Part shown: piece by piece, positions 1-7,445 of the stretch | How the letters are laid out: each line of letters begins with the position of its first letter | How positions within the stretch are numbered: the stretch's first letter is position 1 | Virus record (IMG/VR): IMGVR_UViG_2734482785_000001 | Location: 1-7,445 of that record | Strand: one strand, 5' to 3' | DNA length: 7,445 nt | Source: a virus | Lineage: Monodnaviria; Loebvirae; Hofneiviricota; Faserviricetes; Tubulavirales; Inoviridae | Notes under the pieces: generated by a model | The model's input: the letters and a program-made list of their open reading frames with translations, nothing else | Told to the model about the DNA's origin: nothing | The model's database searches: none | Translations under genes and position numbers: made by a program

Positions 1-1
1 A

Positions 2-103
2 CATTGGTACGCATAATGTAGTATGCGTTATGTTGAAAAGGCCGCTGCTAGACTTTCATCCGGCAGCGGCCTTTTTATACATAACGCCATTGTGCGTACC
101 AAA
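2..103. repeat. Long imperfect inverted repeat (hairpin) with dif-like arms enclosing a terminator stem
   Basis: Read directly: 4-18 (TTGGTACGCATAATG) is complementary to 88-102 with one T/G mismatch; 25-33 (GCGTTATGT) is complementary to 79-87; 19-24 (TAGTAT) is an unpaired bulge. 6-16 GGTACGCATAA resembles the E. coli dif XerC arm GGTGCGCATAA and 28-38 TTATGTTGAAA resembles the XerD arm TTATGTTAAAT. Confidence 0.6.
36..77. terminator. Bidirectional rho-independent terminator (9-bp GC-rich stem, A-run 5-prime, T-run 3-prime)
   Basis: Stem 40-48 GGCCGCTGC pairs with 63-71 GCAGCGGCC, loop 49-62, flanked by AAAA (36-39) and TTTTT (72-76). It lies just downstream of the minus-strand ORF ending at 108. 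Confidence 0.75.
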
Positions 104-107
104 TTTT

Positions 108-509
108 TTATTTTTCAGATTTGAATAGAGGATCTACTTTGTAGATTAAAGGAACTATTTCATAATTCATTCTTGGGAATGTCATTATCCTTATCATCAT
201 TGCTGCTTTTCTTTCATCATCGAATATGAGTGCATCCCTTAAATTTCTTGTCCATTCAGCTTTTTCACCCCCTTCAAAGTCATGCGTCAAACCCTTGAAA
301 TATAAAGCTTTTTTCTTTTTTCTTATAGTGTATGCTTTAGCTTCATTCATGACGATGTATTGAAAGTCCAGTTCTCCAATAGGGCATTCTATTAATGCTT
401 CTGTCTCTTTGATTTTTTCAACTATTCTTTCTGATAATTGTTCGCAGTCTAAGCAGTTGGCTTTTTCAATAACAACTATTTTTTTCCTTTTTCCATCTTT
501 TTTAAGCAT
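108..509 (-). CDS. Hypothetical protein (133 aa), function unknown; second gene of divergent accessory module
   Basis: Intact ATG-initiated ORF with no competing ORF, followed in its own orientation by the terminator at 36-77. Lys/Glu-rich; I recognise no family motif. Confidence 0.55.
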   Translation of the reverse strand: MLKKDGKRKKIVVIEKANCLDCEQLSERIVEKIKETEALIECPIGELDFQYIVMNEAKAYTIRKKKKALYFKGLTHDFEGGEKAEWTRNLRDALIFDDERKAAMMIRIMTFPRMNYEIVPLIYKVDPLFKSEK

Positions 510-540
510 GGTCTTTTTTCTTCATTTGGTTAAAATTTGC

Positions 541-596
541 ACCGCGAAGCGGTTCGGGGTTCTGTGACACCCGAACTTTGGTGCGGTTTCCCGCAC
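541..596. other. Cluster of three short GC-rich stem-loops in an AT-rich intergenic spacer
   Basis: H1: 541-545 ACCGC / 549-553 GCGGT, loop GAA. H2: 552-558 GTTCGGG / 570-576 CCCGAAC, 11-nt loop. H3: 581-586 GTGCGG / 591-596 CCGCAC, loop TTTC, followed on the plus strand by TTATTTTTT (597-605). Confidence 0.5.
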
Positions 597-905
597 TTAT
601 TTTTTGTATAGTCCGTTTTTTTCGTTCTCTTCATAAGCTTTATTCACTCGATCATGCCGCCTTTTTTCTGCTTCTTCGTGCGCTTCGTAGAATCGAGTGT
701 GATTCTCTGCCTCTAATGCTTTTCTTTTTATGTTGCTTACCACATCTTTAGCAGCATCTTTTGCATAATTATCAATGAGATAATTAACTATATCCGTCCA
801 CGCTATAGATGTTCCTGCTTCTTGGCTTGCATCGATAGCCAATCGTTCCATTTTGATTTTACGCTCGGCAGTAATTGCCATCGTAGTTCGCTTGAATAGT
901 GCCAT
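597..905 (-). CDS. Putative ribbon-helix-helix (RHH)-like DNA-binding regulator (102 aa), divergent from gII
   Basis: ORF on the minus strand whose start faces the gII start across a 72-bp spacer. The N-terminal region (KIKMERLAIDASQEAG-TS-IAWTDIVNYLI) fits a beta-strand/helix/G-x-S-T turn/helix pattern seen in Arc/CopG/ParD-type RHH proteins. Start codon choice (M1 vs M9) is uncertain. Confidence 0.5.
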   Translation of the reverse strand: MALFKRTTMAITAERKIKMERLAIDASQEAGTSIAWTDIVNYLIDNYAKDAAKDVVSNIKRKALEAENHTRFYEAHEEAEKRRHDRVNKAYEENEKNGLYKK

Positions 906-977
906 CTCATTTCTAACCTTTGGGTGGAATTAGGGTAGGTATCTTATCGTAATGCATGTGCTTGCGTATCTGCATGC
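906..977. promoter_or_regulatory. Divergent control region between the RHH gene and gII, with palindromic ATGCATGC-type repeats continuing into the gII 5-prime end
   Basis: 72-bp spacer between divergent starts. ATGCATG at 952-958 and TGCATGC at 971-977, with further copies at 980-987 and 1024-1032; GTATCT repeated at about 936, 966 and 989. Confidence 0.4.
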
Positions 978-2165
978 TTGCATGCATCTGTATCTGTGTG
1001 CTATAAATTTTTTATTGATATACATGCATGCAGGTATAAGGGCTTTGTTGTGTTCTACGATTGGTTGAGTATTGAACAGGATTTTGGCTACCAATTACCC
1101 ATCCTTTCAGATGTGGCTTATCAGCGTATTCATCTTGATAGCGGTGAAGCCAGTGCTTTATCTCAACCAACCTTCCAGCATCGTGGTTCTTTCTGTGATG
1201 TTGTCTCGATCTCGATCCGTGGTTCAGTGTTAAAAATGACTGGAAACCCTTCTCGCTGGGGACGTCTTGATAATCTCTTTGGCCTTCCGACTGTAGATAC
1301 TTGTGTCATGGTATTTAATCAGATTCTAACTGAACTGAAATTACCTTTATTTACCAAGTGTACAAAGTTAATGCCTGGACAATCGAAAGAGAATGAAAAA
1401 GCCCATTTGATTACTGATGGTGCTTTAATTAAAGAACTGCATATAACATCAAACAAATCAGTAGGGAAGGGGAATGAGGATGATTATATATCAGGTCTTT
1501 CTACTCAACCTTACAGGAATAGTATTCCACGGTTGCATTCCAATGGGAAATCTGTTGACTGGCTTTCAAAAAAAGGCAATGTCAATCTTATATACCCAAC
1601 AGTATATAACAAAGCTCATGAGCTTGAGTTGCATAGTCTTGCGAAAATCAAAAATAAATTCCCAGATGATTCTAAAGAATTTAATTATATAATGAATGTT
1701 ATTAATTACTGCAAGGACAACGGCATTGTCAGGTTTGAACAGAAATTAAAGTCTCGTTTTCTTCAAAAAAAATCTCTGTGCTATTGGGGACTTTCTGATT
1801 ATTCTTTGTTAAATAAGTTACATTCTGAATTTCTTGAGCTTGATGAAAAGTTATCGGTGAATGCTATGGACTTTGAAACTATTAGTGAACATCTTATTAG
1901 TCGTGGTGTTGTTGACACTACTCGTGCTGCCAATACTACAGCCATGTATGCAATTCAATGGTTTCATGGCCATTCTTTTGATTTAAATAAAAGGCAAGTA
2001 AAACAACATCGAGCAAGATTAAGAATGATAGGGATTGATATTGCTCAAAAATGTAATGTTTCCAAATTTTCTCCTGTTGTTGTGAAACAAACAAGAGAAA
2101 TAACCGTTTCGGATTGTGTTATTCCTTCTTGGTATATAAAGCCATCTTATTTACGTGCAGCTTAA
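978..2165 (+). CDS. II: Gene II-type rolling-circle replication initiation protein (pII family)
   Basis: 395-aa ORF. Recalled Ff pII-like motifs: N-terminal FIDxxxC, NPSRWGRLDNLFG (cf. ASPAKVLQGHNVFG) and VRFEQKLKSRFL (cf. VRFEARIKTRYL). Position and size match Ff gII. The start at 978 is TTG with no clear SD; alternatives are GTG 996 or GTG 1050 (the latter preceded by AAGGG). Confidence 0.85.
   Translation: MHASVSVCYKFFIDIHACRYKGFVVFYDWLSIEQDFGYQLPILSDVAYQRIHLDSGEASALSQPTFQHRGSFCDVVSISIRGSVLKMTGNPSRWGRLDNLFGLPTVDTCVMVFNQILTELKLPLFTKCTKLMPGQSKENEKAHLITDGALIKELHITSNKSVGKGNEDDYISGLSTQPYRNSIPRLHSNGKSVDWLSKKGNVNLIYPTVYNKAHELELHSLAKIKNKFPDDSKEFNYIMNVINYCKDNGIVRFEQKLKSRFLQKKSLCYWGLSDYSLLNKLHSEFLELDEKLSVNAMDFETISEHLISRGVVDTTRAANTTAMYAIQWFHGHSFDLNKRQVKQHRARLRMIGIDIAQKCNVSKFSPVVVKQTREITVSDCVIPSWYIKPSYLRAA
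1866..2165 (+). CDS. X: Candidate gene X-like in-frame internal product (C-terminal 99 aa of pII)
   Basis: In-frame ATG at 1866 (Met297 of 395) preceded by GGTGA about 6 nt upstream; proportionally analogous to Ff pX, which starts at Met300 of 410. Inference by analogy only. Confidence 0.3.
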   Translation: MDFETISEHLISRGVVDTTRAANTTAMYAIQWFHGHSFDLNKRQVKQHRARLRMIGIDIAQKCNVSKFSPVVVKQTREITVSDCVIPSWYIKPSYLRAA

Positions 2166-2178
2166 TATTAGGTGTATT

Positions 2179-2451
2179 ATGATTAAGATTGAAATTAAAC
2201 CTTCTCAAGCTGTTGTAGATACTCGTAGTGGTGTTTCTAAGAGCACTGGTAAACCATATACGATATCTGAACAGTCTGGTTATATTTTCCTCGGTGGGGA
2301 TTACCCTCAACTATTTAAAATTCCTCTTGAACAAGGCCAGGCTCCATATCCGGCTGGTTTGTATCAGTTGCATCCTTCCAGTATTTTTGTTGGTGACTTT
2401 CAAAAATTACGTATTGGTAAAATTGTTTTAATTTCTATTACAGAAAAGTGA
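2179..2451 (+). CDS. V: Gene V-type ssDNA-binding protein
   Basis: 90-aa product MIKIEIKPSQ...PYPAGLYQLHPSS... is clearly similar to recalled M13 and IKe gene V proteins. ATG at 2179 is preceded by AGGTG (2170-2174). The ORF-track start at 2155 overlaps gII and is rejected. Confidence 0.9.
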   Translation: MIKIEIKPSQAVVDTRSGVSKSTGKPYTISEQSGYIFLGGDYPQLFKIPLEQGQAPYPAGLYQLHPSSIFVGDFQKLRIGKIVLISITEK

Positions 2452-2457
2452 TAAGTT

Positions 2458-2685
2458 ATGGAATCTCATGATAAAGTTATTATTGCCTCTATTTGTGATA
2501 TTAAACCCAGTGGTGACTGTAAGGAAGTCAAGTTAACTTTTTCTGAGATTCCATACCAGCAATTCTCTGATATTGATTATTCAACATTTGCTCAATATTG
2601 GGGGGTTGCTTTTACTTCGGTTGTTGCTTTGTATTTATTTTCACATTGCATCAGCTTGATTATCAAGTTAATACGAAATGCATAA
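2458..2685 (+). CDS. Small protein with C-terminal hydrophobic helix in the gVII/gIX position (possible minor coat protein)
   Basis: 75-aa ORF between gV and gVIII; the C-terminal WGVAFTSVVALYLFSHCISLIIKL is a single predicted TM helix. Ff phages have two roughly 32-aa genes here, so the assignment is uncertain. Confidence 0.4.
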   Translation: MESHDKVIIASICDIKPSGDCKEVKLTFSEIPYQQFSDIDYSTFAQYWGVAFTSVVALYLFSHCISLIIKLIRNA

Positions 2686-2698
2686 ATGGTGGATTTTT

Positions 2699-2929
2699 AT
2701 GAAAAAGATCATTTCATTAGGTTCATTACTGGCAGCTTCATTTTCTATGCCTTCTTTTGCTGCTGAATCAGGTACACCTTCTTCAGGGGTTGATTTGAGT
2801 CAACTTACCAATTCAATTGATTTTGGTTCTGTTCTTACTGGTATTATGGCCGTAGCAGCATCATTAGTTGTACTTTATGCTGGTATTGCTGGCGTTCGTT
2901 GGATTCTTCGTACAGTTAAATCGGCTTAA
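2699..2929 (+). CDS. VIII: Gene VIII-type major coat protein precursor
   Basis: 76-aa product with signal peptide MKKIISLGSLLAASFSMPSFA and likely cleavage after SFA, an acidic/polar N-terminal mature segment, a hydrophobic core GIMAVAASLVVLYAGIAG and a basic C-terminus RWILRTVKSA. Followed immediately by a strong terminator, as in Ff. Confidence 0.85.
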   Translation: MKKIISLGSLLAASFSMPSFAAESGTPSSGVDLSQLTNSIDFGSVLTGIMAVAASLVVLYAGIAGVRWILRTVKSA

Positions 2930-2941
2930 TCTATTAAGGTA

Positions 2942-2965
2942 AGGGGAGTTCCTCCCCTTTTTTTG
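2942..2965 (+). terminator. Rho-independent terminator downstream of gVIII
   Basis: Stem 2942-2948 AGGGGAG pairs with 2952-2958 CTCCCCT, loop TTC, followed by a T-run through about 2964. Confidence 0.8.
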
Positions 2966-3015
2966 GTTATGATTTTAAATTTCTGGTATTTAATGAGTTT
3001 TTTCTGGGGACTTTT

Positions 3016-4488
3016 ATGCGCTTGGGCTGTAATCAAAGGGCTATCGCTTTAACATCTCTTTTTATATTTTTTTTCTCTTTATTAATTCCAGTGCAGAAAG
3101 TTTACTCTAATCCTTTACTTGTAACTAGGGCAGTTCTTCCAACTGTGCTTGGTAGGGTGATTTCATCTAGAGCTCTTCAGGTAACGACTACCGAATCTGC
3201 TTATTCATTAATGGTTCGGAATACATCTACAGCAGTATCTAAAACTGTGTTATCAAAATCGCCATCTATTGCCAGCAAGGGCTTTTTCCGTAGTGCTTCA
3301 GGTGCATTGACATGGGCTGGAGTTGGATATTCCGTTGGGTCTCTTACTGCTGAAAATTTTTCTGATAATGGTCGTTATTTAATTGCCACATCTGGTAAAG
3401 CTTTAGGTAACGGTAAATGGGAGGTTAATTTTGGTGATAAAACGTTTACTGTAGATTTTGAACCAACTTCTGATAATCCTTTTGTCATCAGTGCTGACTC
3501 ACTTAATATGAATAGTTATGATACTGTTGATAAGGTAAGTGCCGGTTATCGTTGGTGGCAATGTACTTATGGTACATCTTGTAAGGGGCCATTTATTGTA
3601 GGTTCTGTTACTGGGGTTGCTCAAGGATATTTTAATTCAGTTGCATCAGGTGGTGGTTTAACTTGCCGGGCACCTGATAAATCTTGTAGCTATAAGTTGA
3701 ATATTTTATCGGTAAATGAAGGACAAGAGGGGGCGGTCTCGGTTGTAAAATATATCTATACTTCTTCTTATTTAAATACAGATGGTGAGTCAATAACTAC
3801 TACTATTACTCCTATTCAGGGTATACAGGTGTATTTTAATAAGGATTTTGATAAGGCTCTAGAGGTTCTTTTTTCTGATTATAAGATGGCAACTGATGAT
3901 GATGGGTTTTCTGTTATGGATGGATTAAAGAAAGTTCCTATGGATTTGGATACTCTTGCTAAGATGATAAATAATTTATTAATGGACGCAGCATCCCAGC
4001 CAGATTATCAGGGAGTCCCTGTATCTTCAACAAATCCTGTAACATCGAATGAAATAAAAGTTGCTTATCCTAATTATGGTTCTTTGACAGAATTTGATTA
4101 TATGTATCCAGCTCAAAATTCACCATCTTCTGATGTGAATATTAGTGTGCCTGGATTTTCTTCTGGTGAATCAGGTGGCGGTTCTGATAATGGTACAAAT
4201 AATCCTGATTTTAGTCATCCAGACGTCCCTGAACCGACGCTAGATACACCACCTTCTGCGGAGGAGATACTTCGTCCAATTAAAGAACTTTTTAATCAGT
4301 ATCGAGATTTAGAAGTACGTCCATCAGGTCTTTCTGCTACATGTCCTGTTGCTAAATTTAATGTGTTTGATAGAGATTACGTTATTGATATGCATTGCGT
4401 ATTTTTGGAGGAATACCGTTCTTTTATTGGTGTCATTTCTTCTTTGATATGGGCTTTAATTTCCTTGCGTATTTTGCTTTCTACGTGA
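3016..4488 (+). CDS. III: Gene III-type minor coat / adsorption protein
   Basis: 490-aa ORF with SD GGGGA 5 nt upstream. N-terminal signal peptide, Cys pairs (WWQCTYGTSCKG, LTCRAPDKSCSY), a Gly/Ser-rich linker (SGESGGGSDNGTNN) and a C-terminal hydrophobic anchor (FIGVISSLIWALISLRILL); position after gVIII. Confidence 0.85.
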   Translation: MRLGCNQRAIALTSLFIFFFSLLIPVQKVYSNPLLVTRAVLPTVLGRVISSRALQVTTTESAYSLMVRNTSTAVSKTVLSKSPSIASKGFFRSASGALTWAGVGYSVGSLTAENFSDNGRYLIATSGKALGNGKWEVNFGDKTFTVDFEPTSDNPFVISADSLNMNSYDTVDKVSAGYRWWQCTYGTSCKGPFIVGSVTGVAQGYFNSVASGGGLTCRAPDKSCSYKLNILSVNEGQEGAVSVVKYIYTSSYLNTDGESITTTITPIQGIQVYFNKDFDKALEVLFSDYKMATDDDGFSVMDGLKKVPMDLDTLAKMINNLLMDAASQPDYQGVPVSSTNPVTSNEIKVAYPNYGSLTEFDYMYPAQNSPSSDVNISVPGFSSGESGGGSDNGTNNPDFSHPDVPEPTLDTPPSAEEILRPIKELFNQYRDLEVRPSGLSATCPVAKFNVFDRDYVIDMHCVFLEEYRSFIGVISSLIWALISLRILLST

Positions 4489-4503
4489 CATTGAGGTTTT
4501 AAA

Positions 4504-4797
4504 ATGGCTTTATTTGGATTGTTATTTAGTATCGTTAATGTTCTTTTAGGTTTTATTTTTAGAACTGTTATCATTAGGTTTGTTTTGTTTTTTGGACTTC
4601 TTTTTGTTGTTCATGAGTTCATTTATGTATTATCTTCATGGATACCATTTAATTTTAACATACCAGCTTTATTTCGAGCTTTACCTGCTCCTATGTGGTA
4701 TTTTTTTGATTTATTTAAGTTCAATGAAGGTTTTCAGTTAATATTTAACGCATATATTACTCGTTTTATTATTCGTAGAATTCCGATTATTGGTTAG
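4504..4797 (+). CDS. VI: Gene VI-type minor coat protein (hydrophobic)
   Basis: 97-aa highly hydrophobic ORF with SD GAGG 7 nt upstream of ATG 4504. Position between gIII and gI and size are comparable to Ff pVI (112 aa). Confidence 0.7.
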   Translation: MALFGLLFSIVNVLLGFIFRTVIIRFVLFFGLLFVVHEFIYVLSSWIPFNFNIPALFRALPAPMWYFFDLFKFNEGFQLIFNAYITRFIIRRIPIIG

Positions 4798-4801
4798 TGT
4801 T

Positions 4802-5839
4802 ATGCCTATTTCTGCTTATGTTGGTTCTTTAGGTAGTGGTAAATCATACGAGGTTGTTTCTAGTGTTATTGTACCTGCTTGTTCTTCTGGGCGTCGTGTT
4901 GTTACTAATATTTACGGTATAAATAAAGATAAAATTCATGCTTATTGCATGAAAAAATCAAAATCGGGGAAAGATATATCCTTAGGTGATGTTATTTATG
5001 TTTCTAATGATGATATCAAAGCTGATGATTTTTTCCCATATAAAGATTCTCGTCCTGAAGATACATTTTGTCAGTATGGAGATTTGATTGTTATTGATGA
5101 ATCCTGGCGCATTTGGGATAGTGACAAATCCATTTGTGAGAATCATCGTTCATTTATTGCAGAGCATCGTCATTTTACTAATATTGAAACTGGTGTTTGT
5201 TGTGACCTTGTTGTTATAAATCAGGAGGTTTCTTCTTTACCTCGTTTTATTAAAGCAAGGTTAGACACTACTTTTAGAATGCAAAAGCATATTGCTATTG
5301 GCATGAAGAGTCGTTATCGTGTCGATGTTTTTAATGGTTCTAAACTTTATAAGTCAAACAAGATTACAAGTTATCAGAGGAAATATAATCCAGATATATT
5401 TCCTTTGTATAAATCATATGAGAATGGGGATGGCAAAGAACTTACTGTTGATAATCGGGCTAGCATTTTAGGCAAGAAAAGTTTGTATTTTGTTGTTCTT
5501 GCTATGATTCTCATTTTCATATTTAGCATTGGTTATCTTTATAGGTTTTTTAATGGTGGTTTGGTCAAGAGTGATGCTTCTGACTTGCCGCCTCAGGACT
5601 CTAATTTCCGTTCTGTTAATTTTAATTCAGTTCCTGAAATTCCAAATACACCTAAATTATCTTCAACTTGGCGTATCGTTGGAAAACTTGAAAGAGAAGG
5701 GCGTAGTTATGTGATAATTACAAATAATTCAGGTCTTGTCCGTATGGTTCCTGCTTCTACCTTTAATTATCAAGGTGTTTTACTTACAGGAATTGTTGAT
5801 GGTGAGCTTGTTACTTTTTATTCAGGTGGTGACAAATGA
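4802..5839 (+). CDS. I: Gene I-type assembly ATPase (Zot-family P-loop NTPase)
   Basis: Walker A GSLGSGKS about 10 residues from the N-terminus (cf. M13 GKLGSGKT), Walker B LIVIDESW, and an internal TM segment LYFVVLAMILIFIFSIGYLY. ATG 4802 is preferred over the ORF-track TTG at 4790, which overlaps the gVI stop. Stop overlaps the gIV start (ATGA at 5836-5839). Confidence 0.9.
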   Translation: MPISAYVGSLGSGKSYEVVSSVIVPACSSGRRVVTNIYGINKDKIHAYCMKKSKSGKDISLGDVIYVSNDDIKADDFFPYKDSRPEDTFCQYGDLIVIDESWRIWDSDKSICENHRSFIAEHRHFTNIETGVCCDLVVINQEVSSLPRFIKARLDTTFRMQKHIAIGMKSRYRVDVFNGSKLYKSNKITSYQRKYNPDIFPLYKSYENGDGKELTVDNRASILGKKSLYFVVLAMILIFIFSIGYLYRFFNGGLVKSDASDLPPQDSNFRSVNFNSVPEIPNTPKLSSTWRIVGKLEREGRSYVIITNNSGLVRMVPASTFNYQGVLLTGIVDGELVTFYSGGDK

Positions 5840-7026
5840 AACGTTTAATATCTCTGTTCTTGATGTTTTTTAGTTTTTCTTGTTTTTCTGCTACTGAGCT
5901 TGAAATAAAAAAACTTGCTTTACCTGAGGCTATTTCTTTGATTTATTCAGAGGTCTTTAAGGTTCCTTATATGATTTCTCCTGATTTAGCCAATGACCAA
6001 CGCCTTGTTTCATTTAAAATAACCAAGGATGTTAATGAGCGTGATTTTATTGAACGTTATTTTTCTAATATGAACATTAAAATTCATACAAAAAAAGGTG
6101 TTGACTACATAACGCCTTTTAAACCTCAAGAAAAAAAAACCATTTTAAAGGTTTTTGTGTATTCTCCATTAAATCGTTCAGTTGGTTATTTGTCTGATAT
6201 TCTCTCTGGTTTTGTATCTGGTCAATTTGGAAATTCAGGAAATATAAGCACTAACATATCCAGTACTTCTTCTTCAGGGGCTTCTAATAATTTCAATAGG
6301 TTAGGTGATTCTCTTGTGTATTATGGCACACAAAAAGATATTGACATTATCAAGAGCATATTGCCAACCATTGATACGGTTCCTGATGAGGTTGTTGTTT
6401 CAGGATATGTTTTTGAGGTTCAGACTGGTCAGAATGATGGCTCAGGATTTTTACTTGCTGCTAAAGTTATATCTGAAAAATTTAATATTTCTCTTGGCTC
6501 TAACATTAGTACTTCTGGTGATTTTTTGAGTTTAAAAACAGGTTCAATTGATGCAATTTATACATTACTTTCAACTGATAACAGATTTTCTGTTGTATCT
6601 TCGCCAAGATTGCGCGTGAAGAATAATACAGAGGCTTCTTTTTCTGTAGGTGCCGATGTTCCTGTTTTAGGTAGTGTTACAGTTAATGGTAATAATTCAA
6701 CCCAGTCTGTTGAGTATCGTAGCTCAGGGGTTTTGTTTAGAGTGAAACCATCTATTAAAATCAACGCTATTGATTTGAACATTCAACAGCAGCTTTCTAA
6801 TTTTGTTGCAACTGATACTGGCGTTAATAATTCTCCGACGCTTTTAAAGCGAGATGTGACAACAGACGTTGTTATGAATGATGGTGATATTATTTTGATA
6901 GGAGGCCTTGCAGAGCAGAAGGATTCTAAATCTTCGTCTGGTTGGTCTATTTTTGGCTCACGTTCATCAGAAAATTCTAAGACAGATATTGTTGTGATGC
7001 TTCAGGTTCGCAAAGTACCAAGATGA
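5836..7026 (+). CDS. IV: Gene IV-type secretin (outer-membrane export channel)
   Basis: 396-aa ORF with SD AGGTGG upstream and an N-terminal signal peptide. Recalled pIV-like segments: VSGYVFEVQTGQ (cf. IEGLIFEVQQG), SSPRLRVKNN...VGADVPV (cf. SVPRILTLSG...VGQNVPF), DGDIILIGGL (cf. DGQTLLLGGL), and a C-terminal S-domain-like tail. Confidence 0.9.
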   Translation: MKRLISLFLMFFSFSCFSATELEIKKLALPEAISLIYSEVFKVPYMISPDLANDQRLVSFKITKDVNERDFIERYFSNMNIKIHTKKGVDYITPFKPQEKKTILKVFVYSPLNRSVGYLSDILSGFVSGQFGNSGNISTNISSTSSSGASNNFNRLGDSLVYYGTQKDIDIIKSILPTIDTVPDEVVVSGYVFEVQTGQNDGSGFLLAAKVISEKFNISLGSNISTSGDFLSLKTGSIDAIYTLLSTDNRFSVVSSPRLRVKNNTEASFSVGADVPVLGSVTVNGNNSTQSVEYRSSGVLFRVKPSIKINAIDLNIQQQLSNFVATDTGVNNSPTLLKRDVTTDVVMNDGDIILIGGLAEQKDSKSSSGWSIFGSRSSENSKTDIVVMLQVRKVPR

Positions 7027-7029
7027 GAA

Positions 7030-7071
7030 TTCTGTCCGATCCCCGCAGCTTTGCGAGGAGAACGGACAGAA
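7030..7071 (+). other. Imperfect hairpin immediately after the gIV stop (candidate terminator or packaging-signal-like element)
   Basis: Stem 7030-7038 TTCTGTCCG pairs with 7063-7071 CGGACAGAA around a 24-nt partly self-complementary loop. No T-run directly follows; AGATGA occurs at 7021-7026 and 7071-7076. Confidence 0.45.
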
Positions 7072-7129
7072 GATGAATCTTGGTTTATGGCATTTTTTAA
7101 GCAATATGACGATGTTTGTTTTATTGTTT

Positions 7130-7445
7130 TTATGCCGTCAGGCATGGAAGGCGGCATGATGATGTTTCATGTTGTGCCTTTGGTTGTCCGCCGATACCAG
7201 GGAGATATGTCATAGTGCGCGGAACAGCGCAACGCGCCCCCTGCAAAGCCGGGTTTTCATTGCAGTTATCGAGACGAACGGCGCAAGACGTGAGTCGTCC
7301 AGGCGGCGTTAATGCTTGTTGATGGAATTGATCGCTTTCATCGGGCATGACAAAATCTAAAAGCCGGTGACGGGGTTTCGTTAACTGTGGTGGTTTGTTT
7401 CTCCTGGTATCCGGCAAGCCTAAATTCCTCTTTACGGGCTGATGC
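7130..7445. other. GC-rich (about 55%) flank with no convincing ORF; host flank or structured phage non-coding region
   Basis: Hand count of 7201-7320 gives about 55-58% GC against about 32% in a gIV sample (6001-6060). The only ORFs (7116..7322 plus, 7130..7417 minus) overlap on opposite strands and have Pro/Arg/Cys-biased composition. Confidence 0.4.

Follow-up and report, generated by a model that had tools for sequence, protein, structure and literature searches.

The attP(+) site of the Vibrio cholerae phage CTXphi was described by Val et al. (2005), whose work is considered here as reported in PMC3089051 and PMC4246890. Of its two inverted component sites, attP1 has a central region of 12 nt and attP2 one of 7 nt. 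Neither site is competent on its own; attP(+) is formed when they pair in the (+) single-stranded DNA (PMC3089051; PMC4246890). XerC alone exchanges one pair of strands, with specificity derived from base pairing beside the XerC arm. Since homology on the XerD side is lacking, the second exchange is blocked and the resulting junction is resolved by replication (PMC4246890; PMC3089051). Masking of the site in double-stranded DNA makes the integration irreversible (PMC4246890; PMC3089051).

CUS-1Phi and YpfPhi have been listed as phages of the CTXphi type, with features for direct integration of single-stranded DNA (PMC4246890; PMC3089051; PMC3442271). YpfPhi has an inverted pair of XerC/XerD sites, regenerates dif at its 3' end, and occurs as two to four tandem copies (PMC4266046). 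The CTXphi-class status of these two phages is therefore already part of the literature, and the hairpin analyzed here is, judged from its sequence, a homologue on a different, If1-related backbone. The model of ssDNA integration in Escherichia coli has so far been inferred by analogy with V. cholerae. To this model, the present analysis adds the breadth of the module across inoviruses and genera, as well as a map of natural variation that supports the hairpin model.

The hairpin is located at the start of a 7,445-nt stretch of viral DNA (IMGVR_UViG_2734482785_000001:1-7445), which was analyzed at its full length and is referred to below as the window. It is very probably the attP(+) site of a temperate, integrase-less inovirus, whose single-stranded DNA would fold and be inserted at dif by host XerC and XerD, while the upper stem would terminate transcription. 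Support for this reading came from the structure itself, its conservation and covariation, the junction sequences and orientation of integrated relatives, and the lack of a recombinase gene. Use of an ssDNA substrate, catalysis by XerC only, and replicative resolution would follow from analogy with the CTXphi paradigm.

Genome Organization and Gene Content

The window represented one complete inovirus genome unit. The first 20 nt of its source contig (JUCF01000057.1 from GCA_000798235.1; 7,465 nt) recurred at the end of that contig, indicating either a circular sequence or a single unit from a tandem array. In addition to a G2P-type replication protein and a small ORF (Table 1), the + strand codes for a gene-V-type ssDNA-binding protein, a coat B-type major coat protein, a 490-aa pIII-like protein, a DUF2523/pVI-like protein, a Zot/pI ATPase, and a pIV secretin. 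Two further small ORFs were located on the - strand. In inoviruses, the gene-bearing strand is the packaged strand; the + strand of the window was therefore taken as the packaged strand.

No phage recombinase was found in the ORF list and Pfam matches of the whole window, which contained only inovirus replication and morphogenesis families. The three small ORFs without a Pfam match (133, 102, and 75 aa) are too short to encode a tyrosine or serine recombinase. If1 was the only match to the whole window in the phage-record collection, with 76% nucleotide identity over the gene II region. A search with the hairpin (window 1-107) yielded no matches in the 50,697 phage records, If1 among them, so that no deposited phage genome could be used as a direct reference. 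An Rfam scan of the window returned sub-threshold chance matches only.

Several other elements of the window were observed. Compared with L038, a related IMG/VR locus, the window was 96-98% identical throughout except at ~593-1050, which comprises the - strand ORF 597-905 together with the sequence preceding gene II; this divergent stretch has the appearance of an exchanged immunity or regulatory module. A ATGCATGC-rich inverted-repeat cluster (967-1037; 21-nt arms, 81% complementary) immediately precedes gene II and is probably an operator and/or (+) origin region. Between both - strand ORFs, a 70-nt element with three short hairpins (541-610) matched the major intergenic region of If1 and approximately 400 conjugative, mostly IncF, plasmids at ~85% identity; its plasmid context was uninformative. 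By analogy with G4-type ssi sites, it may possibly act as a single-strand initiation or complementary-strand origin signal.

A GC-rich block of ~200 nt (7141-7340) just upstream of attP was ~75% identical in the otherwise different inoviruses L002, L020, and L045 and 88% identical in L001. Its substitutions were spread evenly over codon phases and accompanied by 1-nt indels, indicating that the block is non-coding despite annotated or possible ORFs (7130-7417, - strand). No covariation was found in its consensus fold. E. coli A37 contained a related phage, with 84% identity across the gene II region, both in NZ_CP195780.1, a 7,439-bp 'plasmid', and in the chromosome (NZ_CP195776.1, 2410033-2411566); these copies apparently represent a replicative form and a prophage.

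Table 1. Features of the window discussed in the text (positions counted from the first nucleotide of the window).
Feature	Position	Strand	Remarks
Probable attP(+) hairpin of packaged (+) single strand	4-102	+	lower stem with Xer sites, upper terminator-like stem-loop
Site 1 XerC-binding arm, GGTACGCATAA	6-16	+	predicted; 10/11 to dif
Site 1 central region, TGTAGTATGCG, 11 nt	17-27	+	17-18 and 25-27 paired, 19-24 bulge
Site 1 XerD-binding arm, TTATGTTGAAA	28-38	+	predicted; 9/11 to dif
GC-rich stem-loop	36-75	both	36-48 pairs with 63-75 (13 nt, 100% complementary); 14-nt loop
Site 2 XerD-like arm, TTATGTATAAA	74-84	-	pairs with 28-38 in fold
Site 2 central region, 5 nt	85-89	-	TGGCG on -, CGCCA on +
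Site 2 XerC-like arm, GGTACGCACAA	90-100	-	pairs with 6-16, one T.G wobble
Two small ORFs	108-509 and 597-905	-	
G2P-type replication protein	1050-2165	+	
Small ORF	2458-2685	+	

Structure of the Hairpin and Its dif-Like Sites

Folding of positions 1-110 of the (+) strand with DNA parameters yielded an MFE structure in which 4-18 paired with 88-102 and 25-48 with 63-87, with T78 bulged out and 19-24 (TAGTAT) forming a 6-nt bulge. All pairings put forward in the original prediction (4-18 with 88-102 and 25-33 with 79-87), as well as its TAGTAT bulge, were thereby reproduced, and a repeat finder recovered the same hairpin arms. The fold energy was -38.2 kcal/mol, as compared with -11.4 ± 2.3 for shuffled sequences (z = -11.9), and none of 200 shuffles folded as well. 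When the circularized genome was scanned on both strands in sliding 120-nt segments, this hairpin was the most stable structure, the next best reaching -22.5. [quoted passage not shown] In the inovirus cycle, moreover, the (-) strand is never free.

The hairpin was composed of two inverted dif-like sites. Site 1 has the structure GGTACGCATAA-11 nt-TTATGTTGAAA, and site 2 the structure GGTACGCACAA-5 nt-TTATGTATAAA; the latter, which was not set out explicitly in the original prediction, is GGTACGCACAA-TGGCG-TTATGTATAAA when read as the reverse complement of 74-100. Sequence comparison with dif confirmed that the arms of site 1 match the XerC and XerD halves at 10 and 9 of 11 positions, respectively, and that they are 11 nt apart, as had been claimed. 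Positions 17-20 (TGTA) matched the dif central region TGTATA on its XerC side; the central region of site 2 showed no homology to the XerD side (CGC vs. TAT). With spacers of 11 and 5 nt rather than 6-8 bp, neither site is a canonical double-stranded Xer site. The unusual spacing, which had been a concern in the original prediction, is in fact a hallmark of the CTXphi class, with 12 and 7 nt in CTXphi itself (PMC3089051; PMC4246890).

Single arm matches in the genome were within chance expectation, with two found versus 1.0 expected for the XerC arm and nine versus 9.1 for the XerD arm. Composite sites, consisting of two arms separated by 5-12 nt, occurred twice, both inside the hairpin, versus 0.04 expected, and none of 300 Markov simulations produced two or more such sites.

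In the upper part of the hairpin, a 13-bp GC-rich stem was followed by TTTTT on the + strand and by TTTT on the - strand. The stem-loop at 36-75 is probably a bidirectional intrinsic terminator between the convergent + strand genes and the - strand ORF at 108-509. Of the GC-rich terminator stem that had been proposed, the stem and its T-runs on both strands were found, whereas the top stem (36-48/63-75), with its 14-nt loop, was not called by a terminator scan of the window that accepts loops of up to 8 nt. A terminator-like upper stem and chance-level single-arm matches are also what an ordinary bidirectional terminator with fortuitous dif-like flanks, or a relic of past chromosomal recombination, would show. 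Such an origin is nevertheless extremely improbable in view of the number of composite sites relative to expectation, the conservation and covariation of the lower stem across genera, and the location of prophage junctions exactly within that stem (see below).

Distribution and Covariation of the Hairpin Family

Relatives of the hairpin were retrieved with the exact 18-mer TTATGTTGAAAAGGCCGC (window 28-45). This search pattern limits the variation visible in the upper stem and itself forces part of the invariance of 28-38 in alignment A1. The 18-mer was present in 48 inovirus contigs from IMG/VR and, among species-representative genomes, in Yersinia pestis, Rosenbergiella, Photorhabdus, Pectobacterium, Izhakiella, Lelliottia, and Kluyvera, while the same search in Kosakonia identified a shortened hairpin copy only. 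Eight other matches lacked the hairpin and were taken as chance, and two MAG contigs with E. coli flanks were considered likely contamination. The family thus defined occurred in approximately 60 inovirus loci, including Y. pestis YpfPhi and CUS-1-like E. coli prophages. In Y. pestis, the resident prophage YpfPhi carried the hairpin at attL as well as at its tandem junction. A full-length hairpin was present in 230 of 5,426 complete E. coli genomes (~4%).

Of the 59 full-hairpin loci, 54 contained detectable homologues of pI, pIV, or pII (55 of 60 when the window is included). In every locus where they were detected, they were encoded on the site-1 (XerC-to-XerD) strand, as expected if only the (+) strand fold is used. 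The hairpin was ~82-83% identical between lineages whose pI and pIV proteins were only 26-51% and 39-65% identical, respectively, and all versions that were compared folded alike (-30 to -40 kcal/mol). The hairpin of Y. pestis NCTC5923 (L060/L061), for example, was 82.8% identical to that of the window, with an identical 18-mer at 28-45; the pI and pIV proteins of L060 were 96 and 99.8% identical, respectively, to those of the E. coli NC101 prophage. All full-length hairpin relatives kept the dif-like arms, whose absence from relatives had been named in the original prediction as an argument against an attachment site.

Throughout the family, the top-strand central region was 10-11 nt long, always began with TGT, included a hypervariable bulge, and ended with CG. 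The bottom central region was 5 nt (CGTCA or CGCCA). In 23 attP-type copies, whose relatedness can inflate covariation statistics, 93.3% of cells were paired, as compared with 28-50% when the partners were slid. Compensatory changes were observed at 4-6/100-102 and at 9/97, with the latter position being G:C, A:T (window phage), or T:A, and the pair 27/85 changed from G:C to A:T in Rosenbergiella and Izhakiella. Exact-word ascertainment and kinship limit the weight of these in silico statistics, but their direction is clear and suggests that pairing of the stem is under selection.

Shortened copies of the hairpin were observed on plasmids, at 3001-3071 in L004 (E. coli ATCC 11775 plasmid) and in ~480 plasmid places. 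These copies consisted of the terminator and site 2, with site 1 missing, and were located beside an IS200C remnant and a STM4504/CBY_0614-family gene. As a gene of this family also adjoins the intact hairpin in L054 (E. coli NC101, CUS-1/Ypf-type), they appear to be fragments of CUS-1/Ypf-type prophages captured on IncF plasmids. An interpretation of plasmid matches to 29-102 as hairpins without dif arms, which would have spoken against an attachment site, was rejected, as these are shortened copies that retain site 2.

Prophage Junctions at dif

Integrations of related phages adjacent to dif, on the existence of which the original prediction depended, were abundant. L038 was 97.9% identical to the window over 1051-7215, carried an identical hairpin, and was located beside the E. 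coli hipA flank. At its attL, a host-type XerC arm GGTGCGCATAA was joined to phage TGTAGTATGCG, with the junction sequence ...TGGTGCGCATAA|TGTAGTATGCGTTATGTT... and, including the hipA-side flank, ...ccttggtttatacTGGTGCGCATAA|TGTAGTATGCGTTATGTT... This hybrid (GGTGCGCATAA|TGTAGTATGCG) places the crossover within CGCATAA|TGTA. The attL of L038 is the hybrid predicted for an exchange at the boundary of XerC arm and central region. The attL of the window lineage is known via this locus, which ends before attR. The exact phage was absent from the complete E. coli genomes in the collection and, since the best match there was only 87% identical, we infer integration of the window phage itself from its 97.9% identical relative.

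L001 (E. coli 300709, 87% identical) was a tandem prophage adjoining ydeT, with the hairpin at the inter-copy junction. At its right end, the phage flank was followed by aGTGCGCATAATGTATATTATGTTAAAT, a regenerated perfect dif. Different inoviruses with the same architecture were located between hipA and dif in L002, which encodes an unrelated replication initiator, L005, which encodes a 667-aa replication endonuclease, and L054. The latter, the prophage of E. coli NC101, is presumably of the CUS-1 type, in view of its near identity to the Y. pestis prophage. An attR with a regenerated dif was found in L001, L002, L011, and L054, and in all eight loci that contained both elements the hairpin came first, followed by the phage and then by a perfect dif, with a single orientation throughout. 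The left flank of the phage was identical upstream of attP and upstream of attR in L001, L011, and L054. An empty attB, consisting of the hipA flank and a complete dif, was present in 5,115 of 5,426 complete E. coli genomes.

The hybrid attL of L038 and the regenerated dif at the four attR sites support the CTXphi-type folded attP that had originally been suggested. Further backing was provided by the invariant orientation, the restriction of the TGT match to the XerC side, the compensatory changes in the stem, and the lack of a phage recombinase. We read the junction data as excluding a chance resemblance to dif.

Tandem arrays were found in L001, L005, L054, L010, L025, and Y. pestis. In addition, the IMG/VR contigs L008, L009, and L012 contained heterologous arrays at dif, with two hairpin variants or differing attP/attR flanks per locus. 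Successive integration of different inoviruses is a plausible explanation for these arrays and would offer a route for exchange of the attP module. In L005, the attL central region (10011-10024) read TGTAACATGCG and that of its own tandem junction (18343-18356) TGTGACATGCG. At central position 4, this attL was host-like (TGTA vs. phage TGTG), which is not predicted by a simple XerC exchange at the arm boundary; the mismatch could be a copy polymorphism or the result of repair of the exchanged strand.

Functional double-stranded Xer sites have a central region of 6-8 bp, whereas the site-1 spacer was 10-11 bp in all family members. The same argument has already been made for CTXphi (PMC4246890). 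It bears on a VGJphi-like mode of integration, in which only site 1 (6-38) of the replicative form would be exchanged with dif by XerC, with site 2 and the hairpin being incidental or a terminator only. Phages of the VGJphi type do integrate via a double-stranded site (PMC4246890), and an exchange at double-stranded site 1 predicts the same attL and attR sequences as were seen in the relatives. However, the attL of these relatives kept the 10-11-nt spacer, and site 2 was retained in every full-length copy, with compensatory changes that preserve its pairing to site 1; under a double-stranded model, site 2 would not be expected to change in step with site 1. In addition, a functional double-stranded attL would make the prophages excisable, whereas stable tandem arrays were the rule. 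On this evidence, a VGJphi-like attP is unlikely.

Candidate Packaging Signals

As an alternative to a folded attachment site, an Ff-style packaging-signal hairpin that doubles as a terminator had been proposed. In such a case, the (+) strand hairpin would be recognized during virion assembly by the pVII/pIX end, either as its sole function or besides a role as attP. The position of the hairpin argues against packaging as its main function: it lies 420 nt downstream of gene IV (which ends at 7026), across the circular junction, rather than at the Ff position, which is occupied by a separate conserved hairpin (7017-7084). It is true that the hairpin is the most stable one of the (+) strand, is non-coding, and has an invariant orientation relative to the genes, and packaging signals of integrative inoviruses are poorly known (10.1101/2023.12.30.573655). 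Yet no counterpart was found in the phage records, which include If1, the closest named non-integrating relative, and lineages whose virion proteins differ widely share this hairpin, as illustrated by the range of pI identities given above. Packaging would, moreover, explain neither the dif-like arms nor the TGT rule nor the chromosomal junctions. A packaging function of this hairpin is therefore regarded as quite improbable, although a secondary role of this kind is conceivable.

The second hairpin, at 7017-7084, is an imperfect, conserved structure directly after the gene IV stop (DNA MFE -21.1, z = -6.3). L001 and Lelliottia L069 share a compensatory T>G/A>C change in this structure, and in If1 gene IV is likewise followed directly by an analogous, GC-rich hairpin. 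As a candidate packaging signal, the hairpin at 7017-7084 is, judged by its position, preferable to the attP hairpin.

Proposed Integration Mechanism

According to the proposed folded attP(+) mechanism, the (+) single strand would fold at 4-102 after infection or rolling-circle replication. The two inverted sites, individually incompetent with their 11- and 5-nt centers, would then pair to yield one duplex XerC arm and one duplex XerD arm, which would flank a partly unpaired center of 2 bp, a 6-nt bulge, and 3 bp. Host XerC and XerD would bind both this folded stem and the chromosomal dif. XerC would cut the (+) strand after ...CATAA (A16; 16/17) and the top strand of dif at the corresponding position, and would swap the strands, with the exchange being stabilized by the shared TGT(A) at positions 17-20. 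As there is no central homology on its side (CGC vs. dif TAT), XerD would not make a second exchange, and the pseudo-Holliday junction would be converted into a prophage by replication.

The predicted product is host-GGTGCGCATAA|TGTAGTATGCG...phage(+)...GGTACGCATAA|TGTATATTATGTTAAAT-host, in which attL would be masked and non-functional and attR would be a regenerated dif. Since it retains the 11-nt spacer, attL would be inert, while the regenerated dif at attR would allow further integrations and hence tandem arrays. Such repeated integration fits the tandem or heterologous arrays in L001, L005, L008, L009, L010, L012, L025, L054, and Y. pestis, and tandem arrays are as expected for non-excising prophages.

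These results indicate the likely route by which an uncharacterized, If1-related E. coli inovirus becomes a prophage, and predict an exact crossover between window positions 16 and 17. They also indicate that the CUS-1/YpfPhi-type attP is not confined to one phage, but is a conserved module of several divergent inovirus lineages that spans the Enterobacterales (Escherichia, Yersinia, Kluyvera, Lelliottia, Pectobacterium, Photorhabdus, Rosenbergiella, and Izhakiella). Its natural variation, with an invariant TGT, a hypervariable bulge, and a compensated stem, constitutes a mutational map for the ssDNA-integration model in E. coli.

A more tentative extension, which we put forward as a speculative possibility, is that the element is a self-contained, horizontally exchanged 'integration cassette'. 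It would serve as an ssDNA Xer site and as a bidirectional terminator, and perhaps also as a landmark for assembly or packaging, and would be swapped among unrelated Enterobacterales inoviruses through recombination within heterologous tandem arrays at dif. Such exchange would explain both the occurrence of a ~83% identical element across lineages with morphogenesis proteins that are 26-65% identical and the broken hairpin copies on IncF plasmids.

Comparison with Known Systems

With the packaging hairpin of Ff phages (f1/M13), the hairpin of the window shares its nature as a long, imperfect (+) strand hairpin in a non-coding region. It differs in not being located directly after gene IV, in carrying dif-like arms, in being the crossover point of prophage junctions, and in being absent from If1. 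The likeness to VGJphi consists of inovirus integration at dif that depends on host XerCD, with XerC-first exchange. VGJphi, however, uses a single double-stranded site with a 7-bp center in a reversible reaction (PMC4246890), whereas the window phage has two inverted sites with 11- and 5-nt spacers and conserved intrastrand pairing.

The resemblance to CTXphi is more extensive. Both phages have inverted, non-canonical sites (12/7 nt in CTXphi and 11/5 nt in the window) with dif homology on the XerC side only (TGT), and the (+) ssDNA fold, which unmasks one XerC and one XerD site in CTXphi, would do so in the window phage as well. Absence of an integrase, regeneration of dif, and tandem arrays are likewise shared. 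There is no sequence homology beyond the dif-like arms, and the host and its dif sequence are different. CTXphi has a ~90-nt spacer and a forked hairpin of ~150 nt, while the spacer of the window hairpin is ~35 nt (39-73) and is itself a terminator-type stem-loop. In contrast to CTXphi, the window phage encodes its own secretin (pIV). The mechanism has been proven by experiment for CTXphi only, and is assigned to the window phage by analogy.

Differences from the CUS-1Phi/YpfPhi family concern both the phage backbone and the hairpin. The G2P of the window phage is If1-related (76% nucleotide identity), its pI and pIV are 51 and 65% identical, respectively, to those of the CUS-1/Ypf-type L054, and its genome measures 7.4 kb, as compared with 8.7-9.3 kb for the CUS-1/Ypf type. 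Unlike in the latter, no STM4504-family gene is located beside its hairpin. Within the hairpin, position 4 of the XerC arm is an A:T pair in the window phage and G.A or G:C elsewhere, the bulge (TAGTAT) and loop sequences differ from those of CUS-1Phi and YpfPhi, and the XerD arm of site 2 reads TTTATACATAA instead of CTTTAGCATAA. The attP of CUS-1Phi (from E. coli O18:K1:H7) and YpfPhi is, nevertheless, homologous to the window hairpin, with ~83% identity over ~99 nt. They share two inverted dif-like sites with a GC-rich stem-loop between them, a top center of 10-11 nt that starts with TGT, and a bottom center of 5 nt. Also common to these phages are tandem arrays, the regeneration of dif at attR, and dif as the integration target, which in E. 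coli adjoins hipA (PMC4266046).

What the first reader, a model, noticed from the sequence alone, without database searches (positions are those of the whole stretch)
108..905. Divergent two-gene module (RHH-like regulator plus unrecognised 133-aa protein) in an Ff-type phage
Ff-class phages (M13, IKe, I2-2) encode all genes on one strand with a non-coding intergenic region before gII. Here that position holds two minus-strand genes with their own terminator. A divergent regulator next to the replication gene is how temperate inoviruses such as CTXphi (rstR/rstA) are organised. The 133-aa protein matches no family I recognise and could be cargo: an immunity or superinfection-exclusion factor, a toxin partner of the RHH protein, or an anti-defence factor.
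Basis: partly seen in the sequence, partly recalled or inferred. Interest (0 to 1): 0.75.

Follow-up and report, generated by a model that had tools for sequence, protein, structure and literature searches.

The report
Repressor-plus-cargo arm of temperate inovirus
The two backward-facing genes are real: they form the lysogeny and cargo arm of a filamentous phage that integrates at the bacterial dif site, an arrangement already known from CTXphi, Ypfphi and UPphi, and only the role of the 133-aa protein remains open.

Summary
Two minus-strand genes (108-509, 133 aa; 597-905, 102 aa) lie before gII in a circular If1/UPphi-like inovirus, and both have conserved homologues.

The 102-aa protein sits where CTXphi has rstR. 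It looks ParG-like (ribbon-helix-helix, RHH), but that is not proven. It faces a control region in which all the genome's GCATGC/ATGCATG palindromes cluster over a promoter-like site for gII. In a 99%-identical phage this gene and its control region are replaced by an HTH_3 regulator with different repeats, which suggests an immunity-module swap.

The "intergenic" functions are still there, interleaved with the genes. Bases 535-607 form a three-hairpin element that is probably the complementary-strand origin.

The 133-aa protein belongs to a small family found almost only in inoviruses. The proteins are soluble and no curated family or solved fold matches them. The gene fills the first position of a variable cargo slot between that origin and attP. 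It occurs with unrelated regulators, so a toxin-antitoxin pair is unlikely. My best guess is a lysogen-expressed exclusion or defence function, and this is inferred.

Verdict: a new member of a known kind, of moderate interest.

The parts
4..102 (+). attP(+): a long imperfect ssDNA hairpin formed by two inverted dif-like sites, of the CTXphi type.
   Evidence: Folded as ssDNA: -38.2 kcal/mol, z = -11.9, with a 6-nt bulge at 19-24 between the XerC-arm and XerD-arm duplexes. Relatives carry the same pair of sites and lie next to a perfect E. coli dif.
6..38 (+). dif-like site 1: GGTACGCATAA-TGTAGTATGCG-TTATGTTGAAA
   Evidence: Pattern scan. The XerC arm matches E. coli dif at 10 of 11 bases and the XerD arm at 9 of 11 (read from the sequence).
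75..103 (-). dif-like site 2, inverted partner: GGTACGCACAATGGCGTTATGTATAAA
   Evidence: Read from the sequence. It aligns with the 27-nt sites of relatives and plasmids and pairs with site 1 in the fold.
108..509 (-). Gene for the 133-aa protein. It is a member of a small inovirus family and is the first gene of the cargo slot.
   Evidence: AF2 model with a 10-sequence alignment: pLDDT 78.
535..607 (+). Three-hairpin element, probably the complementary-strand origin (ssi/sso). hp1 is 541-553 and contains the GCGAAGC mini-hairpin at 544-550. hp2 is 554-574 and is invariant. hp3 is 581-596 and is followed by a T-run.
   Evidence: 91% of cells are paired against about 40% in the slid controls, and 4 of 6 hp3 pairs show compensatory changes. 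It is also present in a non-coding region of an unrelated 2.7-kb rolling-circle plasmid and in 434 plasmids. For the mini-hairpin at priming sites see PMC13037366.
597..905 (-). Gene for the 102-aa regulator. The N-terminal ~60 aa form a conserved ParG/RHH-like domain; the C-terminal ~40 aa form a charged tail found in only some members.
   Evidence: There is an unannotated homologue in If1 at 5119..5322(-).
906..1049 (.). Divergent control region. GCATGC and ATGCATG palindromes lie at 952-958, 972-977, 980-987 and 1023-1031. A promoter-like site for gII reads TTGCAT (978-983), 18-nt spacer, TATAAA (1002-1007).
   Evidence: Every GCATGC (3 of 3) and ATGCATG (4 of 4) match in the 7445-nt genome falls within 952-1031. 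The promoter was read from the sequence and was not flagged by the scan.
1050..2165 (+). gII replication gene. The likely start is GTG 1050, as annotated in the relatives.
   Evidence: G2P_X_C 2.9e-24 and phrog_702 2.7e-105. RefSeq homologues are 371 aa.

Best explanation
Bases 1-1050 are the leftward lysogeny and cargo arm of a temperate inovirus that integrates at dif using XerCD. Its replication module is of the If1/UPphi type.

The 102-aa protein occupies the rstR position. It is a small DNA-binding repressor, probably a ribbon-helix-helix dimer of the ParG/Arc kind. It probably binds the clustered GCATGC/ATGCATG palindromes that overlap the -35 box and the transcription start region of the gII promoter. 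That would hold down replication and virion production and give immunity. The gene and its operators move as a cassette, and a near-identical phage carries an HTH_3 regulator with different repeats in its place.

Leftward transcription probably runs on through the three-hairpin complementary-strand origin into the 133-aa gene, and ends at the attP hairpin. On the leftward RNA, that origin is not shaped like a terminator.

The 133-aa protein is a soluble alpha/beta protein from a small family found almost only in inoviruses. It fills the first position of a hypervariable cargo slot bounded by the origin and attP. I take it to be a lysogen-expressed conflict factor, most likely exclusion of superinfecting phages or defence of the lysogen, and not a toxin paired with the regulator.

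Shown here: the genes, their conservation, the attP and hairpin structures, the operator-like clustering, the cassette swap and the variability of the slot.

Inferred: repressor activity, co-transcription, origin activity and the role of the 133-aa protein.
For: Architecture:
- The core genes are all on the plus strand.
- The window is circular.
- attP is two inverted dif-like sites folding at -38.2 kcal/mol, z -11.9.
- Relatives are tandem prophages beside a perfect dif and hipBA.

Regulator:
- Its family is conserved in If1, Klebsiella, Yersinia, Dickeya, Xenorhabdus and Providencia.
- ParG is the only PDB match to the family profile (E 0.042 and 0.016), and 9 of 22 members give weak ParG Pfam hits.
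- All GCATGC and ATGCATG sites in the genome cluster at 952-1031.
- Phages with related regulators carry related TGnnnnCA-type palindromes, and the HTH_3 variant carries unrelated repeats.
- In L003, window 593-1050 is replaced while the flanks are 94-99% identical.

133-aa family:
- It has 8 distinct relatives among 1.84 billion representative proteins.
- W86, N89, R91, A93, P120, L121, I122 and P127 are invariant.
- In every inovirus locus with enough context (L003, L005, L006, L007-9, L012, L014, L022/23) it lies just after the regulator, whatever the regulator type (RHH or HTH) or Rep type (G2P or Rep_trans). In L003, L005, L006, L007-9, L022/23 and weakly L014 the hairpin element lies between the two genes; none was detected in L012.
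- No transmembrane segment; most members are acidic.

Slot variability:
- The same two boundaries flank a 64-aa gene (L002), PADLOC defence candidates on plasmids (PDC-S32, PDC-S15, PDC-M50A with a ThsB-like TIR protein), and additional cargo beside a family member (Ntox44 plus a second gene in L007-9).
- Hypervariable regions of Vibrio inoviruses are reported as defence-gene hubs (PMC12715192).
Against: - No RHH family reaches its curated threshold (ParG 14.3 bits against a cut-off of 21.4), and no structure was predicted for the regulator.
- The scan found no sigma-70 promoter on the minus strand, so the leftward promoter and co-transcription are unproven.
- Unlike typical swappable cargo, the family is retained across diverse inoviruses. 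That fits a phage-specific life-cycle role at least as well.
- The window's copy is basic (pI 8.9) while the relatives are acidic.
Confidence: 0.55

Rival explanations
1. The 133-aa protein is a phage life-cycle factor and not cargo. It could help establish the replicative form, act at the adjacent single-strand origin or attP hairpin, or modulate the switch between lysogeny and virion production.
For: The family is found almost only in inoviruses. In every locus with enough context it holds the same position after the regulator, in most of them directly after the hairpin element. It persists across phages with different Rep and regulator types, and further variable cargo is sometimes added after it. 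It is the first gene to become double-stranded if complementary-strand synthesis starts at 535-607 (inference from the geometry).
Against: Relatives that lack it are still integrated in tandem at dif and carry the same hairpin element and attP (L002/L016). If1, a free-living phage, lacks it too. Only 5 of 5426 complete E. coli genomes carry a close copy of the family variants searched. An antirepressor should co-vary with its repressor, yet the same protein is paired with both RHH and HTH_3 regulators. There is no DUF3653/XafT match.
Confidence: 0.2
2. The 133-aa protein is an anti-defence protein that helps the incoming phage escape host immunity. It would be analogous to the anti-restriction genes in the leading regions of conjugative plasmids.
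Against: The gene has no detectable promoter of its own. The three short hairpins look like a primase-type or PriA-type priming site and not an RNA-polymerase ssDNA promoter, so early transcription from ssDNA is unlikely (inference). The fold matches are too weak to use. The window's own copy is basic.
Confidence: 0.13
3. The two genes are a type II toxin-antitoxin pair, with the RHH protein as antitoxin and the 133-aa protein as toxin.
For: RHH antitoxins encoded upstream of their toxins are common (established knowledge). The gene order and strand fit this.
Against: The genes are 87 nt apart, with a conserved cis element between them. The pairing is not kept: the same 133-aa gene follows an HTH_3 protein in L003 and another putative HTH protein (judged by eye; no Pfam hit) in L014, and RHH members occur without it in If1 and L002. 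No toxin family or fold matches. The RHH gene faces operator-like repeats at the gII promoter, as a phage repressor would.
Confidence: 0.06

Closest known systems
CTXphi rstR / ig-2 / rstA module with its folded ssDNA attP(+)
   Same: The repressor gene is divergent from the replication gene. The repressor and its operators are exchanged as a cassette between otherwise near-identical phages. attP is formed by two inverted dif-like sites that fold in the plus strand. Prophages sit in tandem at dif.
   Different: The regulator is not an RstR homologue or an HTH protein; it is probably RHH. A single-strand origin and a cargo gene lie between the regulator and attP. The phage also has its own secretin gene, gIV.
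Ypfphi/CUS-1 (YPO2271-YPO2273) and UPphi (h3-h5) enterobacterial dif-integrating inoviruses
   Same: Reverse-oriented ORFs of unknown function lie between the dif site and gII, with a regulator next to gII and variable genes further out (PMC4266046; PMC7307601). An E. coli prophage with IKe-like structural genes, possibly of the UPphi group, shares the window's 522-2170 at 92.9% identity.
   Different: The outer gene here (133 aa) is a different family. tblastn finds it in no deposited phage genome and no PLSDB plasmid. The structural genes also differ from the IKe-like set of that prophage.
ParG / Arc / CopG ribbon-helix-helix repressors
   Same: The size is right, and by eye the sequence fits a strand-helix-helix layout. 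Helix B is similar to ParG residues 53-74. The gene sits next to clustered short palindromes.
   Different: All scores are below the curated thresholds, no structure was obtained, and this subgroup has an extra charged tail of about 40 aa.
Phage-encoded hypervariable regions (pHVRs) of Vibrio inoviruses
   Same: An attP-adjacent slot has sharp conserved boundaries and interchangeable accessory or defence-type genes (PMC12715192).
   Different: In Vibrio the slot lies between zot and xafT. Here it lies between the complementary-strand origin and attP, on the regulator side, and there is no XafT.
Primase-type single-strand initiation sites (phage G4 origin, plasmid ssi, single-strand origins of rolling-circle plasmids)
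   Same: Three hairpins lie on the packaged strand, and one contains the GCGAAGC mini-hairpin. The element is shared with conjugative plasmids and with a rolling-circle plasmid.
   Different: It has no sequence identity to any described ssi that I could find and no Rfam match. Priming activity is untested.

Membership tests
Ribbon-helix-helix (Arc/MetJ/CopG/ParG) DNA-binding proteins: 102-aa protein | A significant profile match to an RHH family | tested here: inconclusive
   Pfam ParG scores 14.3 bits against a cut-off of 21.4. 9 of 22 family members hit ParG, best E 0.0041. The family profile against PDB finds only ParG 1p94 (apart from one chance-level eIF5B match at E 1.2), at E 0.042 and 0.016.
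Ribbon-helix-helix (Arc/MetJ/CopG/ParG) DNA-binding proteins: 102-aa protein | An N-terminal beta-strand followed by two helices, forming an intertwined dimer | not tested
The conserved pattern KRTTMAIT / AERKLKLERLAIDAS / WTDIVNYLIDNYAKD fits strand-helix-helix by eye only.
rstR-type inovirus immunity repressor (functional class) | Divergent from the replication gene, with repeated operator-like sites over its promoter | tested here: met
   The gene ends its leader at 905 and gII starts at 1050. All the genome's GCATGC and ATGCATG sites lie at 952-1031, overlapping TTGCAT-N18-TATAAA.
rstR-type inovirus immunity repressor (functional class) | The repressor and its operators are exchanged as a unit between near-identical phages (heteroimmunity cassette) | tested here: met
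   L003 replaces window 593-1050 with an HTH_3 gene and different repeats, while the flanks are 99% and 94% identical.
rstR-type inovirus immunity repressor (functional class) | Sequence homology to RstR (Cro/CI-type HTH) | tested here: not met
   No HTH family matches the 102-aa protein.
rstR-type inovirus immunity repressor (functional class) | Represses the rep promoter and confers immunity | not testable with these tools
   This needs binding, reporter and superinfection assays.
Type II toxin-antitoxin pair | The two partners consistently occur together | tested here: not met
   The 133-aa family is paired with RHH, HTH_3, or another putative HTH regulator. RHH members occur with no 133-family partner.
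Type II toxin-antitoxin pair | The toxin belongs to a known toxin family or fold | tested here: not met
CTXphi-type element integrating by Xer recombination (folded ssDNA attP) | Two inverted dif-like sites that fold into a hairpin with an unpaired central region | tested here: met
   Sites at 6-38(+) and 75-103(-). The fold is -38.2 kcal/mol, z -11.9, with a 6-nt bulge.
CTXphi-type element integrating by Xer recombination (folded ssDNA attP) | Found integrated at the host dif site, often in tandem | tested here: met
   This is met for relatives: L002, L005, L008, L016 and L022/23 lie beside a perfect dif, hipBA or ydeT. The window-type phage itself was seen only as a circular or tandem junction.
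Known anti-phage defence or Xer-activation (XafT/DUF3653) proteins: 133-aa protein | A profile match to a PADLOC model or to DUF3653 | tested here: not met
   No hit for the window protein or its homologues.
Single-strand initiation site / complementary-strand origin (535-607) | Conserved hairpins on the packaged strand, shared by replicons with ssDNA intermediates | tested here: met
   91% of cells are paired against about 40% in the slid controls, with compensatory changes in hp3. Present in inoviruses, in 389 conjugative plasmids and in a Rep_1-type (judged from an HUH-like HPHFH motif) rolling-circle plasmid. Contains the GCGAAGC mini-hairpin.
Single-strand initiation site / complementary-strand origin (535-607) | Primes complementary-strand synthesis | not testable with these tools
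   This needs an assay that rescues an M13 phage lacking its minus-strand origin, or in vitro priming.

The most novel reading that the evidence does not exclude
The 133-aa family is a new, inovirus-specific conflict protein, acting in exclusion of rival filamentous phages or in counter-defence. It sits in a cargo slot bounded by the complementary-strand origin and a dif-like site. That slot would be a shared exchange point between enterobacterial inoviruses and plasmid-borne modules flanked by dif-like sites, which carry candidate defence genes (PDC-S32, PDC-S15, PDC-M50A with a TIR protein). Filamentous phages and Xer recombination would then be moving defence cargo onto hundreds of conjugative plasmids.
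Probability: 0.25. Interest if true: 0.6.

Novelty: new member of a known kind. Interest (0 to 1): 0.4.

Why it matters
The result shows that Ff-like coliphages of the If1 group are, or derive from, temperate phages that integrate at dif in the CTXphi manner. Their "intergenic region" is a compact mosaic of attP, a cargo gene, a complementary-strand origin, a repressor and operators. It corrects the If1 reference annotation, which labels a conserved regulator gene as intergenic. It also provides two testable items:
- a swappable pair of immunity cassettes (RHH-like and HTH_3);
- a small uncharacterised protein family that inoviruses keep next to their attachment site.

The observation with wider reach is that the same origin and dif-like boundaries flank candidate defence genes on hundreds of enterobacterial plasmids. 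The module itself, however, is of a type already described for CTXphi, Ypfphi/CUS-1 and UPphi.

Tried and rejected
- **Single-sequence AF2 of the 133-aa protein:** it failed (pLDDT 36). Only the model built from a 10-sequence alignment was usable.
- **Word-indexed protein searches:** they missed the family. It was found by blastp against relatives' loci and by the exhaustive HMMER run.
- **A 2811-aa hit (P0034):** this is a cadherin-repeat protein that matches through repeated weak beta-hairpin similarity, so I rejected it as spurious.
- **Profile of the 133-aa family against PDB:** only chance-level hits such as parvalbumin and Ku80.
- **Rfam:** nothing for the hairpin element or anywhere else in the window.
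- **Full-text search for the hp2 sequence:** no paper.
- **PADLOC and NCBIfam:** nothing for either protein.
- **Expression of the 133-aa gene from an ssDNA promoter on the incoming strand:** I considered this. The hairpins are too short to mimic -35/-10 duplexes, and they resemble primase-type or PriA-type sites, so I kept it only as a low-probability rival.
- **XafT-like Xer activation:** rejected. There is no DUF3653 match, the attP is of the CTXphi type, and relatives without the gene are integrated.
- **The plus-strand promoter-like site at 409-438, antisense to the 133-aa gene:** not significant. One site was found against 3.5 expected in shuffles.
Full report
**What the window is.** The 7445-base window is a filamentous phage genome with the core inovirus genes on the plus strand. 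gII runs from about 1050 to 2165 (G2P_X_C 2.9e-24, phrog_702 2.7e-105). It is followed by gV, a 75-aa ORF, gVIII, gIII, gVI (DUF2523), gI (Zot) and gIV (secretin). The only deposited phage with DNA similarity is If1, at 76% over 535-2101. An E. coli contig (L003) joins window 7445 to window 1 at 99-99.8% identity. The window is therefore a circular genome or one unit of a tandem array, and the finding lies inside the phage.

**The observation.** Both minus-strand ORFs are present as described: 108-509 (133 aa) and 597-905 (102 aa). In 2000 shuffles of bases 1-1050, none gave both an ORF of at least 133 aa and one of at least 102 aa. Both have conserved homologues (below).

**The phage is temperate, in the CTXphi manner.**
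- Bases 6-38 (plus strand) and about 75-103 (minus strand) are inverted dif-like sites.
- As single-stranded DNA, bases 4-102 fold into one long hairpin (-38.2 kcal/mol, z -11.9). A 6-nt bulge separates the XerC-arm duplex from the XerD-arm duplex.
It may terminate transcription as well.
- Relatives carry the same pair of sites and sit as tandem prophages next to a perfect E. coli dif, beside hipBA or ydeT.
- Reverse-oriented ORFs of unknown function next to dif have been described for UPphi (PMC7307601). In Ypfphi/CUS-1 two variable ORFs and an RstR-like gene precede gII (PMC4266046).

**The 102-aa protein.**
- It matches phrog_2503, of unknown function (5e-25), and 24 database proteins from Klebsiella, Yersinia, Dickeya, Xenorhabdus and Providencia.
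- Only the N-terminal ~60 residues are conserved.
- If1 has an unannotated homologue, 70% identical, at 5119-5322(-), inside what its record calls the "major intergenic region".
- The only structural lead is ParG, an RHH protein, and it is below threshold: Pfam 14.3 bits against a cut-off of 21.4; 9 of 22 members hit ParG weakly; the family profile against PDB gives E 0.042 and 0.016. No structure was predicted for it. RHH is likely but not shown.

**The control region (906-1049).**
- It holds every GCATGC (3 of 3) and every ATGCATG (4 of 4) match in the genome, all within 952-1031.
- These overlap a promoter-like TTGCAT-N18-TATAAA (978-1007), which I read from the sequence.
- Phages with related regulators carry related TGnnnnCA-type palindromes at the same place.
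- In L003, window 593-1050 is replaced by a 162-aa HTH_3 protein (2e-8) with different repeats, while the flanks stay 94-99% identical.
- This behaves like the rstR/ig-2 immunity cassette of CTXphi.

**The spacer between the two genes is not empty.**
- Bases 535-607 form three hairpins on the packaged strand.
- Across 10 sequences, 91% of cells are paired, against about 40% in the slid controls. Hairpin 2 is invariant in sequence, and 4 of 6 pairs of hairpin 3 show compensatory changes.
- The core is 91-100% identical in If1, in all the E. coli relatives and in 434 plasmids, of which 389 are conjugative. It also lies in a non-coding stretch of a 2.7-kb rolling-circle plasmid whose Rep is unrelated to gII.
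- Hairpin 1 contains GCGAAGC, the very stable mini-hairpin reported at ssDNA priming sites (PMC13037366).
- I read the element as the complementary-strand origin.
- On the plus strand, hairpin 3 and its T-run look like a terminator. On the leftward RNA they do not, so read-through from the regulator gene into the 133-aa gene is plausible.

**The 133-aa protein.**
- No Pfam, NCBIfam or PADLOC family matches it. The only lead is a weak match to phrog_7738 (6 of 12 members, best E 7.9e-4).
- Word-indexed searches found only near-identical E. coli copies.
- Homologues at 35-39% identity sit at the same position in related E. coli inoviruses. An exhaustive HMMER search of 1.84 billion representatives found 8 distinct relatives.
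- W86, N89, R91, A93, P120, L121, I122 and P127 are invariant, giving the motifs WTxNLRDA and VPLIYQVDP.
- In every inovirus locus with enough context, the gene lies just after the regulator. This holds whether the regulator is RHH-like (L005, L006, L007-9, L012, L022/23) or HTH (L003, L014), and whether Rep is of the G2P or the Rep_trans type. The hairpin element lies between the two genes in most of these loci, is only weakly detectable in L014 and was not detected in L012.
- Regulator-family members also occur without it (If1; L002/L016, which have a 64-aa gene instead).
- Close copies of the family variants searched are rare: 5 of 5426 complete E. coli genomes carry one. tblastn with the window's protein finds it in no deposited phage and no PLSDB plasmid.
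- With a 10-sequence alignment, AF2 gives a usable model (pLDDT 78, pTM 0.56): a beta-hairpin and two helices, followed by a conserved three-strand, helix, strand domain.
- The proteins are soluble and mostly acidic, but the window's copy has pI 8.9.

**The cargo slot.** The sequence between the 27-nt dif-like site and the hairpin element has sharp, conserved boundaries and varied content:

| Locus | Content of the slot |
|---|---|
| Window, L003, L005, L006, L022/23 | 133-aa family gene |
| L002 / L016 | 64-aa gene |
| L007-9 | 133-family gene, then an Ntox44 toxin and a second gene |
| L010 | Hcp gene next to a family member |
| pRK100-type IncF plasmids | PADLOC candidate PDC-S32 |
| pE25a | PDC-S15 (FRG domain) |
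| RCS46_p, pTCM3e1 | PDC-M50A with a ThsB-like TIR protein |

Two of the plasmid modules are flanked by inverted dif-like sites. Hypervariable, defence-rich regions next to attP have been reported for Vibrio inoviruses (PMC12715192).

**Interpretation.** The module is the lysogeny and cargo arm of a temperate inovirus. The 102-aa protein is the rstR-position repressor. The 133-aa gene is the first gene of the cargo slot and is probably co-transcribed with the repressor. A toxin-antitoxin reading is disfavoured by the 87-nt spacer with its cis element, by the lack of fixed pairing and by the absence of any toxin match. A requirement for integration or for origin function is disfavoured because relatives without the gene integrate and keep both cis elements. 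My best guess is a lysogen-expressed exclusion or defence role. It rests on position and on the variability of the slot, and I hold it at about one in three. A phage-specific life-cycle role and an anti-defence role remain open.

**Novelty.** The architecture is a known kind (CTXphi, Ypfphi/CUS-1, UPphi). What is new: a probable RHH regulator replaces the HTH type, the 133-aa family is uncharacterised, and the cis elements have now been mapped.

Noticed in passing
window 535-607; L015 3501-3556; L018 2501-2579; L017 2501-2570; L004 4001-4070; L019 1662-1700: A three-hairpin element whose core is invariant (91-100% identity over about 40-56 nt). It is shared by these inoviruses, by 434 plasmids (389 conjugative), by a 2.7-kb rolling-circle plasmid, and at 93% over 41 nt by Alteromonas phage phiAFP1. 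It is probably a single-strand replication origin and contains the GCGAAGC mini-hairpin. It has no Rfam match and I found no literature on it.
   Followed up: partly
L015 2476-5216; L018 1492-2842; L017 1042-2570; L004 2542-4070: On enterobacterial plasmids the same 27-nt dif-like site and hairpin element bracket candidate defence genes: PDC-S32/STM4504 family, PDC-S15/FRG domain, and PDC-M50A with a ThsB-like TIR protein. Two of these modules are flanked by inverted dif-like sites. This suggests inovirus-derived or Xer-mobilised modules.
   Followed up: partly
L001 (If1, NC_001954) 4834-7463: If1's annotated 'major intergenic region' contains an unannotated 67-aa homologue of the 102-aa regulator (5119-5322, minus strand) and the hairpin element. 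An IS200/IS605 element is inserted between that gene and gII: a Y1 transposase at 5388-5831(-), and 'ORF348', which is a TnpB (OrfB_IS605 plus Cas12f1-like TNB).
   Followed up: yes
window 593-1050 compared with L003 563-1256: A phage 99% identical on the cargo side and 94% identical in gII carries a 162-aa HTH_3 regulator and different repeats in place of the 102-aa gene and its control region. The left breakpoint lies between hairpins 2 and 3 of the origin-like element.
   Followed up: yes
L007/L008/L009 274-1084 and 8655-9465: A related tandem inovirus prophage carries, after its 133-family gene, an Ntox44 toxin-domain protein (130 aa, 1.3e-15) with an overlapping 146-aa gene that has a hydrophobic N-terminus. 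The second gene may encode an immunity protein.
   Followed up: no
L010/L011 116-1949: One 133-family member (P0033) lies directly after a type VI secretion Hcp gene (4.3e-32) and two unknown genes. A dif-like site pair follows it, and then chromosomal genes. The contig ends upstream, so whether the whole stretch is an inovirus is unknown.
   Followed up: no
window 7027-7445, continuing across the junction to about 14: A GC-rich stretch of about 420 nt (GC up to 0.49) after gIV has overlapping ORFs on both strands. Pipelines annotate it inconsistently in relatives: 82 aa on the minus strand in L005, 50 aa on the plus strand in L006. One minus-strand ORF runs across the circular junction into attP. 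It has no Pfam match and is probably non-coding, perhaps holding the packaging signal or plus-strand origin.
   Followed up: no
window 2458-2685: A 75-aa ORF with a hydrophobic C-terminus (phrog_3679, 5.8e-16, unknown function) occupies the position where Ff phages have gVII and gIX. No separate small gVII/gIX ORFs were recognised.
   Followed up: no
window 522-2170 compared with L002/L016: The hairpin element, the regulator and gII are shared at 92.9% identity with an E. coli prophage whose structural genes are of a different, IKe-like type (G7P_2, Phage_Coat_A, DUF5455). This shows modular exchange of the regulation and replication block.
   Followed up: partly

Follow-up and report, generated by a model that had tools for sequence, protein, structure and literature searches.

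Between gII, the replication gene of a filamentous phage, and a small gene read in the opposite direction lies a short spacer in which two kinds of repeats are crowded together. The question raised by this locus is what these repeats do. In a sequence-only reading, they had been proposed to be operators for an RHH repressor or, alternatively, part of the plus-strand origin. Switches in which a repressor gene, its operators, and a divergent replication gene are combined are textbook knowledge for integrating inoviruses, and filamentous prophages integrated at dif (UPphi and YpfPhi groups) are frequent in E. coli, Klebsiella, and Yersinia from clinical sources. To our knowledge, what determines whether such prophages stay silent or replicate and are secreted has hardly been studied except in CTXphi and Pf.

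The phage genome and its relatives

The window, by which we mean the whole stretch of 7445 nt that was analyzed, is a complete filamentous phage genome (Inoviridae). Its plus strand carries gII, gV, small coat genes, gIII, gVI, gI, and gIV, with domain matches for gV (Phage_DNA_bind), gI (Zot), and gIV (secretin), and two small genes upstream of gII are encoded on the minus strand (Table 1). If1 was the sole relative at the DNA level in the phage collection (74-76% identity over gII). Closer relatives are chromosomal prophages of E. coli which adjoin hipBA (dif region). Another close relative is the 7439-nt "plasmid unnamed4" of E. coli A37 (L004, NZ_CP195780.1), which is the replicative form of a filamentous phage. 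Enterobacterial inoviruses that integrate at dif have been reported as UPphi (PMC7307601) and as YpfPhi/CUS-1 (PMC4266046), and the relatives of the window belong among inoviruses of this kind.

When window positions 1-4000 were compared to E. coli genomes by megablast, 536 places were obtained (467 genomes; 422 on plasmids), mostly with 90-99% identity; the matches listed were exclusively short chromosomal ones, to window positions 4-99. Positions 1-110 form a long imperfect hairpin (single-strand fold of -38 kcal/mol, z -11.9), in which an unpaired bulge is flanked by paired arms that are like the halves of E. coli dif (GGTACGCATAAT... and ...TTATGTTGAAAA). All relatives retain it with 74-86% conservation, whichever Rep family they have, and those that are prophages adjoin hipBA/dif. 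The hairpin resembles a folded single-strand attP of the CTXphi type.

Start of gII and extent of the spacer

It had been assumed that gII opens at TTG 978, that it has no clear Shine-Dalgarno (SD) sequence, and that some of the repeats fall within its first codons. None of this is borne out. An N-terminal alignment of pII homologues places the start at GTG 1050, which coincides with the ATG or GTG start of 13 relatives and is followed by (M)F(Y/F)DWL(S/T)IEQDF in all of them. In-frame stop codons are encountered 0 (L013, L017), 2 (L024), 4 (L003), and 5 (If1) codons upstream of this start. PGAP annotates a Rep of 371 aa in every E. coli prophage relative, and the nucleotide homology of three relatives begins exactly at 1051. 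An SD sequence precedes GTG 1050 at a distance of 7 nt (Table 1), and AAGGA or AGGGA is found at the same position in L010, L025, and L026. By these sequence comparisons, gII begins at GTG 1050, and with this start the repeat array is wholly intergenic, being confined to the 144-bp spacer.

Table 1. Coordinates of genes, promoter elements, and repeats in and around the divergent control region of the window.
Feature	Positions	Strand	Remarks
Two small genes upstream of gII	108-509 and 597-905 (repressor gene, next row)	-	
Putative RHH repressor gene	597-905	-	102 aa; predicted fold
Divergent control region	906-1049	.	144 bp
GTATCT, three copies	939-944, 966-971, 990-995	+	Lineage-specific
Auxiliary TGCATG copies	953-958 and 971-976 (in 952-977)	.	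In the window and L002; degenerate in L010, L025, L026
gII promoter, -35 TTGCAT	978-983	+	cTTG(C/T)AT invariant in 13/13 RHH-module spacers
Proposed operator O1, 8-bp palindrome TGCATGCA	979-986	.	Overlaps the -35; conserved block GCTTGCATGCA, 976-986
gII promoter, extended -10 TGcTATAAA	999-1007	+	Spacing to the -35, 18 nt; -10-like hexamer and T-run at this position in all relatives
Proposed operator O2, second TGCATGCA	1025-1032	.	About +10 to +18 of the gII transcript; directly 5' of the SD
gII Shine-Dalgarno AAGGG	1038-1042	+	Read from the sequence; 7 nt before the start codon
gII, rolling-circle Rep	1050-2165	+	371 aa; Pfam G2P_X_C (2.9e-24) and Phage_CRI

The repeat array and its conservation

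Four copies of (A)TGCATG(C) (952-958, 971-977, 979-987, and 1024-1032) and three copies of GTATCT had been described, and all of them are present at these places. With both strands counted, the window has eight TGCATG matches, of which seven are located inside 953-1032. A single 100-bp span contains seven TGCATG/CATGCA starts, compared to a maximum of four in 1000 dinucleotide shuffles, and three GTATCT copies within 60 bp were reached in 1 of 1000 such shuffles. Both repeat clusters exceed chance.

Positional conservation in relatives applies to one part of the array: the two TGCATGCA words are kept, whereas TGCATG at 953 and 971 and the three GTATCT copies are not. In L010, the GTATCT positions have ATATCT/GTACCA/GTGACT, and in L025 they have ATATCA/GTGCCA/CATTCC. 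GTATCT, a lineage-specific repeat, was considered as a second class of operator but was rejected because this conservation is absent. Its first copy overlaps a conserved minus-strand TAAGAT (946-941), which is possibly the -10 of the repressor promoter, and its third copy is located inside the spacer of the gII promoter. For the promoter of the repressor gene itself, no convincing -35 could be recognized. The TGCATG copies at 953-958 and 971-976 would at best be weak or auxiliary sites, possibly acting on this promoter. More distant relatives carry a distal GTATACATGCGTGC word near their position.

gII promoter and candidate operators

Spacers from about 15 loci with this repressor family were compared in the orientation of the window. 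They originate from assemblies of E. coli, Klebsiella, Yersinia, Dickeya, and Providencia and from metagenomes, and 13 RHH-module spacers were aligned. A common skeleton is found in all of them, consisting of a -35, a -10-like hexamer, a T-run, and a TGCAT(G/A)CA-type word which occurs twice. The -10-like hexamers (TATAAA, TATTAT, TACATT, or TAGATT) are located 17-18 nt after the -35 and mostly follow TGn; in five close relatives, CTGTGTGCTATAAA (994-1007) is invariant. The gII promoter was defined from this conservation across genomes. A consensus promoter scan of positions 500-1300 returned no promoter; it missed the gII promoter because the scanner requires a T at position 6 of the -10. Judged from the position of the -10, transcription of gII probably starts at about 1014-1016. 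The T-run just after the -10 (1008-1013) has 5-8 T in 13 of 13 spacers, whatever the Rep family.

In the window, L002, L006, L010/11, and L026, TGCATGCA occurs exactly twice at a distance of 46 bp, with almost no other copy there. The word at the -35 (O1) is invariant in the window, L002, L010, L025, and L026. At its position, more distant relatives with a MAIT/MAIV-type repressor have TGCATACATGCAT or TGTATGCATGCAT, and those with an ISxxQE-type repressor have TTCATGAAT. The downstream word (O2) is the center of an imperfect palindrome (1019-1038) and reads TGC(A/G)TGCA in five close relatives. In all spacers, this second word is located about 20 nt downstream of the -10 and just before the SD. 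Five genomes with repressors that are 87-97% identical have spacers which diverged outside GCTTGCATGCA, CTGTGTGCTATAAA, and TGC(A/G)TGCA, these three being invariant or nearly so. Exact 13-nt direct repeats, TGCATACATGCAT, take the place of O1 and O2 in L013 and L015.

The divergently encoded protein

The 102-aa protein has 24 homologues with lengths of 61-102 aa, which have an N-terminal domain in common (KRTTMAITAERKxKxERLAIDAS..I.WTDIVNYLIDNYAKD). As KRTT is conserved ahead of the internal Met, ATG 905 was assigned as the start. The AF2 model (monomer, pLDDT 85.6) has an extended N-terminus, a helix at residues 13-30, a short loop, and, in the long form, a helix at residues 36-101. The N-terminal 50 residues or so are the predicted DNA-binding domain with the beta-strand TTMAITAE, and residues ~50-101 are predicted to be a long C-terminal helix. 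The protein has the arrangement typical of RHH proteins, a beta-strand at the N-terminus and then two alpha-helices within about 45 residues.

No curated family in Pfam or NCBIfam matched the protein above threshold. The only recurrent weak match was to ParG, an RHH protein: the Pfam E-value is 0.047 for the window protein, which is sub-threshold, as are the matches in 12 of the 25 family members (best E 0.004), and the match to PDB 1p94 has an E-value of 0.07. When the family profile was compared by hhalign to a ParG sequence, only helix B was matched (70% probability); the same comparison with a CopG sequence gave nothing. Both outcomes serve as leads only. We accept the RHH fold for this protein on the basis of the structural model, membership being by fold and not by sequence.

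With the repressor as query, no relative was found among genome contigs, and one viral contig was near-identical; repressor diversity was drawn from a homologous-protein search and from the contigs encoding those proteins. The beta-strand variants MAITAE, MAIVAE, ISINQE, and VRITEE coincide with different repeat words, a coincidence which bears on the reading of DNA subsites by the ribbon and which is suggestive only. Where ISINQE or ISISQE replaces MAITAE, TTCATGAAT and TGAATAC words are found at both positions. A numerical score for the co-evolution of O1 and O2 (within-genome versus between-class) was 9.5 versus 8.75 of 10, which is barely discriminating because all classes share an ACATG core; the co-variation of word and beta-strand is thus drawn from few lineages. 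A 51-aa CDS of L004 (5437-5640, minus strand) proved to be a mis-started, distant member of this RHH family. Read from an upstream ATG, it begins with MAEKKYTSLRVPEERK, and the spacer of L004 has TGTATGCAT-type words.

Exchange of repressor gene and spacer

The window and L002 share positions 606-1049. The relatives L003, L004, and L005 have a Rep that is 80-94% identical from 1051 and also share flanking blocks, but they carry other repressors and spacers. Homology to such relatives breaks exactly at 1050/1051 and resumes at about 605. The divergent regulator is an RstR-like HTH protein in L003 (weak phage_RstR match), a 62-aa protein in L005, and a distant RHH protein in L004. No similarity to 906-1049 was found in the spacers of these three loci. 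They have their own repeats at equivalent places, of the GTATCAATAC type in L003 and of the TTCTnAGAA type in L005. L016, L021, and L007-9 have an unrelated Rep (Rep_trans, PF02486), yet the TGCAT-type layout of their spacers is the same. As judged from these alignments, the repressor gene and the spacer (about 606-1049) are an exchangeable module, and the repeat word travels with the repressor rather than with Rep. The boundaries at about 605 and 1050 can serve as a rule for recognizing putative heteroimmune variants.

A proposed switch and its alternatives

We consider it likely, with a probability of about 0.7, that 906-1049 is a lysogeny or immunity switch and that the TGCATGCA pair represents RHH operators which silence the gII promoter. 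Of the two proposals made from the sequence alone, the operator proposal is thus kept for the TGCATGCA pair and dropped for GTATCT, and the origin proposal is not retained. The sequence analysis establishes the repeats and their non-randomness, the start of gII, the prediction of an RHH fold, the conservation of promoter and palindromes, and the boundaries of the cassette; binding of the repressor to the TGCATGCA words, and repression by it, are inferred from these. gII, which would be under the control of this promoter, heads the rightward phage genes. The two words bracket the -10, one being located on the -35 and the other at about +10/+18, so that binding of the RHH protein (905-597) to both palindromes would mask the -35 and prevent escape from the promoter. 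This would silence gII and the downstream genes, and the phage would be quiescent as a dif-integrated prophage. Superinfection immunity specific to the repressor/operator cassette would follow. The long C-terminal helix of the 102-aa form could join DNA-bound dimers across the two sites, and the upstream TGCATG copies may perhaps aid cooperative binding or autoregulation.

A wider reading is tentative, and taken as a whole we would sooner expect it to fail than to hold. According to this joint reading, RHH repressors and (T)G(C/T/A)AT operators would form a portable heteroimmunity cassette. Pfam and NCBIfam have no model for the repressor family, which is annotated everywhere as "hypothetical." The cassette would circulate in the dif-integrating inoviruses of Enterobacterales, combined with either of two Rep families that are unrelated, and 2-3 beta-strand residues would determine specificity (MAITAE for GCATGC; ISxxQE for GAATAC/TTCATGAA). 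The long-helix form would bridge operators 46 bp apart, and the IS200/IS605 insertion in If1 may have uncoupled the switch.

Alternatively, the words could be promoter and 5'-UTR elements only, the upstream one acting as the -35 and the downstream one as a leader hairpin or translational operator, with the divergent protein not binding to either. O2 would indeed be transcribed, it abuts the SD, and it centers the imperfect palindrome 1019-1038; a precedent is the Ff gene V protein (pV), which represses gII translation through the leader. However, the same word of 8-13 nt is found on both sides of the transcription start, in L013 and L015 as exact 13-nt direct repeats, and around O2 the relatives L010, L025, and L026 keep the 8-bp core only and not the extended palindrome. 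In addition, L003 has a gV which is 94% identical (1051-2464) but a completely different leader, and an Rfam scan gave no family match. We regard this alternative as improbable.

The chances are poorer still for binding of a host protein, that is, for the words being sites of a global regulator (as is RovA for YpfPhi) instead of a phage protein. RovA binds to the equivalent promoter region of YpfPhi (PMC4266046), and the AT-rich spacer would suit nucleoid proteins. A host factor is nevertheless unlikely because the words differ within one host species and persist across genera: in E. coli alone they vary with the encoded repressor (L002 vs. L003 vs. L005 vs. L007), and they are unchanged between host genera when the repressor type is the same. 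Moreover, a search of the window for a LexA box was negative.

We give hardly any weight to the repeats being part of the plus-strand origin, that is, repeats bound by the gII protein together with a nick site. Ff pII does bind repeats at its origin, the spacer is directly upstream of gII, and an inverted repeat (974-994/1017-1037) is present. The origin was rejected because the spacer is not co-conserved with Rep, a nick motif is absent, and the fold is marginal. L003, L004, and L005, with Rep 80-94% identical, share nothing with 906-1049, and the same TGCAT-type layout is found upstream of the unrelated Rep_trans in L016, L021, and L007. A search for an Ff-like nick sequence in the spacer found none, and the single-strand fold has a z of -1.9, so that neither Rep co-conservation nor a nick motif nor a stable hairpin, as expected of an Ff-type plus-strand origin, was found for the spacer. 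A better-conserved non-coding block (529-605) sits where CTXphi has ig-1. Located at the 3' end of the repressor gene, this block folds into three small hairpins (z -3.1) and is 81-96% identical in 18 loci; its last hairpin together with a T-run resembles a plus-strand terminator. A partial copy is present in one phage of the Rep_trans type (L016). Given the match in position to ig-1, the block is a candidate plus-strand origin or terminator, and by this analogy it is a better candidate for the plus-strand origin than 906-1049.

Just as improbable is that the inverted copies fold into a hairpin on the packaged single-stranded DNA and act there as a minus-strand origin or single-strand promoter. 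Ff does have promoter-like hairpins as its minus origins, and the arms 974-994/1017-1037 are 81% complementary, but this complementarity is automatic because the word itself is palindromic, the fold has a z of -1.9 with 7 of 200 shuffles as good (vs. z -11.9 for the hairpin at 1-110), and the copies in L013 and L015, being exact direct repeats, are poorer inverted repeats.

Comparison with known systems

In CTXphi, the spacer between rstR and rstA (ig-2) has 138 bp and contains three RstR sites (PMC4762005). The switch proposed here resembles it in gene order: a small repressor gene and the replication gene point away from each other and are separated by a compact spacer (138 vs. 144 bp) with the promoter of the replication gene. 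The CTXphi spacer holds both promoters and several repressor sites; in the window, two conserved TGCATGCA words bracket the gII -10 as candidate operators. In both cases, repressor gene and spacer form a cassette which is swapped as a unit among phages that are otherwise similar and have the same replication genes. CTXphi integrates at dif via a folded single-strand attP; a hairpin of this kind is present at 1-110 of the window. In contrast, RstR is a helix-turn-helix protein, whereas the repressor of the window is a predicted RHH protein without curated family, and TGCATGCA, an 8-bp palindrome present on either side of the -10, is the candidate operator. Neither an RstR match for the protein nor a LexA box in the window was found, and we therefore regard the system as analogous to that of rstR and not as belonging to it.

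YpfPhi, CUS-1, and UPphi have the same gII/gV replication module and integrate at dif beside hipBA; L003 is of this type. YpfPhi carries at this position not an RHH gene but the RstR-like HTH gene YPO2273 (PMC4266046), and the reverse ORFs of UPphi are listed as unknown (PMC7307601). Neither of these two papers describes operators or the RHH family of the window. When compared to classical RHH systems (P22 Arc/Mnt, pMV158 CopG, pSM19035 omega, F-like TraM/TraY, ParG, and the MazE/ParD antitoxins), the family differs in having no significant sequence membership (best match ParG, E 0.004-0.07, below threshold) and in its operator word and two-site layout around the -10, which are specific to this phage group.

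If1 (Infulavirus) has a gII which is 74% identical, a gII promoter region homologous to that of the window (TTGTAT-17-TGaTAGATT followed by CTGCATACATGTAT), and a 67-aa RHH homologue (5119-5322, minus strand). It differs in that an IS200/IS605-family element (TnpB) separates the RHH gene from the gII promoter. In the GenBank record (NC_001954), the RHH gene is unannotated and the gII start is incorrect, as the gene starts at ATG 7316 and not at the annotated 7464. "ORF348" of this record is TnpB (OrfB_IS605 4.7e-33, Cas12f1-like TNB; region 5119-7316). In the classical, non-integrating If1, the repressor may have lost its connection to the operators through the IS insertion.

An omega-like RHH ORF has been noted without further analysis in the Pseudomonas inovirus PMBT54 (PMC10534721). 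In the literature, we found no description of the RHH family of the window, of its operators, or of its cassette behavior. The mechanism is conventional as a kind, and the repressor family is uncharacterized. For one cassette type, a concrete and testable proposal for the switch is now available, which names its promoter, a pair of candidate operators, an RHH protein as the candidate repressor, and natural variants in specificity, and the start of gII has been corrected.

Additional observations

The ORF at 108-509 (minus strand, 133 aa) has no Pfam or NCBIfam match. At its C-terminus (WTRNLRDALIFDD...PLIYKVDPLF), it is similar to the C-terminus of a 168-aa ORF which occupies this position in L004. 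The closest relative, L002, lacks the ORF, which is thus a variable accessory gene.

The stretch following gIV (7027-7445) is non-coding and GC-rich in a genome with an overall GC content of 36%. Positions 7127-7415 are 78% identical to L004, and conservation is patchy elsewhere. This stretch is likely the region of the packaging signal or of the minus-strand origin.

Follow-up and report, generated by a model that had tools for sequence, protein, structure and literature searches.

A probable temperate filamentous phage of Escherichia coli with its own secretin and a predicted CTXphi-like attP hairpin

CTXphi, a filamentous phage of Vibrio cholerae, is not known to encode a secretin of its own and uses that of its host. 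In the class of phages named after it, the central region of attP1 measures 12 bp and that of attP2 5–7 bp, XerC alone acts, and integration is irreversible (PMC4246890). YpfPhi and CUS-1 are counted as members of this class (PMC4246890; PMC4266046), and both use a two-ORF secretion module (PMC4266046). The UPphi viruses feature the marker genes h1 and h2, and gene IV belongs to the nine core genes of UPphi901 (PMC7307601). Here, we describe a stretch of 7,445 nt from the IMG/VR record IMGVR_UViG_2734482785_000001 (hereafter the window), which in our judgment is likely to be one full circular unit, the genome of a temperate inovirus of E. coli that inserts at dif by means of the host XerC and XerD. 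This reading draws on what the sequence holds in gene content, the attP hairpin, the integration site and its junctions, tandem arrays, circular forms (source contig L006 and a relative in strain A37), and mosaic relatives.

A circular genome unit with an Ff-type gene row

Comparison with the source contig (L006; JUCF01000057.1, assembly GCA_000798235.1), which is 7,465 nt long with its first 20 nt repeated at the end, identifies the window as one complete circular unit of 7,445 nt whose end joins its start. The contig breaks at ...GGTACGCATAATGTA, the exact point at which attP, continuing with G, parts from dif, continuing with T, and the Lelliottia contig L003 is likewise broken inside attP. 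The source assembly is represented by this circular contig alone, and the integrated copies described below come from other assemblies.

Genes II(X)-V-orf75-VIII-III-VI-I-IV lie intact and in this order on the plus strand and, with an intergenic region containing the origins, make up the Ff architecture. An Ff-style gene row including a phage-encoded secretin had been proposed in an earlier note made from the letters of the window, and Pfam and PHROG matches bear it out. Gene II (1050..2165), the rolling-circle replication initiator, matches Phage_CRI, G2P_X_C (2.9e-24), which marks a gene X-type C-terminal domain inside the gene, and phrog_702 (9e-106). Its start is placed at GTG 1050, and TTG 978 is ruled out, since alignments to relatives reach no further back than 1051 and the L006 gene call begins at 1050. 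Gene V (2179..2451) encodes a single-stranded DNA-binding protein (Phage_DNA_bind, 1.5e-24). In place of separate genes VII and IX stands one ORF of 75 aa (orf75, 2458..2685; phrog_3679, 5.8e-16), which encodes a small membrane-anchored protein and is kept in relatives. Gene VIII (2699..2929), for the major coat protein, matches phrog_2186 ‘virion structural protein’ (1.9e-24) and scores 21.8 bits against Phage_Coat_B, just below the cutoff of 23.5. Gene III (3016..4488), for the adsorption or minor coat protein, is assigned by position; it matches phrog_3942 (2.5e-82), gives no match in the Pfam search, and its translation reads as a signal-like N-terminus with a hydrophobic, anchor-like C-terminus. 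Gene VI (4504..4797; DUF2523, 5.6e-10) encodes a minor coat protein, gene I (4802..5839; Zot, 2.6e-26) a Zot-type assembly ATPase, and gene IV (5836..7026; Secretin, 1e-23; phrog_1012 ‘protein IV of M13’, 1.1e-119) the outer-membrane secretin. The latter is 45–47% identical to its counterparts in gut-metagenome inoviruses and 29% identical to f1 pIV over 52% of its length. Pfam and PHROG domain searches of the window ORFs found no recombinase domain in any of them.

The attP hairpin and insertion at dif

Bases 3..103 of the plus strand are predicted to form a forked hairpin. Its left arm features a XerC-type site (GGTACGCATAA, 6–16), an 11-nt central region (TGTAGTATGCG, 17–27), and a XerD-type site (TTATGTTGAAA, 28–38); a GC clamp and loop (39–72) lead to the right arm (73–102), an inverted copy with a 5-nt central region at 85–89. 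Bases 19–24 are bulged. The DNA fold has an energy of –38.2 kcal/mol (z = –11.9), which none of 200 shuffles reached, and the dif-like hairpin of the earlier note is thereby confirmed at these positions. Homologous hairpins occur in L001, L003, L007, L008, and 44 IMG/VR loci, and over 40 enterobacterial inoviruses of mosaic makeup share the element. In a comparison of 40 distinct copies, standard pairs fill 94% of the pair cells, with compensatory changes at pairs 4/102, 5/101, and 6/100. Such changes fall outside the XerC arm, the bulge is free to vary, and the TGT that follows the XerC arm is invariant except in two degenerate copies. With two inverted dif-like sites folding into a hairpin that has XerC and XerD arms and a bulged central region, the sequence places attP in the CTXphi forked-hairpin type.

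Copies 99.9% identical to the window lie beside hipA at the E. coli dif site, singly in L057 and L059 and in tandem in L060/L061. In attL, host GGTGCGCATAA is joined to phage TGTAGTATGCG..., and in attR, phage ...ACATTGGTACGCATAA is joined to TGTATATTATGTTAAAT; both break exactly after attP base 16 and are the hybrids expected from an exchange on the XerC side. The internal junction of the tandem arrays is identical to the window’s end-to-start junction. The pattern recurs in relatives, one of them 98% identical and located at hipA, another at 87% and present as a tandem dimer at the dif site of E. coli 300709. Altogether, insertion at dif with a crossover at the border of the XerC arm and central region, and with a functional dif restored on one side, was found in L057, L059, L061, L001, L002, and L008, while the attR of L056 is atypical (GGTACGCATAATGTACTCGAT...) and counts against this explanation. 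Mapping onto chromosomes, a check that the earlier note had suggested, thus upholds its view of an integrative or lysogenic Ff-type phage. Lacking an integrase, carrying inverted dif-like sites, and inserting at dif, the phage appears to match the CTXphi type of Xer-dependent integrative element (IMEX).

The productive cycle would proceed as in Ff phages, with gII nicking the plus-strand origin, probably in the hairpin at 552–576, gV coating the single strands, and a filament of pVIII, pIII, pVI, and orf75 being extruded by pI and the phage’s own pIV. Lysogeny would depend on the host because the phage encodes no integrase. In the packaged plus strand, bases 3–103 would fold into the forked hairpin, which presents the XerC and XerD sites with the bulged 11/5-nt central region between them. 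Host XerC would then exchange one strand pair with the chromosomal dif directly after the XerC arm, where TGT(A) is shared, and replication would fix the insertion, so that attL, beside hipA, is left non-functional and attR restores a working dif. Further rounds of insertion may give rise to tandem arrays, in which rolling-circle synthesis between successive origins could produce new plus strands, as has been shown for CTXphi. We infer the single-stranded substrate and catalysis by XerC alone, as well as the nick site, the repressor role discussed below, and virion production. The first two of these, together with irreversibility and rolling-circle virion DNA from tandem prophages, are suggested by analogy, and the tandem arrays and the position of the origin, ~450 nt inside attL in integrated copies, fit them.

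Alternatively, integration could proceed from the double-stranded replicative form, the left arm alone serving as attP as in VGJphi, in a reversible manner that allows excision. The attL and attR sequences are equally compatible with an exchange between a double-stranded attP and dif, and a review of YpfPhi describes insertions that fall between copies already resident and, in some hosts, a mainly extrachromosomal state (PMC4266046). However, the left and right arms have central regions of 11 and 5 nt, both unsuitable as duplex substrates according to the CTXphi literature (PMC4246890), and the inverted right arm is kept in all 40 distinct copies with stem-keeping compensatory changes that a duplex site would not need. 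Tandem arrays, which are common among the E. coli dif prophages examined, also count against this route, and we regard it as unlikely.

It is highly improbable that the window represents a decaying or domesticated prophage that makes no virions, its circular contig being an assembly collapse of a tandem repeat. The contig does break where attP and dif diverge, which a branching of the assembly graph at an integrated copy would produce, and one copy (L058) is riddled with IS elements. Against this, the ten phage genes are all intact, with 99.9% conservation between independent assemblies; E. coli A37 has a related phage both in tandem at dif, as a prophage, and in a separately assembled circle of 7,439 bp; and UPphi virion DNA has been detected in supernatants (PMC7307601). 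A plain episomal Ff-class phage, in which the dif-like site and GC-rich stretch are incidental or host-derived, would agree with the Ff-like gene order and with episomal If1 being the sole named phage match, but this reading is refuted by the near-identical copies at dif with exact hybrid junctions and has next to no probability; the GC-rich block, moreover, lies inside the tandem units. The reading that we prefer is that of a temperate phage inserted at dif through its folded plus strand.

Regulator, origin, and GC-rich region

Two minus-strand ORFs precede gene II: orf133 (108..509), an accessory gene adjoining attP, and orf102 (597..905, or 94 aa from the ATG at 881), a putative small DNA-binding-type regulator divergent from gII. 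Both represent real protein families, and the region 108–905 is therefore coding, so the window is not a permuted known episomal genome with this region non-coding, which is what the earlier note had named as evidence against itself. Orf102 looks ribbon-helix-helix-like with a coiled-coil tail; repressors of this kind have an N-terminal beta-strand followed by two helices, are dimeric, and bind repeated operators. The putative divergent promoter/operator region (906..1049) features all four copies of ATGCATG in the genome (within 952–1030). Similarity to L001, L002, and L008 is lost exactly between 592 and 1051, and L002, 98% identical elsewhere, has an HTH_3 regulator in the cassette at 593–1049. 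These comparisons argue that orf102 and its operator region are an exchangeable cassette (593–1049), which would act as a swappable, immunity-type control of gII. The divergent regulator module proposed earlier is indeed present, but it is not an add-on restricted to temperate phages, as episomal If1 contains an intact, unannotated homologue.

The plus-strand segment 536..597 is probably the plus-strand origin core. It has an f1-like nick-type hairpin (stem 552–558/570–576) with an 11-nt loop (GTTCTGTGACA, 559–569), flanked by predicted hairpins before (541–553) and after (580–597). The f1 origin hairpin is GAGTCCAC-GTTCTTTAATA-GTGGACTC, with a loop of equal length, and the putative nick site is assigned on identities at 8 of the 11 loop bases. 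The element is also found in If1 (5045–5101), in every locus with the window’s gII family, and in Alteromonas phiAFP1, whose gII is 52% identical; its third hairpin (580–597) features a compensatory change between the window and If1/L001/L002.

The GC content of 7027–7445 is 49.2% vs. 34.9% for 1050–7026. The GC discordance described earlier is thus real, but its reading as a host flank is ruled out, since the stretch is repeated in both tandem-array copies and inside the circular contig and is internal to the phage unit. In f1, a hairpin region of 57.5% GC occupies the matching position. A plus-strand hairpin predicted directly 3′ of gene IV (7030..7071), kept only in the close lineage L001, L002, and L003, is by its position a candidate terminator and/or packaging signal. 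Segments of the conserved block between gene IV and attP (7120..7445; 50.9% GC), ATGCCGTCAGGCATGGRAGGCG and TTGATGRAATTGAT among them, recur in dif-integrating inoviruses that are otherwise unrelated. The reading frames of the block are not conserved in the alignments, a search for covariation found none, and the block is probably cis-acting DNA. It might serve Xer integration or packaging through a cis-acting or regulatory function not recognised so far.

Comparison with known filamentous phages

Membership in the classical episomal Ff/IKe lineage, as claimed earlier, does not hold: nucleotide searches gave no match to IKe, I2-2, or Ff, and pIV is distant from that of f1. In the proposed genome comparison with IKe, I2-2, If1, and Ff, only If1 aligned (18% of the window at 74.6%), and genome-wide similarity to the Inovirus, Lineavirus, and Infulavirus groups is lacking. 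The suggested protein search with gII recovers If1 (80% aa) and RstA-labelled Reps, with no Ff gII at E<1e-5. From these matches, the If1 likeness appears to be confined to the gII/origin/regulator module. Nor is the phage unusual, as the earlier note had it, because UPphi901, with gene IV in its core, and YpfPhi/CUS-1 are published dif-integrating enterobacterial inoviruses and other dif prophages carry secretins; several unrelated E. coli dif prophages have ones of the GspD type. Mosaicism is evident in E. coli dif prophages that have the window’s gII/gV at ~94% nt, while their morphogenesis proteins are only 28–49% identical.

The understanding of filamentous-phage lysogeny is unchanged by a phage of a kind already described. 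What is gained is a third structural lineage of dif-integrating, secretin-encoding filamentous phages of Enterobacterales beside YpfPhi/CUS-1 and UPphi, one attP hairpin common to a highly mosaic population, and a link between the laboratory phage If1 and temperate relatives via a common origin-regulator-gII module. The exact attP, attL, and attR coordinates can be used to annotate such prophages at the hipA-dif locus, and caution is needed when an E. coli assembly yields a circular ‘plasmid’ contig of 7–8 kb, as it can be such a phage. We tentatively raise the possibility that the attP hairpin and GC-rich block are a portable lysogeny cassette that moves between unrelated inovirus backbones and is carried here by an If1-type replicon; if so, If1 and other classical episomal phages would be derivatives without it.

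Escherichia phage If1 (Infulavirus) resembles the window in gII, the origin element (91% identical), and the orf102 homologue, but it lacks the dif-like site, has no detectable similarity in genes V to IV, and features an IS200/IS605-type insertion between the regulator and gII. YpfPhi of Yersinia pestis and CUS-1 of E. coli O18:K1:H7, compared by description, likewise have no integrase, integrate at dif with dif rebuilt at attR, and feature the inverted XerC/XerD site pair of the CTXphi class, tandem arrays, and extrachromosomal forms (PMC4266046; PMC4246890). Their layout is also the same (attL, accessory ORFs, divergent regulator, replication, morphogenesis, secretion, extra DNA, attR), although their regulator is an RstR-type HTH protein rather than the small RHH-like one of the window. 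The UPphi viruses (Shapiro and Putonti, 2020; PMC7307601) are enterobacterial inoviruses of Ff architecture with genes I–VIII, including gene IV, a dif-like site at the genome start, adjoining reverse ORFs, and tandem dif integration in E. coli and relatives. Their core genes, however, are ~70% aa identical to IKe/I2-2, with members at least 98% identical to each other, whereas the window has no DNA match to IKe/I2-2. Judging by blastn against IKe/I2-2 and the distant pIV, with UPphi901 compared by description, the window does not appear to be a UPphi virus. With CTXphi, it has in common a plus-strand forked-hairpin attP in which two dif-like sites, inverted relative to each other, have one long and one short central region (11 and 5 nt vs. 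12 and 5–7), dif homology confined to the bases adjoining the XerC arm, tandem prophages, and a strain-variable divergent repressor cassette (PMC4246890), but CTXphi has ~90 nt between the arms where the window has a short GC clamp and a 14-nt loop.

Gene content and the circular unit

On the plus strand, the ORF listing and profile searches reveal an uninterrupted Ff-style gene row with its own secretin, as the earlier note had proposed. gII (1050-2165) is given the GTG start at 1050 because the alignment of relatives begins only at 1051 and the gene call of the source contig begins there. It is followed, all on the same strand, by gV (2179-2451), a 75-aa ORF occupying the gVII/gIX position (2458-2685), gVIII (2699-2929), gIII (3016-4488), gVI (4504-4797), gI (4802-5839) and the secretin gene gIV (5836-7026; Pfam, 1e-23; phrog_1012 'protein IV of M13', 1e-119). 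Both minus-strand ORFs, orf133 (108-509) and orf102 (597-905), represent real protein families, and the region 108-905 is therefore coding. Family, profile and fold searches with orf133 gave neither a family nor a convincing match to a fold, profile searches found no recombinase domain in any ORF of the window, and an Rfam search of the window gave no credible RNA family.

The source contig, JUCF01000057.1 (GCA_000798235.1), is 7,465 nt long; its first 7,445 nt are the window and its last 20 nt copy the first 20. The window thus amounts to a single, complete circle whose end joins its start, and this join is the same as the copy-to-copy junction of tandem prophages. The contig was identified through an exact look-up of the pIII protein of the window, which NCBI assigns to E. 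coli; DNA pattern searches, with an exact 38-mer in species-representative genomes and with a second pattern in the viral collection, gave no match. The contig stops at ...GGTACGCATAATGTA, the final base common to attP and attR, a break point that suggests, rather than proves, branching of the assembly graph where a copy was integrated. In Lelliottia nimipressuralis, a 70-80% relative that shares this attP is represented by a 7,255-bp unit-length contig, which is also broken inside attP.

The attP hairpin and integration at dif

Integration, which the earlier note had only suspected, is directly documented by copies of 99.9% identity at dif with hybrid attL and attR. An exact look-up of orf133 retrieved these chromosomal contigs; single copies adjoin hipBA in GCA_025521015.1 and GCA_025429165.1, GCA_045754795.1 holds a tandem dimer whose internal junction is identical to the end-to-start junction of the window, and an IS-disrupted copy is also present. 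attL consists of host GGTGCGCATAA followed by phage TGTAGTATGCG..., while attR consists of phage ...ACATTGGTACGCATAA followed by TGTATATTATGTTAAATCATG, i.e., a rebuilt dif. More distant phages behave alike: an 87% relative occupies dif of E. coli 300709 as a tandem dimer, the hipA locus of an IMG isolate genome holds a 98% relative, and E. coli A37 carries a related phage both as a tandem prophage at dif and as a 7,439-bp circular record. One further copy of 99.9% identity, on a 5.2-Mb contig (GCA_013345705.1), occupies a different chromosomal context without hipA; an AraC-type gene and an IS3-family transposase come after its right junction, which is atypical (GGTACGCATAATGTACTCGATAAAAAT).

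The attachment site itself is a long imperfect inverted repeat at bases 3-103, which bears out the dif-like hairpin described earlier (single-stranded DNA fold, -38.2 kcal/mol; z = -11.9). In its left arm, GGTACGCATAA-TGTAGTATGCG-TTATGTTGAAA, a central region of 11 nt separates a XerC-type arm from a XerD-type arm. On the right, the inverted copy has a central region of 5 nt, so that six bases bulge out. A search for the literal E. coli dif with up to three mismatches found no match in the window, and the dif-like site, with its central region of 11 nt, was recognised only by reading the sequence. The same architecture was found by pattern search in 44 IMG/VR contigs, and it is also present in the fetched relatives; the 44 loci that share it are otherwise a mosaic of modules. 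In a set of 40 distinct copies, standard pairs make up 94% of pair cells, the TGT after the XerC arm is unchanged except in two degenerate copies, and the bulge varies freely. Paired positions immediately outside the XerC arm have undergone compensatory double changes (TTGG/CCAA, CCAG/CTGG and TTAG/CTAA), which amount to selection for the fold and not solely for a duplex binding site. In E. coli UTAK-3, the interval from the secretin gene to the following prophage copy (15276-16520) contains two extra degenerate attP-like hairpins (15801 and 16265), each with part of the GC-rich block repeated in front of it; they look as if they were stacked remnants of further Xer-dependent elements.

Regulator cassette and candidate origin

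Between orf102 and gII lie all four genome copies of ATGCATG. Similarity to the E. coli 300709 tandem, the 98% relative and the UTAK-3 prophage ends at 592 and returns at 1051, and in the 98% relative the 593-1049 slot is taken by an HTH_3 regulator. Because of this swap and the similarity gap, 593-1049 behaves as an exchangeable immunity-type cassette, like rstR in CTXphi. The regulators encoded there and at 6165-6858 of the 98% relative are unrelated (an RHH-like protein of 102 aa versus an HTH_3 protein of 162 aa), and each is preceded by an upstream region of its own, suggesting that the two phages are heteroimmune variants. If1 (U02303.1) possesses an intact, unannotated 67-aa homologue of orf102 on the minus strand of its 'major intergenic region' (5119-5322). 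The small regulator is thus no peculiarity of temperate phages, and its earlier description as a temperate-style add-on has to be dropped. An IS200/IS605-type insertion (5388-7086) separates this homologue from gII in If1, with a TnpA-like ORF on the minus strand (5388-5831); ORF348 looks TnpB-like, and this record shows gII with a split reading frame.

The gII protein is 80% identical to that of If1 and about 52% identical to that of Alteromonas phiAFP1; it also matches Reps labelled RstA in Pseudomonas phages, and a protein search with it found no match to Ff gII. In every locus examined, this gII family travels with a 60-nt element (536-597 in the window), which is also found in If1 (5045-5101). 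The central hairpin of the element, GTTCGGG-GTTCTGTGACA-CCCGAAC, has an 11-nt loop. The f1 origin hairpin, GAGTCCAC-GTTCTTTAATA-GTGGACTC, likewise has an 11-nt loop, identical to that of the window at 8/11 positions, and this f1 hairpin is the site of the gpII nick. By analogy with f1, loop length, loop match and nick hairpin lead us to read 536-597 as the putative core of the plus-strand origin. An origin about 450 nt inside attL would allow no full genome to be produced from a single prophage, while a tandem array could yield one, and this arrangement would fit the CTXphi model.

A literature search with the sequence of the element gave no result. The element (window 536-591) is also carried, with about 91% identity, by some 434 plasmids, 389 of them conjugative and mostly IncF. 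For these plasmids, a phage origin or a site of single-strand initiation was considered but is disfavoured: on the two plasmids inspected (4001-4070 and 3501-3556), no gII lies near the element, which forms the first 60-70 nt of a segment of about 630 bp conserved between them, and on the second of them, the one plasmid whose ORFs were examined, a broken DDE (rve) transposase gene directly adjoins the segment. The element more likely spread among plasmids as the passenger of a neighbouring insertion sequence than as a working origin.

The GC-rich stretch and known relatives

The stretch 7027-7445 has 49% GC against 35% in the gene row, and the earlier note had taken it for a GC-discordant flank. 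Host DNA is ruled out, since the stretch is repeated in both copies of tandem arrays and closes the circle. In f1, the 280 nt that follow gene IV and extend to the nick hairpin, which contain the packaging signal and minus-strand origin hairpins, have 57.5% GC versus 33% beyond, so that high GC at this position is nothing out of the ordinary in genomes of this type. Parts of it are 74-96% identical in dif-integrating inoviruses with unrelated structural and replication genes. A conserved protein was also considered and rejected, as the small plus-strand ORFs vary in length and frame between lineages when the alignments are read. In E. coli 300709, the start of a RefSeq 'hypothetical protein' of 82 aa (12133-12381, minus strand) lies within the XerC arm of attP/dif, and its frame is shifted against that of the window; this annotation across the GC-rich block is probably spurious. 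RNAalifold found no covariation in the block that would indicate a conserved structure. Our best guess is that the block has a cis-acting DNA role.

No phage record matches the whole window. Membership of the classical Ff/IKe lineage, as proposed earlier, does not hold, with If1 aligning over only 18% of the window (at 74.6%) and pIV 29% identical to that of f1. With gut-metagenome inoviruses the same pIV shares 45-47% identity, and for the morphogenesis proteins the identity to E. coli prophages sharing the gII/gV of the window is 28-49%. Distant secretin-encoding relatives (pIV, 47-51% identity) were also seen in Gilliamella and in a Pasteurellaceae isolate of Bisgaard taxon 45.

The layout of the window attP matches that published for CTXphi, in which the central region is 12 bp in attP1 and 5-7 bp in attP2, dif homology is needed only beside the XerC arm, no recombinase other than XerC acts and the insertion cannot be reversed; this attP class is listed as including YpfPhi and CUS-1 (PMC4246890; PMC4266046). 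Both integrate at dif via inverted XerC/XerD sites, and their secretion module consists of two ORFs (PMC4266046). UPphi901, a dif-integrating, tandem inovirus related to IKe/I2-2, has nine core genes including gene IV and is found in >200 enterobacterial genomes (PMC7307601). GspD-type secretins are also encoded by other E. coli dif prophages examined; with these and the published relatives at hand, the phage can no longer be called unusual. It is a CTXphi-type Xer-dependent Enterobacterales inovirus encoding its own secretin, of an already known kind, but it differs from UPphi901, YpfPhi, CUS-1 and the other E. coli dif prophages in its structural genes.

Follow-up and report, generated by a model that had tools for sequence, protein, structure and literature searches.

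Two conserved small membrane-protein genes as candidate counterparts of Ff pVII and pIX in an Escherichia coli inovirus prophage

Which proteins could cap the leading, first-extruded end of a filamentous phage that carries no recognizable genes VII and IX? In M13, If1, IKe and I2-2, in keeping with the Ff paradigm cited in a preliminary description of this locus, these two genes of 29-33 codons sit between gene V (gV) and gene VIII (gVIII). In f1, five pVII helices form the core bundle and pIX alternates with pVIII in layer 1, neither protein having a signal sequence and both consisting of a single helix with a basic C terminus directed toward the DNA (PMC10175506). According to a 2023 preprint, many integrative inoviruses have no recognizable pVII or pIX, and how their assembly starts is unknown (10.1101/2023.12.30.573655). 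The leading-end cap and packaging-signal recognition of non-Ff filamentous phages are an acknowledged gap, for which the DNA analyzed here offers two conserved candidates: a 75-aa open reading frame (ORF75) between gV and gVIII, and a microprotein gene (ORF27) behind gVIII.

The window, by which we mean the whole 7,445-nt stretch, is a complete inovirus module from an E. coli dif-region prophage, with the features described here from gV onward on the plus strand. Its replication genes include gII, within an ORF at 978-2165 (Pfam G2P_X_C, E=2.9e-24), and end with gV, which encodes the ssDNA-binding protein (2179..2451; Pfam Phage_DNA_bind, E=1.1e-24). ORF75 follows at 2458..2685, its ATG positioned 6 nt past the gV stop and its end separated from the gVIII ATG (2699) by a 13-nt spacer that contains the gVIII Shine-Dalgarno sequence, GGTGG. 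gVIII itself (2699..2929) encodes the major coat protein with its signal peptide, as assigned by phrog_2186 (E=1.9e-24), Phage_Coat_B (E=1.7e-4) and the PGAP call "major capsid protein" in L001, a prophage of E. coli 300709 that is 87% identical to the window. Directly 3' of gVIII, the promoter and terminator scan reveals an intrinsic-terminator-like hairpin with a T-run (2941..2967; 8-bp stem at 2941-2959), the loop and stem of which show a compensatory change in L001; in Ff and IKe, too, a terminator follows gene VIII. Beyond it lie ORF27 (2969..3052; MILNFWYLMSFFWGLLCAWAVIKGLSL), an unannotated gene for a single-helix microprotein recognized by its codon changes and conservation, and then the genes for a gene III-like (gIII) adsorption/termination protein of 490 aa with a signal peptide and a C-terminal anchor (3016..4488; phrog_3942, E=2.5e-82), gVI (4504-4797; DUF2523), gI (4802-5839; Zot) and the gIV secretin (5836-7026; Pfam and PHROG matches). 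Neither the Pfam and PHROG matches nor the ORF list identify a further small membrane-protein gene in 4504..7026, and an Rfam scan of the window gave no match. No deposited phage is close to the window, apart from a 76% match of If1 to gII and its upstream region. The identical ORF75 protein occurs in at least 24 assemblies, and at 4 of the 5 places shown among loci with the exact protein the prophage adjoins hipBA.

That a single 75-aa ORF with a polar N-terminal half and one C-terminal transmembrane (TM) helix fills the gV-gVIII gap, as first described, is borne out by the ORF list, the amino acid composition and AlphaFold2 alike. Residues 1-47 (2458..2598) constitute an acidic part of variable length (8 acidic vs. 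4 basic residues) with a Cys pair, C13 and C21, of which C13 is nearly invariant within the family. Residues 48-75 (2599..2682) comprise an uncharged hydrophobic stretch (48-69) followed by the basic tail KLIRNA. The N terminus (MESHDKVIIASICD...), being polar and acidic, lacks a hydrophobic h-region and hence a cleavable signal peptide of the kind found in the major coat protein, where the gVIII product starts with MKKIISLGSLLAASFSMPSFA/AE. Modeled by AlphaFold2 from a 19-sequence alignment, ORF75 features one continuous helix over residues 41-74 (pLDDT 87-95), preceded by a low-confidence β-hairpin (6-12/22-28; pLDDT 56-60) with Cys13 and Cys21 flanking the turn; this N-terminal part is presumably periplasmic or virion-exposed. 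A fold search of the model against the PDB and BFVD returned nothing at E<=0.001. Matches of the N-terminal half to giant proteins correspond to the first strands of Big_12 Ig-like repeats and are too short for a domain, and we rejected such an assignment.

Several lines of evidence speak to ORF75 as a gene. It matches phrog_3679, hereafter the orfX family, with E=5.8e-16 (residues 2-75 against positions 2-88 of an 88-position profile); the relatives L003, P0014 and P0020 match that family as well, and PGAP calls the same 75-aa CDS in L001. A word-indexed protein search yielded two close relatives only; an exhaustive phmmer search of 1.84 billion representatives returned 16 small relatives of 65-114 aa at E<=1e-3. 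With either the ORF75 or the ORF27 peptide, tblastn against deposited phages matched saliva inoviruses only and no characterized phage, and a scan of genome contigs with alignment A6 gave no matches. Substitutions relative to L001 are distributed 4/3/9 over the codon positions of the ORF75 frame, and variability by codon position among 29 diverged versions is 13.2/7.3/17.3. The ATG is not preceded by an obvious Shine-Dalgarno sequence and lies 6 nt past the gV stop, so translation is probably coupled to that of gV. Judged by its family, synteny and codon statistics, which together rule out a chance ORF, ORF75 is a real gene.

The weakest alternative, that the gVII and gIX equivalents are the short hydrophobic ORFs in the other frames of 2458-2698 (2468-2536, 2573-2659 and 2598-2702) and ORF75 is spurious or secondary, draws on the presence of these ORFs and on two of the three staying open in L001, but is next to untenable, since changes relative to L001 are almost all nonsynonymous in these frames, ORF 2598-2702 acquires a stop there, the two frames are interrupted by stops in 28 and 26 of the 29 diverged ORF75 versions, and in relatives at 56-59% GC they are not hydrophobic. 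The comparison across relatives that had been suggested at the outset thus finds the 75-aa frame, with its coding-type substitution pattern, conserved and two small overlapping ORFs not, in agreement with the earlier view that the short hydrophobic frames exist by chance.

Is ORF75 then an enlarged pVII or pIX? Neither ORF75 nor ORF27 matches the pVII family (Inovirus_G7P_2 in Pfam, phrog_7781) or the pIX family (phrog_10143 in PHROGs), in searches where M13 pVII matches at 1.3e-21 and 4.6e-20 and M13 pIX at 3e-26 (PHROG). In hhalign comparisons against pVII and pIX alignments built from M13, If1, IKe, I2-2 and L002, the latter a further E. coli dif-region prophage, the orfX family scores 0.5% against pVII and 4.7% against pIX, and the tiny-ORF family represented by ORF27 scores 0.5-1.1% and 2.4-7.4%, respectively. 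An hmmsearch against all PDB chains, the f1/M13 tip structures included, recovered only a chance WGVAFS motif in WD40 repeats. Homology to Ff pVII and pIX is therefore rejected by Pfam, PHROGs, hmmsearch and hhalign, and none of the other ORFs in the window is detectable as a pVII or pIX homolog either. As the preliminary description had suspected, the tip proteins of this phage do depart from the Ff paradigm, because no ORF in the window has detectable homology to the proteins that define it. In more general terms, a pVII-like gene would be expected to encode a signal-less, single-helix protein of ~33 aa and to stand right after gV: ORF75 agrees in all respects except its 75 aa, and ORF27 agrees in size and helix, but its gene stands after gVIII.

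Comparison with related genomes places both genes in a common context. We defined a structural block as an orfX homolog directly 5' of gVIII together with, after gVIII, an ORF of 24-30 aa that carries the motif F-x-W-G-[LAI]-L-C-[AG]-W-A and overlaps or abuts gIII, a definition to which the window conforms with ORF75 upstream of gVIII and with FFWGLLCAWA in ORF27. Among IMG/VR contigs the order orfX, gVIII, tiny ORF, gIII is found in all 10 of 10 orfX loci. A motif scan detects the ORF27-type gene in 57 IMG/VR contigs (33-63% GC), always after the coat gene, with a long gIII-like ORF identifiable in 54 of the 57 and overlapped, abutted or closely preceded by the tiny ORF. A confident orfX stands directly upstream of gVIII in 44 of these 57 loci, and the remaining 13 have a weak orfX profile match only, one of them being cut off at its 5' end. 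Synteny of orfX extends over more than 50 diverged inoviruses (33-63% GC), and its place directly 5' of the coat gene is likewise kept in five saliva inoviruses with a gI of no more than 42-47% identity. Across these 57 contigs, the saliva inoviruses and the Pseudomonas phages PMBT54 and 36-2, the arrangement, read from gene order, represents the standard layout for a large clade of inoviruses. This revises the first impression of the locus in two ways: the arrangement is not an oddity of one phage, and, while a single conserved gene does occupy the gV-gVIII interval, a second small gene is found at 2969-3052.

The two genes further belong to the structural module. Over positions 1051-2464 the window is 94% identical to L002, the two prophages sharing gII and gV; past 2464 L002 is unrelated and carries a 33-aa pVII-like and a 52-aa pIX-like ORF where the window has ORF75. 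This swap right after gV assigns orfX and the microprotein to the structural rather than the replication part of the genome. The orfX and tiny-ORF profiles match nine clade genomes and none of L002, M13, If1, IKe and I2-2, and in the genomes sampled the pair is thus, as far as profile matches can tell, mutually exclusive with Ff-type gVII and gIX. Not all relatives have two small genes only: L003 and L006 feature two extra small hydrophobic ORFs between gV and orfX, and L020 and L021 one between the tiny ORF and gIII.

ORF27, which lies outside the interval described at first, overlaps the first 37 nt of gIII, is skipped by gene callers in 5 of 5 loci, and has no Pfam or PHROG family. Relative to L001 it has seven synonymous and two nonsynonymous codon changes, as compared to 1/8 and 3/6 in the other two frames, and homologs of 24-28 aa are present in every relative examined. 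The gIII Shine-Dalgarno sequence (GGGGA) and ATG are embedded in its W-G-L-L-C codons, and the overlap with gIII measures 37-73 nt in most loci; both would suit a regulatory upstream ORF that opens or couples the gIII start and encodes a functionless peptide. We nevertheless consider such a role very improbable. Over 51 distinct nucleotide versions, variability of the core by codon position is 3.00/1.59/7.61, and at Gly, Ala and Val codons all four third bases occur; amino acids are kept and third positions are free, which points to selection on the peptide itself, beyond that on the embedded gIII initiation signals, and rules out nucleotide conservation for gIII initiation as the cause of the ORF. 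Furthermore, the peptide is retained where the overlap is not: in L024-L026, PMBT54 and 36-2 its ORF adjoins gIII, and in L034 and L037 a gap lies between the two. By its pattern of codon changes, then, ORF27 is a real gene under protein-level selection.

A clue to what ORF75 might do comes from its C-terminal part. The last ~41 residues align without gaps to the C terminus of mature gVIII, with SIDFGS...SLVVLY...ILRTVKSA in the coat protein facing DIDYST...SVVALY...IIKLIRNA in ORF75, so that the C-terminal helix and the lumen-facing basic residues of a major coat protein recur in the same register. At the family level, hhalign pairs orfX with the gVIII of its own clade at 48.8% (E=1.8e-4, 43 columns), and with alignments of 38 distinct orfX/gVIII pairs at 65.5% (E=5.8e-5, score 22.1), where columns 23-45 of the one fall on columns 23-45 of the other; controls with reversed and with 30 column-permuted sequence sets remained at or below 1.4% (score <=11.3), and 10 other pairings of small inovirus membrane-protein families gave 0.6-15.6% (score <=16.3). 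Against Ff pVIII the orfX family scored 0.6%. A register test anchored at the C terminus is positive at shift 0 only (+16.6 vs. -11 to -33 elsewhere). The tails of orfX and gVIII also resemble each other more within a genome than across genomes (27.5 vs. 21.6; permutation p=1e-4, at shift 0 only), in a test that ignores phylogeny and gives p~0.04 within low-GC genomes alone. Phage_Coat_B and phrog_2186 match neither ORF75 nor any of 24 family members, even at E<=10, and pairwise BLASTP of ORF75 against gVIII reaches only E=0.096, so that the likeness, as read from these alignments, may reflect either coat-gene duplication or convergence. Either way, we describe ORF75 as a look-alike of the coat protein that bears an N-terminal extension, in preference to a fused or enlarged gVII/gIX.

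In light of these results we propose, as the best-supported reading, though one with about even odds, that ORF75 and ORF27 encode the pair of minor virion proteins by which the leading, first-extruded end is capped, as counterparts though not homologs of pVII and pIX. From gene context and from the coat likeness described above we infer that the two proteins are in the virion, that they sit at the tip and which role falls to each. Both proteins would enter the inner membrane unaided by a signal peptide, N-out and C-in, a topology predicted for ORF75 from its acidic N-terminal part and basic tail, and at the gI/gIV export machine they would start assembly, on the packaging end of the ssDNA. Because its hydrophobic and basic residues follow the same register as those of the coat protein, the C-terminal helix of ORF75 could take up a coat-like place in the lattice of layer 1, comparable to the alternation of pIX with pVIII in f1, with the basic tail presented to the DNA and the Cys-pair hairpin closing or decorating the tip. 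The microprotein of 24-28 aa, nearly all of it one hydrophobic helix with a G-x-x-C small-residue face, would in turn form a pVII-like central bundle. Low copy number could be set by expression, through the probable coupling of ORF75 to gV and the position of ORF27 behind the gVIII terminator, in overlap with the gene for gIII, a five-copy tip protein.

The conservation of both genes, their place in the structural block, the module swap, the mutual exclusion with Ff-type genes in our sample, the coat mimicry, the co-variation of the tails and the long helix predicted for ORF75 all favor the cap proposal. In addition, the conserved small membrane-protein genes identified besides gVIII, gIII and gVI number just two, as in the Ff cap, and the lack of a signal peptide, the single helix and the basic C terminus are features in common with f1 pVII and pIX. 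Other observations weigh against it. The extra small hydrophobic ORFs of L003, L006, L020 and L021 could be the real cap proteins, and with them the count of two fails in some relatives; the near-C-terminal basic residue of the tiny protein varies, with Q in 18, K in 8, R in 8 and S in 5 of 51 versions, a poor fit to DNA contact; the location of ORF27 beside gIII would equally suit the gIII/gVI end; a small protein encoded beside gV in Pf phages, PfsE, serves superinfection exclusion and not virion structure; no homology to pVII or pIX is detectable; and the co-variation is weak within low-GC genomes.

The third of these points is part of a broader alternative, in which ORF75 is a minor coat paralog built into the shaft or into the gIII/gVI end, and ORF27 works together with gIII and gVI where the particle terminates. 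A coat-like C-terminal helix could pack anywhere in the lattice, and ORF27 not only overlaps gIII but belongs to the gIII-gVI-gI-gIV transcription unit behind the terminator. Such an arrangement would, however, leave a phage with a complete gI/gIV export system devoid of any leading-cap candidate, and it sits uneasily with the position and probable gV coupling of the ORF75 gene, which mirror gVII in Ff, as well as with the mutual exclusion between the pair and Ff pVII/pIX in our sample. We regard it as rather improbable.

The alternative that best withstands the data, unlikely as we hold it to be, is that ORF75 stays in the inner membrane and is never built into the virion, acting either as an assembly chaperone or initiator that docks the coat protein at gI or as a PfsE-like exclusion or host factor. 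PfsE (PA0721) sets a precedent for it: it is a very small hydrophobic protein, its gene just after gV, yet it is a nonstructural superinfection-exclusion factor that varies with the replication module (PMC7549136) and shares no similarity with ORF75 or ORF27. The N-terminal part of orfX, variable in sequence and in length (65-114 aa and more), would also befit a host-facing or fast-evolving function, and our literature search found no virion proteomics or structure for any member of the clade. On the other hand, the exact-register mimicry of the coat tail and its genome-specific co-variation suggest that ORF75 packs with the coat protein or in its manner; the gene goes along with the structural module rather than the replication module, as seen in the L002 swap and, for its Pf equivalent, in Pf prophages (PMC7549136); and its place directly 5' of gVIII is preserved throughout the orfX loci and, with confident or weak matches, the tiny-ORF loci.

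More tentatively, and with greater doubt, the proposal might extend to a large inovirus clade of ~33-63% GC, cultured Pseudomonas phages and possibly Pf1 and Pf4 included, in which the leading end would be capped by two proteins that have no sequence relationship to pVII/pIX: a coat-derived or coat-mimicking protein that has a disulfide-bonded N-terminal hairpin and co-evolves with the coat, and a 24-28-aa microprotein missed by annotation. Such a system would provide numerous integrative filamentous phages with their missing pVII and pIX, and would hint at coat-gene duplication as a source of cap proteins. The microprotein is new to annotation, being absent from gene calls, PHROGs and Pfam, and the presence of both genes in cultured phages (PMBT54, 36-2) as well as in E. 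coli prophages makes the proposal amenable to experiment. Coat-tail mimicry, in turn, offers a testable rule for how a cap protein is fitted into a coat lattice, with relevance for phage display outside Ff and for the annotation of inoviruses in metagenomes.

Among known systems, the closest parallels are found in Pseudomonas phages. ORF6 of PMBT54 and its 36-2 equivalent match the orfX profile (E=1.4e-7 and 1.6e-6) and share with ORF75 a length of 74-75 aa, the Cys pair, the TM helix, a coat-like basic tail and a gene directly 5' of the coat gene, with an unannotated ORF of 24 aa that ends where gIII begins; they differ in belonging to another PHROG family, phrog_4800, listed as of unknown function. 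Annotation of this protein is inconsistent, "ssDNA binding protein" in PMBT54 and "tail virion protein gp7-like" in 36-2, and the PMBT54 paper discusses neither ORF6 nor the tiny ORF. A more distant parallel is Pf1 orf 83, equivalent to Pf4 PA0722 (phrog_1147), an 83-aa protein with a Cys pair (C10, C23), one TM helix and a tail, SLLRKAK, that mirrors the coat tail SMLRKA, its gene again directly 5' of that for the coat protein, coaB. Conversely, it has no significant orfX profile match (E=0.055 in a two-sequence search) and was not matched in the orfX profile scan of genomes. PA0722, annotated as a hypothetical protein, varies along with the structural genes in Pf prophages (PMC7549136). A candidate tiny ORF in Pf1 (1073-1150) lies before the terminator and is identical in sequence among Pf phages. 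All three PHROG families found at the position before the coat gene, 3679, 4800 and 1147, are labeled "unknown function."

Compared with the pVIII of its own clade (phrog_2186, Xf/Pf-type), ORF75 aligns without gaps over the last ~23-43 residues to the C terminus, has the same D-[YF] motif 35 residues from the end and basic residues at -6 and -3, and its tail tends to vary together with that of the coat protein across genomes; unlike pVIII, it lacks a signal peptide and a Pfam Phage_Coat_B match, and its N-terminal part is different and features the Cys pair. Compared with Ff pVII and pIX, finally, ORF75 holds the same slot, after gV and before gVIII, and is likewise signal-less, with a single hydrophobic helix, an acidic N terminus and a basic C terminus, and in both systems there are two small proteins per phage. 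The differences are that ORF75, extended at the N terminus by 47 residues that include a Cys pair, has 75 aa as opposed to 32-33 aa; that the second gene stands here after gVIII and its terminator, overlapping gIII, and not beside the first; and that the two sets of proteins share neither sequence nor profile similarity.

At the sequence level, the junction between gV and ORF75, the 75-aa membrane protein gene at 2458-2685 (+), is a sharp recombination boundary. The stretch spanning gII and gV (1051-2464) is 94% identical to positions 7001-8414 of L002, a second prophage from the dif region of E. coli. The genes for structure and morphogenesis in L002 are unrelated to those of the window, and Ff-style ORFs of 33 and 52 aa precede its coat gene. 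Both L002 and L001, an E. coli prophage 87% identical to the window, appear to be tandem repeats, with the same protein accessions found at either end of each (5909-6804 and 14510-15405 in L002; 1-1551 and 7269-8881 in L001); tandem repetition is a known feature of dif-integrated filamentous prophages.

At the left end of the window, positions 6-32 (GGTACGCATAATGTAGTATGCGTTATG) resemble a partial dif-type XerC/D site, 3' of which lies a GC-rich hairpin (~40-75). The encompassing piece of ~95 nt (4-99), single-copy within the window, has ~420 matches, 88-97% identical, on plasmids of E. coli, far more than are seen for the phage genes. Upstream of gII, where inoviruses usually carry a repressor or regulator gene, two minus-strand ORFs are found: one of 133 aa (108-509) with no family match and one of 102 aa (597-905) matching phrog_2503 (E=5e-25). 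The gII region itself (535-2101) shares 76% DNA identity with If1 (5045-8368). The If1 ORFs concerned are still annotated as hypothetical and carry 1990s-era notes such as 'homologous to eryA' and 'R-pyocin'; the annotation of the If1 replication gene looks outdated.

Within ORF75, residues 18-43 (2509-2586) show local similarity to a 2113-aa RTX-type adhesin, in which the matched segment comprises the initial beta-strands of its bacterial Ig-like (Big_12) repeats; the match recurs in about nine of these repeats, with BLASTP E-values down to 2e-4. It is too short for the segment to be assigned as a Big_12 domain, and the strand likeness is consistent with the beta-hairpin predicted for ORF75.

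Some relatives that carry the ORF75 family, orfX, contain additional small hydrophobic ORFs, located either between gV and orfX (27 and ~24 aa; L003 5528-5819 and L006 6615-6808) or, as a 32-aa TM ORF, between the gene for the 24-28-aa microprotein and gIII (L020 5278-5376 and L021 5513-5611). The products of these ORFs could be additional components of the virion or act in exclusion, and their presence makes it harder to hold strictly to two cap proteins, the number proposed with ORF75 and ORF27.

The comparison extends to cultured Pseudomonas phages. PMBT54 (2132-2356) and 36-2 (3499-3726) each have an orfX-like gene, annotated differently in the two: as 'tail virion protein gp7-like' in 36-2 and, probably wrongly, as 'ssDNA binding protein' in PMBT54. 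Both also feature an unannotated 24-aa ORF that ends at the gIII start (2660-2734 and 4037-4111, respectively). In Pf1, a candidate 25-aa GTG ORF (VLWSVWLGAFFAGAFITGYRTGEFF; 1073-1150) lies inside an annotated 'intergenic region' and is 100% identical in Pf4-like and PfAC04 sequences, leaving no variation from which to gauge coding selection. Pf1 orf 83 (557-808), in turn, displays the orfX design of a Cys pair, a TM helix and a coat-like tail, SLLRKAK, to be compared with SMLRKA in the Pf1 coat protein.

Follow-up and report, generated by a model that had tools for sequence, protein, structure and literature searches.

The window, by which we mean the whole 7,445-nt stretch of DNA analyzed here, ends in a tail (7027-7445) downstream of gIV, the secretin gene (ORF 5836-7026), whose product is identical to one carrying a match to the Secretin family PF00263. 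The gIV stop codon (TGA, 7024-7026, + strand) forms the left edge of an intergenic region that comprises a hairpin, H0 (7031-7070), an AT-rich and poorly conserved spacer (7071-7125), a non-coding core of about 210 nt (7126-7345, + strand, 53.6% GC) common to diverse enterobacterial inoviruses and satellite elements, and a variable spacer (7346-7445, 48% GC) that leads from the core to attP and is conserved in close relatives only. GC content is 0.492 over the tail, 0.522 over 7130-7445 and 0.536 over 7126-7345, against 0.353 over 1-7026, and the other 419-nt stretches of the window reach 0.430 at most (mean 0.351, SD 0.030). The first part of the tail (7027-7125) is 40% GC overall, and successive 100-nt bins downstream of the gIV stop have GC contents of 0.41, 0.50, 0.58 and 0.46. 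The initial annotation had reported a switch from about 33% to about 55% GC here; the jump does lie about 100 nt past the stop, but the quoted contrast was slightly too high, the measured values being 35% and 49-52%. Comparison with close relatives shows H0 and the core to be conserved, unlike the two spacers, with 12-22 substitutions per 50 nt in 7071-7125 versus 2-5 per 50 nt in the core, and 9-12 per 50 nt between the window and L001 in the distal tail (7346-7445).

The window is one complete 7,445-bp unit of a circular, dif-integrating, If1/Ff-like inovirus. It corresponds to positions 1-7445 of L032, a 7,465-bp contig with a 20-bp terminal direct overlap, and the tandem prophage L029/L030 has a period of exactly 7,445 bp in which position 7445 is followed directly by position 1. 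The whole tail is found in both copies of the L029 tandem prophage with window position 1 immediately next to it, and the tandem prophage L001 and the related circular 7,439-bp replicon L002, an episome in which the tail is internal, likewise join end to start. Gene order in the circle is therefore gIV, tail, attP, minus-strand ORFs and gII. Because the window is a complete circular unit in which 7445 joins 1, the tail is almost certainly the gIV-proximal part of the large non-coding intergenic region of the phage, and phage rather than host DNA.

In the circle, position 7445 is directly followed by attP (4-102, + strand), an imperfect hairpin of about 100 nt (ΔG -34.8 kcal/mol, z = -8.7) that is 82-88% conserved in many loci. 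It carries a XerC-type arm, GGTACGCATAA, with a TGTA crossover (6-20, + strand; junction sequences in L029 and L031) and an inner GC hairpin that is bordered by A and T runs and resembles a bidirectional terminator (40-75). In L029 and L031 the sequences of attL, attR and the junction between copies place the crossover within GCATAATGTA; attL reads host GGTGCGCATAATGTA followed by phage GTATGCG..., and attR reads phage ...ACATTGGTACGCATAATGTA followed by host TATTATGTTAAAT. Host DNA is found only past the phage sequence GGTACGCATAATGTA (window 6-20), so that the attR junction lies at about window position 20, inside the dif-like attP, and the host dif half TATTATGTTAAAT then restores the dif site with 1 mismatch. 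The same right junction occurs in the single-copy lysogen L031. The initial annotation had found no dif-like sequence on this side and considered the integration model incomplete. The first statement holds for the linear window only, since in the circle or a tandem array the dif-like site (6-20) directly follows 7445, and attP at the window start completes the model. The attachment site lies at the opposite window end because the linear cut of the circular genome moved it there; its apparent absence is an artifact of the cut point, and the change in GC content does not count as evidence for a host flank. An earlier reading took the GC-rich segment for host chromosome next to an integrated phage, a view that its E. 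coli-like composition (about 50% GC), the end of the window within it and the att site reported missing on this side all seemed to favor, but a segment that recurs in both tandem copies beside the phage's own start, that is internal to a circular episome and that is separated from host DNA by a reconstituted dif leaves this reading practically untenable.

This arrangement resembles Xer integration of the CTXphi/IMEX type, in which attP is a folded single strand: here attP is a long (+)-strand hairpin with a XerC-type arm, the crossover falls on the XerC side of the central region, and integration regenerates dif at attR; the GC-rich segment is an element separate from this neighboring attP. 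Tandem prophages with satellite arrays also occur here, as with RS1 and TLC in those systems. The portions of two papers considered here (PMC7307601, PMC4266046) describe UPphi901, CUSphi and Ypfphi as likewise tandemly integrated at the E. coli dif site, with a dif-like site at the genome start, reverse ORFs just past it and modular exchange of gII/gV, as in this phage. For UPphi the same portions report two novel genes where IKe and M13 have their intergenic region, a position at which we find no conserved ORF, and they contain no description of a non-coding segment after gIV.

Intergenic regions of this kind are ordinary in filamentous phages, and those of inoviruses hold origin and packaging signals (ICTV profile, PMC8491893). 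The large intergenic region of Ff and IKe, with its packaging hairpin, minus-strand origin and plus-strand origin, also lies directly after gIV and is non-coding and GC-rich, the first 100-nt bins past gIV having GC contents of 0.64 and 0.56 in M13, 0.59 and 0.52 in IKe and 0.60 in If1 in genomes of 0.41-0.44. In the IKe record a morphogenetic-signal hairpin at the gIV stop is followed 180-290 nt downstream by the stem-loops of the minus-strand origin, and this order is matched here by a hairpin at the gIV stop and conserved hairpins 100-300 nt downstream. In Ff and IKe the plus origin and gII follow directly, whereas here attP and a minus-strand regulatory module come next. The candidate plus origin is reached about 600 nt later, in a conserved non-coding block of 58 nt (535-592) that is the sole part matching If1; it is assigned by its association with pII/X-type Reps only, to which L026 is the one exception. 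The GC richness of the tail is simply the composition of hairpin-forming, sequence-constrained elements within an AT-rich phage. The earlier suggestion of a highly structured phage intergenic region with packaging and origin elements stands as to the type of region and its position, which are those of M13, IKe and If1, while the functions of its elements are ones that we infer; its structure is pronounced in part, with strong folds in H0 and in the P1-P2 section of the core, the 220-nt core as a whole folding no better than shuffles (z = -1.2).

At the sequence level the tail stands apart from these reference phages. Comparison of the core with the M13, IKe and If1 intergenic regions gave Smith-Waterman z scores of 0.1-0.6 and nothing meaningful in nhmmer (E > 2), and a blastn search of the tail against phage records at E <= 10 returned short chance matches only, none of them to Ff, IKe or If1. 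The tail had no match in Rfam 15 at E <= 1, whether the window was searched as a linear sequence or over its circular junction, and no tRNA or tmRNA was found.

The hairpin that the initial annotation placed at the junction is present. H0 (7031-7070, + strand) is 40 nt long with stem segments of 9, 2, 2 and 4 bp and a predicted ΔG of -15.5 kcal/mol (z = -6.2), a fold equaled by none of 200 shuffles. One compensatory double change relative to L001, from TCTGTCCG/CGGACAGA to TCTGGCCG/CGGCCAGA, is consistent with the pairing. H0 occurs only in the window, L001/L012 and L029-L033, and its stem segments total about 17 bp, versus 22-24 bp in the packaging signals of Ff and IKe. The IKe 'morphogenetic signal' stem-loop occupies the same position at the gIV stop, and we regard H0 as a lineage-specific candidate for a packaging (morphogenetic) signal or for a gIV 3' end structure.

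The core has a much wider distribution than H0, with an identity of 74-93% in about 48 loci. We recovered 30 distinct full-length core sequences, 29 of which were aligned (mean column identity, 77%). Among complete E. coli genomes the core was found in 66 of 5,426, at 191 places, and it also occurs in IMG/VR and metagenome contigs; its carriers include inovirus prophages of E. coli, E. albertii and Proteus, episomes, and gene-poor satellites or mini-elements. Matches in plasmids numbered 12 records at E <= 1e-5. Of four plasmid contexts inspected, one, the Proteus IncC locus L004, clearly represents an inovirus prophage. The other three are incompletely annotated, with IS elements or an autotransporter gene in the vicinity, and none of the four lies beside annotated leading-region genes. 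The search was widened with a two-block pattern and a looser pattern, matches being checked against a profile. The two-block pattern had no match in species-representative genomes, where the looser pattern gave 86 chance matches, mostly in high-GC bacteria and none confirmed by the profile. Of the 96 metagenome matches, 18 were true members, and the viral matches L023, L024, L025 and L027 were rejected as chance matches.

Throughout this range the core accompanies elements that differ in their proteins. It occurs with three types of replication protein and does not depend on which Rep or which pI/pIV module it accompanies: L010 and L015 have near-identical cores and different Rep families, and L011 has a core that is 93% identical beside a pIV that is only 54% identical. 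Across core-bearing lineages pI is 27-53% and pIV 39-54% identical (27-54% for the morphogenesis modules overall). Satellites that have Rep only (L009, L106) and mini-units of the L006 type, which have no Rep, also keep the core. In 38 of 38 loci it lies on the gene strand, which is the packaged (+) strand. In most lineages no more than about 20 nt separate its start from the gIV stop, and its distance to attP varies among them, with about 100 to 280 nt separating it from dif. The core is a shared cis module of elements with different Reps and strongly diverged assembly genes. Separately from the rest, its 3' part alone is reiterated in some lineages: traX-type phages have it in repeats of 339 nt and L006-type arrays in units of about 472 nt, an arrangement that a simple origin model would not predict.

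The core consists of long conserved sequence blocks, five local hairpins (P1-P5) and a block of TTGATG repeats, all described here on the + strand. P1 (7132-7145, ATGCC-GTCA-GGCAT) is kept in every lineage despite changes in stem length, ATGCC/GGCAT being swapped to ATGTCC/GGACAT in some. Its pairing was scored sequence by sequence, as the MAFFT alignment misregisters P1 and alignment-based counts for it are invalid. P2 (7150-7192) is a helix, GGCGG...CCGCC, that encloses a further hairpin, P2a (7155-7171, CATGA...TCATG); GGCGG/CCGCC becomes GGCCG/CGGCC in 6 of 29 sequences and 97% of its cells are paired. The P1-P2 fold is better than shuffles on the + strand (z = -3.3). P3 (7227-7237) is a mini-hairpin, GCGC-AAC-GCGC, within the nearly invariant block ACAGCGCAACGCGCC, and with all four of its pairs invariant in 29 sequences covariation is silent either way. 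P4 (7241-7265) pairs CTGCA with TGCAG here and CTGCC with GGCAG in most lineages, with 92% of cells paired.

P5 (7273-7296, GACGAACGGC-GCAA-GACGTGAGTC) has 10 tiers, a GCAA/GCGA tetraloop and tandem G.A tiers, and is not rated stable by the nearest-neighbor model alone (z = -1.1). Seven of its tiers are Watson-Crick and almost without variation, 5 sequences having G.T at one tier; two G.A tiers are invariant, and a third alternates between G.A (18 sequences) and A.G (11), with no other combination. The G.A tiers and the G.A/A.G swap make sense on the + strand only. Beyond P5 lies a conserved 3' block of TTGATG-like direct repeats (7309-7333), which reads TTAATG..TTGATG..TTGATC here and TTGATGAAATTGATGAC in most lineages. 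Over the core alignment 79% of cells are paired, versus 19-48% in slid controls, and compensatory changes are seen in H0, P1, P2 and P4. Covariation in the core is modest because most pairs never vary. The + strand is also favored by the 19 G.T versus 11 A.C cells and by the fold of the whole tail (z = -4.1, versus -2.7 on the - strand). We discarded a global consensus fold of the core, for which RNAalifold gave only 17-30 pairs and single-sequence folds disagreed outside the small hairpins.

The best explanation overall, and one that we infer to be probably correct, is a phage intergenic region in which H0 is accompanied by a conserved core that serves as a host-read single-strand signal. A host-read role is the likeliest because the core is conserved across lineages with differing proteins, is strand-fixed and non-coding, and has an Ff/IKe-like position. 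On this proposal the core would be read by conserved host machinery when single-stranded (+) DNA enters the cell, and would let a host enzyme (RNA polymerase, primase or the PriA primosome) prime synthesis of the complementary strand. That the core includes a complementary-strand origin is our leading but tentative suggestion for its specific function. The P1-P2 hairpins at its 5' end or the lineage-specific H0 may in addition act as a packaging signal. A plus-strand origin was rejected as an identity for the core itself, given the near-identical cores that L010 and L015 carry with different Rep families.

The proposed job, priming by a host enzyme on folded single-stranded DNA, is that of known ssi signals (Frpo, the G4-type primase origin and the phiX174-type PriA assembly site), which share the make-up of the core in having several hairpins in a GC-rich non-coding stretch. 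A Frpo-type single-stranded DNA promoter is a long hairpin that reconstitutes -35, -10 and UP elements (PMC11541004), and neither these elements nor a long promoter-mimicking hairpin were found in the core. A scan of the tail on both strands found no sigma-70-like -35/-10 pair, although a promoter split over two hairpins would escape such a scan, and no long promoter-mimicking hairpin recurred among core members; an RNA-polymerase origin in the style of Ff or Frpo is for these reasons unsupported. A leading-region Frpo/ssi of conjugative plasmids was also discarded, the best-annotated plasmid match (L004) being an inovirus prophage and no promoter-mimic hairpin being present. The G4 and phiX174 signals had no sequence match to the tail in the phage collection at E <= 10. 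CCTG is invariant in the core, and as a trinucleotide CTG is no evidence for a G4-type primase start site. What we take to be a PAS motif, of 'AAGCGG'-like form, resembles GAAGGCGG.

Packaging is a live alternative for at least the 5' part of the core, because in most lineages the core starts at the gIV stop, the classical position of the packaging signal. On this reading the core or its 5' half (P1-P2) would be the packaging hairpin, free of single-stranded DNA-binding protein and recognized by the assembly machinery, and the complementary-strand origin would lie elsewhere, for example in 535-592. The short distance to gIV that places most cores at the Ff/IKe packaging-hairpin site, the fixed strand orientation and the retention of the core in satellites and Rep-less mini-units, which need helper packaging, are all what it would lead one to expect, and the packaging signals of integrative filamentous phages are largely unknown according to a bioRxiv preprint (10.1101/2023.12.30.573655). 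The signals of Ff and IKe are, however, single long hairpins with stems of 22-24 bp, whereas the core hairpins are short (4-10 tiers) and embedded in about 210 nt of conserved primary sequence. Conservation despite assembly proteins as diverged as the pI and pIV of these lineages is unexpected for a signal specific to a phage protein, and the window lineage has in H0 a separate and better hairpin candidate. We consider packaging by the core unlikely, if worth keeping in view.

A bolder version of the host-read proposal, to which we give somewhat less credence than to packaging, is that the core represents a new class of host-read single-strand signal or structured RNA, a cis module portable among unrelated enterobacterial inoviruses, satellites and mini-units that sustains parasitism through the core and attP by a mechanism unlike the three classical E. 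coli routes. If so, one module together with attP would let gene-poor elements parasitize helper phages, and priming or recognition would differ from that at an RNA-polymerase hairpin promoter, a G4-type primase site or a PriA assembly site.

The core might instead act as RNA, as a structured 3' untranslated region of the transcript of gIV or another upstream gene or as a processed small RNA, with a regulatory or stabilizing role. It always follows a (+) gene in sense orientation, the first hairpin with a T run downstream that resembles an intrinsic terminator is at window 40-75, and a GCAA/GCGA tetraloop with G.A tiers is typical of RNA motifs. These motifs fit single-stranded DNA equally well, though, and with the same strand being that of the packaged DNA they do not favor RNA over DNA; the core moreover lacks an Rfam match, no promoter of its own was found and its fold is thermodynamically unexceptional, so that we judge an RNA role improbable. 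A group II intron 5' end, an IS end and a retron RNA, which the multicopy E. coli matches had brought to mind, were set aside: the repeated matches are units of prophages or satellites arranged in tandem at dif, and Rfam gave no match.

Less probable still is a role as a double-stranded DNA regulatory or accessory site, such as a cer/psi-like Xer accessory sequence at attP, an operator or an enhancer. In prophages the reconstituted dif does come about 100-280 nt after the core, which also precedes attP where that is present; in some arrays the 3' half of the core is reiterated together with attP-like sites, and its long invariant sequence blocks suggest protein contacts. The accessory sequences of cer and psi nevertheless have a fixed geometry, whereas the spacing of the core to attP and dif is variable, and the traX-type lineage has the core with no dif-like site in its loci at <=6 mismatches. 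That the core shares the orientation of the packaged strand in 38 of 38 loci and has G.A-dependent hairpins points to a single-strand form, and we consider a double-stranded site very unlikely.

That the tail encodes one or more small proteins, either the longest ORF over it in circular context (109 aa, minus strand) or small plus-strand ORFs, is highly improbable. Open frames of 47-109 aa are present, and RefSeq has an 82-aa minus-strand CDS (hypothetical protein) in L001 and a 50-aa plus-strand CDS in L002 for the homologous stretch, but these two annotations are on opposite strands, and the gene calls recorded for L029 and L031 place no gene in the tail. The 109-aa ORF has no Pfam match and shrinks to 12 codons in other lineages, and a plus-strand ATG frame starting in P1 runs into TAA in other lineages, as read off the alignment. 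The core contains 1-nt indels and conserves no reading frame, and substitutions by codon position (8/16/10, 6/12/7 and 25/25/22) show no third-position excess. The initial annotation was right in seeing no convincing ORF in the GC-rich segment. The minus-frame peptide that it quoted at the window end (ASARKEEF...CHAR*) corresponds to a 35-codon open stretch apparent by eye in the reverse complement of 7339-7445, where the ORF listing has no entry of at least 30 aa.

The analysis delimits four candidate cis elements in this phage, namely the hairpin at the gIV stop, the core of about 210 nt, the 58-nt block shared with If1 and the folded attP. The presence of the core in satellite and miniphage-like elements gives a testable handle on their replication, packaging and mobilization, and the conserved blocks can serve as markers for inovirus prophages and satellites that gene-based tools miss. 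Integrative filamentous phages are common in pathogenic E. coli, where they often form tandem arrays at dif.

On its plus strand, the window has a full set of Ff-like genes, comprising gII (978/1050-2165; PF05155), gV (2155/2179-2451; PF02303), small coat genes, gIII (3016-4488), gVI (4504-4797), gI (4790/4802-5839; Zot family) and gIV (5836-7026; secretin) in this order, together with two minus-strand ORFs (108-509 and 597-905). DNA-level likeness to a characterised phage is confined to gII and a short non-coding block, both resembling If1. The initial annotation described a GC rise about 100 nt past the gIV stop, and the composition agrees: GC content is 0.492 in the tail (7027-7445), 0.522 in 7130-7445 and 0.536 in 7126-7345, against 0.353 in 1-7026, and the highest value of any other 419-nt stretch in the window is at most 0.430. 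The hairpin it placed at the junction is real (H0, 7031-7070; dG -15.5 kcal/mol, z = -6.2).

Two causes had been offered for the rise, a prophage-host junction or a highly structured intergenic region of the phage that holds its packaging and origin elements. An exact-protein look-up with the window's gIV product recovered copies of this phage (99.9% identity) in three kinds of context. Two copies sit in tandem on a 1.94-Mb contig, with hipA on one side and a fimbrial operon on the other (L029/L030); L031 is a lone prophage at that locus, and L032 and L033 are free-standing contigs of 7465 and 7456 bp. The window equals L032 1-7445, and the ends of L032 overlap directly by 20 bp (window 1-20 = L032 7446-7465), indicating a circular or tandem-collapsed assembly. 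L032 is contig JUCF01000057.1 (GCA_000798235.1), and the window is this contig minus the 20-bp overlap. The L029 copies lie exactly 7445 bp apart, with window 1 directly after window 7445. At attL, host GGTGCGCATAATGTA is joined to phage GTATGCGTTATG...; the inter-copy joint reads ...GGGCTGATGC followed by ACATTGGTACGCATAATGTAGTATGCG...; and at attR, phage ...ACATTGGTACGCATAATGTA is joined to host TATTATGTTAAAT, restoring dif with one mismatch. These junctions show that host DNA starts only at about position 20 after wrapping round, and therefore that all of 7027-7445 is phage DNA lying within the tandem copies, which refutes the junction reading and leaves a host flank here virtually inconceivable. 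L001, a tandem prophage of E. coli 300709, and L002, a circular E. coli A37 replicon that is complete at 7439 bp, independently confirm the end-to-start continuity, each having the homologue of the window end followed by that of the window start at the spacing of the window circle.

The circle was opened so that the dif-like site, which follows 7445 after the wrap, falls at the other end of the window; this explains why none was reported next to the tail. This attP (4-102, plus strand) is an imperfect hairpin of ~100 nt (dG -34.8 kcal/mol, z -8.7) with a XerC-type arm GGTACGCATAA, a TGTA crossover whose position is fixed by the attL and attR sequences, a 6-nt bulge and a degenerate XerD-like arm; its inner GC hairpin at 40-75 has A and T runs on its flanks. 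The element resembles a folded attP of CTX type that doubles as a bidirectional terminator.

M13, IKe and If1 show the same GC jump directly after gIV (first 100-nt bins of 0.64/0.56, 0.59/0.52 and 0.60, respectively; genome values 0.41-0.44). In the IKe record, the gIV stop has a stem-loop labelled 'morphogenetic signal', minus-strand-origin stem-loops lie 180-290 nt downstream and the viral-strand origin comes next; inovirus intergenic regions contain origin and packaging signals (ICTV profile, PMC8491893). In position and composition, the tail corresponds to the post-gIV intergenic region of M13, IKe and If1, with no sequence similarity to those three regions. The evidence thus supports a filamentous-phage intergenic region, an ordinary feature of known kind, as the initial annotation had alternatively offered; the packaging and origin elements it placed there are putative. 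Two reports (PMC7307601; PMC4266046) on the dif-integrating enterobacterial inoviruses UPphi901, CUSphi and Ypfphi describe reverse-oriented ORFs, exchange of gII/gV as modules and, at the start of the genome, a dif-like site; term searches of both turned up no account of the non-coding segment after gIV. Packaging signals of integrative filamentous phages are largely unknown according to a 2023 preprint (bioRxiv 10.1101/2023.12.30.573655).

Substitutions relative to L001, counted per 50 nt from the gIV stop (4, 12, 3, 4, 2, 4, 4, 9, 12), follow the pattern seen against close relatives, with two conserved elements separated by variable spacers. The first, H0, is found in the window's own lineage only and shows a single compensatory double change when compared with L001 (TCTGTCCG/CGGACAGA against TCTGGCCG/CGGCCAGA). 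The second is a core (~7126-7345) with 74-93% identity to its matches. Of 5426 complete E. coli genomes, 66 contain it, with 191 occurrences in all and as many as 11 in one genome; where a genome has several, these belong to prophages and satellite units arrayed in tandem at dif. It also occurs in IMG/VR contigs, in 18 metagenome contigs, and on plasmids of E. coli, E. albertii and Proteus. Among the plasmid contexts inspected, the one on a Proteus IncC plasmid (L004) is clearly an inovirus prophage, and the others are largely unannotated. Among 30 distinct full-length cores, 29 were aligned (mean column identity, 77%), and long stretches of the alignment do not vary, among them ACAGCGCAACGCGCC and GAGACGA.CG.CGCAAG.CGTGAGTCG. 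The core has no Rfam match and is a new, uncharacterised member of filamentous-phage intergenic regions. We note that a 39-nt stretch spanning hairpin P1 (7119-7156) matches Arsenophonus nasoniae plasmid records at 95%, and one Arsenophonus record in a phage collection at 91% over 34 nt, similarities that hint at parts of the element outside Escherichia and Proteus.

A protein product of the tail is effectively excluded, in line with the earlier judgement that it holds no convincing ORF. Its longest frame in circular context, a 109-aa minus-strand ORF, has no Pfam match, shrinks to 12 codons in other lineages and shows no third-position excess of substitutions, and single-base indels with no shared reading frame exclude coding by the core. 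Recorded gene calls of L029 and L031 include no gene in the tail, and RefSeq annotations of relatives over its homologue conflict even as to strand.

Five local hairpins recur in the core. P1 (7132-7145) is present in every lineage with differing stem length, including a swap of ATGCC/GGCAT to ATGTCC/GGACAT; in P2 (7150-7192), six sequences have GGCCG/CGGCC in place of GGCGG/CCGCC; P3 (7227-7237) is invariant; and P4 (7241-7265) has CTGCA/TGCAG in the window and CTGCC/GGCAG elsewhere. P5 (7273-7296) has 10 tiers capped by a tetraloop, GCAA or GCGA; two of the tiers are always G.A, and a third, also purine-purine, is G.A in 18 sequences, A.G in 11 and nothing else. Overall, 79% of cells are paired versus 19-48% in slid controls, and more cells are changed on both sides than in any of 500 shuffles, in a test where most pairs are invariant and the structure was derived from the very sequences tested. 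No global fold recurs across core sequences, and the whole 220-nt core folds no better than shuffles (z = -1.2 for the plus strand, -0.7 for the minus strand). The core is above all a stretch of conserved sequence that includes local hairpins.

In all 38 loci the core has the orientation of the phage genes and so lies on the packaged (+) strand, the strand that sense RNA matches as well. On the opposite strand the G.A tiers of P5 would be pyrimidine-pyrimidine mismatches, and G.T cells number 19 versus 11 A.C cells. The proteins alongside vary widely: three Rep types occur (If1-like pII with a 46-57% identical relative, a satellite 'II/X' Rep and a 'replication endonuclease'), and pI and pIV are 27-100% and 39-100% identical to the window's. 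Nearly identical cores accompany different Rep families in loci L010 and L015, and in L011 a 93% identical core adjoins a 54% identical pIV. Given this variety, the core is not tied to phage proteins.

Gene-poor elements retain it as well. In the dif region of the E. coli JNE112863 chromosome (L009 1-12600), four tandem copies of a 3674-nt mini-element, encoding only a II/X-family Rep, SSB and two small proteins, carry the core, attP and a block resembling 535-592; the array adjoins a full inovirus prophage, an arrangement reminiscent of RS1 and TLC, satellites known from Vibrio. IncF plasmids and metagenome contigs (L006 5029-7010; also L007, L052, L080 and L129) bear arrays in which attP-like sites delimit a 1422-nt unit and others of ~472 nt, every unit having the 3' half of the core; because Rep, pI and pIV genes are absent, the units look like those of a miniphage or microphage. 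In an inovirus lineage with a TraX-like pilin acetylase gene (L004 6174-7190; also L003, L013 and L014), a 339-nt unit opening with the 3' end of the core (...GATGATGTTGCCTGTTGATGAAACTGATGGCTGACAG...) is repeated three times in tandem between core and gIV; no dif-like site was found in these four loci.

A non-coding, strand-fixed element that is conserved despite diverged or exchanged replication and assembly proteins, and that is retained by helper-dependent elements with few genes, is most simply read by conserved host machinery, which would act on the genome in its single-stranded form. The complementary-strand origin of Ff and IKe, just downstream of the post-gIV packaging hairpin, fits this description, and by this analogy we propose, as the likeliest reading though at slightly under even odds, that the core contains such an origin. 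Complementary-strand synthesis would be primed there by a host enzyme, with H0 serving as packaging signal in the window lineage and P1-P2 where the core abuts the gIV stop. Neither a sigma-70-like hexamer pair nor a Frpo-like long hairpin was found in the tail. That the core is itself the packaging signal is an unlikely alternative; its place on the packaged strand is compatible with this, but a signal specific to phage proteins would not be expected to persist beside such widely diverged assembly proteins. A structured RNA or 3' UTR, for which the sense orientation would serve equally and against which the unexceptional folding of the core counts, is less probable still. A duplex regulatory or Xer accessory site is very improbable, being weakened by the variable spacing of the core to attP and dif and by the dif-less lineage that keeps it.

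A second conserved non-coding block (535-592; 58 nt) is the better candidate for a Rep-specific plus origin. It has three small hairpins, one being CCGCGAAGCGG, the third followed by a T run and terminator-like on the plus strand. Its identity to If1 5045-5101, which lies in the 'major intergenic region' of If1, is 91%; satellites and lineages that have a pII/X-type Rep conserve it at 83-91%. We prefer it for this putative role because it mostly accompanies pII/X-type Reps (one locus, L026, is an exception) and because If1 has the block without the core.

Nearby, 756-907, the N-terminal part of minus-strand ORF 597-905, matches If1 5161-5312 at 72%; the If1 record labels this segment 'intergenic', and the match suggests that If1 may carry an unannotated minus-strand gene there. 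The divergent region between this ORF and gII (930-1050) contains many TGCATGC-like repeats (gcatgtgcttgcgtatctgcatgcttgcatgcatctgtatctgtgtgc) and is likely the operator and promoter region for a repressor/gII switch.
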